Source: Octopus vulgaris (taxonomy: Eukaryota). From it: DNA of 64,000 nt. Made by a program: the position numbers and the translations under genes. Positions 1 through 64,000 of this stretch are shown in pieces. The notes below the pieces were generated by a model, which was not told the origin of the DNA, made no database searches, and was given only the letters and a program-made list of their open reading frames with translations. Location of the stretch: assembly GCA_951406725.2 (NCBI GenBank), contig OX597814.1, positions 29,264,001 to 29,328,000 of the forward strand, read 5' to 3'. Each line of letters starts with the position of its first letter. Within the stretch, counting starts at the first letter, position 1.

Positions 1-671
1 GTCATTGTTCAGTTTTATTTTAAGATTTCTTGCTAATAGAGAAAGAGCCGTTTTCTAACCCAGATTCAAGGCTCCTTCATTGGAATTTCAACATCAACAA
101 CAGGGTATTTTTGTTTCTATGTATGTATGTATGTATGTATGTATGTATGTATGTATGTATGTACGTATGTATGTGTGCAGATTTATATGCTTTGCTTTAT
201 GTATGTATTCTCATGCATATAGTTGCATATCTAGACATGCTCATATATATTTAAATGATAAACTTCTGGAAAGTTTTACAGATTTTTACAGTTCCAGTGA
301 TAGTTTGGATCTGTAGTCTTCGAATTAGCTTTCTCCTTTCTGTTTTTAAAAAAGCCTAATTTCTCAAGATTAGTATTTAAGCAGTGTGTTCTATGTATGT
401 ATTTAATGCATTTATATATCTATGCAGTGGCTACATATATATCCCAGTATGTATACCGTTCACCGATGAAATGAAAATCTGATGCTTTCGAAGATGCTTT
501 CGAATCGAAGATGACGCAGCATAATACTCAGACCGTCTGAACGGCACAGCTAAAGATGCATTCAAAAAAAAAAAAACCATGAAGCAGGGATTAGTTCACT
601 GGAAACCTGTAACCATTGATATCGCATTCACAGACAGGTAACAAGCAATAATAAATTAATTATTTAATTTA

Positions 672-1262
672 TTTCTTTACTACCCACAGGGGGCTAAACA
701 TAGAGGGGACACACAAGGAGATTATGTCGATTACATCGACCCCAGTGATTAACTGGTACTTATTTAATCGACCACGAAAGAATGAAAGGTAAAGTCGACC
801 TAGGCGGAATTTGAACTCAGAACGTAACGGCTGACGAAATACCTATTTCTTTATTACCCACAAGGGGCTAAACATTAGAGGGGACAAACAAGGACAGACA
901 TAGGTATTAAGTCGATTACATCGACCCAGTGCGTAACTGGTACTTAATTTTATCGACCCCGAAAGAATGAAAGGCAAAGTCGACCTAGGCGGAATTTGAA
1001 CTCAGAACGTAACGGCTGACGAAATACCTATTTCTTTATTACCCACAAGGGGCTAAACATAGAGGGGACAAACAAGGACAGACATAGGTATTAAGTCGAT
1101 TACATCGACCCAGTGCGTAACTGGTACTTAATTTTATCGACCCCGAAAGGATGAAAGGCAAAGTCGACCTCGGCGGAATTTGAACTCAGAACGTAACGGC
1201 TGACGAAATACCGCAAAGCATTTCGCCCGGCGTGCTAACGTTTCTGCCAACTCGCCGCCTTT
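672..1262 (-). mobile_element. tRNA-derived SINE family C with ~3 internal tandem ~185-bp units
   Basis: Reverse complement of head GGCGGCGAGTTGGCAGAAACGTTAGCACGCCGGGCG, plus a repeated body with GAGTTCAAATTCC (B-box-like) and CCTTTCATCCTTTCGGGGTCGATAAA. Many copies in the window. Confidence 0.8.
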
Positions 1263-1268
1263 TAAACA

Positions 1269-1348
1269 AGCATTATTAAACAAACCATCTGGGTGGATTT
1301 AATTAATTCTTTAATTAAAGCCACCCAGATGGTTTGTTTAAGAATGCT
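1269..1348. repeat. ~80-bp near-perfect palindrome (MITE-like hairpin)
   Basis: AGCATTATTAAACAAACCATCTGGGTGGATTTAATTAA pairs with TTAATTAAAGCCACCCAGATGGTTTGTTTAAGAATGCT around a 4-nt loop. Confidence 0.85.
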
Positions 1349-1551
1349 CGATCCTTGAACGTATTGTTTAATCTGCTTTTTTCATACTGGAACGACACGA
1401 CTTACGCTGATAATCTGGAACCTCTTATAATCCGCATGAATGTACGAGCAGGAACTTCAAATCCCTGAAGCTATCAGACTAGTTTACCGTTACCTTACTC
1501 AGTACATGATTAATAAACTAGCATCATTTATACTAATGTACTGGTATCTAT

Positions 1552-1766
1552 ACTCTTTTTTTTACTCTTTTACTTGTTTCAGTCATTTGACTGCGGCCAT
1601 GCTGGAGCACCGCCTTTAGTCGAGCAAATCGACCCCGGGACTTATTCTTTGTAAGCCCAGTACTTATTCTATCGGTCTCTTTTTGCCGAACCGCTAAGTG
1701 ACGGGGACATAAACACACCAGCATCGGTTGTCAAGCAATGCTAGGGGGACAAACACAGACACACAA

Positions 1767-1823
<57 letters not shown>

Positions 1824-1985
1824 TACGACAGGCTTCTTTCAGTTTCCGTCTACCAAATCCACTCACAAGGCATTGGTCGGCCCGGGGCTATAGCAGAAGA
1901 CACTTGCCCAAGATGCCACGCAGTGGGACTGAACCCGGAACCATGAGGTTGGTTAGCAAGCTACTTACCACACAGCCACTCCTGC
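1552..1985 (-). mobile_element. tRNA-derived SINE family A, full length, with an empty target site
   Basis: Head GCAGGAGTGGCTGTGTGGTAAGTAGCTTGCTAACC...GGTTCAGTCCC, central (TA)n(TG)n and tail GGCGGTGCTCCAGCATGGCCGCAGTCAAATGACTGAAAC. It has one copy of AAGTAGCTTGCTAAC, at 1952-1966 (rc). Confidence 0.9.
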
Positions 1986-3267
1986 ACTCTATATTTCATT
2001 TAATTATTGAAGTTAATTTAATATTTGTTTAATTTAGAAGTAGCTTCCTCTGGTTCGGAAAAACGGTAATCCGGAGATGATTTGGGATTAAATGTTCCGG
2101 AAAATTGATGTTGTACTCGTATATATTTTCTGATTTTACACAGATATTCTCTTGATTGTGATTTTTCAAAGGGTTTACTTAGTTTCTTTAACGTACTTCT
2201 TTTCCTAGCTTCGCACCAAATCAATTTTTGTAGGTTAACATATGGATTGCTCCCGTGCTAAACATTCGTTTCCAGCTTAGAAAGTCAAACTTTTTTTAGA
2301 ACACGAGATTGTGTGATGTTCATTCTTTTGTCCAACCATTAGCAACATAATTGAAGTGACATTCCGAGATCTTATCTATTAATCTACGACGTTCGCTATT
2401 CTATGTTGGATATTATGAAACGATGTTGTTGCTAAGTGTAATAATTCTTAGGCACTGCATTCGGAAATATCTAAATAGCGCAACACGATGATTCATAGAA
2501 ATGTTAATCTTATACGCATCAACATACGTCACTTGTAAGACATGAATAATTCCTATACTTGTCCCTATTGGTTGGTCAGCAGTTTTCTAATACTAAATAC
2601 AGATTTCAATATGGCCTGTGTGCTCCCAAGTATTAGCTGAAACTAATTTTTGTTGTTGTTCTTTTGTAACTGTCTTGAGTGATGTGTCTAATTCTGTATT
2701 TGTATGAATTATATGAACTTCATGCACTCCATTTGTCTAAACGTGAGGCATATGGCTCTTAAACCTTTTTGATATTGAAATGTTTTCTCCGTAAGAAAGA
2801 AAACAAAGGAAGGAAGGAGGGAAGGAAAGAAGGAAGGAAGGAAGGGGGAAGAAAGCATGTAGGAGATAGCGAAATAACTGAAAAATGACTACGTTATTTT
2901 TGGTTTAATTTAACTGACATTCGCTGGTTGAAACGCAAAATCAGAGATTAAAGTGTCATAAAATGATTAGTTCTGATTTTTATGTTAATCCACTGACACG
3001 ATTAATTGAGTGAGCTTGTTTTAGTGTTAGAGTTAAGTCTTTGGTTCACTTGAACTTCATTGTTACAGTACATGCAACTAAACTGCTCTGTAACTTTAAA
3101 TAATAGTATGATTAAGATTGTGACATCTCTACATAACCACTTTTTATTGCTTAAGTCAAAACATAACCGGAACACTACCAGTTTACTCCTGTAACCTAAT
3201 ATTTTGGTTAACTATTCCTCAAGTATAGTTAATCCAGTATAGTTAACCAAAGAATCACATATTCTAT

Positions 3268-3690
3268 ACGCGCAGGAGTGGCTGTGAGGGAAGTAGCTTG
3301 CTTAACAACCACATGGTTCCGGGTTCAGTCCCACTGCGTGGCACCTTGGACAAGCGTCTTCTACTATAGCCTCGAGCCGACCAAAGCCTTGTGAGTGGAT
3401 TTGGTAGACGGAAACTGAATGAAGCCCGTCTTATATGTATGTATGTGTGTGAGAGAGAGAGAGTGTGTGTGTGTTTGCATGTCTGTGTTTGTCCCTCCTC
3501 CCACCATCGCTTGACAACCGATGCTGGTGTGTTTACGTCCCCGTAACTTAGCAGTTCGGCAAAAGAGACCGATAGAATAAGTAGTAGGCTTACAAAGAAT
3601 AAGTCCTGCAGTCGATTTGTTCGACTAAAGGCGGTGCTCCAGCATGGCCGCAGTCAAATGACTGAAACAAATTAAAGAAAGAAAAGAAAG
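3268..3690 (+). mobile_element. SINE family A
   Basis: Same head, body and tail as the other family A copies. Confidence 0.9.
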
Positions 3691-4570
3691 AATAAAAAAA
3701 TATAAGAAGACAATTTGTGGTAGTTTTAGTACCGTTGTTGCTGTTGCTGTTGATGTGGTTCTCCTTTTTGTGGTGGTGGTGGTGGTGGTGGTGGTGTCGT
3801 CGTCGTCGTGTTGTAGTCCTGGTAGCGCCGATGAGAGGCCTGCGGTGAAGTAATGTATTGGAGATAGTTGGAGTAGAACAGCGCCAGGATACGTCAACGC
3901 ATTTAGGACTGACATTTTTGGACTGAGCAATTTTCCTGTAAATGAGTGATGGTAATTTGATGAGATATACAGGCGATGGCGGCTTCTTAGAGTATTAGCA
4001 ATGCTAGTAGCAATGCATCAAGGCATAAAAGAGATGTAGAAATAGAGCAAGAGCAAAGATTACAGATTAAGCTAATCTATGGCTGCAACCTATCCTACAA
4101 TTCATATCATAGATCTTGTCCGTCATCAGGAATTTCTAAGATTATTATTTATTCCTTTTTTTTTTCACCAGAGCTATGGCATTGACTGATTTGTATTATG
4201 GTAATATATATCCAAATCAAATCGATTATTGTAATATGCGTTAATGGATGAATTCTAGTTTTCACCTCAATTGAAAGAGTAAGATGACAACAGTCCGCAA
4301 TCTTCTGCTGATGTAACATATTTGTCGTAAAATATCTCTTGTTCATCTGTCTGTATTGCGGTAAGAGACCGAGACAGATTATTGAACTGTATCAAAGATA
4401 ATACTTTTCACGAAGAAATATAGACTTAGTTCGACTTGTCAGCAAAACTCGATGATAGACGAAATATATTATTTGCAACATCTTTTAACAGACTACGTCG
4501 CTTAACTCTAATGAACGTTTTTATGATAGACACCGAAGTCAAACAGAAACCCTAAGTTATTTTATAACAG

Positions 4571-4966
4571 ACTAGCAGCATAGCCCGGCGTTGCCCTGGT
4601 ATGTAAGAGCCCCTAGTAGGCAATGATTAATCCCAATCTAGTTCTTTCCCTCTAGGGAACGAAGGCGCATGTGTAGGTTGCAATGTCTTCTCTTCACTCG
4701 AACACTTCTATGTATATGATGTTCCTAGCTGTCTCCCGACAGAAAATGTGTTGCATATAAAAGCTTAGATTCTCGACCTCATGTCGAATTTATCGATGCT
4801 TTTCAAAACTGGGGGAACTTTTTAAAATTTTCGCTGTGTTAGTTTTGAATTATGACATTGGGCTATGTGTGTGTCAAGTTTCATCAGAATCGGTTGAAAG
4901 CCGTGGTCAGGGTGAGGGTACAACCTGACAGACACACAGACAAACTGCCGTTTATATATATAGAGA
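4571..4966 (+). mobile_element. Non-autonomous Helitron/Helentron-like element (DINE-1/Lep1-like architecture)
   Basis: Starts ACTAGCAGCATAGCCCGGCGTTGCCC and ends (ACAG/CA)n-AAACTGCCGTTTATATATATAGAGAT. Homologous copies at 22742-23128 (-) and 51177-51472 (+). Confidence 0.6.
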
Positions 4967-5777
4967 TTCGGAAGATTCTTTTTTTTTTTTTTTTACAAAT
5001 ATGCGTAATTAAACTCTACTGAATCAGGCATAGGAGGGAAGAGAAATTTGTAGCTCCGATGTAGTTTTTATTTGAGTGTTATTCTGAGTATTATTAAAAT
5101 CAGATATTTGTACTACTTTTTATTATACACCTATTATTCATTAACCCAGATCTTAATGTATTTGTAAATCCTCTTGTTGAACGAAAGATCCACGAAGCTA
5201 CCACTGATTAATTTTCTAACAAACTTTACTTTCATGTAACTTCAGTTCCGATCCGGAAGTAAGGCTTATCATCGATTTCAAGTTCTAACAGCAAAAGTTG
5301 TAAGTTTATTAATAAGCAACGAAAATTAGCTGTGATTTTTTTTCTTTAAGAACTTTTGAACAGCCATTGACGGTTTTCGTAAAAATTCTTAATGATACGC
5401 ATTTCAGTTTCATTATAAATATTTTCTTTTTTTCGTTTACTTTATTTATTGATAATTTTTATTTTTTTTATTTTGCTGTTTTGTTTTGTTTTGTTATTTT
5501 AATGATTTATTCAAATCTCATTTAAGAGATGTGTTGTTTGTCTCATTAATGTGTAAATGAAATGCAGTGCTGATGATGCTACTGCTGATGTTAATGAAAT
5601 ATTTTCATTATACATCGTTTTGTTTGTTTTGTTTTGTTTTGTTTTTTTATAATATAAACCTTGTTATTATCAATTTTAATTTCTATATGAAACTGTTGCT
5701 TTAGAGCTGATTATTCCCAAGTTCATTAACGAAATACTATTTTCAACCTTGTTATATTTGTCCTTGTTTTGTTTTCT

Positions 5778-5782
5778 GCTGC

Positions 5783-5813
<31 letters not shown>

Positions 5814-5871
5814 GGCTATCATTATTGTTGGTTACCATTGTTGTTGGCTATTGTGGCCATTGTTGCTATTT

Positions 5872-5950
<79 letters not shown>
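5778..5950. repeat. (GTT)n/(GCT)n microsatellite
   Basis: Trinucleotide runs seen directly. Confidence 0.95.
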
Positions 5951-5953
<3 letters not shown>

Positions 5954-6319
5954 CTTTTGCAGTTGTAGTTAATGTTGTTGCTTTATTTGTCTATCTTACA
6001 CTCGCCATAATTTAATTGATTGTTATTAAAGCAAAATATTGTTATTGGCTATTCTAATCACAATAATCCAATTACCAAAAATGATAATGGTGAAACTTCA
6101 ATAATCGATGAATCCCAATGAAATGAAACTGCTTTTAGCATGAAATTTGTGATTGAGAAAAATAGGAATCAGAGTCTGTGTGACATTTAGGCTCTTGTAG
6201 GCGGTGACTGCCAATGCATTTTGAGATCGGAAGAGGAGTAATAGAAATCTCAGCGAGCGATGTACAACCCAGTTTCAATTTCTATTTGGAGCAGCTTCAG
6301 TTATATTAGTTAATTACAT

Positions 6320-6980
6320 GATGTTCATCTTGATGAAAATAAGACAAAATTGCTGTTATGAAGTCAGCTCTGTGCATCTTTTGCGCAATTTTGGTTAACT
6401 ATTCCTCAAGTATAGTTAATCCAGTATAGTTAACCAAAGAATCACATATTCTATACGCGCAGGAGTGGCTGTGAGGGAAGTAGCTTGCTTAACAACCACA
6501 TGGTTCCGGGTTCAGTCCCACTGCGTGGCACCTTGGACAAGCGTCTTCTACTATAGCCTCGAGCCGACCAAAGCCTTGTGAGTGGATTTGGTAGAGAGAA
6601 ACTGAATGAAGCCCGTCTTTTATGTATGTATGTGTGTGTGAGAGAGAGAGAGTGTGTGTGTGTTTGCATGTCTGTGTTTGTCCCTCCTCCCACCATCGCT
6701 TGACAACCAATGCTGGTATGTTTACGTCCCCGTAACTTAGCAGTTCGGCAAAAGAGGCCGATAGAATAAGTACCAGACAAAAAATGGGTTCTACACATCT
6801 GAAGGTGTTCCATGCAGTGGCTGTACCGCTGTGACGCACGAAAACATTTTGGTGAAGCGAAACTGAGTTAAATGAAGTTTATGGTCACTGTATAGTGTTC
6901 GATAAGCTGGATCCTGGCGAAATCCTCAAAGCAGAGAAATATTGCCAGGAAATCGACAAAATGCAAAAAGAACTGCAACA
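6320..6980 (+). pseudogene. Degraded mariner (Hsmar1/SETMAR-like) transposase, 5' part, interrupted at 6388-6771
   Basis: Manual translation across frameshifts gives CCYEVSSVHLLRN, DKKWVL, QWLYRCDARKHF, KFMVTV and LDPGEILKAEKYCQEIDKMQKELQ. These match mariner FEVSSSLILRN, DEKWILY, KVMVTVWW and LNPGETITxEKY motifs. Confidence 0.75.
6388..6771 (+). repeat. Local duplicate of 3201-3582 (unique flank plus 3'-truncated SINE A) inserted into the mariner
   Basis: Identical 66-bp upstream flank and shared SINE variants (GTGAGGGAAG, CTTAACAACC, GGACAAGCG). Confidence 0.9.
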
Positions 6981-7017
6981 GGCGCAGGAGTGGCTGTGTG
7001 GTAAGTAGCTTGCTAAC
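6981..7017 (+). mobile_element. 5' portion (A-box side) of the SINE A copy split by the element array
   Basis: GGCGCAGGAGTGGCTGTGTGGTAAGTAGCTTGCTAAC; the SINE resumes at 15231. Confidence 0.9.
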
Positions 7018-8994
7018 TGCGCATGTGCGAGTCAGTGTTGTGTTTGCTACTGAAGCAGTGAAGATGTGCTTTTGAAGCCGTCTTGAATTGAAACTTTGGA
7101 AGCCCCATGTAAGGTAAGATTCTGTTTTCTGTGTCCAGTGGGAGTTTTTGTTGAGAATTATTTTTTACATGCAGGAAGTCCTACTGGATTCAGAATTCTG
7201 ATTCTGCCGACATGTGGCAGATATATTTTTCTCGCTGAGAAAATTTTGGGGGGCGTATCCGTCTTCGAATTGTGAAAATTGTATGGTGCTGTGAAGAACT
7301 ACCAATTTTACACCAATTTTTGTGGAAGTTGTGCGATCCTGGTTCGATTTAGGCCGGGAGTACCAAATGGCCAAAAGGATTTTGCTGTGTTTTTGACTTT
7401 CTTTTTAACTTTATTTGACTTTCTTTTCAACTTTATTTGACTCTCTCCGTTTTTCATTGTGACATTCTTCGGATTTCCTTTTCTTCTCGTTTTTTAGTTT
7501 TATTCTAAATACATTTATTTAAAAAAAAAAAACAAAAAAAAACATGGCAACAAAAGAAACCACCGCTTTGGAATGGGAGGTCGTCCCACCAAGCAGTGGA
7601 TTGAAAGTCTTGAGAAGAGGACGGTGGTCCTACGAACCTATTCTAGGTCGCGTGGAGCCATTGCCCTCTTCGACAAGAATACTATAGAGAAAGAGTTGGG
7701 GGACTACCTGCCAACTATAAAATTTATTTCTCGGGGGAGTAAATTTGCAACGGTCTGGTTGCTGTTTGGTACCCCCGAGGAAGCTAGCAGATTTGCTAGC
7801 GAGCCACTGGAGGGAGAGGAAATTTTGTTCCTCCCCTCGTATTGTGGCAGAAAAGTGAAAAGAGCCTGGGTGTGTGGGCTGCCCCCGGGCATGGAGGCGG
7901 AATGGATCGAAAAGACCATCCGGCGAGGCCTGGGGGATAGCGGACCCAGACTGCTGAGTGTGAAGGTGGCTCCCGCGGTCGCCTGGCAGGGGTCGAGGGC
8001 AACCTTGACCCTGTGGACACCGGTAGCCGTGGGGCAAATGAAATTCCCGGACTTCCTGAGAATGGCTGGGCACAGGTACCCGGTGATACTCGAGGGTCGC
8101 CCCCCAAGTGTCACCTGTGCCTGAAGCCCGGACATATCAGGAAGAATTGTCCCAGGGGCCGTAGTGGTGCCCCGGAGCAGAGAGGGGAAAAGGCGCCCGC
8201 CGCCCCCTCATTGGAGGGGGAGACGATGGAAGTCGTGGAGGAGGTTGCCTCCACGAAAAGAAGAGAAAGGCGAGCAACAATGGTTGCCCGCCAAAGAACG
8301 CTCAGGGGGCGAAGGGGGATAGCAATCCCCCGTGTCTGGTGACGGAGTCCCCTGGGTCAGCAGTCTCCCCCAAAAGAAGGAGGAGAAAAAGGAGAGGTCG
8401 GACGACTGACGTTTCTGTGTCGCCGACGGAGCCGCGGGTGGGATATGTGCCACCCGCGGACAAGGCTCCGCCAGTGGGAAGTGTGCCACCGACGGAGCAG
8501 TGTGAGGTCCCTCCCTGTGAAGAGGAGATGCTTCTCCTCCTCTACCACAAGGGAGAGGAGGTTGAAAGATTCTTGAATGGCTTGGGTGACCGAGAGCGTA
8601 AGGACACGGTCGGCTCAAGGAGTCCGTTATGGCCTCCGCAGGTAGCTGCGGAAAAAGTAACAGAAGATACTTTGTCAAGGGTCGCAGAGACCTTTGAAAA
8701 GAAAGACTTTACCTTTCTCTTTGCAGGCCCCGACTTGTCGTCGCAGAGTTGTCTGCAGGCGGCAAGACAATTTGCTTCGGGGACCTGACGAGAAGAATTG
8801 TTGAACATTTTTTTTGAATCATTGTTTATTAAATGTATTTATTGAAACATTGTTTTAGAGAAGCAAAAGTCGGCGGGCGCTTTCGACTTCTCCCATCACC
8901 ATCTTCATCAACCACCACCATCATCCATTAATGTCCTTGTCCAGCCCGTAGCTACTACTCTGTGTGCTGCCCTAGTGGCAAATTATTTAAAATA
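7018..8994 (+). mobile_element. ORF1-only, SINE-inserted element, unit 1 (subfamily I)
   Basis: Bounded by AAGTAGCTTGCTAAC at 7003-7017 and 8995-9009; near-identical to units 2 and 3. Confidence 0.85.
7544..8788 (+). CDS. Tx1/L1-type ORF1 (gag-like) CCHC zinc-knuckle protein, 3 single-base frameshifts
   Basis: Joined frames read MATKETTALEW...EGRPPKCHLCLKPGHIRKNC...ARQFASGT*. 1245 nt plus 3 missing homopolymer bases gives 1248 nt (415 aa). Confidence 0.75.
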
Positions 8995-9009
8995 AAGTAG
9001 CTTGCTAAC

Positions 9010-10979
9010 TGCGCATGTGCGAGTCAGTGTTGTGTTTGCTACTGAAGCAGTGAAGATGTGCTTTTGAAGCCGTCTTGAATTGAAACTTTGGAAGCCCCAT
9101 GTAAGGTAAGATTCTGTTTTCTGGGTCCAGTGGGAGTTTTTGTTGAGAATTATTTTTTACATGCAGGAAGTCCTACTGGATTCAGAATTCTGATTCTGCC
9201 GACATGTGGCAGATATATTTTTCTCGCTGAGAAAATTTTGGGGGCGTATCCGTCTTCGAATTGTGAAAATTGTATGGTGCTGTGAAGAACTACCAATTTT
9301 ACACCAATTTATGTGGAAGTTGTGCGATCCTGGTTCGATTTAGGCCGGGAGTACCAAATGGCCAAAAGGATTTTGCTGTGTTTTTGACTTTCTTTTTAAC
9401 TTTATTTGACTTTCTTTTCAACTTTATTTGACTCTCTCCGTTTTTCATTGTGACATTCTTCGGATTTCCTTTTCTTCTCGTTTTTTAGTTTTATTCTAAA
9501 TACATTTATTTAAAAAAAAAAAAAAAAAAAACATGGCAACAAAAGATACCACCGCTTTGGAATGGGAGGTCGTCCCACCCAAGCAGTGGATTGAAAGTCT
9601 TGAGAAGAGGACGGTGGTCCTACGAACCTATTCTAGGTCGCGTGGAGCCATTGCCCTCTTCGACAAGAATACTATAGAGAAAGAGTTGGGGGACTACCTG
9701 CCAACTATAAAATTTATTTCTCGGGGAGTAAATTTGCAACGGTCTGGTTGCTGTTTGGTACCCCCGAGGAAGCTAGCAGATTTGCTAGCGAGCCACTGGA
9801 GGGAGAGGAAATTTTGTTCCTCCCCTCGTATTGTGGCAGAAAAGTGAAAAGAGCCTGGGTGTGTGGGCTGCCCCCGGGCACGGAGGCGGAATGGATCGAG
9901 AAGACCATCCGGCGAGGCCTGGGGGATAGCGGACCCAGACTGCTGAGTGTGAAGGTGGCTCCCGCGGTCGCCTGGCAGGGGTCGAGGGCAACTTTGACCC
10001 TGTGGACACCGATAGCCGTGGGGGAAATGAAATTCCCGGACTTCCTGAGAATGGCTGGGCACAGGTACCCGGTGATACTCGAGGGTCGCCCCCCCAAGTG
10101 TCACCTGTGCCTGAAGCCCGGACATATCAGGAAGAATTGTCCCAGGGGCCGTAGTGGTGCCCCGGAGCAGAGAGGGAAAAGGCGCCCGCCGCCCCCTCAT
10201 TGGAGGGGGAGACGATGGAAGTCGTGGAGGAGGTTGCCTCCACGAAAAGAAAGAGAAAGGCGAGCAACAATGGTTGCCCGCCAAAGAACGCTCAGGGGGC
10301 GAAGGGGGATAGCAATCCCCCGTGTCTGGTGACGGAGTCCCCTGGGTCAGCAGTCTCCCCCAAAAGAAGGAGGAGAAAAAGGAGAGGTCGGACGACTGAC
10401 GTTTCTGTGTCGCCGACGGAGCCGCGGGTGGGATGTGTGCCACCCGCGGACAAGGCTCCGCCAGTAGGAAGTGTGCCACCGACGGAGCAGTGTGAGGTCC
10501 CTCCCTGTGAAGAGGAGATGCTTCTCCTCCTTTACCACAAGGGAGAGGAGGTTGAAAGATTCTTGAATGGCTTGGGTGACCGAGAGCGTAAGGACACGGT
10601 CGGCTCAAGGAGTCCGTTATGGCCTCCGCAGGTAGCTGCGGAAAAAGTAACAGAAGATACTTTGTCAAGGGTCGCAGAGACCTTTGAAAAGAAAGACTTT
10701 ACCTTTCTCTTTGCAGGCCCCGACTTGTCGTCGCAGAGTTGTCTGCAGGCGGCAAGACAATTTGCTTCGGGGACCTGACGAGAAGAATTGTTGAACAATT
10801 TTTGAACATTTTATTAAATGTATTTATTGAAACATTGTTTTAGAGAAGCGAAAGTCGGCGGGCGCTTTCGACTTCTCCCATCACCATCTTCATCCACCAC
10901 CACCATCATCCATTAATGTCCTTGTCCAGCCCGTAGCTACTACTCTGTGTGCTGCCCTAGTGGCAAATTATATAAAATA
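9010..10979 (+). mobile_element. ORF1-only element, unit 2 (subfamily I)
   Basis: Target 15-mer at 8995-9009 and 10980-10994. Confidence 0.85.
9533..10778 (+). CDS. ORF1-like CCHC zinc-knuckle protein, 2 single-base frameshifts
   Basis: ORFs 9533, 9748 and 10200 join; 1246 nt plus 2 missing G in G-runs gives 1248 nt. CX2CX4HX4C motif present. Confidence 0.75.
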
Positions 10980-10994
10980 AAGTAGCTTGCTAAC

Positions 10995-12974
10995 TGCGCA
11001 TGTGCGAGTCAGTGTTGTGTTTGCTACTGAAGCAGTGAAGATGTGCTTTTGAAGCCGTCTTGAATTGAAACTTTGGAAGCCCCATGTAAGGTAAGATTCT
11101 GTTTTCTGTGTCCAGTGGGAGTTTTTGTTGAGAATTATTTTTTACATGCAGGAAGTCCTACTGGATTCAGAATTCTGATTCTGCCGACATGTGGGAAATA
11201 TATTTTTCTCGCTGAGAAAATTTTGGGGGGCGTATCCGTCTTCGAATTGTGAAAATTGCATGGTGCTGTGAAGAACTACCAATTTTACACCAATTTTTGT
11301 GGAAGTTGTGCGATCCTGGTTCGATTTAGGCCGGGAGTACCAAATGGCCAAAAGGATTTTGCTGTGTTTTTGACTTTCTTTTTAACTTTATTTGACTTTC
11401 TTTTCAACTTTATTTGACTCTCTCCGTTTTTCATTGTGACATTCTTCGGATTTCCTTTTCTTCTCGTTTTTTAGTTTTATTCTAAATACATTTATTTAAA
11501 AAAAAACAAAAAAACATGGCAACAAAAGAAACCACCGCTTTGGAATGGGAGGTCGTCCCACCCAAGCAGTGGATTGAAAGTCTTGAGAAGAGGACGGTGG
11601 TCCTACGAACCTATTCTAGGTCGCGTGGAGCCATTGCCCTCTTCGACAAGAATACTATAGAGAAAGAGTTGGGGGACTACCTGCCAACTATAAAATTTAT
11701 TTCTCGGGGAGTAAATTTGCAACGGTCTGGTTGCTGTTTGGTACCCCCGAGGAAGCTAGCAGATTTGCTAGCGAGCCACTGGAGGGAGAGGAAATTTTGT
11801 TCCTCCCCTCGTATTGTGGCAGAAAAGTGAAAAGAGCCTGGGTGTGTGGGCTGCCCCCGGGCACGGAGGCGGAATGGATCGAGAAGACCATCCGGCGAGG
11901 CCTGGGGGATAGCGGACCCAGACTGCTGAGTGTGAAGGTGGCTCCCGCGGTCGCCTGGCAGGGGTCGAGGGCAACTTTGACCCTGTGGACACCGATAGCC
12001 GTGGGGGAAATGAAATTCCCGGACTTCCTGAGAATGGCTGGGCACAGGTACCCGGTGATACTCGAGGGTCGCCCCCCCAAGTGTCACCTGTGCCTGAAGC
12101 CCGGACATATCAGGAAGAATTGTCCCAGGGGCCGTAGTGGTGCCCCGGAGCAGAGAGGGGAAAAGGCGCCCGCCGCCCCCTCATTGGAGGGGGAGACGAT
12201 GGAAGTCGTGGAGGAGGTTGCCTCCACGAAAAGAAAGAGAAAGGCGAGCAACAATGGTTGCCCGCCAAAGAACGCTCAGGGGGCGAAGGGGGATAGCAAT
12301 CCCCCGTGTCTGGTGACGGAGTCCCCTGGGTCAGCAGTCTCCCCCAAAAGAAGGAGGAGAAAAAGGAGAGGTCGGACGACTGACGTTTCTGTGTCGCCGA
12401 CGGAGCCGCGGGTGGGATGTGTGCCACCCGCGGACAAGGCTCCGCCAGTAGGAAGTGTGCCACCGACGGAGCAGTGTGAGGTCCCTCCCTGTGAAGAGGA
12501 GATGCTTCTCCTCCTTTACCACAAGGGAGAGGAGGTTGAAAGATTCTTGAATGGCTTGGGTGACCGAGAGCGTAAGGACACGGTCGGCTCAAGGAGTCCG
12601 TTATGGCCTCCGCAGGTAGCTGCGGAAAAAGTAACAGAAGATACTTTGTCAAGGGTCGCAGAGACCTTTGAAAAGAAAGACTTTACCTTTCTCTTTGCAG
12701 GCCCCGACTTGTCGTCGCAGAGTTGTCTGCAGGCGGCAAGACAATTTGCTTCGGGGACCTGACGAGAAGAATTGTTGAACATTTTTATGTAATTTGAATC
12801 ATTGTTTATTAAATGTATTTATTGAAACATTGTTTTAGAGAAGCAAAAGTCGGCGGGCGCTTTCGACTTCTCCCATCACCATCTTCATCCACCACCACCA
12901 TCATCCATTAATGTCCTTGTCCAGCCCGTAGCTACTACTCTGTGTGCTGCCCTAGTGGCAAATTATATAAAATA
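10995..12974 (+). mobile_element. ORF1-only element, unit 3 (subfamily I)
   Basis: Target 15-mer at 10980-10994 and 12975-12989. Confidence 0.85.
11516..12762 (+). CDS. ORF1-like CCHC zinc-knuckle protein, 1 frameshift (G-run near 11706)
   Basis: ORFs 11516 and 11731 (343 aa) join; 1247 nt plus 1 gives 1248 nt. Confidence 0.8.
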
Positions 12975-12992
12975 AAGTAGCTTGCTAACCAG

Positions 12993-15230
12993 ACATGCGC
13001 AGTTAGTCGGTTGCTTCCTGTTGAGCTAGAGTGGACGTGAGTAACAAGCTTTGTCCAACTAAAGAAAAAAGACCAAAAACGGAAAGTTGTCGAGGTAAGT
13101 GATTTTGTTTATTGTGAGTTGGGCATAATTTATTGCGTGCCAATTATTATTTCAGTAGGTTGTGTCCAACTCTGAGACAATTTCGCCTGCGCTAGGCGGC
13201 TGCCGTTTTTGTGTTCATTGAAAAAAAAAAAAAAAAAAGAAAAAACAGTGGAGGGGCGTATCCTCAGAATTCAATACAGTTACTGTTAAAATCACCGTTG
13301 GCGGTAGCCAGTGCTGTGTTTGGATTTGTTGAATTTATTCCCTTGTCAGAGTACTTCGCAAGAAAAGTATAAAAATAAGCCACTATTGGATTACCTTTCG
13401 GACCCTTTTTGTGGAGGTTGTGTTGCAGTTGCGGTGTTCCAGGTTCAACCCAGGCCGGGAGTACCGCAAGGCCAGAATATTTTTGCTGTGTTTTTTCTGT
13501 TTATTAACTTTCTTTTGAACTTCATTTACCCCCCCCCTTTTGTTTTTTCTTTATTGCGACTTTCCGTTAATTTCTTCCCTTCTGTTGTGCTTTCTCCTTT
13601 TTGTTTTTTCAAAAATCTATCAAATTTATTTAGACTTTTGAACTTTTTTCTTCCTGCTTTTGAGTCTAATTTGAATATATTTTTAAAAAACATGGCAATG
13701 AAAAATAACAAAGTTTTGGAGTGGGAAATCATACCACCCAAAAAGTGGTTGAAGGACCGTGAAGATAGGACGGTGGTGTTGAGAACCTACTCCAAGGCAC
13801 TTGACACCATCGCCCTATTCGAAAAGACGGCAATTGAGGAGGAGTTGGAGGAGTATTTGCCAACAATTAAATTCATTTCCAGGGGTGTCAAATATGGAAC
13901 GGTGTGGTTGCTGTTTGACACCCCTGAAGAGGCTTGCAAATTTGCTAGCGAACCCTTGGAGGGTAAGGAAATCTTATTCCTGCCCACTTACAAAAAAAAG
14001 AAATTGATGAAAGCTTGGATCTGCGGACTGCCACCCGACATAGAACCCGAGTGGATAGAGGAGACTATCCGCCGGGGTCTGGGTGACAGCGAAACTAAGC
14101 TCCTCAATGTAAAAGTTCTTCCTGCGGCTGCTTGGGTTGGCTCGAAAGCAGTTTTGACCCTGTGGACCCAATCAGCCAATCTGGTTTTCCAGATTTTTTG
14201 AAAATGGCCGGGTGCAGGTACCCGGTGATGCTTGAGGGTCGCCCCCCTAAGTGTCATCGGTGCTTGGAGTCCGGCCACATAAAGAAGAACTGTCCTCGGG
14301 AACAAAATAGGATCCCGGAACAGTTACGTAAAACCCCTCTAGAAGAGGGAACGATAACGGCCGAGAAAGCAGAGGACTCCTCAAGCAGAGGCCGAAAGAG
14401 GAAGGTGAGCAACAATGGGTGCTCACCAAAGGATAATAGGGATGAGGAGAGGAGGGCGAATCTTCCAGCCACGGAGGAGACGCACCCTCCCTCAGTTGAA
14501 AAGGAAAAAAAAAGAAAAAGAGGAAGAAAAACGGGACGTTGCCGGCTGTCAGTGTGGCACCGGAATGTCGCGGAACTACGTCGGTTGGGGTTGTGCCACC
14601 GACAAGAGAAGGAATACCGTTGGCGGAAACTGTGCCGCCAACGAAAGAACTGAATGTATTGGTCCTCTTCTATAGAGGAGGAGAAATTGAAAAAGTGATG
14701 GAAGAGCACTACAAGGGAGCACCTTTAGCCTTCACACAGGACCCCGAATGGCCTCCGCAGGTAGCTGTGGAGGCCGTGGCGTTCGACGTGACGCTAGGGC
14801 TAAAGGAGCTCAATGAAGACTATAACTTGGTCCCGGGCGACGCGAACTCGGAACTTGACTACGTTCTGAGGGAGGCGTGGTTGATGGTGGAGGGCGCGGG
14901 CACAAGCTATTTCGAGGACGATATGTATTATTAGTAATGGACTTAAGTCCAAAAATTGAAAAATTGTAAGAGGATTAATACCTCGTTTTGTATTAATAAT
15001 GGACTGCTAAGCCCAAAATTGGAAAAATTGTAAGAGGTTTAATACCTCGTTTTGTGTTAATCTTTTTAAAAAGAACAATGTTTTAGAGAAGCAAAAGTCG
15101 GCGGGCGCTTTCTGTCTTCTCCCATCCTTATCATCTTTCTTTCATTATCATTCACCTCATTAATGTCCTCGTCCAGCCCGCAAAGCTAACTTAATCTGTG
15201 TACTGCCTTTATGGCAAATGTTTTGAAATA
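12993..15230 (+). mobile_element. ORF1-only element, unit 4 (divergent subfamily II)
   Basis: Flanked by AAGTAGCTTGCTAACCAG (12975-12992) and AAGTAGCTTGCTTACCAG (15231-15248); ORF and UTR blocks homologous to units 1-3. Confidence 0.85.
13692..14934 (+). CDS. Paralogous ORF1-like CCHC zinc-knuckle protein, 2 frameshifts (~414 aa)
   Basis: MAMKNNKVLEWEIIPPKKW...RTVVLRTYS...EGRPPKCHRCLESGHIKKNC...WPPQVAVEAV, collinear with units 1-3. Confidence 0.75.
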
Positions 15231-15371
15231 AAGTAGCTTGCTTACCAGCCACATGGTTCCGGGTTCAGTTCCACTGCGTGGCATCTTGGGCAAGTGTCTT
15301 CTGCTATAGCCCCGGGCCAACCTATGCTTTGTGAGTGGATTTGGTAGACGGAAACTGAAAGAAGCCTGTCG

Positions 15372-15408
<37 letters not shown>

Positions 15409-15618
15409 ATGTGTTTGTGTGTCTGTGTTTGTCCCCCTAGCATTGCTTGACAACCGATGCTGGTGTGTTTACGTCCCCGTCACTTAGCGGTTCGGCGAAA
15501 GAGACCGATAGAATAAGTACTGGGCTTACAAAGAATAAGTCCCGGGGTTGAGTTGCTCGACTAAAAAGGCGGTGCTCCAGCATGGCCGCAGTCAAATGAC
15601 TGAAACAAGTAAAAGAGT
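15231..15618 (+). mobile_element. 3' portion of the split SINE A (B-box, body, tail)
   Basis: Continues the head sequence from 7003 onward and ends GACTGAAACAAGTAAAAGAG. Confidence 0.9.
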
Positions 15619-15619
15619 A

Positions 15620-15745
15620 TTTACTGTCTGGCATTGGTCGTTAAAAAAGGACCAATTCATTGACAACGTCAGTTTAATGTCACGCAAAAGTTATTGAACG
15701 AATTGGGATACGAAACTATACCGCACCTAACTTTACTTCACCCAA
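15620..15745 (+). pseudogene. Mariner transposase remnant, middle part
   Basis: LALV..KGPI..DN and LNELGYETIPH match mariner ALVNRKGPILLHDN and LNELGYExLPHPPYSPDL. Confidence 0.7.
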
Positions 15746-16320
15746 CTATACTGCACCCAGCTTTTTTAACTTTCTAAGCCTGAAGGAAGGAGCGGCTGTA
15801 CTCATGATTTTTGTAGGCTCTCCGGGACCAGTGAGTTTTTTGGTAATGTATCATCTGCAGGAAAGATATGAGCCGGGCGAAAATTCCAGGGGACTATGTT
15901 CTGGGGAGAAAGGATATCCTTAGTGGTTAGTGCGAAGAGTGAGTGCTGGACGTAACAAGGATGACAAGAGGTGAAGAGACGAGTGAGTTGGCGTATCTGA
16001 GTGGTGGAGATACGAGACCAGCCAGTTTCGAAGAGCAAAGGACATTATAGTAGCAACAGAAACACAGAGACAAGAGACAGCACACCCTTAAACCAGAAGC
16101 TAGAGTGTTCCTGCTAGTGATTGAGCGCCAGTTAGTTACGTAGGCCTTCTCTTGATGCAGCGTGGAATATATGTGAAAGTAGCAGTAGAACTCTCCCTGA
16201 TGTGGGAGAAGTATTCTATTGAGAGTCTCAGCTGAGCTTTGTAGTGTGTCAGCACTTGTTAGGAGCTAGAATATTTTCTGGCAATGGAAAGAATGGCTTT
16301 GGAATGTGGTGCTCAATAGA
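15745..16320 (-). mobile_element. 5'-truncated CR1/L2-group LINE 3' fragment, degraded
   Basis: Minus-strand pieces VLTHYKAQLRLSIEYFSHI, YYNVLCSSKLAGLV, SFLPRT and WN..AHIFP are typical of the ORF2 C-terminus. Confidence 0.65.
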
Positions 16321-16583
16321 TCACTCCTTAACTGACTACCAATTTTTTTCCAAGTACCTCAGTAACTTTTTGCAAAACTAGGACTTCCAACAACCAAACA
16401 ACTGCACAAAAATGCTTCCATCGATTCCAGAACTCCAAAATCCAGTGCTACCGAAATAAGTGTTTCTTGTGGACAAAATTATGCAGATTTCACTAGTTAA
16501 TATTTCGATTAATAAAATTTAGTTTGAGATATTGTTTTAAAATTGATGGTTAAAACCGCAATTATTTTTGTACAAACACGGTA
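16321..16583 (+). pseudogene. Mariner transposase C-terminus and 3' TIR
   Basis: TDYQFFSKYLSNFLQ, IDSRTP and YFD* followed by AAAACCGCAATTATTTTTGTACAAAC, which resembles an Hsmar-type TIR. Confidence 0.7.
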
Positions 16584-17944
16584 TTTTGGAAGTGCGTTAA
16601 TATTCTAATTTTTCATTCCTTCAACTCTTTTAAATTAAAGGTTTTATATTAATGAAAGAATATATAATTAAATAATTAACGTTTGCAATTATTTTCTGTT
16701 AACAATGATCCGAAGGGAACATATAAATGCTGTTAAAATGGGGTGGCGAACCGGTAGAAATCATAGAACACCAAAATAAATGCCTCACAATAATTAATCT
16801 ATTGAATAAACACCAGTCATTTACTGGGTGTTATTTAAACGTTAATGAATTATATGGGCTTGTGTTTATTTAAAAGAATGTTTTGAAAGCAAAAATTGTG
16901 AACCTATGATTTATTCATGACATATTGTTTCAAATTTTGGCAGAAATCCAACAGTTTTAGACGGAGTGGGGTTAGCCAATTACATCGATCCCAGTACTTG
17001 ACAGGTACTTTATTTTTTCGACATTGGCAGGATGAACGGTAAAGAAGACTTCGGTGGTATTTGAACTCACTTGTGCCATACATCAGTTGGCTAAAAATAA
17101 GCAACGCCAAGTTCGTAATATTTGATATTCGGATGGAATTTAGCAGTGACGAAAGTAAACTGATGACAATTAATAACAATAGAATAGAATACACAGAATC
17201 GCAACATGCCAACATAACAGCACAATAACAGAAACTTGATACTGTAAACTAATTGTATCACCAACGAAGAATCACGATCAGAAATTCTCACAGGAATTGT
17301 ATAAACAATAAAATATTTACACATGTATTTTAGTCATTGAAATATATATGAAAAAAAAAGGAATAACAGTATTTTTATGTAATCCAAGACTAAGATTCTA
17401 TGTGCTCTGGTTCTTTCCACCTTCTTGTACAAATGGGCACACATCAGTTTTCGAAAGGAAATCAGCGTAGTATATTTTCGAAAGATTTGGAGATTTGTAT
17501 TGACATATCAGATTACAAACAATGTTGCTGCAAATTATAACATCTTGAACGTTACATTTTTTAATTAATAACTGAGAGAAAAAGTATCTTCTCTAGCGTT
17601 TATAGACTCTCTGAGTTTGGTGACTTTGAAGTAACTTTTTTCAGCTTGAATTTTTGTAGATCAATATTTACAGTAAAAAAAGTTAATAAATTATAAATTT
17701 TTTTTTTAAAAACTGGCGATGAAGAAATTCCAGACTAGCATCCTGTAGATACGATACCTGTGTATGGAACAACTGCACCCGCCCAAATGGTGAATAGCAG
17801 CAGATGTGACCTAGCTTTTATAACGATTTTGAGAGTCTTAATTGTAATATCCATGTGTAGCGGAGTGGGGTCTAGTGAAATACTATTTTCTTGTTGTGTG
17901 TAGCATTTGTTATTGCAATGTTGAAGACGATGATACCATGTTCC

Positions 17945-18322
17945 CATCGAAATGCTTTGTGGTATTTCGTCCGACCCTGCGTTCTGAGTTCAAATTCCGC
18001 CGAGGTTGACTTTGCCTTTCATCCTTTCGGGGTCGATACATTAAGTACCAGTTACGCACTTGGGTCGATGTAATCGACTTAATCCCTTTGTCTGTCCTTG
18101 TTTGTCCTCTCTGTGTTTAGCCCCTTGTGGCTAGTAAAGAAATAGGTATTTCGTCCGGCGCTGCGTTCTGAGTTCAAATTCCGCCGAGGTCGACTTTGCC
18201 TTTCATCCTTTCGGGGTCGATACATTAAGCACCAGTTACGCACTGGGGTCGATGTAATCGACTTAATCCGCCTGTCCTTGTTTGTCCCCTCTATGCTTAG
18301 CCCCTTGTGTCAATAAAGAATT
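17945..18322 (+). mobile_element. SINE family C (2 units)
   Basis: Family C body occurs twice. Confidence 0.8.
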
Positions 18323-19258
18323 AAGAAACAGTTGATTAACAACTCTTATTTTGGGCAATTAAGAAGGTAGTGAAACAACGGATACATTAAAATAAAGGTA
18401 GAAGGGGAACTTGGAATTGGAATAACTGATTGTCTCTTTTGCTGATACCCAAGTGAGACAGGTGAACGCAGAGATGAGAATCTTTCCAAGGGCAGCCAAG
18501 ATTTTCCAGAGCGTAGTTAGAATAAAGAGTGTAACGTGATGTATTATGGCAAAATAACATTTAAAAATTACTACATGTTGGATTACCACCAGTAGAAATA
18601 GTACTCAATGTGTCATATAGAATTCTTCATTTGAAAGAGGAAATAGTTCTTGCTATTATTAGTCAGATGCTTCATTCTTTTTTCTTTCATAGCAATCCAA
18701 AATGCTCCCTTCCTTCGCGCTAATGATGCAGCCTCGACAAGGTTACTCGACCTGCTAGAAATAGCATCCAACTACCACCACATTCCATTCTAATTGTCTG
18801 TTCAATCAGGGCTAACTTGAGATAAAACATTAACTTAATTTTTTTTTATTTCGTTTTACTCCATTGATTCTTACTTACTCAGGTCAGCAGTAGTCTTCTC
18901 GAATCATAATAATAATATTTGATGCAGTATGAATTTGCACAGAGCATGGTATTTAGTAACCATGGTTATTAACATTATTCTTGACTTAGTGTGCATATGG
19001 AGCATTTAAAATTGGTTTTCTGTCTGTCTGCCAGAGGTTTATTGCAATTCTTTTACACCCATTGATTGCAATGCTTACTTAACATAACGCTTATACTGTT
19101 TATCTATGTTGATCTAGCAATTTAATGCTAACAAAAACTCTTTAAATCCTCCTTTGAGCTTCCACTAATTTGTTGTCTCATTATTCCCTGGTCATTCCAC
19201 AATAACATAAACACTGGTTCACACATGCACGCACGCACACACAAATACACACATGCGT

Positions 19259-19319
<61 letters not shown>

Positions 19320-20923
19320 CACAGCTTTTCTCAATCTTAAATGGTTTTATCATATATTTTCTCTTGATATAAGTTAAACAATTCTAGAAATTGAGATGGA
19401 TTCATATGCAAATATGTTACGGGGAGTTCTACAACTGTTTGTCCATTAACTGGACAGTGGAGTGGGAATGGCATCTAATTCTACACATATACACTGAATT
19501 AACTAAAGGAATCGCATTCCCTTTGAGGAATCACTATAACAGAAGTATTGATAGATGTCTAACATCTTGATTACTTGTAGTCTTGTTATCTACAAATAAA
19601 CTGTCCGAATCACCACCTTCGTTCTCAAGTAGTAGTAGTAGTAGTAGCAGGAGGAGGAGGAGGAGTTGTTGTTGTTTGTGTTGTTATTCGTGTTATCATT
19701 CTGTAATCTTGTAAACCACATTTCTTGATAAAGAGGCGTATTAACAAACTGAAATCCAGTTAAATATACAACTCTTACAAATCTTTACATAAAATAATGG
19801 ACAATAGATAGAACGAAAAAGAAAGACTTAGGCTTAGGCCTATTCCAGGTAGGATTACGAATGGAAATAACATCGATAAGCTGAAGGACACAAAATTAGT
19901 AAACAGCAAAACAAAAGTGGGGTGCGTATAGACAACTACATTCTCTTCACAATATCCGCGATTTAATTTAAGCAGACATAGACGTTACATCATCAGCTGC
20001 TCCGTCGAAAATTATTGTGGTTTCGACCAAGCGGTTCCGTTCAAGCCAGTGGTATTCACAGAGTTCAAAAATTATAAAACGTAGCGTAATGAAAAAAAAT
20101 ACCACACACATATACTTGTGATAGAATAGAGCCCCTACATCATATGACACAACGTGTACTTTTCCAAACTAATAATAACATAAAATGTAAAAAGTATATG
20201 GCTCACCCGAGATCTAAAAGGATTAATGCCTACAACTTACTACGGTTGATGAAATTAAACGGATAAACAAGCATTAAACTAGTGCTTAATGACGAAATTA
20301 AAATAAAGAAGAATGAAAGGATTAAACTACTGCTTATTAAACTTATGAAACTTGTTAAACTTATTAAACTTTTGTATTGATGACTAACGGAATTAAAATG
20401 AAAAAGACACTACCCTTGTGTTAATCAAACAATAAACCAATTAGAATTACAATAAACATTAAAAAGAATCATGAACCATAATTATACACGTTAACTGACA
20501 CACGTGTTTTATGTAAAAGCGATACTAGCACAATTAGCGCAAATCACTTACTTGGAACCCAAAAAGATTACTGCCTACAGGATAAACATACATTAAATTA
20601 GTAGATAACGAAAGAAGCTAAAATATAAAGGAATAAACAGTCACAAATTATTGCTTATTAAGAATGTGTATTAATGGTTACTAAAACAAAATTAGATAAA
20701 ATGAAAAAGAGCAATTAAACAATAAACCAATTAAATTTAATATCAACGTAAAGAAAATATCAAATATCAAACCATCTAGCTAACATATATGTAATCAACC
20801 GCAAATATTGCGTAACTTTTCACATGAAATCATTTGTGTAATGGCGTTAAAAAGGTAGTGGTGCTGAAACAATTTTGACTAGTAATAGCGACGTGCCAAA
20901 TTCATCTTCTGTTTTCTTATTTC

Positions 20924-20968
<45 letters not shown>

Positions 20969-21020
20969 CACAGCTCATAAGCTGAAACTGGAATCAATCA
21001 ATCAATCAATATATATATAT

Positions 21021-21072
<52 letters not shown>

Positions 21073-21371
21073 GGTGAGGACGTATGTATGTACGTAAATA
21101 CGTAAAAGGTAACATAGTGGATGCTGTACAGAAAGAAATTTGAATTTTTTCTAAAATTTAACTCTAAGCAGGAGAAGGAGCTCGTCGAAAATCTAACGTC
21201 ATTTTAAATTTAATTCCTTTTTGACTTATTCTTGTTATTTTTGCTTATGGAAATTACTCTTAGACAAAAATATACATAATTATTTTTCTACATTGAAAGT
21301 TTAATATCTGATTAACAGGCAAGTTCTAGCAAGTAATATACAAACGATATCTAAGAGACTGAAACATATAC

Positions 21372-21515
21372 AGGCATAGGAGTGGTTGTGTGGAAATGAG
21401 CTTGCTTACCAACCACACCTTTGCCACAAGTATCTTCTACTATAGCCTCGGACCGACCAAAGCCTTGGGAGCGGATTTAGTAGACGGAAACTGAAATAAG
21501 CCCGTCGTATATATG

Positions 21516-21554
<39 letters not shown>

Positions 21555-21561
21555 ATATATT

Positions 21562-21592
<31 letters not shown>

Positions 21593-21601
21593 ATATATTT
21601 A

Positions 21602-21638
<37 letters not shown>

Positions 21639-21885
21639 ATGTATGTATATGTGTGTATGTGTACGTGTCTATGTGTCTGTGTCCTCCCCCCAAACCGCTT
21701 AACAACCGGTGCTGGTGTGTTTACGTCCCGTAACTAAGCGGTTCAGAAAAAAAAACAGAAAGATAGAATAAGAACCAGGCTTTGAAAAATATAAGCGATA
21801 CATTCGACCAAATATTCTTCAAGGCGGGGCCCCAGCATGGCCGCACTCAAATGGCTGAAACAAGTAAAAGACAAATGACAAAAGA
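21372..21885 (+). mobile_element. SINE family A, diverged with an internal deletion
   Basis: Head, (TA)n core and tail are recognisable. Confidence 0.8.
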
Positions 21886-22016
21886 TATGTATACACTTGT
21901 TCCTGCCTGTGACAAATTATCAGAATCGGACAATCTTTTCCTCGGCGGGTAAATCAATTAGAGAAGCTTATTTTGGATTTCTTTAAATTATCTCCCTTTT
22001 TCCTTGAGAGTTGCCA

Positions 22017-22556
22017 TACTCTTTTACTCTTTTACTTGTTTCAGTCATATGACTGCGGCCATGCTGGAGCACCGCCTTTTTAGTCGAGCAACTCGACCCC
22101 GGGACTTATTCTTTGTAAGCCCAGTACTTATTCTATCGGTCTCTTTCGCCGAACCGCTAAGTGACGGGGACGTAAACACACCAGCATCGGTTGTCAAGCA
22201 ATGCTAGGGGGACAAACACAGACACACACATATATATATATATATATATGCTGGTGTGTTTACGTCCCCGTCACTTAGCGGTTCGGCGAAAGAGACCGAT
22301 AGAATAAGTACTGGGCTTACAAAGAATAAGTCCCGGGGTCGAGTTGCTCGACTAAAAAGGCGGTGCTCCAGCATGGCCGCAGTCATATATATACGACAGG
22401 CTTCTTTCAGTTTCCGTCTACCAAATCCACTCACAAGGTATTGGTCGGCCCGGGGCTATAGCAGAAGACACTTGCCCAAGATGCCACGCAGTGGGACTGA
22501 ACCCGGAACCATGTGGCTGGTAAGCAAGCTACTTACCACACAGCCACTCCTGCGCC
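22017..22556 (-). mobile_element. SINE family A with an internal inverted duplication
   Basis: 22248-22388 is the reverse complement of 22047-22187. Confidence 0.9.
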
Positions 22557-22741
22557 ATCATGTCTTTTTGTTGGTTTTTTTTTTTTTGGTTTTTTTTATC
22601 GCCGTTCCGTCTTCTACTTGGGGGGAAAAAAAGTCAAATAGTTAAGAATCTATTGTGCACAGGATTCAGTAATCCACCCTTAAATGTAAGTATGGAAATT
22701 CATGTCTTTGGCCCTTTGAGCATTGAGTTATTCTCTTACCT

Positions 22742-23128
22742 CATCTCTCTCTATATAAACGGCAGTTTGTCTGTGTGCGTGTCTGTGTGTCTGTTAGGTT
22801 GTACCCTCACCCTGACCACGGCTTTCAACCGATTCTGATGAAACTTGATATACACATAGCCCAATGTCATAATTCAAAACTAACGCAGCGAAAATTTTGA
22901 AAAGTTCCCCCAGTTCTGAAAAAAATCGATAAATTCGACATGGGGTCGAGAATCAGAAACACAAACCACAGACTGTCTAGGGGACGCAACTCGACCTTTT
23001 TAACTCTCAAAAAAAATTTACCATAATTTTTTTTCCATTTTTTTGCTATTTTTTTGCTATAACTCTCTAAAAATGCTTTATAGTTATTTCCCTTACAAAC
23101 CCGAGCAACGCCGGGCGATACTGCTAGT
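22742..23128 (-). mobile_element. Helitron/Helentron-like non-autonomous element
   Basis: Reverse-complement homologue of 4571-4966 and 51177-51472. Confidence 0.6.
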
Positions 23129-23960
23129 TATATATAAGTGAGAGGTTTGCATGTACATACATAAATACATACATGCATACATACATACATATATACGTAC
23201 GTACGTACGTATTTATACACGCATACTTATATATGAAAGCCTGTGTGTGTGTCTATGTGCGCGCGTGCGCATGTGTGCACGTGTTTACATACGTGTGTGT
23301 GTGTGCGTGTGTATGTGTGTGTCTATGTGTTTATATCCCTCCTCTTTCAATCTTCCTTTTCTCTTTGATTTTCCTCTTTGTATTTCAATCAAATCTTTCC
23401 GTCTGCTTTCTTGCCTTCTCTCCCTCCATTTCATAGTCCGCCATCTTCTTTCTTCCCTTTCTCCTATTTTTCACTTCTGTTTCAAAATCAGCTTCTGTCA
23501 CTCCCTATGTTTAGCTATTTCCAATGCTCTCCTAAATCTGCTTCTCTTTCATCTCTCTCTTTCTCTCTCTCTCTCTCTACCTCTCTCTCAAAATTAATAT
23601 TTCTAGCTCATTGGCTATGTCTCTCCCTTACAACTATTTTCTCTCATTCTCTCTCCTTACCTCTCCTTTCTTCTCTCTCCTACTCCTCTTTCGTTATCTC
23701 TCACTACCCTTTCCTTCTCTCTCTTTCTCTCTCCCCTTCTTTTTCTTTCTATTTATCTATCTCTATCTCGATATCTACACAACCACATTCTTCTGATTGG
23801 CTCTGGTTTCCACCTTTACTGCCCATGTCTTATCTCTCCCCTTTTTTCACTATCAACCTATCCCTCCCTCTCTTTCTCAAACTTCCCTTCTAGTTTATCT
23901 CCCTCTCCTTTTTCATTTTTCTCCAATTAAGGAATTGCTCTCTCTCGCTCTCTCTCTCTT

Positions 23961-23991
<31 letters not shown>

Positions 23992-24024
23992 TTATCTATC
24001 TATCTCTTGACTCTCTCTCCATCC

Positions 24025-24064
<40 letters not shown>

Positions 24065-24844
24065 GTTTCTCTATCTCAATGTCTTACCTTCTCTCTTTTT
24101 ATTTCTCTGCCAACCAGTTTCCCTTTCTATTCATTTCTCTCACCTTTCTCTCCATCACCTTTCTCTCCCTATCTCACTCTTTCCCGCCTTGTGATGATCG
24201 ATGAATCGATAATTTAATTAACGCGATTGAACAAACCATTCACTAGTTGCCAGCTATTTCACGGCGGATGTATAACTATGTGTAGATTACAGTAAGGACA
24301 ATATGAATATATACATTACAGATTGACACTTCACATTACATGTGTGTATATTACAACAGATGCAATACATGTAAATACATACATGTATACACACTTCCTA
24401 ATAGATGTGTGTACATCATAGCATAGATAATACATGTATATACATTACAGCAGAGATATTATATTTCACGATATACGTATGTACATCACAGAATCCGGCA
24501 CTTCGAGGTAGGTGTAAGTGTAAAACAATAGAAACTATACATGCATTTATATCGCAGGAGAGAAATTCTATAATATATATATATGTGTATCACAGCAAAC
24601 GGTGCTTCATAATAAAAATGCCATATTCCAGCAGAGACACTTTACAACAGATGTATGTTCACCACAGCCGAACTCCACAATGTATGGGCTGCATTTTTAA
24701 ATACCTCCTCTATGAACAATATATACAACAAGCAGGTGTGTATTAGTTTGACGCTCGGGGAAAACGGAAAAATCTTTGACGTTTCGAGCCTACGATCTGA
24801 TGTACAAATATGCCTCTGTTGTGATGTACGAAGCATTACTCAAG

Positions 24845-25037
24845 AAACAGGAAGAGAGAGTGAGAGAAAGTGTGGCGAAAGAGTACAACAGGGGTCGCCA
24901 CCACCCCCTGCCGGAGCCTCGTGGAGCTTTTAGGTGTTTTCGCTCAATAAACACACACAATGCCCGGTCTGGGAATCGAAACTGCAATCCTCCGACCGCC
25001 AGTCAGCTGCCCTAACCACTGGGCTATTGCGCCTCCA
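24845..25037 (-). mobile_element. tRNA-derived SINE family B, 5' part
   Basis: Reverse complement of GGAGGCGCAATAGCCCAGTGGTTAGGGCAGC...GTTTCGATTCCCAGACCGG. Confidence 0.8.
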
Positions 25038-25252
25038 CACTGTGATATACTACTGCCTTAATCATTTATAAATAATAAACAGTGAAATGGCAGTTTTCTG
25101 TTGTTTTTTTTATGCTTCACTGCTCGTAATTGGATCACTTGAAGAAGTGTCTTTTTGCTTTATAAAGTGTATCAAGAGTTCTGTGCTTCCTCGACTGTCT
25201 TTCATGATGACCAGAGGAGATATTTACTTAGATTGGCAGCAAATTTTCAACT

Positions 25253-25507
25253 TCACTTGTAATTTGAATATTGGGACTTGAAAATCTCAATCGCTATTTG
25301 ATTGTGTGGTGAGGTTTCGACTATTTCATCAACGGGGAGGGAATAAGCAGGGGTTTCCATTGTTAAATCTTTTCCATTTTCTTCATAATGTCCTTCAGTT
25401 TCAATGAGGCTTTCGTTTGTGACCTTTTGGTTATGTGACCGAAATAGGTCTTTTATGTCATTCGTAGAAACATCAAAGTACAATTGATTAGCAGGATCAA
25501 CAATCAA
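25253..25507 (-). pseudogene. Possible pogo/Tigger transposase C-terminal remnant
   Basis: FDVSTNDIKDLFRSHNQKVTNESLIE resembles the Tigger motif DVxELLxSHxxELTNEDLxE; motif recall only. Confidence 0.35.
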
Positions 25508-26767
25508 CCTCTGTTTTATTTTGAATAATCTTTTCTATTCTTTCAAAATCATAAAAATTTCATTGAATTTCAGGCAGAATTCATTCCCACCGACTTTCGT
25601 ATTTTTCTCTCTATTGTTATGTTCCAGGTCTTTAATATTTTTACTTCATATAAAGCACTGAATAATTTCCAAGGTCCTTTTGTGATGTTCCCTTTTCTTG
25701 TCAATAGCATTTATTAACTGACCAAATGTGCACTGAAAACAATATATATTAAATGTTGCAATAACGCTTTGGTCTATTATTTGCAATGCTGGCGTATTTG
25801 GTGGCGTAAACATGCAGTTAACATTTGGATTGTTGTGACATAGAAATTATAGGTAAGAAGTGCATTATCTACGATCAGTAGCAATGGAATGAACGTTTTT
25901 GTCTTCAAAAATATTCTGTTTCAGGTACAAAGTTTGGGGATGGCGGCGGCGGCGGCGGTGGTGGTGGTGGTGGTGGTGAGGACGAGGGTGAGGGTGAGGA
26001 TGATGACATTATTTAAGTTACACAGCAGATATTTCCTTACGTTTATGAGCAAAATATTTTATTTTACATTGTGGAAATTCACCTAATTGTCGGAAATAGA
26101 TAACAGACTATCTATAAATGTTGTTCTTTAATTGCTTAGTCAATGAAGGAATGGCAGTACCTTTTTCAATGTCTCCGAGATTTAGGAAGGACGAGAAGCT
26201 GTATTCGGACGGACATCTGTATATGATTCTTCTGGTTTTGTCGGTTTGACCCGAAGTCTTCTGGTTTTGTAGATTTGGCCCAAATGTCTGCAAAAGAGTC
26301 GATCCCACTAAAGGCAACTACCCAAGGACCAGGTGATGATATCTAGCCAGGCAACGGATTAAGTCCACCGCATAAGAACAAGAGCTAATTCCTCACCCCG
26401 AAACTATAGTAGAAAGCATTTATCAAAGAAATTGTGCAGTAGGATCGAACCCGTAATCATGTTTTTGTGAAGCGAACTTTTTAACTAAGCCATCATGGAC
26501 TGGCATGTTATACAGGAAACAGGGAGCTATCCTTCATCTGCGATATGTCAAGAAACTAGCATTATTTCCTTCAATTGTTGCATGTTATAAAACTAGTGCC
26601 AAACATAAATTCTTATAATGTAATAAAAATCTACAAAACCAAAAGAATCATACAAAGATTTTTTTTTTACGTTGCAGTCATTCCGACTGCTGGTATTATG
26701 CATTAAACCTAGTGGATAATCTATAATTTGTGTATATAGTCTACTATAATATAGTAGACTATATACA

Positions 26768-27148
26768 GGAGGCGCAATGGCCCAGTGGTTAGGGCAGCGG
26801 ACTCGCGGTCGTAGGATCGCGGTTTCGATTCCCAGACCGGGCGTTGTGAGTGTTTATTGAGCGAAAACACCTAAAAGCTCCACGAGGCTCCGGCAGGGAT
26901 GGTGGTGATCCCTGCTGTACTCTTTCACCACAACTTTCTCTCACTCTTACTTCCTGTTTCTGTTGTACCTGTATTTCAAGGGGCCGGCCTTGTCACTCTC
27001 TGTGTCACGCTGAATATCCCCGAGAACTACGTTAAGGGTACACGTGTCTGTGGAATGCTCAGCCACTTACACGTTAATTTCACGAGCAGGCTGTTCCGTT
27101 GATTCGGATCAACCGGAACCCTCGTCGTCGTAACCGACGGAGTGCTTC
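26768..27148 (+). mobile_element. SINE family B, full length, with TSD
   Basis: A- and B-box-like head; TSD AGACTATATACAG at 26756-26768 and 27151-27163. Confidence 0.9.
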
Positions 27149-27565
27149 AGAGACTATATACAGATCTATCAGGTCAGTCATAACCGGGACAGATAGAAAT
27201 GTCTTTATTGTATAAGCAGTTTGGACGAGGACACAGAAAATTAATTAAATCCCTTTCTAGTATATTTCTCGTAATTATTCTATGTCGAATGAATGGTAGA
27301 ACTGGTAGTACATCATATTTGGTCATGCCTCTTTACGATCGGAGTTCAAACCTCGTCCTGGCTCACTTTATCGTTTGTATTTCTGAGGTTTATAAAATAA
27401 ATATCAGTCGATAAAATATGCACCGAATTGTTGTAGTAATCGACTATGATAGAGAAAGAAGTGTCCTAGCATAGCAACAGTCGGATGACCGTTTTCCTTT
27501 CTTGTTGCGTGTGTAGTGGGACTGCGAAATGAGCATTCAGGTCCTGCTCACTTGAGAGCTGTTAC

Positions 27566-27608
<43 letters not shown>

Positions 27609-28295
27609 GTGCGTGCGTGTGTAAATGTATGTGAGTGCACGTTCATGCATGAGACAGACAGACAGACAGACAGACATATACAGAGAGAAGCAGAGGAAAG
27701 TGACCCTTTTACTTATACTTCATTTATCGACCACCAAAGGTATAAAAAGCTCAGAAGGCCTCACCAGAATTTGGAGTCAGATCGAAGAGATCCAGAACAA
27801 ATACCACAAGGTATTTTATCAGGTGACGTATCGACTCTGCAAATTTGATATCTTATTCCAATGTTTGAAACCATCAAACGAATAAACGAATAACGCTCTT
27901 GGAGAATGGAATTTTAAAACGCATAACGATTCCTTGGCAAATGTCCGTTAAATGTAAATAATGTAAACAATGGTATTTACTTTACTGACATTGCAGAAGG
28001 ATGAACAAGCGTCCGAGCAGTCTGTTGATCTGCTAAAAGTAGCTGCTAAATTCCCCAAAATTACATCATAGAAAGTTTAGTCATTAGAAAGTATAGTCCC
28101 TGGTAAAGAAGACGAAGACGCGATGGTCACGGCTGGAAAATCTTCAATCATAGATCTATTTGGTTATTAAACAACACTAAACAACAATATCGACAACAGT
28201 AAAAGGCTAAATCAACACATGCTTTAAAATATTTATAATACGTTTAATCCGGCACACAACCGTTTCTGCAATGCCGTTACCATAATGTTTATTAA

Positions 28296-29153
28296 ATGAC
28301 GACGACGATGATGATGATGATGATGATGATGACGACGATGACGATGATGACGACGACGACGATGATGATGATGACGACGACGACGACGACGACGATGATG
28401 ATGATGATGATGATGATGATGACGACGATGATGATGATGATGATGATGATGACGATGGTGATTATGATGATGACGACGCCGATGATGATGATCATCATCA
28501 TCATGATCATGATCATGATGATCATGAAGAAGATGATGATGATGACGATGACGATGACGACGACTACGGCAGTGACGACGACGACGACGAAGACGAAGAC
28601 AATGAGGATGACAATGACGACAACGACGACGATGATGTTTCTAAAATTCTGATAATAACCTGTATAATATGAAATAGAAAGTGAAATTTTTAAAAATAAA
28701 ACAGAACGTGGCAGAATGTTGTGTAGTTGAAGCAAATGAAAATTTTGCAGTTGAATACTTTTAGAGGAATGGAGAAAAAAAAGTATGAACATGATCAAAG
28801 GGAGAAAAAAAAAAGTGAGAGAGAGAGAGAGAGAAAGAAGTGAAAAGAAAGAAAGAAAGAAAAGAAAGAAGGAAAGGAAGAAATGATTGAGTGTAGAAAA
28901 ATGCGAATTTTAAAAAAAAAAAATATATAACAATTTTAGAAATGTAATAAAATCGTTTTAAGGAAGCGATTAATGAAAATGAAAATGAAAATGAAAAAAA
29001 AATAAAAACAAAGGAAAAAAAAAGAAAGGAATGAATGAATGAATGAATGAATGATGATGATGATGATGATGAAAACAACAGCAGCAACAACAACAAAAAC
29101 AATACTACTACAACAGCAGCAGCAGCAACAACAGCATCGACAACAACAACAGC

Positions 29154-29224
<71 letters not shown>

Positions 29225-29308
29225 TGATGATAATGATAACAACAACAACAGCAATAATAATAATAACAATAATGATAATAACAATAATAATAATAATGAT
29301 AATAATAA
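28296..29308. repeat. (GAT/GAC)n, (CAA)n and (AAT)n microsatellite cluster
   Basis: Seen directly. Confidence 0.95.
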
Positions 29309-29491
29309 AGCTTTCCACAAGAGCGATGGTCAGGTAAACATTACTATGACAAATTAGAAAGTAGGTGGACAGGATTTATCAAAACGAAAACGATATGAAA
29401 GAAAAGATATGTAAAAGAATAGAATGAACAAAAGTGATATCAAATGTCTCGATAAGCGGACAAGCACGTGGAGTCAACCAAGGAACCCCAC

Positions 29492-29910
29492 AAATACCTA
29501 TTTCTTTACTACCCACAAGGGGCTAAACACAGAGGGGACAAACAAGGACAGACATAGGTATTAAGTCGAATACATCGACCCCAGTGTGTAACTGGTACTT
29601 ATTTAATCGACCCCGAAAGGATGAAAGGCAAAGTCGACCTCGGCGGTATTTGAACACAGAACGTAGCGGCAGACGAAATACCTATTTCTTTACTACCCAC
29701 AAGGGGCTAAACACAGAGAGGACAAACAAGGACAGACAAACGGATTAAGTCGATTATATCGACCCCAGTGCGAAACTGGTACTTAATTTATCGACCCCGA
29801 AAGGATGAAAGGCAAAGTCGACCTCGGCAGAATTTGAACTCACAACGTAACGCAGACGAAATACCGCTAAGCATTTCGCCCGGCGTGCTAACGTTTCTGC
29901 CAGGTCGCCA
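29492..29910 (-). mobile_element. SINE family C (2 units)
   Basis: Reverse complement of family C head and body. Confidence 0.85.
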
Positions 29911-30949
29911 CCCAACAAATACCGCTTTATCCTTACTATCAAGAACAATATCCATCTTTCAGCCGTGACCTCAGACTTATTGACGAAGGGAAACAAAACT
30001 GAAATGAAACACCGCAATGGGGAGACAACCAGGTGGGGGGGCCAATCGAGGAATTCCACAAATGCCGGATTATCCTTACTACCAATTGCAAGATCGTCTT
30101 CAAACTATAATCCTAGGTCTGTTACATAAAGACATTCATCTGACGCATTTTCGCTACTCTCGCCCACTCTCAGTCAAGCATCAAGCTTTCCTTATTTCCC
30201 TATTCATCTTCCTCTCATTCCAAATTGCATCTGAAGAAACTAATGAAGGCCTGGCCAGATAGGCAGGTGTCTTTTATTAAACATTTCAATCATGTTCACT
30301 GAATTGCGTCTTTAACCATAGCAACCGGAGAGGGGAAAATTGACTGCCTTTCTCAACCAAAGGCAGATGATGAAGCGATCTTCCGAAAGAACTAAATTTA
30401 CAGCTTGGGTCCATATTAATCGCAACAGTGTCTCGACATAATCTCACAAGTCAGCAATGCTCGGACAAATATTTGAAGGACAATTTCGTCGCTGTGCACG
30501 CATTTTAAACATTTTCCAGCTGTCTGCGATTCTGCACTCTCAAGAACAGTGCCAAACAACGGAGTTTGGTGAAGTTGTTCGTAATTTTTGATTTGAAAAT
30601 CCTCCGGAATAGATTACTCAGATTACATTGATGTTTAGCATTTTTTTTACCATTCATTCTCTACTATAGAATACGAGCAGTAACGTCCCACCTAGTGCAT
30701 TTTGCAACTAGTCAATGACTGTGAGCGTCTGACAGCACTCCAGATACCAGACACCCAAAATTGATCTACTCTTAATTCTAGACTAAAGCTCCGTCAAGGG
30801 AACTAGTTGTGAGAAAGTGGTTCTCACAAATGATGGCCACATTTCCTCACATTCTAGGAAACCGATAGATGTCAAGCATCAACGCATACCACCATTCACG
30901 GAAATAATAATAATGTCAACCCTTATCGTACTTAAGAATTTTCTTCTTC

Positions 30950-31420
30950 AAACAAAAGTCTGGAGTTGCTTTCTTTAGTTCAACCATCTCTTCAGCATTC
31001 ATTAAATACCTTTTTGCAATCCGTTCTTTTCCAATATAAACGATTCACGCAAAATTAACCACTTCTTTTTTTCTATCGATATCCTTCAATTCATCCATCT
31101 TCCATTCAGGGATTTCTGCTTCATACCTTATTAAGGATATTACCCTCAAGTTGATTGCATCAATGCTATCTTCTGTATTCAATTTGACTTTTATAATTTT
31201 AAGTTTGCGAAAACATCCTCTTCTAAAGTTTACCTTCATTTCTACACTTATAATTTTATCAATTTTTAGTATTCCAAGATACATCTCAGTATTTTTCTAT
31301 TCACACTGTCAGGTGTGAATAGAAAATTTCATTTCATTATTCTAGCCCTTATTATCATTTTTCGACGCTTCCTCTCAATCAAAGCAAAATTCTCGATATC
31401 GAATGTCAACCCAATGTCAG
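30950..31420 (-). pseudogene. R4/Dong-like non-LTR retrotransposon RT remnant
   Basis: YLGILKIDKI...KLNTEDSIDAINLRVISLIRY..IPEWKMDELKDIDRK matches the post-RT motifs YKYLG..KLN..AIN..RY..W..EL..DRK. Confidence 0.65.
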
Positions 31421-31619
31421 TATGTAAAAGAAAGTAAGCGTCTAGGACAAACAAAATACAGCGCTATGATCTTTTGAATACAAACACCAAAAAAAAAAAA
31501 CGATTATAAAAGATATGTATTATCTGATACGTAATTATAATAAGATATGTAATTATAAAAGATATATATTATATGTATTATATGGCATGAGTGATATGTG
31601 GTTATTATATACAAAATAA

Positions 31620-32020
31620 AGGCGGCGAGCTGGCAGAAACGTTTGCACGCCGGGCGAAATGCTTAGCAGTATTTCGTCTGTCGCTACGTTCTGAATTCAA
31701 ATTCCGCTGAGGTCGACTTTGCCTTTCATCTTTTCGGGGTCGATTAAATAAGTACCAGTTACGCACTGGGGTCGCTATAATAGACTTAATCCGTTTGTCT
31801 GTCCTTGTTTGTCCTCTTTGTGTTTAGCCCCTTGTGGGTAGTAAAGAAATAGGTATTTCGCTAGTGGCTCCGTTCTGAGTTCATATTCCGCCGAGATCGA
31901 CTTGGCCTTTCATTTTTTCGGGGTCGATGAAATAAGTACCAGTTGAACACCGGGGTCGATGTGCTCGACTTACCCAGTCCCCGCAAATTTCAGGCCTTGT
32001 GCCTATAGTAGAAGGGATTA
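31620..32020 (+). mobile_element. SINE family C
   Basis: Head GGCGGCGAGCTGGCAGAAACG plus body. Confidence 0.85.
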
Positions 32021-32439
32021 TACAAAAATATTTTGTTTGAATAACGTGCGCACGAAAATAAAATGCGGATGAACGCTTAAGACAAAACAGAAAAAGCAAG
32101 CGAACTTTTGAATACAAATAAGACACAAAACAAACTTTTCAGTGTAAATCATACGAAAACTAATTTTTTAAAAAATGTACTTTAAATGTCATTACCATTG
32201 ATAGATAAATAAATCGGCAGCAACACAACCGTCCGAGTCATAAATAATAATGAATTTCATAGCGTGAGTTTCTTACGATCACGATATAAAGTGATATTTC
32301 ACGAGGTTTAGTGTCGGTGTTTTCACAAAAGAATTATCTCCGTGAAGAAAGGTCGACCAAAATAAGAACATGAAAAAAAAAGAAAACATTGGTCCCATCA
32401 ACACTAGTGTTATATTCATTATTACATATCAACTCCATG

Positions 32440-32802
32440 TAAGGGAAATAACTATATAAGCATTTTTAGAGAGTTATAGCCAAAACATAGCAAAAAAATG
32501 CATTAAAAAATGGAAGAAGAAAATGATGGTAAATTTTTTTTTAAATCGTTGACTCATCGTAGACATTTTTAGAGAATTACTTCCGTTTATATAATAGCGA
32601 AAAAATGCATTAAAATGGGAAAAAATGGTAATTTTTTTTAAATCGTAGACTCATCGTAGACGCGCGCTAATACCCAGAAGGGCTCGATATGAATCACGAC
32701 TATAAGATACCCGGTTTTGGTTAAACTGCACCGCAAAATGTGGGAGTAGTTAGGAATCTAAATCGTAGGAGACAGACACACAACTTGACTTTATATATAA
32801 GA
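32440..32802 (+). mobile_element. Helitron/Helentron-like element, related subfamily, partial
   Basis: Shares AAATAACTATA..AGCATTTTTAGAG..TTATAGCCAAAA with the 51177 copy and ends GACAGACACACAAC..TTTATATATAAGA. Confidence 0.5.
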
Positions 32803-33149
32803 CTTTATAAAAGAAAAACAACAAAACACAAATGATCCCATGTACAATAAATGGAGAACTATAAATGCAAACACTCTTGTGAATATGCGTTTTATTACAA
32901 ACATTAACAAAAATCATCATAATTGAAATCCGTTTCATAGAATTAATACACAATGAATGCAAGACAAAGGAACCGTAAACCACAAAGCAGGGATATTTAA
33001 CCGAATATATATAATCACAACAAAAGTATAATGTCGACCACGCTCTTAATAGCAAACAGGAATAAAAGCGTATATTATAATAGATTAACCAGATTTAACA
33101 TTAAGGAGATCCAAACCGAAACAATAAGAAGAATGAAAGATAAAAAGAA

Positions 33150-33162
33150 AATGGAAGAAGAA

Positions 33163-33255
<93 letters not shown>

Positions 33256-33398
33256 GAGGAAGAGGAAGAGGAAGAAGAAGAAGAAGAAGAAGAAAATGGA
33301 AGAAGAAGAAGAAGAAGAAGAAGATGATGATGAAGAAGAAGAAGAGGGAGAAGAAGAGGGAGAAGAAGAAAAGGAAGAAGGAAGAAGAAGAAGAAGAT
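33150..33398. repeat. (GAT)n(GAA)n microsatellite
   Basis: Seen directly. Confidence 0.95.
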
Positions 33399-34401
33399 AA
33401 CGTGGAACTTGTGATGAGGAGCATTATGAAAATTCTGAGTTTTGAGAAATCGATTAACACGGATCAATGTAAACACCTGCTCAAGCTATACATGAACAAC
33501 AAGCGCTACGAAAAGTATAAATAAACGAAATAAGATCCCACAAAAAGTTTGTCCACGGCAACAAACTACCTGAATATCAACAGACTGAATGATCTGTTCT
33601 GTTCAGTTGCAGTGATTGTATCGAGATAAATTGGCTCTCCCTAATAGAATCAGACCTTCTTCAGTACAACCACTACCACCACCACCACCACCACCTAAAA
33701 TGTAAAGAAAATTGACAAAAGAAAAAAACTGGGAAAAAAAAGGCCTGTCTTTGTTTAGCAAGAGAGAGAATGGGGGATCCTACATGGAAAAGACAAAAAA
33801 AGAGCGCGAACGATAAATGAAAGCAGTCAGAAATCAAAAGAAAAAGCTTAAACGAATCCTATCAGCAAAAAACATGCAGAATAAAACGCCTCGAGAAACG
33901 AAAGCATTTCTTTCCAGGAGAACAAAGTATTTGAAATCAAATACTGAAAAATTTTACAGGGACATTAACATTAACTAAAATATATATATATATATATATA
34001 TAAAATAACACTGAAGGAATACCAATAACAACATAATTGAAACATAATGAGAGAGAATGTTGAACAAAAATATTCAACACACATTATAAAACATAATTGA
34101 TTAAAAGGGAAGAGAAAAAAGTACATAACAGCGCTACAAACACGGCACATTATAATCAGTGAGAAACTCACCAACAGACTAAGATGTGCAAAGAAATGGA
34201 TAGCCCAAAGGGTTGACAATGTTCCCAATTTTTGACTGAAGCATCTTTGTTGTTTAAATTTAAGTATAATAAATTGGTTTTACTTCTATAATACACAAAA
34301 TAGTTTAAATAATTTTTTAAATACAATTTCTGGTAATATTTAATTTATAAGAGTATAATAGGATATTTTCAAACATCGAATGGTTATGAGAATCTATCCG
34401 T

Positions 34402-34793
34402 ATACCAACCACATGGTTCTGGGTTCAGTCCCACTGCGTGGCACCTTGGGCAAGTGTCTTCTACTATAACCTCGGGTCGACCAAAGCCTTGTGAGCGGAT
34501 TTGGTAGACGGAAACTGAAAGAAGCCCGTCGTATATATGTCTATATATATATATATATATGCGTGTGTGTATATGTTTGTATGTCTGTATTTGTACCCCC
34601 AACATCGCTTGACAACCGATGCTGGTGTGTGTTTGTCCCCGTCACTTAGCGGTTCGGCAAAAGAGACCGATAGAATAAGTACTGGGCTTACAAAGAATAA
34701 GTCCCGGGGTCGAGTTGCTCGATTAAAGGCGGTGCTCCAGCATGGCCGCAGCCAAATGACTGAAACAAGTAAAAGAGTAAAAAAGTAAAGAGT
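34402..34793 (+). mobile_element. SINE family A, 5'-truncated
   Basis: Begins TACCAACCACATGGTT; body and tail intact. Confidence 0.85.
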
Positions 34794-35399
34794 ATACGTA
34801 TCCTTTATATTTATACTCTACATCTGACTGGTTAATCAAGCGGAGAACAACATATAACCAAAGGAAAGAAAGATGGGAAATACGTATGTAATAGCGCCAC
34901 GAGTATAACCAGAAAGGTCTCTAATTTCAACAAAATATCTCAAAAGTTCTGAAAGATATGTGGTGGCATCATACATTAATGTGATAAGTAGAATCAACAC
35001 TGGAATGGCTTGGATGGTGGGGGAGTAAAATGAATTCCTGAAAACAAAATTATGAGGTACCTACAAACTATATACTTATAAAGAAGGTACCAACAGCATA
35101 CAAACCCCTTACATCTATATTTTACAACAGGTTGATTACTCTCCTACCTGAAGAGCAAATGACATTACCAGAAAAGCAGGAAGAATACTGGAAAGATATT
35201 CATATCTGTGAAGAGTTTCTTTTGGCAAATCGGGCTATTGCAGAAGACATTGAAGAGAAGTACTGAACAATAGTTGATAGTAAATTAGCAGCCTCTGACA
35301 AACACCTCATATGCCATGTCAGAAAGGAAATAAATGCATCATAACTACAAGAAAACAAAAACGGGAGATAATGAAACAGGTTATATAGTCTTAAGAGGA

Positions 35400-36050
35400 A
35401 ACTACGAGAAAGATCCACTATCCTCACTTCTATTTTTCCTAGTCTAATCCAATTAGTCAATTTACTAAATGAATCTGCCAATGATTACAAACACGTGACG
35501 CAAAAACTATAAACTATTTCGTCTACATGGCTGACTTTAAAATAGTTGCATGGAATAATACTAAAATCTGCTCAAAACTGTTGATAAAGTTGGCCAAGAC
35601 ATACAAATGTGTATGAGATTAGACAAATACAAATGTATATGGGATTAGCTAAATATAACAAAACTATTCAAAGAAAAGACAAATTAACTAAATCTACAGA
35701 CAATAAATTTGATACAGAAACCAAGATCCGAGAATTAAAAAATAACCACCTTTTCAAATACTTAAAAGTATATGAAACTGATAACATGACTTCAAGAATC
35801 AAATGAATATCAAAAACCATTCAATGTTGGTAATAAGATGATAGGTTTAAATACACCAGCTCCCAGAGATATAAACTACAGCATCAATTTAATAAACTGA
35901 AAAATAGATAAGTGGAAAAGAAACTACTAAGAGTGCACAGAACTTATTAAACTCAAATCTAATAAACACTAAGTATACCAACCTCACTCACAATTAGGAT
36001 ACAGTCTTATACAAATAAAATAATATGACAGATAAGTTTTGAACAAAAAC
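35400..36050 (+). pseudogene. Highly degraded R4/Dong-like RT remnant
   Basis: NYFVYMADFKI (YMDD-like), IRELKNNHLFKYLKVYE and KMIGLNT..INYSINLIN pieces with many stops. Confidence 0.5.
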
Positions 36051-36125
36051 ACACAAACCATACCATATCTCACATTGTTGCGTGCGTTCTGCTGAATAGC
36101 ACAACTCAAACAGTACAGCTTCACC

Positions 36126-36531
36126 GCGGCTAGCTGGCAGAAACGTTTGCACGCCGGGCGAAATGCTTAGCAGTATTTCGTCTGTCGCTACGTTCTGAGT
36201 TCAAATTCCGCCGAGGTCGACTTTGCCTGTCATCCTTTCGGGGTCGATTAAAGTTATGTACTGGGGTCGATATAATCGACTTAATCCGTTTGTCTTTCCT
36301 TGTTTGTCCTCTCTGTGTTTATCTCCTTGTGGGTAGTAAAGAAATAAGTATTTCGTCTGACGCTACGTTCTGAGTTCAAATTCCGCCGAGGTCGACTTTG
36401 TCTTTCATCCTTTCGGGGTCGATTAAATAAGTACCAGTTACGCACAGGGGTCGATATAATCGACTTAATCCGTTTGTCTGTCCTTGTTTGTCCCCTCTGT
36501 ATGTAGCCCCTTGTGGACAGTAAAGAAATAC
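36126..36531 (+). mobile_element. SINE family C with TSD
   Basis: TSD GTACAGCTTCACCGC at 36113-36127 and 36532-36546. Confidence 0.9.
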
Positions 36532-38249
36532 GTACAGCTTCACCGCACATGACAGACACCCTATTCAATAACCATCCAATAAAACATGATTCACACTAAA
36601 CACACTCTGCAGGATTATCACCAAAGAATATAATGCACCATATAATCTGCACAATCATGACCCAATAAAATGCACAAAACATACCCTTATATAATCAATA
36701 TCCCACACTGCGGCATCAACAATTGATATAATTCGTTTTCTGTTCAATGCTTCTCAACAAAATATTACAACTCATATTACACATACTCTGCACAATGGAC
36801 AAGACACTAAGTTAACAGCAGAAATAAACAGAAACTAAATCCTACGAACACAGCGAAACTGATACAAATACAGTCCAACATTGCCAAAAGACCATGCTGC
36901 ACACCTCAGACACACGGGGATGCACTTGAAGGGACAATAGGAATTAGCAAAAAACTCTTGAAGCCATGATGACATCGACAACAATGACAACGATAACAAC
37001 TACAAGGCCCACTTTTTTGCTAATATCACAGCTTTTACCTGATTAGACATTGATCTGATGAGACTAATACGAGGTACCCGTCCATTTTTCATGAGTTCCC
37101 TCTTCGTAGTCATCTATGCCCTCTCAGAAAGTTCCTGCTGTTTCCAGATCCCTTCTTCTCCTGGCAATGTCCGTCTTCAATCTATTTCTTAAATACGTTA
37201 TTCATCGTTTGATCATTAATGCCAGAAAATTGACTTATAGTGAATCTCTGTCGTTCAACGATGACGATTCAGTTGTTCGATCAAACGAATTTACTACTCC
37301 TGAATGAACGTGTAAGTGGCTGAGCATTCAACAGTCATAGGTACACAGTTTCTGTTAACTTAATTTGACTCACATTCACAAGGTGGGCTCAAACCCGAAA
37401 TCACGTGTTTGCGAAGAGAACATCTTCACCGTTCGTCTATACTGCGTGTACAGTATGCCTGTGGCATACGTGTCAAAAAGAGAAAGAAAAAGAGAAAAGG
37501 AAGACTGTATATGTTGGAAAAAGATGAGATGAAACAAAGAATGTGTGTATGTGTTTTTGTATGCGTGTGTATATGATAGAGAGAAATGAAAACAGAAGAA
37601 TACAGGAGGAAAAAGAAACGAATAAATTAGTGAATGATTTGTGAGCTTGGAATAAGAAAACAAAAACGAAAAGAAAGAAAGAGAAAAGTAAAAAGAAGGT
37701 AAAAAGAGAAGAGAGAAAGAAAACCCAAGAGATGAAAAAAGATCAAACGAAGGAAGAACAAAAAGAAGAGATGAGAAGAATTAGTATGGAGGAGGTGGAG
37801 GAGGAGAGGAAGATGAGGTGAAGAAGAAGAAGAAGAAGAAGAAGAAGAAGACAGAGAGAGAACTGAAAAAGAGAGCGTAAGAAGTAAATTGTGTGTGGGA
37901 GGGATATAGAAGTCAAACGAGAGAATATAAAAATATAGAAAATATACAGAGGAGAAACGACGAGAAGGGGAGATAAATAGAAAGGGAAAAAGAGAATTGC
38001 AACAAAAGTAAGAGAGAGAAAGAAAGAATATTAGATTAGAAGATTCAGTGGGCGGGAGTAACAAATAGGAAAGATAAAGAGAATGAGAGGGAGGGGGGAG
38101 AGTAAAAGATAGCATAATGAGGTAACAAACACGAGGGAAAACATGGATGATATCATTGGATAATGTATGAGATAAATTATACCTTAAGAAAAATTACTGG
38201 ATAGTCACGACTGGAACGCGTTTGATCATAGGTCTGTTTGACAGGAAGT

Positions 38250-38995
38250 GAAGGCGCATAACTTAGTGGCTAAGATATTCAGCTTAAGATCGCAGGTCGT
38301 GAGTTCGCTTCCTGACATGCGTTGTGTCCTTGAGCAAGACACTCTATTTCACGTGGTTCCAGTCGACCCTGCTGGCAAAAATGAGTTGTACCTGTAATTC
38401 AAAGGGCCAGCCTTGTCGCATCCTGTGTCACGATAAATCTTCCTGAGAACTACATTACGGGTATACGTGTCTGTAAGGCGGCGAGCAGGCAGAATCGTTA
38501 GCACGCCGGGCGAAATGCTTAGCAGTATTTCATCTGCCTTTACGTTCTGAGTTCAAATTCCGCCGAGGTCGACTTTGCCTTTCATCCTTTCTGGGGCGAT
38601 TAAATAAGTACCAGTTACGCACTGGAGTCGATATAATAGACTTAATCCGTTTGTCTGTCCTTGTTTGTCCTCTCTGTGTTTAGCTCCTTGTGGGTAGTAA
38701 AGAAATAGGTATTTCGTCTGCCGCTACGTTCTGAGTTCAAATTCCGCCGAAGTCGACTTTACCTTTCATCCTTTCGGGATCGTGAAATTAAGTACCAGTG
38801 ACGCACTGGGATCGATGTAATCGACTTAATCCGTTTGTCTGTACTTGTTTGTCCCCTATATGTTTAGCCCCTTGTGGGTAGTAAAGAAACAGGTATACGT
38901 GTCTGTGGGATGCTCAGCACGTTGATTTCACAAGCAGGCTGTTCCGTTGATCGGATCAACTGGAACACTCGTCGTCGTAACCGATGGAGTACCAG
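38250..38995 (+). mobile_element. Diverged family B-related SINE containing a nested family C SINE (38476-38891)
   Basis: TSD GGTATACGTGTCTGT at 38460-38474 and 38892-38906; the host SINE continues afterwards. Confidence 0.8.
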
Positions 38996-39289
38996 TTTAA
39001 TAGAGGTTCATAACAATGACATACGAGTAAAGGGTGAAAATGCACTGTTCTTGTGTAATTCTATTCACATATAAGATGTCTTACGATAACATTAAATAGA
39101 CCGCAGTATTTGACTGGTACTTTGTTTATTATCGACCTTGGAAGGATAAAAGTTAAAGTTGACCTCTATGGGATTTGAACTCAGTACGTAATGAGCCATA
39201 ACTAGATGTGACATGCTGAAGTTTCTTCTAATCGATTAGATATGTAAGAAATACATGAAGCAACAGGGAGAAAGAAAGAAAGAAATAAT

Positions 39290-39345
39290 GAATGTATGAA
39301 TGAATGAATGAATGAATGAATGAATGAATGAATGAATGAAAGGAA

Positions 39346-39395
<50 letters not shown>

Positions 39396-39475
39396 AAAAA
39401 AGAAAGAAAGAAAGAAAGAATGAAAGAAAGAGAAAGAAAGAAAAAATAAATGAATGAATGAATGAAAGGAAGGAA

Positions 39476-39516
<41 letters not shown>

Positions 39517-39542
39517 GAAAGAAAGAAAGAAAGAAAGAAAGA
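39290..39542. repeat. (GAAT)n(GAAA)n microsatellite
   Basis: Seen directly. Confidence 0.95.
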
Positions 39543-40090
39543 GGAAAATCAAAAGCCACGCAAATTGAAATAAGTTGTATATATAAGAGTAAAATAGATT
39601 TGGTTATTTATGGTGAGTTTGGTTTATCGATTGGTTATGTCTTTAGTCATATAATGTTCTTGAGAAAGGCATTAACGACACAGCATCTGTTTTTCGATAT
39701 CCAATTAATCCCCATCCTTAACCAAATCCCCAAATGTTTTCCTTTCCAATATGAAAAATCTGGGTGTTTTGTCAGTTTTTCTTTTTTCTTTTTCTTTTTT
39801 TTTTTTCTTTTTCTTGCTGCGTTTAGCGAGTCAATTTGAAGGATTTATTACACTTCATTGATCTATCGAATGAATTAGAATAACATCGGAGTCAAAGAGA
39901 TATCCAGAACTAATAGAAATATAAAAAGAGAAAGAGAGAGAGCGAGAGAGATCACTCTCAAGAATACACAGTATATGCATACATAATATGCGCATGCATA
40001 AAAAAATCATACTAACATATCCACTAATACATTTGTTTATGGTTCGTTTTTGTTGTATACATAGAAATATATATATACATACATACATAC

Positions 40091-40159
<69 letters not shown>

Positions 40160-40160
<1 letters not shown>

Positions 40161-40368
40161 ACCGCGTGTGTACCGTTGGCGATGTTTTTACCTCCGTCTT
40201 CCCTTCTTTGGATCTTTCCTTTTCCTATGTTTCTGACAAAGAGCTCCGCTCGAAACGTTAAACCCTCCTTTTTTCCTTCTTTCCTGAGCGTCCAATAATA
40301 CTATACTTGTTCCACGTCCTCGCGTTGTTGTGTTTTCTCTTTGTGTTTTCATGTTTGGATTAACTTTA
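40160..40368 (+). mobile_element. Short dispersed repeat with a hammerhead-like core (probably Penelope-derived)
   Basis: CTGACAAA-GAGC-TCC-GCTC-GAAACGTTA. Related copies at ~41090-41300 (-), 42700-42885 (+), 45070-45235 (-), 48225-48430 (-) and 56081-56345 (-). Confidence 0.55.
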
Positions 40369-40381
40369 TATATATATATAA

Positions 40382-40437
<56 letters not shown>

Positions 40438-40585
40438 TAATATTCGCTCATACATAAACGCATAGATACATTCAAACATTCACACACTCTTTTGTATTGT
40501 ATATAGCTATATCTATGTGTGAGTGTGTGTGTAGTATGTATTTATATGTGCGTGTATACTTCCCATTCCCACCCGTGCACACACA

Positions 40586-40628
<43 letters not shown>

Positions 40629-41509
40629 TTTGTCAATTTTGATTTTCCCATCAACTGGAGCAAGACCTAGACAAAATATTATAATACTTGTAGGGACCAC
40701 TGAGTAAAAAGTGAATGCTTTCACAACAATAACGGACACTCTGGCCAGAAATAGCTTCTGAACCTAGAACAAGCAGGTAAACACTAAAATTGCAAGGCAA
40801 CATAGTATAAAAGATATAAAGAAACTCATAACTTTGGGAAGAAATTAAAACCCTTCAGCAAGCAGTATAAAGAGCTTCTATCGAAAAAGAAAGATCTGGT
40901 GGGTCATGCCTGGTAACTTTTGTGAATACTCAGAAGAACGGAATTAACTCAAAGACAGAGGAAGGATACAAAATGGCTTAGTTCAGCAAAGACTCATTTA
41001 TATTCGCCTAAACACTGATGTGTGAAACTAAATCCCGAAAATTGATGTGTATATATATGTATAAATATATATATATAATTAATTGCCCCACCACCGTAAA
41101 AAGAAGAAAAAACACAAGAGAAAACAACAACGCGAGGACGTAGTACATGCAAAGAAGAAAAAGAAGCTCGGGGAAGGAAAGAAAGGTTGTTTTACGTTTC
41201 AAGCAAAGCTCTTCTTCAGAAAAAGGAGACAGAGATAAGTCCAAGAGAAAAGAAGACGGTGGAAAAATAATCGCCAACAATCCACATGTAGTTACATATC
41301 TATGTATAAATGCATATATGTACGGTGTCACTGAAGAGGTCACAGATGTGTGACGAAAGATTTCCGGACAATGAACATGACTTAAAAATAAGAACAGTAA
41401 TAAACGAGTGACGAACGAATATATAATGCGTGTGTTTATTTGGCAAAAAAATGACCATCCCGAAATACAACAGTATATATCTGTATATATGTATATGTAT
41501 GTATGTATG

Positions 41510-41815
41510 TGGAGGCGCAATGACCCAGTGGTTAGGGCAGCGGACTCGCGGTTGTAGGATCGCGGTTTCGATTCCCAGACCGGGCGTTGTGAGTGTTTAT
41601 TGAGCGAAAACACCTAAAAGCTCCACTAGGCTCCGGCAGGGGGTGGTGATCCCTGCTGTACTCTTTCACCACTCTTTCTCTCACTCTTTCTACTGTTGGC
41701 CTGCTCGCTTAGCCAGCGGGGTGGCGTCATTCGAAGGCTAAAACAATGCGAACGCATTGTGACCAGCGATGTATAACTACATCTGATGGCCTGGTCGGTC
41801 ACGTGATCACGTGAT
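41510..41815 (+). mobile_element. SINE family B variant with an alternative 3' tail
   Basis: Family B head, then tail GGCCTGCTCGCTTAGCCAGCGG...GGTCGGTCACGTGATCACGTGAT. The tail also occurs at 48939-49022. Confidence 0.8.
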
Positions 41816-42042
41816 GTATGTATGTATATATATATATATAGTGAGAGAGAGAGGGGGGAGAGAGAAAGCGAGAGAGGAGTGGAATTCTTTTTGGAACAGC
41901 GAATCTATAATCACCTAAAACTATAAATAATAGCATGTAAATATTGGGTTACAAAACTCTTATAGATACAAAAGATAGAAAGGTGTCCGTGGAACTTGAG
42001 CTTATACCTTCGACTTTTTCTATCCGATATTAATGAGCTTTT

Positions 42043-42580
42043 AAGGCGGCGAACTTGCAGAAACGTTAGCACGCCGGGCGAAATGCGTAGCCGTATTTCG
42101 TCTGCTGTTACGTTCTGAGTTCAAATTCCGCCGAGGTCGACTTTGCCTTTCATCCTTTCGGGGTCGATAAATTAAGTACCAGTTACGCACTGGGGTCGAT
42201 GTAATCGGCATAATACCTATGTCTGTCCTTGTTTGTCCCCTCTCTGGGTAGTAAAGAAATAGGTATTTCGTCTGTCTTTATGTTCTGAGTTCAAATTCCG
42301 CCGAGGTCGACTTTGCCTTTCATCCTTTCGGGATCGATGTAATCGACTTAATCCCTTTGTCTGTCCATGTTTGTTCCCTCTGTGTTTAGCCCCTTGTGGG
42401 TAGTAAAGAAATAGGTATTTTGTCTCGGTTTAAGTTCTGAGTTCAAATTCCGCCGAGGTCAACTTTGCCTTTCATACTTTCAGGGTCGATGAATTAAGTA
42501 TCAGTTGCGTATTGGGGTCGATCTAATTGACTGGTCCCCTCCCCAAAAATTTCAGGCCTTGTGCCTAGAGTAGAAAAGAA
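42043..42580 (+). mobile_element. SINE family C (3 units)
   Basis: Head plus tandem bodies. Confidence 0.85.
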
Positions 42581-42890
42581 TATTTATAAGCTTTTATATC
42601 TTTATGTGCTTCAAGATCCACCGTTCAAAATATAAAAAGAATTATTTCACGTTCTCCCGAAATTTTATAAATTCTTATGACGCCAACAATTTGTAACCAC
42701 GCATGTACTGTTGGCGATTTTTATTTTCCTTCTTTGGACTTTCCCCTTTTGACTGTCCGACGAAGAGCTACGCTCGAAACATTTAAATTTCTCTCGTCTT
42801 ACTGAGCGTCAAACTAACAAATTCCTTGTGCACGTGCTCTTGTTGTTTGTTATTGTTAATTTTACTGTCCATTTATTTGATTCGACTATG

Positions 42891-42965
<75 letters not shown>

Positions 42966-43534
42966 GTCTAAGAGGAACCGAGTTAGTAAATGTTTTTATT
43001 CTCATTTCACTAAATTTATCTAGCTTCTGTGTTTCTAGCACATATTTCGCCTTAATGTACTGATATATGAATAATATATGGCTTGTGCTAGAAATACCAG
43101 CGATAATAATTAATTTTATTTTATCGCAATTTGAGTTGTTTACATATTTCTCGATAAATTTTGAGCGTTAGACAATATACCAGAAATCCCTAGTTTTGTC
43201 GGGACGTTCTGAGTCTGCGCAGTGATCTGATTAGTTAGAGAGAGCAAATCATTAGAAGCACATGCTTCTAGTGAGTTAGGATCTCAGAACAACAGGGCTC
43301 TTACCGATGAATTCTCCCTGAGCAAATAAATTATCTTTATTGCTGAAAAGAACGAAACTGCAGTCTAAGAGGAACCGAGTTAGTAAATGTTTTTATTCTC
43401 ATTTCACTAAATTTATCTAGCTTCTGTGTTTCTAGCACATATTTCGCCTTAATGTACTGATATATGAATAATATATGGCTTGTGCTAGAAATACCAGCGA
43501 TAATAATTAATTTTATTTTATCGCAATTTGACTT

Positions 43535-43540
<6 letters not shown>
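42966..43540 (+). mobile_element. 397-bp hammerhead-bounded repeat unit (1.4 copies), retrozyme- or Penelope pLTR-like
   Basis: 42966-43133 is repeated at 43363-43531, and the repeat begins at the GTC of the hammerhead motif. Confidence 0.65.
43298..43371 (+). ncRNA. Type I hammerhead ribozyme-like motif
   Basis: Stem I CTCTTA/TAAGAG, core CCGATGA, long stem II (TTCT..AGAA, AGCAA.TAAA/TTTATTGCT), GAAA, palindromic stem III CTGCAG, GTC cleavage triplet. Two deviations from consensus. Confidence 0.65.
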
Positions 43541-43594
<54 letters not shown>

Positions 43595-43795
43595 AAAGGT
43601 GTCAATTACAGCATCAATTGGGAGATCTTAGCCAAGTGTAAGCCTTACACCAACGGCTGTGGAAAGTGCGGTCTTTGTGATATGGAAAGATGGCTCATCT
43701 GGAAAAGCAGCTTAGACCCAATTACATGTCTAAATTCAAGAACTGAACTTTTGGGATCATGTCCACATATGGCTAAATATTTGTTACGTTTTTGA
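43595..43795 (+). pseudogene. Penelope-like element ORF C-terminus (GIY-YIG-associated Cys/His region), 5'-truncated
   Basis: Manual translation KGVNYSINWEILAKCKPYTNGCGKCGLCDMERWLIWKSSLDPITCLNSRTELLGSCPHMAKYLLRF* fits the PLE pattern WxIL..CxLC..E..I..LNxRxE...CxH..K. Confidence 0.75.
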
Positions 43796-44424
43796 TCCCC
43801 CCGCCCAAGATCACAGATACAACCTGCTTTTTATATTGTGTCCGCGTACAAGCATTTTATCTCTCTCTATTTTTTTTATATATTTTTACATATTTTTATA
43901 TATTTTTATGTATTTTTATTGTTTTATATATTTTTACATATTTTTTCTGTATATTACTTTTCACCCTGCATTTTTTCGTGTATGTGCGTATATAGACGTG
44001 TATATGAACATATTTGTGCGCGTATGGATATGTATATGCGTGGGTGTACATGTTTGTATTTCACGCGAGTGTGCGTGAACATATGCATATATAGCATATG
44101 CGTATTTAGACGTGTATATGAATATAATTGTGCGTATGGGTATGTGTACGTGTGTGCGTGTGCGAGTGAGCGGATATGTATATGTGTACATGTGTATGGT
44201 TGCATATATACGTGCACATATAGGTGTATGTGGGTGTTCATGCATGTGTTTCACGTGAGTGTGAGTGAGCATATGCATTTATGCATATGTACGTGGATGT
44301 GCATGCGCGCATGTGTATGTATGTACATGCGCGCATACGCGAATTCTATGAGCTTTTTATACTTTCTCCCTTTCGGGATTTTCCCTTTATTTAATGGTCA
44401 TTTTCATAGCATTTTTGTTTGTCT

Positions 44425-44488
44425 TAATAACTGACGAGATGTCGGAGCAGATTTCTGCCGCGACATCCGAAACTCGGAGTTCTATTAT
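44425..44488 (+). ncRNA. Hammerhead-like motif at the 3' end of the Penelope fragment
   Basis: CTGACGA-GATGTCG...CGACATC-C-GAAA-CTCGGAG-TT; stem I imperfect. Confidence 0.5.
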
Positions 44489-44520
44489 GGCAATCGAATA
44501 ATTGTCGCATATATATACAG

Positions 44521-44569
<49 letters not shown>

Positions 44570-44571
44570 TT

Positions 44572-44827
44572 CTCTAGTTTCAGCTCAGAGCTGCAGCCAT
44601 GCTGATGCACCGCCGTTTTGTGCTACACTGTTATTACGAAGAACCTCGTCTAATATGTGGCACTTGGTGAAGAATGGAGTTTGATATAGCTACTCTCATT
44701 TGCACCTCTTGCCGTGAGGTAGGTTCATCTGGGACTCTCGACAGGAAGATGTCCAGCTTTGATTTAAAAACCGCTACATCTACTTTGTGCAAGTTCCTCA
44801 AACTCTTTGGGAGAATATTAAAAAGCT
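44572..44827 (-). mobile_element. CR1/L2-group LINE 3' end, 5'-truncated
   Basis: LFNILPKSLRNLHKVDVAVFKSKLDIFLSRVPDEP...NSILHQ followed by tail GGCGGTGCATCAGCATGGCTGCAGCTCTGAGCTGAAAC. Confidence 0.8.
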
Positions 44828-44831
44828 ATAT

Positions 44832-44863
<32 letters not shown>

Positions 44864-44878
44864 ATATATATATAAAAT

Positions 44879-44955
<77 letters not shown>

Positions 44956-45287
44956 TATATATAATATATATATATATGTGTGTATGTATATGTATGTATG
45001 TATGTATATTTGTATGTATGTATAAACACCTGCTAGTTGTTTATACACATGTCTTCGTCTTTTGTTTTTCTGTGGAGTACAAACAAACAAATGTATTTGT
45101 ATAGCGATCAGGAATAGAAAAAGTCTTTTACGTTTCGAGCCTACGCTCTTCGACAGAAAGATACACAGAAAAAAAAAACAAGGAGAGAAACAAAGAGAGA
45201 AGAAAATGCGTGTAGGAGCTAACAGTCTATCATGGCGTCCTATATACATGCCTACCTACATGAATAAATTACACACACACACACACA

Positions 45288-45503
45288 CGAGGGGTGATGA
45301 AAAGTTCCTGGGTCTGGGTATAAGAAAATACAGGAGGATCAGTTAACTATGATTTTATTTAACATATACCCCTCTCAAATTCACACATTTATTGCAGCGG
45401 TCCATCTTTCTAATCCTGTAATAAAGGAACTTGGAAGGTTGGACCTCCAGCCAGGCCTTTCGCGATACCCTTAAAGCCAGGAACTTTTCAGCACCCCTCC
45501 TCG
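45288..45503. mobile_element. Mariner-type MITE
   Basis: TIRs GAGGGGTGATGAAAAGTTCCTGG / CCAGGAACTTTTCAGCACCCCTC; an inverted second copy lies at 55123-55336. Confidence 0.8.
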
Positions 45504-45547
45504 TATGTGTGTGTGTGTTTGTGTGTGTATATACGTGTATATATTGT

Positions 45548-45929
45548 GGAGGCGCAATGGCCCAGTGGTTAGGGCAGCGGATTCGCGGTCGTAGGATCGC
45601 GGTTTCGATTCCCAGACCGGGCGTTGTGAGTGTTTATTGAGCGAAAACACCTAAAGCTCCACGAGGCTCCGGCAGGGGATGGTGGTGATCCCTGCTGTAC
45701 ACTTTCACCACAACTTTCTCTCACTCTTACTTCCTGTTTCTGTTGTACCTTGTATTTCAAAGGGCCGGCCTTGTCACTCTCTGTGTCACGCTGAATATCC
45801 CCGAGAACTACGTTAAGGGTACACGTGTCTGTGGAGTGCTCAGCCACTTACACGTTAATTTCACGGGCAGGCTGTTCCGTTGATTCGGATCAACCGGAAC
45901 CCTCGTCGTCGTAACCGACGGAGTGCTTC
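45548..45929 (+). mobile_element. SINE family B
   Basis: Full-length match to the 26768 copy. Confidence 0.9.
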
Positions 45930-45989
45930 AAGATATACGTGTGTAGATTTTAAAATATCAATATACATACACATATATACATTTATATG

Positions 45990-45996
45990 TGTGTAC

Positions 45997-46037
<41 letters not shown>

Positions 46038-46483
46038 TTAGTGTAGGTATGTATTTATCTTTGTATATACATAAAATAATAAAACTGTATACGTTGTGTA
46101 CTTTATGTTATCAGTTGTTTAGGGTGTTTATCTCGGTCTTATATTTCCTTCTATTCGGTAAATATTTTAATACCTTCTCGTACACTATTCATTTCTCCTG
46201 TTACTTTATCTTCTGGTTAGGAATATTCAGTGTCCTATGCAATTACGATAGACAGTATTTGAGTCATTATAAGTTGGCTTAAAAACACGATTTTTATCGC
46301 AAATGATGTCTAAGTGCTGACCAGCCATATCAACTAAATACTTACCAACATATCCAAACAATCTATGATAGTTTTTTTTGTTTTTCTTTCTAATTTTTTA
46401 TGTACTTTTATACACAACAACTCTTACATTAGTATATATTAAAAAATTGTTTATGTGTGCATAGGTATATATATACATATATA

Positions 46484-46535
<52 letters not shown>

Positions 46536-46569
46536 CATAGATATTGATATAGATACATACATGCATACA

Positions 46570-46600
<31 letters not shown>

Positions 46601-46902
46601 TTACACATACACACACATAGACGTAATTATAAAGATAATAATCCCTGGATGGAATTTATAAAGTAATTTAAGATATGTGTGTTTGTGTTTGGGTGTGTGT
46701 GTGTTTGGGTGTGTGTGTGTGCGTATGTGAGTGTGTGTATACATACATATATACATATATGTACATATATATATACGATATATATATATACGTGTGTATG
46801 TATGTATCCATATATCTATACATACATATATATATTTATATATATATATGTATGTGTGTGTATGTGTGATCGTATGTATGTGTGAGCATGTATGTATGTA
46901 TG

Positions 46903-46934
<32 letters not shown>

Positions 46935-46937
46935 CAT

Positions 46938-46976
<39 letters not shown>

Positions 46977-47439
46977 TTAGTGTAGGTATGTATTTATCTT
47001 TGTATATACATAAAATAATAAAACTGTATACGTTGTGTACTTTATGTTATCAGTTGTTTAGGGTGTTTATCTCGGTCTTATATTTCCTTCTATTCGGTAA
47101 ATATTTTAATACCTTCTCGTATACTATTCATTTCTCCTGTTACTTTATCTTCTGGTTAGGAATATTCAGTGTCCTATGCAATTACGATAGACAGTATTTG
47201 AGTCATTATAAGTTGGCTTAAAAACACGATTTTTATCGCAAATGATGTCTAAGTGCTGACCAGCCATATCAACTAAATACTTACCAACATATCCAAACAA
47301 TCTATGATAGTTTTTTTTGTTTTTCTTTCTAATTTTTTATGTACTTTTATACACAACAACTCTTACATTAGTATATATTAAAAAATTGTTTATGTGTGCA
47401 TAGGTATATATATACATATATATATATATGTCTCTCTCC

Positions 47440-47478
<39 letters not shown>

Positions 47479-47507
47479 CATAGATATTATATAGATACAT
47501 ACATACA

Positions 47508-47538
<31 letters not shown>

Positions 47539-47760
47539 TTACACATACACACACATATATATGTAATTATAAAGATAATAATCCCTGGATGGAATATATA
47601 AAGTAATTTAAGATATGTGTGTTTGTGTCTGGGTGGGTGTGTGTTTGGGTGTGTGTGTGTGCGTATGTGAGTGTGTGTATACATACATATATACATACAT
47701 GTACATATATGTCCGTACGATATATATATATATATATATGCGTCTGTATGTATGTATCCA
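45990..47760. repeat. Tandem duplication, period ~940 bp
   Basis: ACATCTTAGTGTAGGTATG... at 46033 and 46972, near-identical apart from microsatellite lengths. Confidence 0.9.
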
Positions 47761-47769
47761 TCTATCTAT

Positions 47770-47806
<37 letters not shown>

Positions 47807-47812
<6 letters not shown>

Positions 47813-48192
47813 AGGATAGGAGTTATGAAAGTAACCCACTATGGGATATCAGTTATCCAATATACTGGTGATAAAGAACCCAAAATACTAAATACATAAA
47901 TGCTTTTAATTGCAATGCAATTAATTCATTCATTGTATTGAATGGGTGAAGGTAAAAAGTATTTTTACCGTAAATTCATAATACAAATAAGAAAATGGAG
48001 AAACAAATTCATTTCGATCATCAACTTACGGATATTTCAATTTCACATTATTCATTAATTATACAAATGGGAACATCAAAATCGAACAAAACAATATACA
48101 TCAATATGTAATATAATAATAGAAATAATACAAATAAACTGCTCCTTACAGCTGTTTCAGCCTATGATCAAGAGTCAATTCAATTTATATTG

Positions 48193-48227
<35 letters not shown>

Positions 48228-48429
48228 CGGGAAGGTTTACGAAAATAAACAAAAGACGAAGGCAGGTGGAGTACAAACAAACAAATGTATTAGTATGGCG
48301 CTCAGGAATAGAAATCGAACAAGTCTTTTACGTTTCGAGCCTACGCTCTTCGACAGAAAGATACACAGAAAAAGAAACCTGGAGAAACAAGGAGAGAAAA
48401 AAATGCGTGTAGGAGCTAACGATCTATCA

Positions 48430-48504
<75 letters not shown>

Positions 48505-48882
48505 AGGATAGGAGTTATGAAAGTAACCCACTATGGGATATCAGTTATCCAATATACTGGTGATAAAGAACCCAAATACTAAATACATAAATGCTTTTAA
48601 TTGCAATGCAATTAATTCATTCATTATATTGAATGGGTGAAGGTAAAAGTATTTTTACCGTAAATTCATAATACAAATAAGAAAATGGAGAAACAAATTC
48701 ATTTCGATCATCAACTTACGGATATTTCAATTTCACATTATTCATTAATTATACAAATGGGAACATCAAAATCGAACAAAACAATATACATCAATATGTA
48801 ATATAATAATAGAAATAATACAAATAAACTGCTCCTTACAGCTGTTTCAGCCTATGATCAAGAGTCAATTCAATTTATATTG

Positions 48883-48886
<4 letters not shown>
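47807..48886. repeat. Direct duplication of ~390 bp (47807-48196 and 48498-48886) bounded by (TA)n
   Basis: AAAGTAGGATAGGAGTTATG...TATATTGCC occurs twice. Confidence 0.9.
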
Positions 48887-48942
<56 letters not shown>

Positions 48943-49017
48943 CCTGCTCGCTTAGCCAGCGGGATGGCCAGCGTTGTGTAGCAACATCTGATAGCCTGGT
49001 CGGTCACGGTGATCACG

Positions 49018-49082
<65 letters not shown>

Positions 49083-49085
49083 TAG

Positions 49086-49216
49086 CTGTTAGCAGTTCGG
49101 CAAAAGAGACCGATAGAATAAGTACTAGGCTTACAAAGAATAAGTCCTGGGGTCGATTTGCTCGACTCAAGGCGGTGCTCCAGCATGGCCGCATTCAAAT
49201 GACTGAAACAAGTAAA

Positions 49217-49222
<6 letters not shown>
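49086..49222 (+). mobile_element. SINE family A 3' fragment
   Basis: Matches the family A tail. Confidence 0.8.
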
Positions 49223-49256
<34 letters not shown>

Positions 49257-49346
49257 GTACTCTATAAAAAGTATTGATTAATCATTTAGTCTAATATAAC
49301 TTGTTTTTAGAACCCGACATAAAAACATTTATACATACATACATAT

Positions 49347-49400
<54 letters not shown>

Positions 49401-49557
49401 ATATATATATATATATATGTAGATATATATAGATACATATTTATGCATACACACACACACACATACATATCTTTCTGGGGTCTCCCTCTCGGTGAGCACT
49501 CACACCAACCACTTATTGACTATAATCCCTCGAGAATTAAACTGCTCAACTATATGC

Positions 49558-49598
<41 letters not shown>

Positions 49599-50306
49599 TG
49601 TCTGTCTGTCTGTGTCTGTGTGTTTCTGTGTGCGTATGTATGTATATATAGATATATATGTGTGAGTGTTTTTGTGAGTATGCATATATTTATACACACA
49701 TTCACACGCGCGAAATATAAGTCTTCGTATTTTGAAGACGCCGAATCTACCCTGATTCTATGACTAATGGTAGGTGTTTCATATTATTGAATCTTTTCGG
49801 TTAATTTTTCCTATGACATACAATGGTACTCCTTTCCATCATTACTCATCTATAGTTGTTTCCCTTCTGTCTTTGGCCACTTTCTCTCTCTCTCCGTCTC
49901 TCTCCGTCTCTCTCTCTCTCTCTCTCTCTCACTCTCTCTCTCTCTCTCTCTCTCTACTTTCCGCTAACTCTTTCTCTCTCTCTTTTTATCATTTTTTTTT
50001 TTGCCTGACTGCCATCTTTTGACCGCTTTTTTTATGTTATTTTCTATTTGTCTACATCAAACTTTTTATACTCTGCTACGACTGCTGCTACGTCCTGACC
50101 AATCCCAACAATCTCTTTGCTCCGTTCTGTCTTGCTTATTGCGAATGTCAGACTGGACTTCTTAAATAAATGCTCTGCCATCATTATTTTAACATGACGA
50201 CGAATGCCTTGAATGCATTTTCCTCGGCGCTAGCTCTCGATGAGTTTGTTGGATTTTTTGCGTGTGCAGAATCGAAAATTTGATAGATATATATATATAT
50301 GTGCGT

Positions 50307-50364
<58 letters not shown>

Positions 50365-50449
50365 ATACACACACACACCTATATGTATATGTATATATAT
50401 ATAATTAATGTAAACAGCAGGCTGCAATGTTTCCCAAATAGGAAAATTA

Positions 50450-50931
50450 TAATTGTCACTAAATATGACTAGAGTGTTAAAAAACGCCTACATTGGTAGA
50501 AATAAAACCTAAAGTGTTCTAATACTGTAGTAAACGCACATGAATGAAAACATATACACTAACAGAGACCATAATTGTCCGAAAAATACCGACTGAGAAT
50601 TCTAAAGACTGACGTCAGTTTCGGCAATTTCCGTTGCCATCATGAGTTAAGCTTTTGTGTATAAACATTAGCGAATCGCTAAACCATGCATTAATTTGGG
50701 TGACATATATACTAATAGAGAAACAGGTCCGGAAATAGCCGGAAACCGAAATTACTGAAACTGACGCATCAGTCTTAAGACTTCTCGGTCGGTATTTTTC
50801 GGGCAATTATGGTCCCTGTTAATGTATATGTTTTCATTCATGTGTGTTAACTACAGCATTAGATCATTTTAGCTCTTATTTCTAATAATGTAGGTGTTTT
50901 AAGAAACACCCTAGTCACATTTAATGACAAT

Positions 50932-50932
<1 letters not shown>
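50450..50932. mobile_element. Foldback/MITE-like element with ~185-bp diverged terminal inverted repeats
   Basis: AATTGTCACTAAATATGACTAG...CAGTTTCGGCAATTTC pairs with GAAATTACTGAAACTG...CTAGTCACATTTAATGACAATT. Confidence 0.75.
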
Positions 50933-51023
<91 letters not shown>

Positions 51024-51176
51024 CATCTGTCCACAGCTTCCATCTCAGTGTTATTGACTGGCACTGGCGCAGGAATAGTCCTGACGAACCAAAGTCTTCG
51101 GATTTTAAACGCGCCGGAACTACAGTCATTCTGGTTTCATCGGCTAACGAAAACTTTGTTTTTCTCTTATATATAA

Positions 51177-51470
51177 CTAGCAGTATCGCCCGGCGTTGCT
51201 CGGGTTTGTAGAAATAACTATAAAGCATTTTTAGAGTTATAGCCAAAAATAGCAAAAAAATGGAAAAAAAATGGTAAATTTTGAGTTGCGTCCCTAGACA
51301 GTCTGTGGTTTGTGTTTCTGATTCTCGACCCCATGTCGAATTTATCGATTTTCAGAACTGGGGAACTTTTCTATGTCAAGTTTCATCGGTTGAAAGCCAT
51401 GGTCAGGGTGAGAGTACAACCTAACAGACACACAGAACACACACAGACAAACTGCCGTTTATATATAGAG

Positions 51471-51472
<2 letters not shown>
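51177..51472 (+). mobile_element. Helitron/Helentron-like non-autonomous element
   Basis: ACTAGCAGTATCGCCCGGCGTTGCTCGGG...AAACTGCCGTTTATATATAGAGA. Confidence 0.6.
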
Positions 51473-51535
<63 letters not shown>

Positions 51536-51630
51536 TAATACAATTGTTTGTTTGTATTCCACCTGCCTTCGTCTTTTGTTTATTTCCGTAAACCTGCGTT
51601 CGTCTTTTGTCTATTTTCATAAAGCTTCCC

Positions 51631-51696
<66 letters not shown>

Positions 51697-52453
51697 GAAT
51701 AGAGAGGCTCAATTAGATCTAGATAAATTAACATAGAAGCACCTCCGAGTACTTTGGCTAGACAGCTTACTTCGAAAAAATTCCGTCAAGTCAAATTGGT
51801 CGAGTTGAAAACACAAATGCTTATCCTAGCTGATAAAAAGTTTGATTATTAATAGCCAACTGACCATTCAAATTCCTTGATGTCATGAACTCCTGCATAA
51901 ATAAGTAACTTGACATTCTAAAAAGCACCCTTTATGAGACGTATACATTACTTTGGCTGATTGAGAAATCAAGGGCTTTGATTGGGTGCCGACTTAAACA
52001 TCACCCTATATTGAATTTTTCTTGTTTTTTTTTTTAATGCTTTACTACAATATTTGCTTCCCTAATGGAAATTTCACACGACACCAAAATATTCAACATA
52101 CAATATTTGGTAGAAAATGTTCGGCGGAATATCACCTGAAGAAATGGCGGTTTGTAATAATATACACTTTAAGTTACGCAATTGTAGACGTTTTCTGAAA
52201 CACGCGTAATGATACCCTGAAAATATGCACACGTTTTATTCTTGCTAACTATGGATACATAGACAGACAGACAGATTGGTAGTTCTGTATGCGCGTGATA
52301 TTGTATTAATTCATTGATATAATCTGCTATTTGTATGCCGCTTGAGAAGAACAGGAAGATATTCTTCTGTAACTTATTACCATCTACTAAATGAAAACCC
52401 AAAGTAGAAAACATAAATAAAGTTTAAAAACAACAGTTCAAACAAATATATTC

Positions 52454-52666
52454 TTTTACTCTTTTATTCTTTTGCTTGTTTTAGCCATTTGACTGCGGCC
52501 ATGCTGGAGCACCACTTTTAGTCGAATAAATCCACCCCATGACTTATTCTTTGTAAGCCTAGTACTTATTCTATCGGTTTCTTTTGCTAAACCGCTAGGT
52601 TACGGTGATGTAAATACAACATCGGTATCAGCGACGGTGAGAGGACAAACAGACACACAAATAAAT

Positions 52667-52706
<40 letters not shown>

Positions 52707-52780
52707 TTATATGATGGTTGTCAAGCGATGTTATGGGGACAAACACAGACACACTAAACACACACACGCACACACACACG

Positions 52781-52812
<32 letters not shown>

Positions 52813-52929
52813 AATTTTTCTAAATTTAATTATTTAATCATTACAGTTGAAAAGGTCTCAAAATGACTGAAACCGGTACTGAAATGTTCTTTATAAAATT
52901 ATTTTAGCATTTTCTATTTTGACTTATTT

Positions 52930-52968
<39 letters not shown>

Positions 52969-53040
52969 CACAATGGTTGTCAAGCGATGTTAGAGGGACA
53001 AACACAGACACACTAAACATACACATTTATATATATATAT

Positions 53041-53110
<70 letters not shown>

Positions 53111-53252
53111 ATATACGACGGGCTTCTTTCAGTTTCCGTCTACCAAATCCACTCACAATGCTTTGGTCGGTCTAGAGCGATAGTAGAAGACACTTGCCCA
53201 AGATGCCACGCAGGGACTGAACTCAGAACCATGTGGTTGGGAAGCAAGCTTC
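52454..53252 (-). mobile_element. SINE family A with internal duplications and an insertion in its microsatellite core
   Basis: Tail at 52454, head at ~53250, and GGACAAACA..GACACAC present three times. Confidence 0.75.
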
Positions 53253-53335
53253 TTGTATATATATTGCACAAATAATTTACATCTAATCTCAGAAGCATAC
53301 TGGAATAATAATATATATTACATTGAAAAATAAAC

Positions 53336-53401
<66 letters not shown>

Positions 53402-54479
53402 CAGCAGCAGCAGCAGCAGCAGTAGACGATATTCGTTTCTTTTGATCAGATATACAAACAAACCAGTGTTTGACCTTTGAGAACAATGTAAACCACAGTC
53501 GAACAAGTTGTACACTTGTTTTTTGATCTGCGGTATTGACCTTTCAGCTCGTGTGAGATATTTATTTAGTAATTTCGGCGTGATTGCGTCGGATACCAAA
53601 ATAATCTAGAATAAAACGATGTCTGTTTCTTATATTATTTTGTGTCACTTTTCTTTAATGAGACACACAAAGCAGGGAGTACTACAAAATACTTGTTTCA
53701 AATCCATGAAAACATTTCAGAGACAAAATTTGGTCCAACTCACTATTACGCTATGAATTACATTGTAGGCTATCGTGTAGTCTTAAATGAAGTTTTATCT
53801 GTTTCTGAAACGGTCGCAGTTCCCAGGATTATGGTTTTCCAATGAGACAACAGAAGATTCTCCTTGTTCTTCAGAATCGTATCACCAATTCTTTTCTCAA
53901 AGCAAGTCACAAAGCATATATTTATCAATAGACAAATACATTATTTTATTCTTTTACATGTCTCAGTCATTTGACTACAGCCATGCTTAGGCACTAGATG
54001 GAGCTGTGCTCCATGATATTCACAGTCCCTCCGTTATTAGATACGTATGTTTAATAATCAGAAGAAGATTAGCCGCACATATCACTACATACCACTATTT
54101 TCAAGGCTTTTATGACTGAAGAGAGGACGTTATGCTCAAACTGATGAACATGCCCGAATATTGCACCACAGAGGGTCGTGTGAATAATACCCAAGTACCA
54201 GGTGGTCTCCAGGTAAGATAATCAGAACAGTGTGGGCACATCAGCCGCATCGGCTTTGAACATTTAAATTGTGTTGCCCAAGACTACAAAATGTGAAATA
54301 CAAGATTGTATTCAAAAATAAGCAAATCGATGATCTAACACGGAATCATCGATTTGTCTACATTATCAAAGCTACAATCTAATTGGACATAATGCATTAA
54401 AGCACCATTTTTAGTGTTCACTATTCATCAATACCAAGTTGTGATTATCAATTATGATACGTGTATGAATGTATGTATG

Positions 54480-54530
<51 letters not shown>

Positions 54531-54564
54531 GTAGGTAGGATAGGTAGGTAGGTAGGTAGGTAGG

Positions 54565-54595
<31 letters not shown>

Positions 54596-54611
54596 GTAGG
54601 TAGGTAGGTAA

Positions 54612-54670
<59 letters not shown>

Positions 54671-55013
54671 TGTGTGCCTGTCATTATTACAACCACCACC
54701 GTCACAGCCAGAATCACCACCAGCACCACCAAAACACCACCAAAACCACCATCACCCCAACCACAATCAGCGCTACAACTTCCGCAAGCGTCAGCATCGG
54801 CGCTACCACAATCATCATTAGTAGAGCAGCTCAAACCTGAATCATAGTGACTAGAGGCCCGAGTTGACGTCTAGTCATGTGCGTGCCACTAAATTTCCCG
54901 CAAATAGGAAAAAAATTATAAGAATATGGCCGATAATCAATGATTAACCATCGGATGCGTGTGTATGTAAATGTGTGTGTTAGTATGTGTATGGCTGAGT
55001 ATCTATGTGTCTG

Positions 55014-55105
<92 letters not shown>

Positions 55106-55122
55106 GTGAGTACCTAGACAAG

Positions 55123-55336
55123 GAGGGGTGCTGAAAAGTTCCTGGTTTTAAGTGTACCGCGAAAGGCCTGGCTGGAGGCTCAACTTCAGAGTTCTTTTAC
55201 AGGGTTTAGAAAAACTGAAGGACTGCTGCTAAAAGTGTGTGAATCTGAGAAGGGAATATGTTGAATAAAATCATAATTAACTGATCCTCCTGTATTTTCT
55301 TTTACGCAGAGCCAGGAACTTTTCAGCACTCCCTCG
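55123..55336. mobile_element. Mariner-type MITE
   Basis: Same TIRs as the 45288 copy. Confidence 0.8.
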
Positions 55337-55349
55337 TGCGTGTGTATAG

Positions 55350-56044
55350 CTCGTAGGATGAGTTTCTGGATCTTAAGAACCTTCCGGTCCAGAGAACAAG
55401 GTGTTATCATACCACTTTTCTCCTCCCTTGTACGGCCACACCTTGAATACTGCTGCCCACTGTGGTCTCCCCATACAAAACAAAACATCTCGAGGATTGA
55501 ATCACCCCAGAGGGCACTCACTAAACGAATTGAAGGCATGGCTGCACTCGATTATTGGGACCGCCTTAAAGCCTTGAAACTCTACACTCTCCAGCGCCGC
55601 CATGAGCAGTACATCATTTGTACGATGTGGAGAATATACCGCCAACTTTGCCCAAACGACCTGAACATTAGTTTCAAGGTTCATCCAAGACTGGGACCAC
55701 GGGCCATACGTCCCCTGCCCAATTCAAGATCACACCATATATGTACACTGCAACATAATTTCTTTTCCTCAGCAAGCCCTGCCCTATTTAACATTGTCCC
55801 GAAAGAGATCAAAGAGGAAAAGGATCCCATCAACTTTAAACGGAGTCTGGATAGATTCCTTCAAGGAATACCAGATAAGCCACCCATAATTGGATATAAC
55901 TCACCCAACAAAAACTCACTACTTGAATGGACCATAAACAAAACTTGACTTAAACAGGATTTAGATAATCCTCTCAGGTGGTGCTATTAAGTTAGACATG
56001 GCCTGGACCAATCTTTGGTCGAAACACATATAAGTTTTATATAA

Positions 56045-56050
<6 letters not shown>
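55350..56050 (+). mobile_element. 5'-truncated CR1/L2-group LINE (ORF2 C-terminus, 3' UTR, tandem tail)
   Basis: Open frame to 55948 with LFSSLVRPHLEYCCPLWSP, IESPQRALTK, LQRR and FKRSLDRFL..IPDKP; tail (ATAAGTTTTAT)2. Confidence 0.9.
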
Positions 56051-56086
<36 letters not shown>

Positions 56087-56559
56087 TAATCCAAACGAGA
56101 AAACAGAAAAAACAACAACACAAGGAGGTGGAACAATTAAAGTATTATTATAAGGCGCTCAGGAAAAAGGGAAGAAGGAGGGTATGACGTTTCAAGCGGA
56201 GCTCTTCGTCGGAAACATAAGAGAAAGAAAGATCCCGAGGCGGGCGAACGGAGGGAAAAAAACGCGACTGGTTTTTACGAGGTAAACATGCTGAAAGGCC
56301 GGAAGTTTTGGACAACAGGGGCTGGTTTTTAAAGACAAGTAGACGAAGCTGTAAACAATGCACATATTTCTTCCACTCAGTGACGTGTGTGTATGTGTGT
56401 GTGTGCGCGCGTGCGCGAGTGTGAATGCATGTGTTAATGATGGAGCGTCTTCATCGGTGATTACCACCGTTCTACTTCCACGAACAATATTTTTGGTATC
56501 TACAAAATATTCCTTTATACTTAGTTTGAAATAATTAAATTCCTTAGTGTCCCACTGGA

Positions 56560-56941
56560 TTGGAAGCACTCCGTCGGTTACGACAACGAGAGTCCCGGTT
56601 GATCCGAATCAACGGAACAGCCTGCTCGTGAAATTAACGTGTAAGTGGTTGAGCACTCCACAGAATATACCCTTAACGTAGTTCTCGGGGATATTCAGCG
56701 TGACACAGAGAGTAACAAGGCCGGCCCTTTGAAATACAGGTACAACAGAAACAGGATGTAAGAGTGAGAGAAAGTTGTGGTGAAAGAGTACAGCAGGGAT
56801 CACCACCATCCCCTGCCGGAGCCTCGTGGAGCTTTAGGTGTTTTCGCTCAATAAACACTCACAACGCCCGGTCTGGGAATCGAAACCGCGATCCTATGAC
56901 CGCGAGTCCGCTGCCCTAACCACTGGGCCATTGCACCTCCA
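56560..56941 (-). mobile_element. SINE family B, followed by a family A 5' fragment (56942-57075, -)
   Basis: Reverse-complement match to the 26768 copy. Confidence 0.85.
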
Positions 56942-57396
56942 CGGCTTCCCTCTACCAAATCAGCTAACACGACTTTTGTCAGCACAAGACTATAGCAGAA
57001 GACACTTGCTCAAGGTACCACGCGGTGGGACTGAACCCGGAACTGTGTGGGTGAGAAGCAGGCTTCTTACCTTACATCCACACCTATATATATGTATTTG
57101 CATGTGTGTGTGTGTGAGTATGTGTATGTAAGCGTATATATATATATACATATATACACGCATATATATGTGTGTGTGTGTGTGGGTATATGTGTCTGTG
57201 TATATATACATGCATACATACACTTGCATATTGATGTGTGTGAGTGTGAGAGTATGTGTATGTATGCGTATATATATATACATATATACACGCATATATG
57301 TGTGTGTGTGTGTATGTGTGTGTGTATGTGTTTGTGTATATATACATGCATACATGCACTCGCATATTGATGTGTGTGAGTGTGAGTGTATGTGAA

Positions 57397-57427
<31 letters not shown>

Positions 57428-58057
57428 GTGTGTGTGTGAATCCTTTACCCCCACGTTACAGAAGTGGCGAGTTGCTAGAAACTTACCGTAACGCGAAACA
57501 TACTTTCCTATTGATCTTTTTTCGATCTTTTTCGATAACAACCAAAAGCAATAACAAGCTCAGTCATTCCTCCTCAGAAACATTACCCACTGAACTTCCC
57601 TCTGTACTCATGCCTTGGTGGTGGTGGTGGTGGTCGTGGTGGTGGCGGCGGCGGCGGTGGTGGTGTGACGGTGGCGGCGGTGGCGGTGGTGGCGACAGTG
57701 CTGGTTTCGAAGCTGCTGATGCTGGTGTCGGTGCTCTTGATGCTGGTAGCGGTGATAATGGTCGGGATATAATGATAGCTTTTGTAGTGATGATACCAAT
57801 AATTTACATTATTTACATTATTTACATTCGTCGGATATTCGTCCTCATCTCTTAAATATAGAACTGTACTAATAATTTTGATGCTGTTTCTATTTCGTTT
57901 AGTTCTCGGAGAAAATAGAATGGTCTTGCAGGGGATGTTGTCATATTAGCGACTGCTGGTTCATTATTGTTTGATAAATCTTAATTTCTACTTTTAAATA
58001 TTGCCATTTTCCAATATAACATCATCTCTTCTTTCGGTTTCCCCGCTCTTTCTCCTA

Positions 58058-58092
<35 letters not shown>

Positions 58093-58382
58093 TCTCTCTC
58101 TCTCTCTCTCTCTCGCTCTCGCTCTCTCTTTCTGTGATATTGTTACTCTTTCTAAAACTTTGAACGTATCTAGAAAACTAAACTTACATTAATTAAGTCG
58201 CGAACAGCGACAATTAACACAAAGATCAAGTTACCCTTGTTTTCTTTTTTTACAAGATAAATTCTTAAGCGAAAATAATTAGCGATTTAGTATTCTAAAG
58301 AATACTAAATTAAAAGAAAAATTAAAATATATACTGCACTCAACATCGGTAACGAGCAGAGCAAGGAACGAACTTAGTACCC

Positions 58383-58585
58383 TTACTCTTTTACTTGTTT
58401 CAGTCATTTGACTGCGGCCATGCTGGAGCACCGCCTTTTTAGTCGAGCAAATCGACCCCGGGACTTATTCTTTGTTAGCCCAGGACTTATTCTATCGGTC
58501 TCTATTGCCGAACCGCTAAGTGACGGGGACGTAAACACACCAGCATCGGTTGTCAAGCAATGCTAGGGGGAAAAACACACACACA

Positions 58586-58676
<91 letters not shown>

Positions 58677-58838
58677 GACATGCTTCTTTCATTTTCCGTC
58701 TACCAAATCCACTCACAAGACATTGGTCGGCCCAGGGCTATAGCAGAAGACACTTGCCCAAGATGCCACGCAGTGGGACTGAACCCAGAACCATGTGGTT
58801 GGTAAGCAAGCTACTAACCACACAGCCACTCCTGCGCC
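58383..58838 (-). mobile_element. SINE family A, full length
   Basis: Reverse complement of head, body and tail. Confidence 0.9.
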
Positions 58839-59758
58839 TATACATCTTATTTGCTCGTTGAATACACTTCCCAATAATAACGAGAATAACAGCAGCAACA
58901 ACAGTGACCGTAACAACAACAGCAACAGCAACAACAACAGCAATGAAAATGAGAAAAACAACAACAAGGGCTATAACAGCAACAAGAAACAAGGCTGATA
59001 ACGATAACTTCTATAAAGAACTAGTTATGACGTCGAAAGTACACGGAAAGAAAATTCAACGTAGCAGTTGCCATAATTGATTCACAATTAAATTAAAATG
59101 TCTAGACAAATAATCTAAGACTGAAGAGTTTGTGTGAAGTGGGACAAAGAGACGAATATAAGGCGGAAAAGACCCATAAGTTAGCAATGGGTGTAATGGT
59201 ATGTAAGCAATGTAATCAAGCAGGACGTACAAATGAACGTTGATTAACATTGGACTGATAAAGAAGATAAAGAACATACTTTCAGCCAAGCGGTGTGAGA
59301 GTTTCGCATGAATAAAACAGGGGAATAGAAGCAACAAATGACAAGAGAGTTAATTATTGCCGACTCCAGCTGCTTCATAAACAGTCCAGACAAGTAGACA
59401 GTTGGTAATTTGCAGTCAAAGAGTAATAAACATAGTTGAGAATAAATTAAGACAAATCAAAGTTAACGAATAAAGAAGAATATTGAACTAGCTTGATTTG
59501 AATGAATAGGGAGACAGCACAGTAATGGCAGAGAAGTAGTAAACTATTTTGATTGGCTGCTAAGAAATTAGTTGCTTAGCTCGATTAGTAAGAATAATGC
59601 AATTTAGACAAGGTTACCTTCAGACGTTAAACTAGACGCTGTTGGAAGGAAACAAAGATACATGGAAATCAGCCTTTTAAGAAAGTTAAGAAACTCGTTT
59701 AATATTAAGTACAAATATACAATTGCTATGCAGGATACGTAGTCTGCAGACACACAAA

Positions 59759-60141
59759 TGGAAGCACTCCGTCGGTTACGACGACGAGGGTTCCGGTTGA
59801 TCCGAATGAACGGAACAGCCTGCTCGTGAAATTAACGTGTAAGTGGCTGAGCACTCCACAGACACGTGTACCCTTAACGTAGTTCTCGGGGATATTCAGC
59901 GTGACACAGAGAGTGACAAGACCGGCCCTTTGAAATACAGGTACAACAGAAACAGGAAGTAAGAGTGAGAGAAAGTTGTGGTGAAAGAGTACAATAGGAA
60001 TCACCACCATCCCCTGCCGGAGCCTCGTGGAGCTTTTAGGTGTTTTCGCTCAATAAACACTCACAACGCCCGGTCTGGGAATCGAAACCGCGATCCTATG
60101 ACCGCGAGTCCGCTGCCCTAACCACTGGGCCATTGCGCCTC
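59759..60141 (-). mobile_element. SINE family B
   Basis: Reverse-complement full-length match. Confidence 0.9.
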
Positions 60142-62259
60142 CCCAGACACACAAATACGTACGCAATCACGCGTAAAAACATATATGCATTAACACACAC
60201 TGTCTGATGATCGGTTATGGGGGAACTCAGAAACGCTGAGTTACAGTTTCCAGAGTTTTTCGGTTTCAATAAAACACTGTACTTCACTCCACCTTTGTTA
60301 TTCGAGTACTATCTTCTCCGTCTTGTTTTGGACTCATGTGTTCACATGTGTGTGTACATGTGTGTGTACATGTATGTGTACATGTGTGTGTATGTACTAG
60401 TTTACATGTTTCATTAGAATCTAGGTAATCAACATGGAAGACACCAGGAATGGCTAGGAACTTAGTACCGAGCTCTCAGTACTTTAAAGCAATTCTTAGT
60501 AGTCTTTTGTTGGTAATATACTGTAATTATGCATACATACACTTTTATAAGCTAATTAATGACGAGAACGTAATTTTCGCTATAGAGCGATAAATAATGA
60601 GTTATTAGCAATTAAAGTTTGAAAATTTTGGTAATTTTAGCCAATCTTAAGCTACAGATACATTCATGCAGATACATTCATAGAAACAGGCATGAATGTA
60701 TCTGTAAGAAGCGGAACATGAGAACTCTTTTGTCTGCGAGAAAGCTCATGCTTGTTGCCATAGTAACAAGCGAAACCGAACAGTCTTTGAAAAATCTTTT
60801 ATCTGCGAGGAAACACGTGTTGGTAAATTTGACGCTGTGTTCTGTGTGATTATGGCAGCAACCTCCAGTAACTTTGCTTCTATTATGGAAACATTGAAAA
60901 CAGAGAAGGATACTGTATCGTACCTTCAAGAAAATGGTGTTATACCTAAATGTACGAAAAGACGTGGTGGGAACATGTACTGACGGTCGCATGAAACATG
61001 TTTATTTTGCATTATATGTATTTGCATTAAATGTATATTGAATGCTTAAATGTTTGTTTTTTAAACATATTTAAAGTGTAGCTAAACATATTTAAATTGT
61101 AATGTATTTATCGCATGTAACGTGTTGCTCATCGCATTTACATCAAATGTATATTGAGTGCTTAAATGTTTGTTTACACGTTTCTTTTTGTCATCGAGCA
61201 TTGATAAAACAGCTAAATAAGATTTTTGGATAAATTTTTTAAATTATATTTATTTACATGAAAGAAAATTACCCGAGACATAACACATGTTTACAACTAT
61301 TGACAACGCATTATATTTTCAGGATGTTGACGACAAAATGTGCAGTCACGCACAAAATGACAGCTTCCAAATTATCTTTCCTGATTGGATGAAAATGATC
61401 AAACTTTAAACTTTTATAACATTCTAAAAACAATTTTTCTGGAAAAATATGAAATAACTCCAGCGATTCAGTTTGGGCAAGTGTATTATTTGTGCCAAAT
61501 TTTAAAATTTTCGGTAAACTTTAATTTTTGAAATGCTGGAAGCCAAACCGATAAAATGCTGAGTAGGAGTTGGAGTTATTGCTGACTAGCAGTATAACCC
61601 GGCCTTGCCCGGGATTAAGTTACGATTATTAAGCTAATCAAGTGCTTTATTTCAAACCAAACTAAGTAATATCGACTCTCAACAAAACACTTTTTTACTC
61701 GGCGTAAAATAAAAACAAAACTCTTTCGCACCCAAAGTAATGTGTGTGAGAGAGAGAGGGGGGGGAAAGATGAACGATTTAAAATAAATAAATGATTTAA
61801 AATAAATATGTTGTAATTGTGTGAGAAACTATATATACTATGATTATAAAATATAGTGTCTTTCAAAATCATCCTGAATTTGAACACTATATCTCGTGTT
61901 TAAGAAAAAACAAAACATTTTACAAATTTTATTTTTTATGAACGTCGTCACTTTCTCTCTCTCCCTCTCTCACTTTGTCTTTCCCGTGAAACTCTCTGCC
62001 TCCTTCTTCCACTTTTCTTTATCTTGTTTTTTTTTTGTTAGACGCCGTCAAAAAAGCTATGGCTAAAAGCAATGAATGAAATGGATGAAGTGGATGGTGG
62101 TGGTGGTGGTGGTGGTGGTGGTGATACTGGTGCTGGTAATGGATGGTGTTGGTGCTGGTAACGGGGATAATGGTGCTGGTGTGGTTGTAGTGGTGGTTCG
62201 GCGGCGGTGATAGTGGTGGTTTTAGTGGTTTTTAACTCCAAGGCAACCATAATCAAGCA

Positions 62260-62599
62260 GAAGTGTTGTTGCTGATGGTGTTGGTGCTGGTAATGGGGAT
62301 CACATTTTCAAATGTATCCCTTTCAGACAAGGTTTGATTCGAGCGAAATAGCGTTGCTATTTCTAGCAATCACGGTGGTTCTAATGGTGCTGGAGTGTTG
62401 TTGCTGATGGTGTTGACGCTAACAGCATACGTTTTATTGGATTAACATTATTATGTGCAATGCACACAATAAATCTATCAATAGACACCTAAATTATAGA
62501 TTATAATTAAGAGCAGGAACACTTGCAAATTTAAACTAACGCTTATATCCCTGATTCATGTCCAGCGAATTATCATCAACCAACATAAAGATGATCATG

Positions 62600-62631
<32 letters not shown>

Positions 62632-63070
62632 GGTGGTGGTGGTGGTGGTGGTGGTGGTTGTGGTGGTAGTGGTGGTGGTTCTAATGGTGCTGGAGTGTTG
62701 TTGCTGATGGTGTTGGTGCTGGTAATGGGGATAATGGTGCTGGTGTTGTTGTTGTTGTTGATGGTGGTGGTGGTGGTGGTGGTGGTGGTTGTGGTGGTAG
62801 TGGTGGTGGTTCTAATGGTGCTGGAGTGTTGTTGCTGATGGTGTTGGTGCTGGTAATGGGGATAATAGTGCTGGTGTTGTTGTTGTTGTTGATGGTGGTG
62901 GTGGTTGTGGTGGTAGTTGTGGTGGTTCTAATTGTGCTGGAGTGTTGTTGCTGATGGTATTGGTGCTGGTAATGGGGATAATGGTGCTGGTGTTGTTGTT
63001 GTTGTTGATGGTGGTGCTGCTGGTGGTGGTGGTAGTGATGGTGGCACTATTGGAGGTGGTGGCTGTGGTG

Positions 63071-63165
<95 letters not shown>

Positions 63166-63220
63166 GGTGGTGGTGGTGGTGGTGGTGGTGGTGGTGGTGG
63201 TGGTGGTGGTGGTGGTTGTA
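62260..63220. repeat. GGT/GTT-rich minisatellite (~120-135-bp unit) and microsatellites
   Basis: GGTTCTAATGGTGCTGGAGTGTTGTTGCTGATGG recurs at ~62377, 62677, 62808 and, with one substitution, 62924. Confidence 0.85.
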
Positions 63221-63765
63221 GTTTAGGTTATGGTCATCGTCGTGGTTGTGGCTTAGCCCCCTTGCCTTCTCCTTCAAAATAGATCAATGATCGACCAAAG
63301 ATATCATAGCCCCGCCAGCTGCCGCATGATAATTCCAAACATTCTATCAATGACTGCATTACCCGATGTCTATTTTCTTTTCTGATGATGATACGGCAGT
63401 TATTTTTAGTAGTTCGAGAAACTGGATGAAGGCTCTTTTTTATAAGCAGAACAAAGAAAACCTCTAAATGATATCACGACCTCTTAAAAATAGCAAATCG
63501 AATCTCTCTTAAATTATATCTGTAATGTTATATACACTATGTCTGAAAACAACAGATGAAATGGTTACAACTGGAATCCATTGAATGATCGTTGGTCTGC
63601 TGGATCCGGGTTAAAATCGGGCCAAACAACTACTGCCACTACTACTACTACTACTACTAACATCACCACCACCACCTTCACCATCACCATCACAACATAA
63701 CACACTACAACCACCATCATTACCTCTACTGCTATTATTATTATTGCTATTATTATTACTACTAC

Positions 63766-63852
<87 letters not shown>

Positions 63853-64000
63853 TAAGTTTGAATTTTGCTTTATGTTTGTACAAGTTGGCTCCAAGTCTCA
63901 CCCAGAGATCTCAAGAGACAACAGGTTGGAAGTTCACGTTGTTGTTATGCCTAGTGTGCCATACATTTGGGGGGTTTTTTTGGTGTTGTACTAGTGAATG

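Follow-up and report, generated by a model that had tools for sequence, protein, structure and literature searches.

ORF1-only retroelements stacked at a SINE-head site in Octopus vulgaris, and an autonomous element that shares their target and 3′ tail

Results

Four ORF1-only units interrupt one SINE

The window (the whole 64-kb stretch of Octopus vulgaris DNA analysed here) contains four retroelement units inserted head to tail into a single SINE, in the order U1-U2-U3 (family A) then U4 (family B), i.e., A-A-A-B (Table 1). Measured with the next 15-mer, the units span 1992, 1985, 1995 and 2256 bp, respectively. U1–U3 are 99.2–99.6% identical to one another over aligned bases, and U4 aligns to them at ~75% identity across numerous gaps. 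A sequence-only reading of this DNA had proposed that the four elements split one SINE between its A-box-like and B-box-like motifs; in confirmation of this, the host flanks joined in silico are 93% identical to the empty SINE at 1985–1563. The same reading placed a 15-mer at all five junctions, where we find it exactly at 7003, 8995, 10980 and 12975 and with one mismatch at 15231.

Each unit had also been credited with an ORF of ~415 aa. An intact family-A ORF of 415 aa exists elsewhere (locus L062), but all four ORFs in the window are frameshifted. The units were correctly described as carrying no reverse transcriptase (RT) or endonuclease: tblastn with the ORF2 of the autonomous element described below (helper C) found no match in the array, and its sole match in the window is a weak remnant near 30.7 kb. 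Families A and B do share one site, as was claimed for two subfamilies, but the array belongs to a system of more families than that.

Table 1 Features of the array and its host SINE (positions in the 64-kb window)
Feature	Position	Strand	Remark
Host SINE head, 5′ part	6981..7002	+	resembles heads of empty SINE copies
A-box-like motif, host SINE head	6991-7001	+	recognised by eye
Upstream 15-mer copy	7003..7017	+	positions 10-15 are the element-family tag, not the local target's copy
U1, family A, ORF1-only	7018..8994	+	ORF remnant 7544-8788, three frame changes
Junction 15-mer U1/U2	8995..9009	+	tail AAATA plus first 15-mer bases spell AATAAA
U2, family A	9010..10979	+	ORF remnant 9533-10778, two frame changes
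Junction 15-mer U2/U3	10980..10994	+	exact match
U3, family A	10995..12974	+	ORF remnant 11516-12762, one frame change
U3 3′ tail	12947..12974	+	4-bp hairpin TGCC-n5-GGCA, then AT-rich stretch ending AAATA; no poly(A)
Junction 15-mer U3/U4	12975..12989	+	exact match
U4, family B, ORF1-only	12990..15230	+	ORF remnant 13692-14934, two frame changes
U4 3′ UTR, 64-bp tandem duplication	14929-15061	+	
Downstream 15-mer, original SINE allele, ends GCTTAC	15231..15245	+	1 mismatch
Remainder of host SINE: TA/TG microsatellite and 3′ body	15246..15618	+	
B-box-like motif, host SINE	15262-15272	+	recognised by eye

The SINE head is a genome-wide target

Searches of the window for the 15-mer with up to two mismatches found 10 matches, compared to 0.14 expected from shuffles. 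The five that lie outside the array all fall within SINE heads, and the copy at 6478 continues into the SINE body. Four of the five sit in an uninterrupted SINE, in line with the earlier claim that empty SINEs carry the 15-mer once. Genome-wide, 328 of 361 A/B-type 3′ tails run exactly into AAGTAG, on many contigs, as predicted if dispersed copies share one SINE position, and a looser tail-plus-target pattern gave 1094 matches versus 1 for a control. The SINE-head site is thus a real insertion target of A/B-type elements. The off-consensus tails that were inspected belong to broken copies or lie at degenerate sites or at a second position of the SINE.

Empty SINE heads are represented by 33,162 and 30,131 exact 33-nt matches, two alleles about evenly split, so that ~1,100 filled junctions compare with >63,000 exact empty sites. 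The SINE head may resemble a glycine tRNA, and its box-like motifs were recognised by eye; ARAGORN and Rfam found no tRNA, and no tRNA genes lie within the 64-kb window.

ORF1-only families encode an RNA-binding protein

The ORF1-only families that end in a common tail and use the SINE site are A, B, D, E/G, F and H. Families A, B and their relatives encode no ORF2; wherever it was seen among 30 loci, the 3′ junction lies 1.37–1.48 kb past the ORF start region. Many copies retain open frames of 416–430 aa, and the U3 protein comprises two RRM-like domains, a CCHC knuckle and a basic, low-complexity C-terminal half. A search of solved structures with ORF1 returned weak zinc-knuckle matches only, and Foldseek and VIA paired it with generic RRM proteins, La protein being the best (Z 9.5, rmsd 2.9, 83 aligned), with L1 ORF1p absent among the matches listed.

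Pairwise dN/dS is 0.11–0.27 in 10 of 10 ORF1-only pairs among five families, with dS near saturation in 9 of the 10, and the ORF1 RNA-binding protein of these families is by this measure under purifying selection. In the ORF1 tree, families A, B, F and H, together with a protein from Octopus sinensis, make up a separate long-branched clade (100/100); family D seems to have arisen independently of this group.

An autonomous element shares the target and the tail

Helper C is a 5.45-kb element with an ORF1 followed by an ORF2 that encodes an APE endonuclease, a reverse transcriptase and a zinc finger. Its Pfam matches above cut-off are RVT_1 (PF00078, E 9e-28), Exo_endo_phos (PF03372, 4e-12) and zf-RVT (PF13966, 1e-8), and its ORF1, a separate ORF, contains an above-cut-off zf-CCHC (E 2.5e-4). 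The best solved match of ORF2 is human L1 ORF2p (E 8.5e-67), with R2 at 5e-20; this nearest solved protein places helper C in the L1/Tx1 group, as a candidate for the Tx1 clade proper, homolog searches having given no named Tx1 reference. Of 150 RT matches scored, the best 70 are at least 92% identical, and several of them lie in open frames of 1140–1150 aa.

Helper C inserts specifically in the head of the very abundant SINE. Its 3′ ends enter the 15-mer and SINE body in 9 of 9 cases examined, and its 5′ ends lie at the SINE site in 8 of 9; nine further C loci were assessed from junction pieces. At seven loci, C stands directly 3′ of an A unit. A sister family (RT 81% identical to C) is flanked by (CT)n at 2 of 2 loci.

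The sequence-only reading had predicted a longer relative with the same ORF1 and 3′ end plus an APE-RT ORF2. Helper C supplies the ORF2, the tail and the target but not the ORF1: family A ORF1 is 29% identical to that of C over 191 aa (E 2e-23), with the homology in the RRM region. What C shares with the ORF1-only families is only the ~40-nt 3′ tail, a hairpin followed by an AT-rich stretch with no poly(A), and blastn matches of D, B and A/B mosaic units to C cover the last ~40 nt. Each of the seven SINE-targeting families examined can form the same 4-bp hairpin, which in E/G is changed on both sides. Some unsampled autonomous family with an A/B-like ORF1 may exist. A single B–C chimera (C4:127358763) carries an ORF2 behind a B-type ORF1.

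The upstream 15-mer travels in part with the element

A duplication of 15–18 bp had been predicted at the insertion site. We compared its two copies at 54 single insertions. Of 31 insertions with A/B/C heads, 15 have a 3′ copy other than GCTAAC; in 12 of these 15 the 5′ copy reads GCTAAC, and in 2 both sides carry the target allele. F heads carry a 5′ version one base shorter in 19 of 22 cases, a version seen in none of the 22 3′ copies. Positions 10–15 of the upstream copy are therefore family-specific and carried by the element rather than duplicated from the local target. Positions 1–9, with 3 and 4 variants in 486 bases and none shared, could derive from either target or element. The SINE context of the earlier interpretation holds, and target duplication accounts for no more than part of the 15-mer; the opposite reading, of an element terminus unrelated to SINE context, is likewise half right, in that the sequence is partly element-borne.

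At 40 loci picked by tail alone, the 5′ head is kept at the junction in 36. This rarity of 5′ truncation fits a partly element-borne 15-mer, as in R2. Rfam returned no ribozyme families at E up to 5, sub-threshold matches only, and a home-made, unvalidated HDV ribozyme descriptor had no matches in seven family heads. The A, B, C, F and G heads contain a donor-like site of GGT(A/G)AG type; in A and B, a single acceptor-like AG lies 42–59 nt upstream of the ATG. No 5′ UTR splice joint appears among the joints listed from public runs; a run whose RNA status is a guess, X1, has two contigs that span the region unspliced. None of the runs holding the sequence is listed as RNA on record, which speaks neither for nor against expression.

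Discussion

We consider it likely, at a probability of roughly 80%, that helper C lends its ORF2 in trans to the ORF1-only families, which share its SINE-head target and its tail, and that target-tagged RNA gives full-length 5′ junctions. The ORF1-only families would borrow the ORF2 of C in trans, and each would keep its own selected ORF1, possibly for packaging of its own RNA. Judged by junction geometry, the bottom strand would be nicked where the 15-mer begins, and reverse transcription would set out from the tail. By analogy with R2, the element RNA would start inside the target sequence, such that the cDNA end anneals to the target; this annealing would produce uniform, full-length 5′ junctions and copy the donor's version of the 15-mer. 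Since the upstream SINE sequence and 15-mer survive insertion, the same site stays open to repeat insertion. The A-A-A-B array in the window would then most likely have begun with B, followed by A copies from different donors in front of it.

Arrays could also grow by read-through, in which a transcript runs from A through the next unit, whether B, C or a further A, and the composite is reverse-transcribed from the last tail, making A a 5′ hitchhiker, in some cases in cis on the autonomous element. We put this at a little under even odds. In a local count, 42 of the full set of 58 A tails enter another element's head and 12 the SINE body (at the level of loci, SINE follows in 12 of 40), whereas 36 of 40 mostly B-type tails enter the SINE body, and at the ratio of filled to empty sites given above, chance stacking is very unlikely. 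Three A+B pairs (contigs C1, C5 and C9) have nearly the same A and B haplotypes, and the eight B units that stand in arrays all belong to the youngest clade of that family. Over the 8 A+B pairs together, however, A and B distances are uncorrelated (Mantel r 0.14, p 0.18), a non-significant signal for dimer transposition, and family A is found ahead of no fewer than six families and of C with either head variant, which would require many independent joinings anyway.

We think it unlikely that the array in the window grew from a single A insertion by tandem duplication on the spot or by unequal crossing-over, such that only the first insertions were site-specific, even though U1–U3 are >99% identical. 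Some arrays do have identical or sister neighbours (e.g., C1:223.7 Mb and C5:78.7 Mb), where local duplication or conversion clearly contributes, and some share a junction variant along their length. Yet in the A tree, the window units lie at three separate places, with U1 and U2 in different well-supported clades (97/93 and 100/99), each grouping with units on other chromosomes, and U3 outside both; A units differ by <1% in mosaic patterns, and A trees are weak. Nor does duplication alone explain arrays of mixed families.

It is very improbable that the ORF1-only units are internal-deletion leftovers of an autonomous element with an unselected ORF1. Internally deleted copies with intact ends exist (e.g., a 113-bp B remnant, L140), and the window ORFs are all frameshifted, but the low identity of the A and C ORF1s, the long-branch A/B/F/H clade with its Octopus sinensis member, the dN/dS values and the many open frames all speak against it. 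A host cluster of ZCCHC3-like RNA-binding protein genes, which the array resembles by feature similarity (score 0.90, rank 8), or an assembly artefact, can be dismissed, given that copies scattered over many contigs have identical junctions within the SINE, together with units that differ from one another, and public runs that carry the array sequence, with contigs from one run spanning two junctions.

The system has precedents for its parts in Tx1 families (which target other repeats), HAL1, HeT-A and R2; the combination was not found in the literature searched. HAL1 insertions are dispersed and poly(A)-tailed and are not known to have a fixed target; HeT-A, TART and TAHRE are Jockey-type and telomeric; and R2 uses a restriction-like nuclease. 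Sequence-specific Tx1-clade elements include Tx1 (target Tx1D), Tx1-Mar (Mariner-N4_AMi), Keno (U2) and Kibi/Koshi (microsatellites), and SINEU-3 is a dependent family with a common target and tandem insertions around the duplication (Kojima 2015, PMC4494074). Like those elements, C is an APE-RT element at a fixed position of another multicopy repeat; like SINEU-3, the octopus dependents share the helper's target and form tandem insertions; and like Kibi, the sister family of C is flanked by a microsatellite, (CT)n. Unlike the Tx1-clade targets described there (DNA transposons, LTR elements, snRNA, 5S, satellites and microsatellites), the octopus target is a SINE head, and unlike the Tx1-clade dependents, those of the octopus are protein-coding and make up several old families.

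HAL1 (half-L1) is non-autonomous and mammalian, has ORF1 only, and arose more than once (Kojima 2018, PMC5753468). The octopus families are likewise ORF1-only, homologous to L1-group ORF1 and of what look likely to be separate origins, but they differ from HAL1 in their octopod host, fixed target, lack of poly(A) and arrays with the helper; families A and B thus work like HAL1 but are not HAL1 members. HeT-A, which has no pol, occurs in head-to-tail mixed arrays with RT-coding TART/TAHRE at Drosophila telomeres (PMC5537684). The octopus arrays similarly set elements without pol beside RT-coding partners, but at internal SINE sites on many contigs, with an L1-group element and with no sign of a host function. 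Eickbush and colleagues described that R2 RNA keeps upstream 28S sequence, with proposed annealing to the target giving uniform 5′ junctions and propagated variants, and that the R2 5′ end is an HDV-like ribozyme (Eickbush et al. 2013, PMC3774820). The F-family junction variant is propagated in a comparable manner, although R2 has a single ORF and the octopus heads had no HDV match by our descriptor.

Recently, Bonar and colleagues reported 80 L1-Tx1 consensus families in Octopus vulgaris, 13 of them recently active, and the families described here may already be in the automated library of that study (Bonar et al. 2026, PMC13282606). The available part of their article does not treat target specificity, ORF1-only structure or arrays, and the supplement has 0 matches for 'target', 'nested' and 'ORF1'; the available parts of PMC8869645 and PMC8967140 added nothing on a SINE-targeting system. 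Our search of published papers, judged mostly by titles and abstract starts, found no SINE-targeting Tx1 or site-specific ORF1-only family.

A fuller picture, which we offer tentatively and think rather more apt to be wrong than right, is one of layered parasites on one SINE. An old half-element clade with strongly diverged ORF1 would use one helper's ORF2 via the 40-nt tail. The RNA of every member would carry target sequence at its 5′ end and, with the target completing a poly(A) signal, probably at its 3′ end as well, which would allow precise, full-length insertions by an APE-type element. Family A would be an occupied-site specialist that docks ahead of other elements, the helper among them, and is co-transcribed or co-mobilised with these neighbours.

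A single SINE repeat thus serves a whole company of apparently dependent jumping genes, and the mixed arrays show site-specific insertion as a seed of tandem repeats. Several families with selected, very different ORF1s and an apparent common helper offer a natural setting in which to ask why ORF1 is kept by a non-autonomous element that must borrow ORF2. The findings would carry the R2 model, in which target-tagged RNA yields uniform 5′ junctions, over to an element of APE type, where second-strand joining is poorly understood, and helper C and its (CT)n sister, found in one genome, form a pair for mapping a change in APE endonuclease specificity. A sequence-specific retrotransposon that rarely truncates is, moreover, of interest for RNA-templated gene insertion.

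The array in the window

A sequence-only reading of the window had proposed that ORF1-only elements are stacked in tandem within one SINE. We confirmed the repeated junction sequence, a 15-mer, at each unit boundary (10 matches in the window versus 0.14 expected), and excision of the array leaves a SINE 93% identical to an empty copy. The three family-A units (U1–U3) are 99.2–99.6% identical to one another and about 75% identical to the family-B unit (U4). The protein of ~415 aa read in each unit is broken in all four ORFs as assembled (three frame changes in U1, two in U2, one in U3 and two in U4), but family A does have an intact 415-aa frame in another copy, and many copies elsewhere in the genome carry open frames of 416–430 aa. 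At one B ORF break, public runs show single-base differences from the window, so some of the frame changes may reflect assembly error or allelic variation. Octopus and Argonauta supply the named homologs, which makes the host an octopod. The ORF1 profile also matches (E 3e-57) an Octopus vulgaris protein, P0037, which bears the name ‘EPM2A-interacting 1-like’ but is probably a misnamed transposon product.

Positions of features in the window and elsewhere in the genome
Feature	Location	Remark
15-mer at unit junctions	window 7003, 8995, 10980, 12975, 15231	exact at the first four, 1 mismatch at 15231
Empty SINE copy	window 1985-1563
Stem-loop, family A	window 7331-7365	equivalents in U2 and U3
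Stem-loop, family B (U4)	window 13430-13470
GCGCATG-type head motif	window 7018-7030, 12990-13002
385-bp duplication	window 3201-3583, 6388-6772	98%; contains SINE head and flank
Another abundant repeat	window 721-1212, 29492-29865, 38525-38896	184-bp internal tandem unit
Remnant resembling the C-terminal region of other LINE ORF2 proteins	window 55358-55948	no Pfam match
Remnant like C-terminal part of other LINE ORF2	window 30663-30854	weak match to ORF2 of element C
Three RT matches	G000 C9:2666220-2677612	5455-bp spacing
B–C chimera (L118)	G000 C4:127358763, minus strand	5.9 kb
(CT)n-flanked family (L241, L242)	G000 C29:28.02 Mb, C8:114.67 Mb

Target specificity across the genome

The system is real and genome-wide. 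The empty 33-nt site has at least 33,162 + 30,131 exact copies. An A/B-type tail pattern, designed without any target sequence, has 361 genome matches, 328 of which run exactly into AAGTAG; dispersed copies thus use the same SINE position, as the earlier reading had anticipated for their flanks. A looser tail-plus-target pattern gave 1094 matches versus 1 with a reversed control. We read every exact A tail that continues with AAGTAG (58 in total): 42 abut the head of a further system element, 12 continue into the SINE body and the remaining 4 reach other sequence, three through a junction-like 15-mer. Downstream SINE alleles vary among loci, so the insertions are independent events in existing SINEs, not one composite copied along with its SINE. 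At one locus (L160) a tail is inserted elsewhere in this SINE, at a second position likewise starting AAGT. At another (L123) unrelated sequence of about 700 nt precedes the shared tail at the normal site; the tail may here have mobilised a foreign RNA or element.

Junctions and 5′ leaders

We compared both junctions in 54 single insertions, drawn from 40 tail-selected, 13 ORF-selected and 8 C loci and kept only where both junctions lie in SINE. The downstream 15-mer varies in the manner of SINE alleles; its upstream counterpart tracks the family. With A, B or C heads, the downstream copy differs from GCTAAC (positions 10–15) in 15/31 cases, and in these the upstream copy is GCTAAC in 12 and identical to the downstream one in 2; with F heads, the upstream copy is one base short in 19/22, a form seen in 0/22 downstream copies. 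Positions 1–9 are near-uniform and give no assignment to target or element. The 15-mer proposed as a target duplication flanks insertions on both sides in SINE context, but its upstream copy comes in part with the element.

In the simplest reading, the RNA would begin within the target sequence, and its cDNA would anneal to the target by its end. Such annealing is proposed for R2 elements that retain upstream 28S sequence in their RNA, in which junction variants propagate in the same way as the family-specific upstream 15-mer here (PMC3774820). The head is retained at a junction in 36/40 loci picked by tail alone, and such rare 5′ truncation fits this annealing model. At the 3′ end poly(A) is absent and tail and target jointly spell AATAAA, so the RNA may end slightly inside the target. 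Nine bases ahead of the 15-mer, one and the same SINE-head variant is present in 4/22 F insertions and 2 others (L194, L197, L198, L201, L211, L084) and in 0/19 empty heads among the loci examined; the RNA tag may at times reach further upstream than the 15-mer.

A stem-loop is kept in A and B though their 5′ UTRs have otherwise diverged; its 7-nt loop is tRNA T-loop or B-box-like, and it was not found in representatives of C, D, E, F and G. The GCGCATG-type motif opening A, B, D and G heads resembles an NRF1/Ewg site and is a candidate for part of an internal Pol II promoter.

A putative autonomous helper

A longer relative with the same ORF1 and an APE-RT ORF2 had been predicted. Reading past A units, we found element C (5.45 kb), which has the APE-RT ORF2 and the same junctions, but its ORF1 is only 29% identical to that of A (across 191 aa). 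C ORF1 bears a CCHC knuckle, and ORF2 has APE endonuclease, RT and zinc-finger domains, with human L1 ORF2p as the closest solved protein; from this likeness, which places it in the L1/Tx1 group, we call C L1/Tx1-type. Identity is at least 92% for the best 70 of 150 scored RT matches, and open frames of 1140–1150 aa occur in several; C is therefore young and probably competent. C ends at the SINE site in 9/9 (3′) and 8/9 (5′) loci examined, which were picked for RT presence and hence inform little on truncation. The evenly spaced RT matches on contig C9 suggest that the autonomous element, too, forms a tandem array.

A related family, with an RT stretch 81% identical to that of C, has (CT)n flanks in 2/2 loci examined; its ORF1 is 40% identical to that of C, its ORF2 frames are 1138 aa and its tail has a similar ending. 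This is a target switch inside one lineage.

ORF1-only families

Beyond A and B, families D (1.5 kb), E/G, F and others are bounded by the same junctions, and numerous mosaics combine one family's head with another's body or tail. When the first 30 of these 1094 junctions were classified, 6 belonged to ORF2-bearing elements, 20 had an ORF1 match <1.5 kb from the tail and 4 had neither. By blastn, likeness of the short families to C is confined to the last ~40 nt, where a 4-bp hairpin folds in 7/7 families, with a two-sided change in E/G. The N-terminal half of ORF1 is predicted to form two RRM-like domains plus the knuckle (pLDDT 83). In the ORF1 tree, A, B, F and H form one clade on a long branch (100/100), with an O. 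sinensis protein inside; D lies outside, 40–43% identical to both autonomous families. Among A, B, F1, F2 and H, dN/dS is 0.11–0.27 in 10/10 pairs, with dS >1 in 9. The ORF1-only families are, on these comparisons, old lineages with ORF1 under selection rather than recent deletions of C.

The one chimera found (L118) follows B nearly to its tail, and its C part starts just before ORF2, placing a B-type ORF1 ahead of C ORF2. An autonomous relative of A/B may exist outside the present sample. A miniature B copy (L140; 48 nt of head plus 43 nt of tail) occupies the 113 bp upstream of the tail junction, with normal junctions on both sides.

How arrays form

Chance double hits are expected to be rare, given >63,000 empty sites and about 1,100 filled junctions. 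Yet of 40 loci carrying A tails only 12 run straight into SINE, compared with 36 of 40 mostly B-type tails; A favours occupied sites and is nearly always the upstream partner. Repeated insertion, read-through transposition of pairs and local duplication probably all play a part. For the first, U1 and U2 fall in separate clades shared with other chromosomes, and U3 in neither; for the second, three A+B pairs have haplotypes in common in both units, while a test over all 8 pairs was non-significant (r 0.14, p 0.18); for the third, some arrays hold identical neighbouring units.

Relation to known systems

Earlier accounts describe Tx1-clade elements that insert into other repeats and share their site with a dependent family in tandem (PMC4494074), HAL1 as ORF1-only derivatives (PMC5753468) and HeT-A as a pol-less element in mixed arrays (PMC5537684). 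A 2026 O. vulgaris annotation lists 80 L1-Tx1 families; the parts of its main text covered and a term search of its supplement gave no target, ORF1-only structure or array (PMC13282606). We found no report of the combination in openly accessible papers, as distinct from Repbase Reports and Dfam; the PMC4494074 supplements may name additional Tx1 targets. The system combines target-specific L1/Tx1-type retrotransposition with a SINE as landing site, HAL1-like (ORF1-only) dependents and 5′ junctions tagged in an R2-like manner.

Follow-up and report, generated by a model that had tools for sequence, protein, structure and literature searches.

The window analysed here is a 64,000-nucleotide stretch of the Octopus vulgaris genome (contig OX597814.1). 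Four head-to-tail units span positions 7015–15230 of its forward strand, three of family A (unit 1, 7015–8994; unit 2, 9007–10979; unit 3, 10992–12974) and one of family B (unit 4, 12987–15230). The units are separated by a 12-nt target-site repeat (7003–7014, with further copies at 8995–9006, 10980–10991, 12975–12986 and 15231–15242), and the array sits in the head of an abundant SINE. The A-box-like part of the SINE 5′ head occupies 6981–7002, and the rest of the interrupted SINE extends over 15243–15600 (end approximate). We take this SINE to be of the tRNA type; an Rfam search of its head returned no tRNA match.

Units of the A and B type are ORF1-only elements, 1.5–2.3 kb long, with a single ORF of ~410 aa that contains a zf-CCHC domain (scoring below the Pfam cut-off in family A) and no reverse transcriptase (RT). 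In unit 1, ORF1 with its zinc-knuckle motif spans 7544–8788 and is frameshifted; it is open, at 414 aa, in L094. The ORF region of unit 4 spans 13692–14934. Between 7544 and 14934 all four units are frameshifted, often at homopolymer runs, with open copies found elsewhere, and some of these frameshifts may be assembly errors. A 3′-terminal stem-loop with a 4-bp stem lies at 8968–8980 of unit 1 and recurs at 10953, 12948 and 15204. The A and B units end in AATAAA overlapping the target repeat and lack a poly(A) tail (none is present at 8990–8995 or 15226–15231), so that a transcript would extend into target sequence; mammalian L1 derivatives end in a poly(A) tail. Elsewhere in the window, a 196-aa ORF at 55358–55948 matches neither Pfam nor the autonomous partner of the units described below and may be the tail of another retroelement.

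Element families and their autonomous partner

Dispersed copies of these elements are numerous in the 2.8-Gb genome, and their 5′ ends are 89–100% identical. Of the 90 5′ ends scored, 89 adjoin the SINE site or another unit, and the 90th (L103) was placed at the SINE head by reading. The identical SINE site is also occupied by a 5.4-kb autonomous LINE with ORF1 and ORF2. The ORF2 of this partner contains Exo_endo_phos, RVT_1 and zf-RVT domains, all above the Pfam cut-off, and matches human L1 ORF2p with an E value of 5e-48 and R2 with one of 5e-20. The nearest of its named relatives comes from Argonauta hians, at 62% identity. The partner ORF1 is 27% identical to the family A ORF1 over 241 aa (E 2e-22), and no relative of ORF1 with a solved structure was found. 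The autonomous partner likely belongs to the Tx1 type, and none of the homologues that it matched carries the label Tx1.

The 3′-terminal stem-loop is common to the units and the autonomous LINE. Its 4-bp stem is found in 26 of 28 distinct 3′ ends, with two-sided change in seven; one of the remaining ends has a mismatch and the other lacks the stem motif. Six shortened units were found between target repeats. Long terminal repeats are absent from the units, and the partner ORF2 is of the APE type rather than GIY-YIG. We infer that the units are mobilised through target-primed reverse transcription in trans, which makes RNA the template. The first-pass annotation had offered, as one of two possibilities, that the element does not move through a processed RNA. 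Movement as DNA, by site-specific recombination or local duplication, with an ordinary intron that is never lost, would suit the many full-length copies, the lack of a poly(A) tail and the head-to-tail arrays. Yet endonuclease, RT and zf-RVT domains are found in the LINE that shares the site, its ORF1 protein is a homologue of that of the units, some copies are truncated and lie between target duplications, the 3′ stem pairs and covaries across ends, and families are mixed within arrays. We regard this possibility as highly improbable.

At 80% clustering, at least 28 distinct 5′ ends occur at the one SINE-head site (window 7003–15242; L091–L098, L162–L201), and arrays there mix autonomous and ORF1-only units head to tail. 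Two units are mosaic: one combines an A-type 5′ end with a B-type ORF (L093, minus strand, unit at 2319) and the other an E-type 5′ end with an A-type ORF (L165, minus strand, unit at 834), so that 5′ modules appear to be exchanged among families. ORF1-only families with 5′ UTRs of ~110 nt and no early splice donor are represented by L092, L094, L096, L097 and L186; the L094 ORF1 stands at 39% to the autonomous ORF1 versus 28% to family A, which suggests a separate origin. Part of the 5′ UTR of the unit at 840 in L164 looks inverted, by eye, relative to L188, L189 and L200. At four of nine paired junctions (L014/L082, L040/L087, L052/L077 and L048/L063), the 5′ copy of the target repeat is unlike the 3′ copy and shows the usual form of the element; the element RNA may thus carry the first few 'target' bases.

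The 61-nt segment and its splice-like signals

The first-pass annotation had pointed to intron-like GT..AG segments of 61 nt in the 5′ UTRs of both subfamilies, and these are indeed present, at 7114–7174 in unit 1 (9106–9166 in unit 2 and 11091–11151 in unit 3) and at 13095–13155 in family B. Both are exactly 61 nt long with GT..CAG ends and start 100 nt (A) and 109 nt (B) into the units, in agreement with the position of about 100 nt from the 5′ end given earlier. A GT donor, a YAG acceptor and an upstream pyrimidine tract are present in each, and wherever the acceptor was read (30 copies of family A and 30 of family B), the CAG lies at 61 nt without exception. The interiors, previously described as different, are not identical, but neither are they unrelated: the two match at 43 of 61 positions with gaps, compared with 30/61 and 33/61 in the flanks. 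Because the interiors align better than the flanks, the equal length results at least partly from common descent. Shuffling the first 140 nt produces an equally good donor in 7.5% and 12.5% of cases, and the single A/B pair is weak evidence against chance.

The donor was surveyed across units from loci at tandem junctions, of which 66 were clustered into 28 groups at 80% and 17 were left out by hand as SINE continuations or truncated or short pieces. Scoring was out of 9, within the first 140 nt, against the donor consensus. A donor of at least 7 of 9 was found in 21 of the 28 clusters, where shuffles lead one to expect 8.4 and the reverse strand has 3, with the clusters related rather than independent; for at least 8 of 9 the corresponding figures are 9, 1.3 and 1. 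Sixteen clusters are visibly related around the segment, and 14 of them have an intact donor. In an alignment of 15 rows, which keeps L172 (a single copy with a donor point change) and omits L175 (degraded donor), the AG|GTA.G columns are invariant or identical in 14 of 15 rows. The splice-donor-type 9-mer, located at 7111–7119 in unit 1, is kept across families: GTGAGT, found in 7 of 78 family B copies, is still a donor form, and GTAAGA is present in 30 of 30 autonomous copies (a sample chosen for GT). The donor is nevertheless not required, as the short-UTR groups L092 and L186, in whose first 140 nt no donor was found (UTRs of ~110 nt), have spread without it.

Conservation of the splice signals in further subfamilies, the absence of which was to count against an intron, holds for the donor and fails for the acceptor. 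Under an ad hoc rule that takes the first AG after the T-tract, 14 clusters have YAG (7), AAG (4) or GAG (3), with the AG at 54–70 nt in 12 of them, and the acceptor AG falls in no conserved column of the 15-row alignment. At the matching position the autonomous family has CGG in 27 of 30 copies and CAG in one (two were unscored), and its next AG comes only at 132 nt. An 86-nt intron in this family was rejected, its AG being a minority variant. Immediately ahead of the ORF1 start, both families have another long pyrimidine tract that contains no AG and ends in TAG (7380–7498 in A, about 13477–13633 in B). Longer introns that would link the donor with tracts of this kind close to the ATG were considered and dropped: no contig has such a joint, and next-base scans found no such genomic copy, barring next exons that open with the segment's own letters.

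Genomic copies precisely lacking the 61 nt, which the first-pass annotation had suggested looking for, were sought by scanning for the exact motif at the end of exon 1 and reading the next bases, a procedure that misses diverged copies. In family A, the motif is followed by GT in 59 copies and by another base in three, all three being point mutants that keep the segment. In family B, all 139 matches are followed by G and none by another base. Because an alternative acceptor 3 nt downstream would likewise yield G, 100 of the 139 were read individually, in sets of 78 (76 whole, 2 deleted) and 22 (all whole), giving 98 copies with the segment whole and two with non-splice deletions. The motif of the autonomous family is followed by GT in 89 copies and by another base in none. 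These exact-motif scans thus yielded no precisely spliced copy among 62 of family A, 100 read of family B (139 matched) and 89 of the autonomous family, which bears out the suggestion that the mobile template is unspliced. The two deleted B copies, L236 and L257, have their deletions inside the hairpin described below. L236 loses 61 nt, offset by 12 nt from the splice positions, and keeps the donor; its deletion possibly reflects RT skipping across the stem. Internally deleted copies were dismissed as splicing products, since neither of the two junctions checked is GT..AG.

Assembled contigs from seven runs presumed to be RNA, drawn from four studies, contain no splice joint at the A or B segment or at the autonomous donor. 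In X1 (A and B) and X6 (B), unspliced contigs extend over both sites; in X5 and X12 (B) and in X4 (autonomous), they extend over the donor. This evidence is weak, because rare forms drop out of assembled contigs and the contigs are possibly DNA, host-intron or read-through RNA. The X12 contig ends one base short of the B acceptor G. In run X1 the autonomous element is mostly uncovered and the B contig has letters absent from 39–69 sampled copies, a pattern that hints at RNA from one locus.

These data bear on the proposal of the first-pass annotation that a spliced form serves as the mRNA. The segment might be a true short intron, spliced in mRNA at an unsampled stage, with only the unspliced RNA retrotransposed and the hairpin setting the ratio of the two. 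Its canonical ends and T-tract in every A and B copy read at the acceptor fit such an intron, as do the narrow range of AG positions in most clusters and the report that Penelope-like elements keep spliceosomal introns (PMC4209133), and the contradicting RNA evidence is weak. Spliced and unspliced forms would, however, share the 3′ stem-loop, yet the ~250 copies read or typed include none that is spliced, whereas spliced insertions make up ~2% in human L1 according to the account in PMC5860796. The contigs of the seven presumed-RNA runs contain no joint, the acceptor is variable and is spanned by a covarying hairpin, and a clear translational gain is absent: of the upstream ATGs, none in B and one of seven in A would be lost by splicing. 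We consider a spliced mRNA unlikely, while giving it some weight.

A predicted hairpin across the acceptor

Folding predicts that the interior of the segment pairs with a stretch of ~25 nt immediately past the AG (z −5.7 for family A, −3.1 for family B), with 22 (A) and 32 (B) predicted pairs crossing the acceptor. In unit 1 the predicted hairpin spans 7121–7201, its 5′ arm within the segment and its 3′ arm over and past the AG, and the AG itself (7173–7174) is predicted to pair with 7149–7148. In unit 4 a predicted 20-bp stem (13116–13172, formed by 13116–13135 with 13153–13172) takes in the acceptor CAG. The acceptor AG is predicted to be paired with P ≥ 0.99 in both families. Each of the 15 related clusters is predicted to form the hairpin, at z values between −2.2 and −6.8; it contains 5–13 G-U pairs, its energies are weaker when the reverse strand is folded, and the G-U/G-C exchange in the stem fits a sense-strand RNA. 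In the autonomous family, folding shows no hairpin of the A/B type, although the donor is present.

Control windows fold comparably: 13 of 30 other windows of units A and B reach z ≤ −2.2, and 34% of 44 control YAGs are likewise paired at >0.9. The case for the stem is therefore made by its kept position and its covariation, not by its energy. Covariation was assessed on 12 rows, leaving out three rows with a duplicated insert. In these, 84% of stem cells pair, versus 77.3 ± 1.9% when shuffled (0/500), a test that ignores relatedness and is thereby inflated, and 36–58% when the arms are slid; two-sided change occurs in 6 of 12 stem pairs. Pairing of each family with its own arm gives −26.6 (A) and −28.4 (B) kcal/mol, compared with −14.6 and −10.3 crosswise; the cognate arm outranks every other partner in just 5 of 15 clusters. 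As splicing would delete the 5′ arm, a conserved stem is possible only in unspliced RNA.

The donor is predicted to be partly paired (mean P 0.43–1.0), and in these modelled folds such pairing could hinder U1. Three further candidates were rejected: a conserved helix between the donor and a downstream partner, for which covariation is weak (8/15, permutation p 0.016); a mirtron, as the stem is not delimited by splice sites; and a known RNA family, such as a ribozyme, at the 5′ end, where Rfam matches are at chance level.

The partial pairing of the donor-like motif in predicted folds, together with its travelling along with swapped 5′ modules, would also fit a motif that acts in the DNA as a promoter element or belongs to an RNA structure serving some other purpose (packaging, translation or 5′ completion of insertion), its likeness to a splice site being incidental. 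The same reading is given for the L1 donor, with a RUNX3 site over it, in PMC5860796. On the other hand, the variants GTAAG, GTAGG and GTGAG stay within the donor consensus, even where a 5′ end cannot be aligned to A or B, and the excess of donors is confined to the sense strand (21/28 versus 3/28 clusters). An incidental likeness is, in our judgement, rather improbable.

A probable retained signal and its relation to known systems

The segment is likely a retained signal that would aid the output of element RNA, not a removed intron. LINE-type elements need Pol II transcription yet must remain unspliced. The explanation towards which we lean, with slightly more confidence than doubt, is that selection for U1 binding, close to where the Pol II transcript begins, keeps the donor, while the stem hides the acceptor and so preserves a full-length mRNA and template. 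The putative role of U1 is suggested by the sense-strand excess of donors, by the fact that its variants do not leave the donor consensus, and by the analogy of a reporter system (PMC12211998). Under this explanation, Pol II would start at or near the 5′ end of the element, and U1 snRNP bound to the donor ~100 nt into the RNA would shield the young transcript from early termination. The hairpin would form during transcription and mask the AG, making splicing rare. The full-length RNA would then be translated into ORF1p and also reverse-transcribed in trans by the ORF2p of the partner; this protein would find its template by the 3′ stem-loop and cut the SINE head. More tentatively, we entertain the fuller idea, in which our doubts outweigh our confidence, of a two-part 'splice decoy', in which a strong donor would license transcription by recruiting U1, and a covarying hairpin would hide the acceptor and so keep the full-length RNA whole as template; the module would be exchanged among the ORF1-only families, themselves parasites of a LINE that targets a SINE.

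In the reporter system of PMC12211998, a sense promoter-proximal 5′ splice site protects from Restrictor and raises RNA at <1% splicing, and loss of the 3′ site lessens this protection somewhat. That case is a reporter screen and concerns neither a retrotransposon nor octopus. Retention of an intron in genomic copies has a counterpart in Penelope-like elements, in which, according to PMC4209133, copies keep the intron and, in D. virilis, the intron end meets RNA structure. The octopus retroelement copies keep their intron-like segment in the same way; unlike them, Penelope-like elements have a GIY-YIG domain and a telomerase-like RT, and both spliced and unspliced forms are described.

Like HAL1 (PMC5753468), the octopus units are non-autonomous, ORF1-only and related to an L1-group LINE. 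They differ from HAL1 in being strictly site-specific, in lacking poly(A), in sharing a 3′ stem-loop with the LINE, and in their mixed tandem arrays and many 5′ ends. Target-specific LINEs of the Tx1 clade include, according to PMC4494074, Tx1L in Tx1D, Keno, Kibi, Koshi and Tx1-Mar with SINEU. The octopus system resembles these in that an APE-type LINE uses one site in a repeat, tandem insertions share the target duplication and non-autonomous riders are present; it differs in having a SINE head as its target and riders that encode a protein, and its membership of the Tx1 clade is a likely one. Our literature searches returned no report of the octopus element or of a donor-hairpin module, and none of a LINE targeting a SINE head with many ORF1-only riders in mixed arrays. 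In the available portions of two papers on octopus repeats (PMC8967140 and PMC13282606), L1-Tx1 is named only as a class; the accessible text of the latter (2026) contains none of the terms intron, splic, target or nested, and supplements or Repbase may hold these families.

The closest parallel is the human L1 donor G98U99, which PMC5860796 describes as conserved and mostly unspliced, with acceptors 500–900 nt from the donor and spliced integrated retrotransposed elements (SpIREs) amounting to ~2% of full-length insertions. Its authors suggest, as a guess, that RNA structure may sequester the donor, and account only in part for why L1 keeps a donor that it seldom uses. The octopus donor is likewise conserved and belongs to an L1-group element, in whose 5′ UTR it comes after ~100 nt. 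Unlike in L1, the AG is ~60 nt away and enclosed by a covarying stem, and not one spliced copy was found. The ~15 diverged natural versions that combine a conserved donor with a covarying stem make the idea of structure put forward for L1 directly testable. Set against the L1 donor as that paper presents it, a conserved but unspliced donor is thus of a known kind, and what is new in the octopus elements is the nearby AG inside a covarying stem.

Follow-up and report, generated by a model that had tools for sequence, protein, structure and literature searches.

The window analysed here, a 64,000-nucleotide stretch of Octopus vulgaris contig OX597814.1 (assembly GCA_951406725.2, positions 29,264,001 to 29,328,000), contains at 7003-15245 four head-to-tail, ORF1-only units which together split one SINE. 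The units are 2.0-2.25 kb long and the same 15-bp target copy is found at all five junctions of the array (Table 1). Units 1-3 belong to one family, A, and are mutually 99.2-99.3% alike; unit 4 represents a second family, B, which is 61% alike to family A. The initial annotation regarded the ORF1s as paralogues. This holds for the A and B types but, since units 1-3 are near-identical, the window contains two paralogue types and not four. From its shape, the split repeat is probably a tRNA-derived SINE; ARAGORN predicted no tRNA gene within the array. Unoccupied SINE copies with the same head lie in the window at 1955, 3291, 6478 and 22523, and exact empty target sites number 58,235 in the 2.8-Gb genome.

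Table 1. Features of the array of ORF1-only units and of the SINE that it splits (window positions).
Feature	Position	Strand	Remarks
Target SINE 5' head, up to insertion site	6981..7002	+	Head matches empty copies
Target-site copy 1, 15 bp	7003..7017	+	Other copies at 8995, 10980, 12975, 15231
Unit 1, family A ORF1-only element	7018..8994	+	
Unit 1 ORF1	7544-8788	+	Single-base indels, within short runs, disrupt the frame
Unit 2, family A	9010..10979	+	
Unit 2 ORF1	9533-10778	+	Two homopolymer breaks
Unit 3, family A element	10995..12974	+	
Unit 3 ORF1	11516..12762	+	One G-run break near 11705; 415 aa in intact copy L001
Unit 3 predicted RRM-like folds, two	11594..12063	+	About residues 27-98 and 104-183
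Unit 3 CCHC zinc knuckle	12082..12123	+	zf-CCHC, under Pfam cut-off
Unit 3 basic proline-rich linker, VPP repeats	12124..12501	+	Predicted disordered, pLDDT <41
Unit 3 C-terminal alpha/beta domain (family A)	12502..12759	+	Model and 26-member alignment
Unit 3 3' hairpin, 4-bp stem, 5-nt loop	12948..12960	+	Just before A-rich end
Unit 4, family B ORF1-only element	12990..15230	+	
GGACGTG-like motif of unit 4	~13033-13039		
Unit 4 ORF1	13692..14934	+	Breaks: T run near 14184, A run near 14500; 414 aa in intact family B copies such as L039
Unit 4 C-terminal domain (family B)	14647..14931	+	Alignment
Unit 4 3' hairpin (family B)	15204..15216	+	
Last target copy and rest of SINE	15231..15615	+	End approximate

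Splice-donor-like and acceptor-like motifs are visible in the 5' UTRs of both families (window ~11090-11150 and 13095-13155); the contigs of eight sequencing runs, six of them presumably RNA, list no splice joint. In most families, a GGACGTG-like motif is also found at a distance of 28-29 or 57-60 bases, counted from where the target copy starts, a spacing typical of a downstream promoter element; in families of the 28-29 group the start site would then fall inside the SINE target. Elsewhere in the window, a 223-aa frame at 55277-55948 (forward strand) looks like the C-terminal portion of ORF2 from a LINE of the CR1/L2 type.

The structure of the ORF1 protein was predicted in two parts: the full-length model failed at residues 1-328 and the N-terminus was therefore refolded with a deeper alignment. 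The resulting model (L001 copy, 22-sequence alignment, pLDDT 83) comprises two beta-alpha-beta-beta-alpha-beta units. In Foldseek it matches tandem-RRM proteins best (E = 3e-4), and structural alignment with RRMs gives Z scores of up to 7.6, while an Atlas comparison of the same part leads to CCHC proteins and to clusters of ZCCHC3-type RNA-binding domains (score 0.90). Among the 22 family members, zf-CCHC matches, below the Pfam cut-off, are present in 16 and Transposase_22 matches in none. ORF1 is thus predicted to be of type I, with two RRM folds and a CCHC knuckle, the architecture that had been expected from the initial reading. The linker that follows the knuckle is, as described there, basic with VPP repeats; it is also proline-rich and is predicted to be disordered.

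The only protein homologue found comes from Octopus sinensis, with 61% identity across 68% of the query. In that species the annotated uncharacterised gene LOC115225585 corresponds to an ORF1 from this lineage in truncated form. The annotation of a relative as a gene and the resemblance of the N-terminal part to ZCCHC3 clusters could be taken as signs that the ORFs have been domesticated into a host gene family of ZCCHC3 or L1TD1 type, which might for example restrain the LINE. Such an origin is hard to reconcile with the at least 150 dispersed matches in the genome, accompanied by target duplications, with their retrotransposon 3' ends or with the near-identical young copies (the 28 family B copies have a mean divergence of 1.1%); nor was any fixed orthologous locus seen. 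We consider it the least probable of the explanations discussed here, and very improbable in itself.

Behind the linker, the conserved block noted by the initial annotation in both types of unit is modelled as a separately folded alpha/beta domain of about 85 residues (pLDDT ~80-89 outside one loop), alignable over 26 members down to 20% identity. In family A it is predicted to contain three strands and three main helices, and a W-P-P-Q motif is conserved. One way of accounting for such a block would be as a decayed piece of ORF2, but no similarity was evident either to the ORF2 of the autonomous partner element described below (BLAST E = 1.5, hhalign 0.1%) or to 120 homologues of it (best E = 23). 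Other searches were similarly negative. No credible match was found in Pfam with any of the 26 members, among PDB sequences, in the ESM Atlas or in a full-length-alignment search of shorter proteins. Foldseek returned nothing at E = 0.001 and structure-wide alignment nothing with Z of 5 or above, the best match having Z = 4.3 (rmsd 3.6, 74 aligned residues) among many weak ferredoxin-like rows. The profile search that had been proposed for this block yielded no credible homologue among 1.84 billion proteins: the two matches obtained were both to tandem-repeat proteins and were discarded as artefacts. Finally, the domain profile matched neither the element's own RRMs nor the tail of the partner ORF1, the profile of the latter consisting of four sequences only. 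Among the loci sampled, the domain is confined to the clade of ORF1-only elements. Locus L091, upstream of a partner-like element, gives weak matches (E = 0.01-0.03), a hint of a more distant type of the domain.

The sequences on which the initial annotation based its case for selection, two codon strings for PTIKFISRG and two C-terminal blocks, are indeed present. We calculated dN/dS between units 3 and 4 with an X codon placed at each frame break and with bootstrap intervals. Over residues 1-206 (202 codons), where two-thirds identity had been judged by eye, identity is 68%, dS 1.50 and dN 0.21, giving dN/dS of 0.14 (0.04-0.22) with synonymous sites near saturation (pS = 0.65). The linker has a value of 0.37 (0-0.67). 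The C-terminal domain (83 codons) is 25% identical with dN/dS of 0.59 (0-1.13), an interval that reaches 1. The intact copies L001 and L039 give 0.14, 0.44 and 0.54 for the N-terminal part, linker and C-terminal domain, respectively. For the domain, individual pairs give values between 0.13 (A vs A2) and 0.88 (A vs G), and 12 disjoint pairs, which also contain neutral decay after insertion, give 0.72 when pooled (0.58-0.91), with two of the 12 above 1; in eight pairs with dS below 0.1 the median is 1.6. The RRM-knuckle part is therefore under strong purifying selection, as had been claimed for ORF1 as a whole, whereas the constraint on the C-terminal domain is real yet weak.

The interrupted frames in the window are likely to be errors of long-read assembly. 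Of the 62 frame-breaking indels in 33 copies of family A, 50 consist of one base within a run of at least three; in 28 copies of family B the figure is 28 of 36. Runs of this length occupy about one quarter of the ORFs. Copies free of frameshifts number six of 33 in family A and nine of 28 in family B. Contigs of other sequencing runs have one extra base at two of the window breaks, although these mirror the family and not this particular locus.

Pairwise dN/dS gives no date for selection, and many old copies are broken. The elements could accordingly be recent products of deletion or decay of autonomous LINEs, their low dN/dS being inherited from before the loss of ORF2. Phylogeny and gene content argue in the other direction. 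The 15 ORF1s sampled from ORF1-only elements of at least six families group in a single clade (support 100/100, with a midpoint root only), separate in the tree from six ORF1s of autonomous type, and families A and B have a common 3' UTR block directly after ORF1. No ORF2 lies within 1 kb downstream of 91 of the 92 C-terminal-domain matches, a count of top-scoring matches from which 16 others too near the end of a locus had been dropped and in which some duplicates are possible; the one exception is a chimera, L042. Recent decay would demand an independent loss of ORF2 in every family, and we judge it very unlikely, if a little less so than the host gene. In agreement with the earlier inference, the ORF1-only state is old; the clade is also diverse and has been mobile in recent times. 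No autonomous ancestor with an A/B-type ORF1, which sits on a long branch, was found among the loci sampled; since only the best 150 candidates were scored, an autonomous family of this kind may exist.

A second set of ORF1-only elements, family C (L032:7994-9488 and L034), is 1.5 kb long and occupies the same site but has no C-terminal domain. Its ORF1 falls outside the ORF1-only clade and is nearer than that clade to the ORF1 of the partner. In family C the ORF1-only state probably arose a second time.

The partner is a 5.45-kb element found in arrays elsewhere, flanked by the same target copies. One copy, L083, encodes an ORF1 of 467 aa and an ORF2 of 1133 aa in which Pfam recognises APE, RT and zf-RVT domains. 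Among solved structures, human L1 ORF2p is nearest to the partner ORF2 (E = 8e-67), with R2 at 6e-20. By sequence, the partner is an autonomous APE-RT LINE of the L1/Tx1 group. The Tx1 clade is a good fit, given APE, RT and a C-terminal zinc motif near to L1, a type I ORF1 and sequence-specific insertion, though no Tx1 or L1 family names appear among the 120 listed homologues of its ORF2. The element is young and abundant, with 85 exact 3' ends adjoining the target; the corresponding number for family B is 153. The ORF1s of the partner and family A are homologous, with about 30% identity over the RRM-knuckle part, so that the ORF1-only elements are unlikely to be its deletion products. At L092 (G000:C29:6204500-6214400), tandem 4.27-kb elements related to the partner have apparently lost part of ORF2.

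The 3' ends provide a further connection. The last ~45 nt are 83-88% alike between the ORF1-only elements and the partner, and all families end with a 4-bp hairpin and an A-rich tail. An alignment of 25 distinct ends shows pairing in 98 of its 100 cells and compensatory change in seven, and none of 500 shuffles reaches as high a covariation, which also exceeds that of all slid controls; the test is limited in that there are only four pairs and that related sequences can beat shuffles. The use of the same SINE site and the common hairpin with its compensatory changes make it likely that the partner supplies the RT. We therefore interpret the units as ORF1-only, non-autonomous non-LTR retrotransposons inserted at one SINE site and likely copied by the endonuclease and RT of an autonomous LINE of the L1/Tx1 group, and would place the probability of this reading at about 0.8. 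The element RNA would be translated into ORF1 protein, which would coat that RNA in cis; the partner ORF2 protein would then recognise the hairpin and A-rich end of the RNA and carry out target-primed reverse transcription at the SINE site. If ORF1 protein acts in cis in this manner, a broken ORF1 would be selected against.

A single RT that meets A, B and partner RNAs would be expected to produce fusions and mosaics, and both are found. In the L042 chimera (G000:C4:127351000-127360900), which lies behind an A unit, a family B ORF1 and 3' UTR are joined to the ORF2 and 3' end of the partner. Loci L094, L035, L027 and L138 represent domain-swapped families, with a D-type N-terminus and A-type C-terminus or with A fronts and B ends; in the D/A mosaics dS is 1.5 against 0.07-0.2. 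We infer that these structures fit template switching by one RT.

The initial annotation offered two possible roles for the C-terminal block, recruitment of the partner RT and assistance in targeting. The second idea is weakened by the fact that the partner and family C are found at the same site without the domain, which is thus not required for site choice. As for the first, the 3' RNA hairpin held in common with the partner is a simpler candidate. The likeliest role for the domain, with about an even chance, is that of a protein-contact module for particle assembly or docking.

Directly behind 17 of 30 exact A ends, at nine loci, is another element: eight A, six B and three partner. With 58,235 sites standing empty, such stacking of family A in front of other elements greatly exceeds chance. 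Behind B ends, in contrast, a pattern that would accept starts of A, B or the partner matches only three times, always at a partner start, compared with the 153 B ends counted by a similar pattern, and 42 of 50 exact B starts directly follow the SINE head. A single master A-B unit was rejected as the source, the B copies behind A belonging to four or more B sub-lineages, and plain tandem duplication is disfavoured by the different A haplotypes of units inside arrays. Each array was likely built from several RNAs that entered one site, either serially as the site was regenerated or through template jumping. A one-base junction variant common within two arrays favours local copying, and upstream target copies that differ from the downstream ones at position 13 favour either a 5' end carried by the RNA or a duplication of lesser length.

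This stacking of A upon B or the partner, together with the restriction of the C-terminal domain to the ORF1-only clade among sampled loci, could point to ORF1 protein as a trans helper which co-assembles with partner particles and steers or boosts them through that domain. There is a precedent in HeT-A Gag, which helps TART (PMC2173066, PMC5786205). However, all five partner copies for which both outer junctions are seen (L082, L083, L085, L086 and L087) sit alone in the SINE, the constraint on the domain is weak, as discussed above, and selection on a trans-acting product would presumably be diluted among elements. Help in trans thus seems unlikely, albeit clearly less so than either recent decay or a host gene. 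Within the preferred reading of elements copied by the partner, a more specific scenario may be ventured, tentatively and with somewhat better odds than the trans helper: that the ORF1-only riders of a SINE-targeting LINE are an old radiation which gained a C-terminal domain docking their particles on integrations begun by other elements, family A inserting mostly atop B or the partner. The domain is carried by both A and B, though stacking marks A. If true, family A would be a rider on riders, building mixed head-to-tail arrays within SINEs.

Non-autonomous LINEs that encode an ORF1 are already known as HeT-A, HAL1 and Ag-Sponge, of the Jockey, L1 and CR1 clades (PMC5786205; HAL1 is defined in PMC5753468). 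The octopus units resemble them in having ORF1 as the sole encoded protein, a 3' end in common with an autonomous partner and, as family C suggests, repeated origins; HeT-A and TART also form head-to-tail arrays, as do the units and their partner. They differ in that the units have a type I ORF1 of the L1/Tx1 group, far from that of the partner, are site-specific in a SINE and carry an extra C-terminal domain for which no homologue was found. HAL1 in the strict sense is a mammalian L1 derivative with a type II Transposase_22 ORF1, unlike the predicted knuckle and two RRM folds of the units. Type I ORF1p with RRM and CCHC, of Khazina and Weichenrieder, is described in PMC5203782. In both it and ZCCHC3-type domains, as in the units, a zinc knuckle comes after tandem RRM folds; the units differ in the long basic linker and folded C-terminal domain behind. 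In the accessible part of PMC10351740, ZCCHC3 is not linked to Tx1.

The closest parallels to the insertion behaviour are the sequence-specific Tx1-clade LINEs Tx1, Keno, Kibi, Koshi and Tx1-Mar, together with SINEU (PMC4494074). Their targets include DNA and LTR transposons, snRNA and 5S genes, satellites and microsatellites, and their tandem insertions sandwich a target duplication (PMC4494074); a SINE target is not named in the accessible part of that source. APE-RT, a strict target inside a repeat, tandem insertions and non-autonomous riders on the target are thus common to both systems, but the octopus system differs in its target, a SINE head, and in its protein-coding riders. Thirteen recently active L1-Tx1 families, with a mean of ~5.4 kb per insertion, have been reported in O. 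vulgaris (PMC13282606) and may include the partner; the words 'ORF1', 'non-autonomous' and 'target' are absent from the main text of that report. We found no description of this octopus system in the open literature, although deposits in Repbase or Dfam are possible.

At a practical level, octopus gene catalogues can take these ORFs for host genes. More broadly, the range of site-specific retrotransposons is widened by a LINE whose target is the head of a SINE and by an ORF1 domain for which no relatives are known. With six or more ORF1-only families, an intact partner and some 58,000 identical target sites side by side in a single genome, this animal allows a direct test of whether ORF1 acts in cis or in trans.
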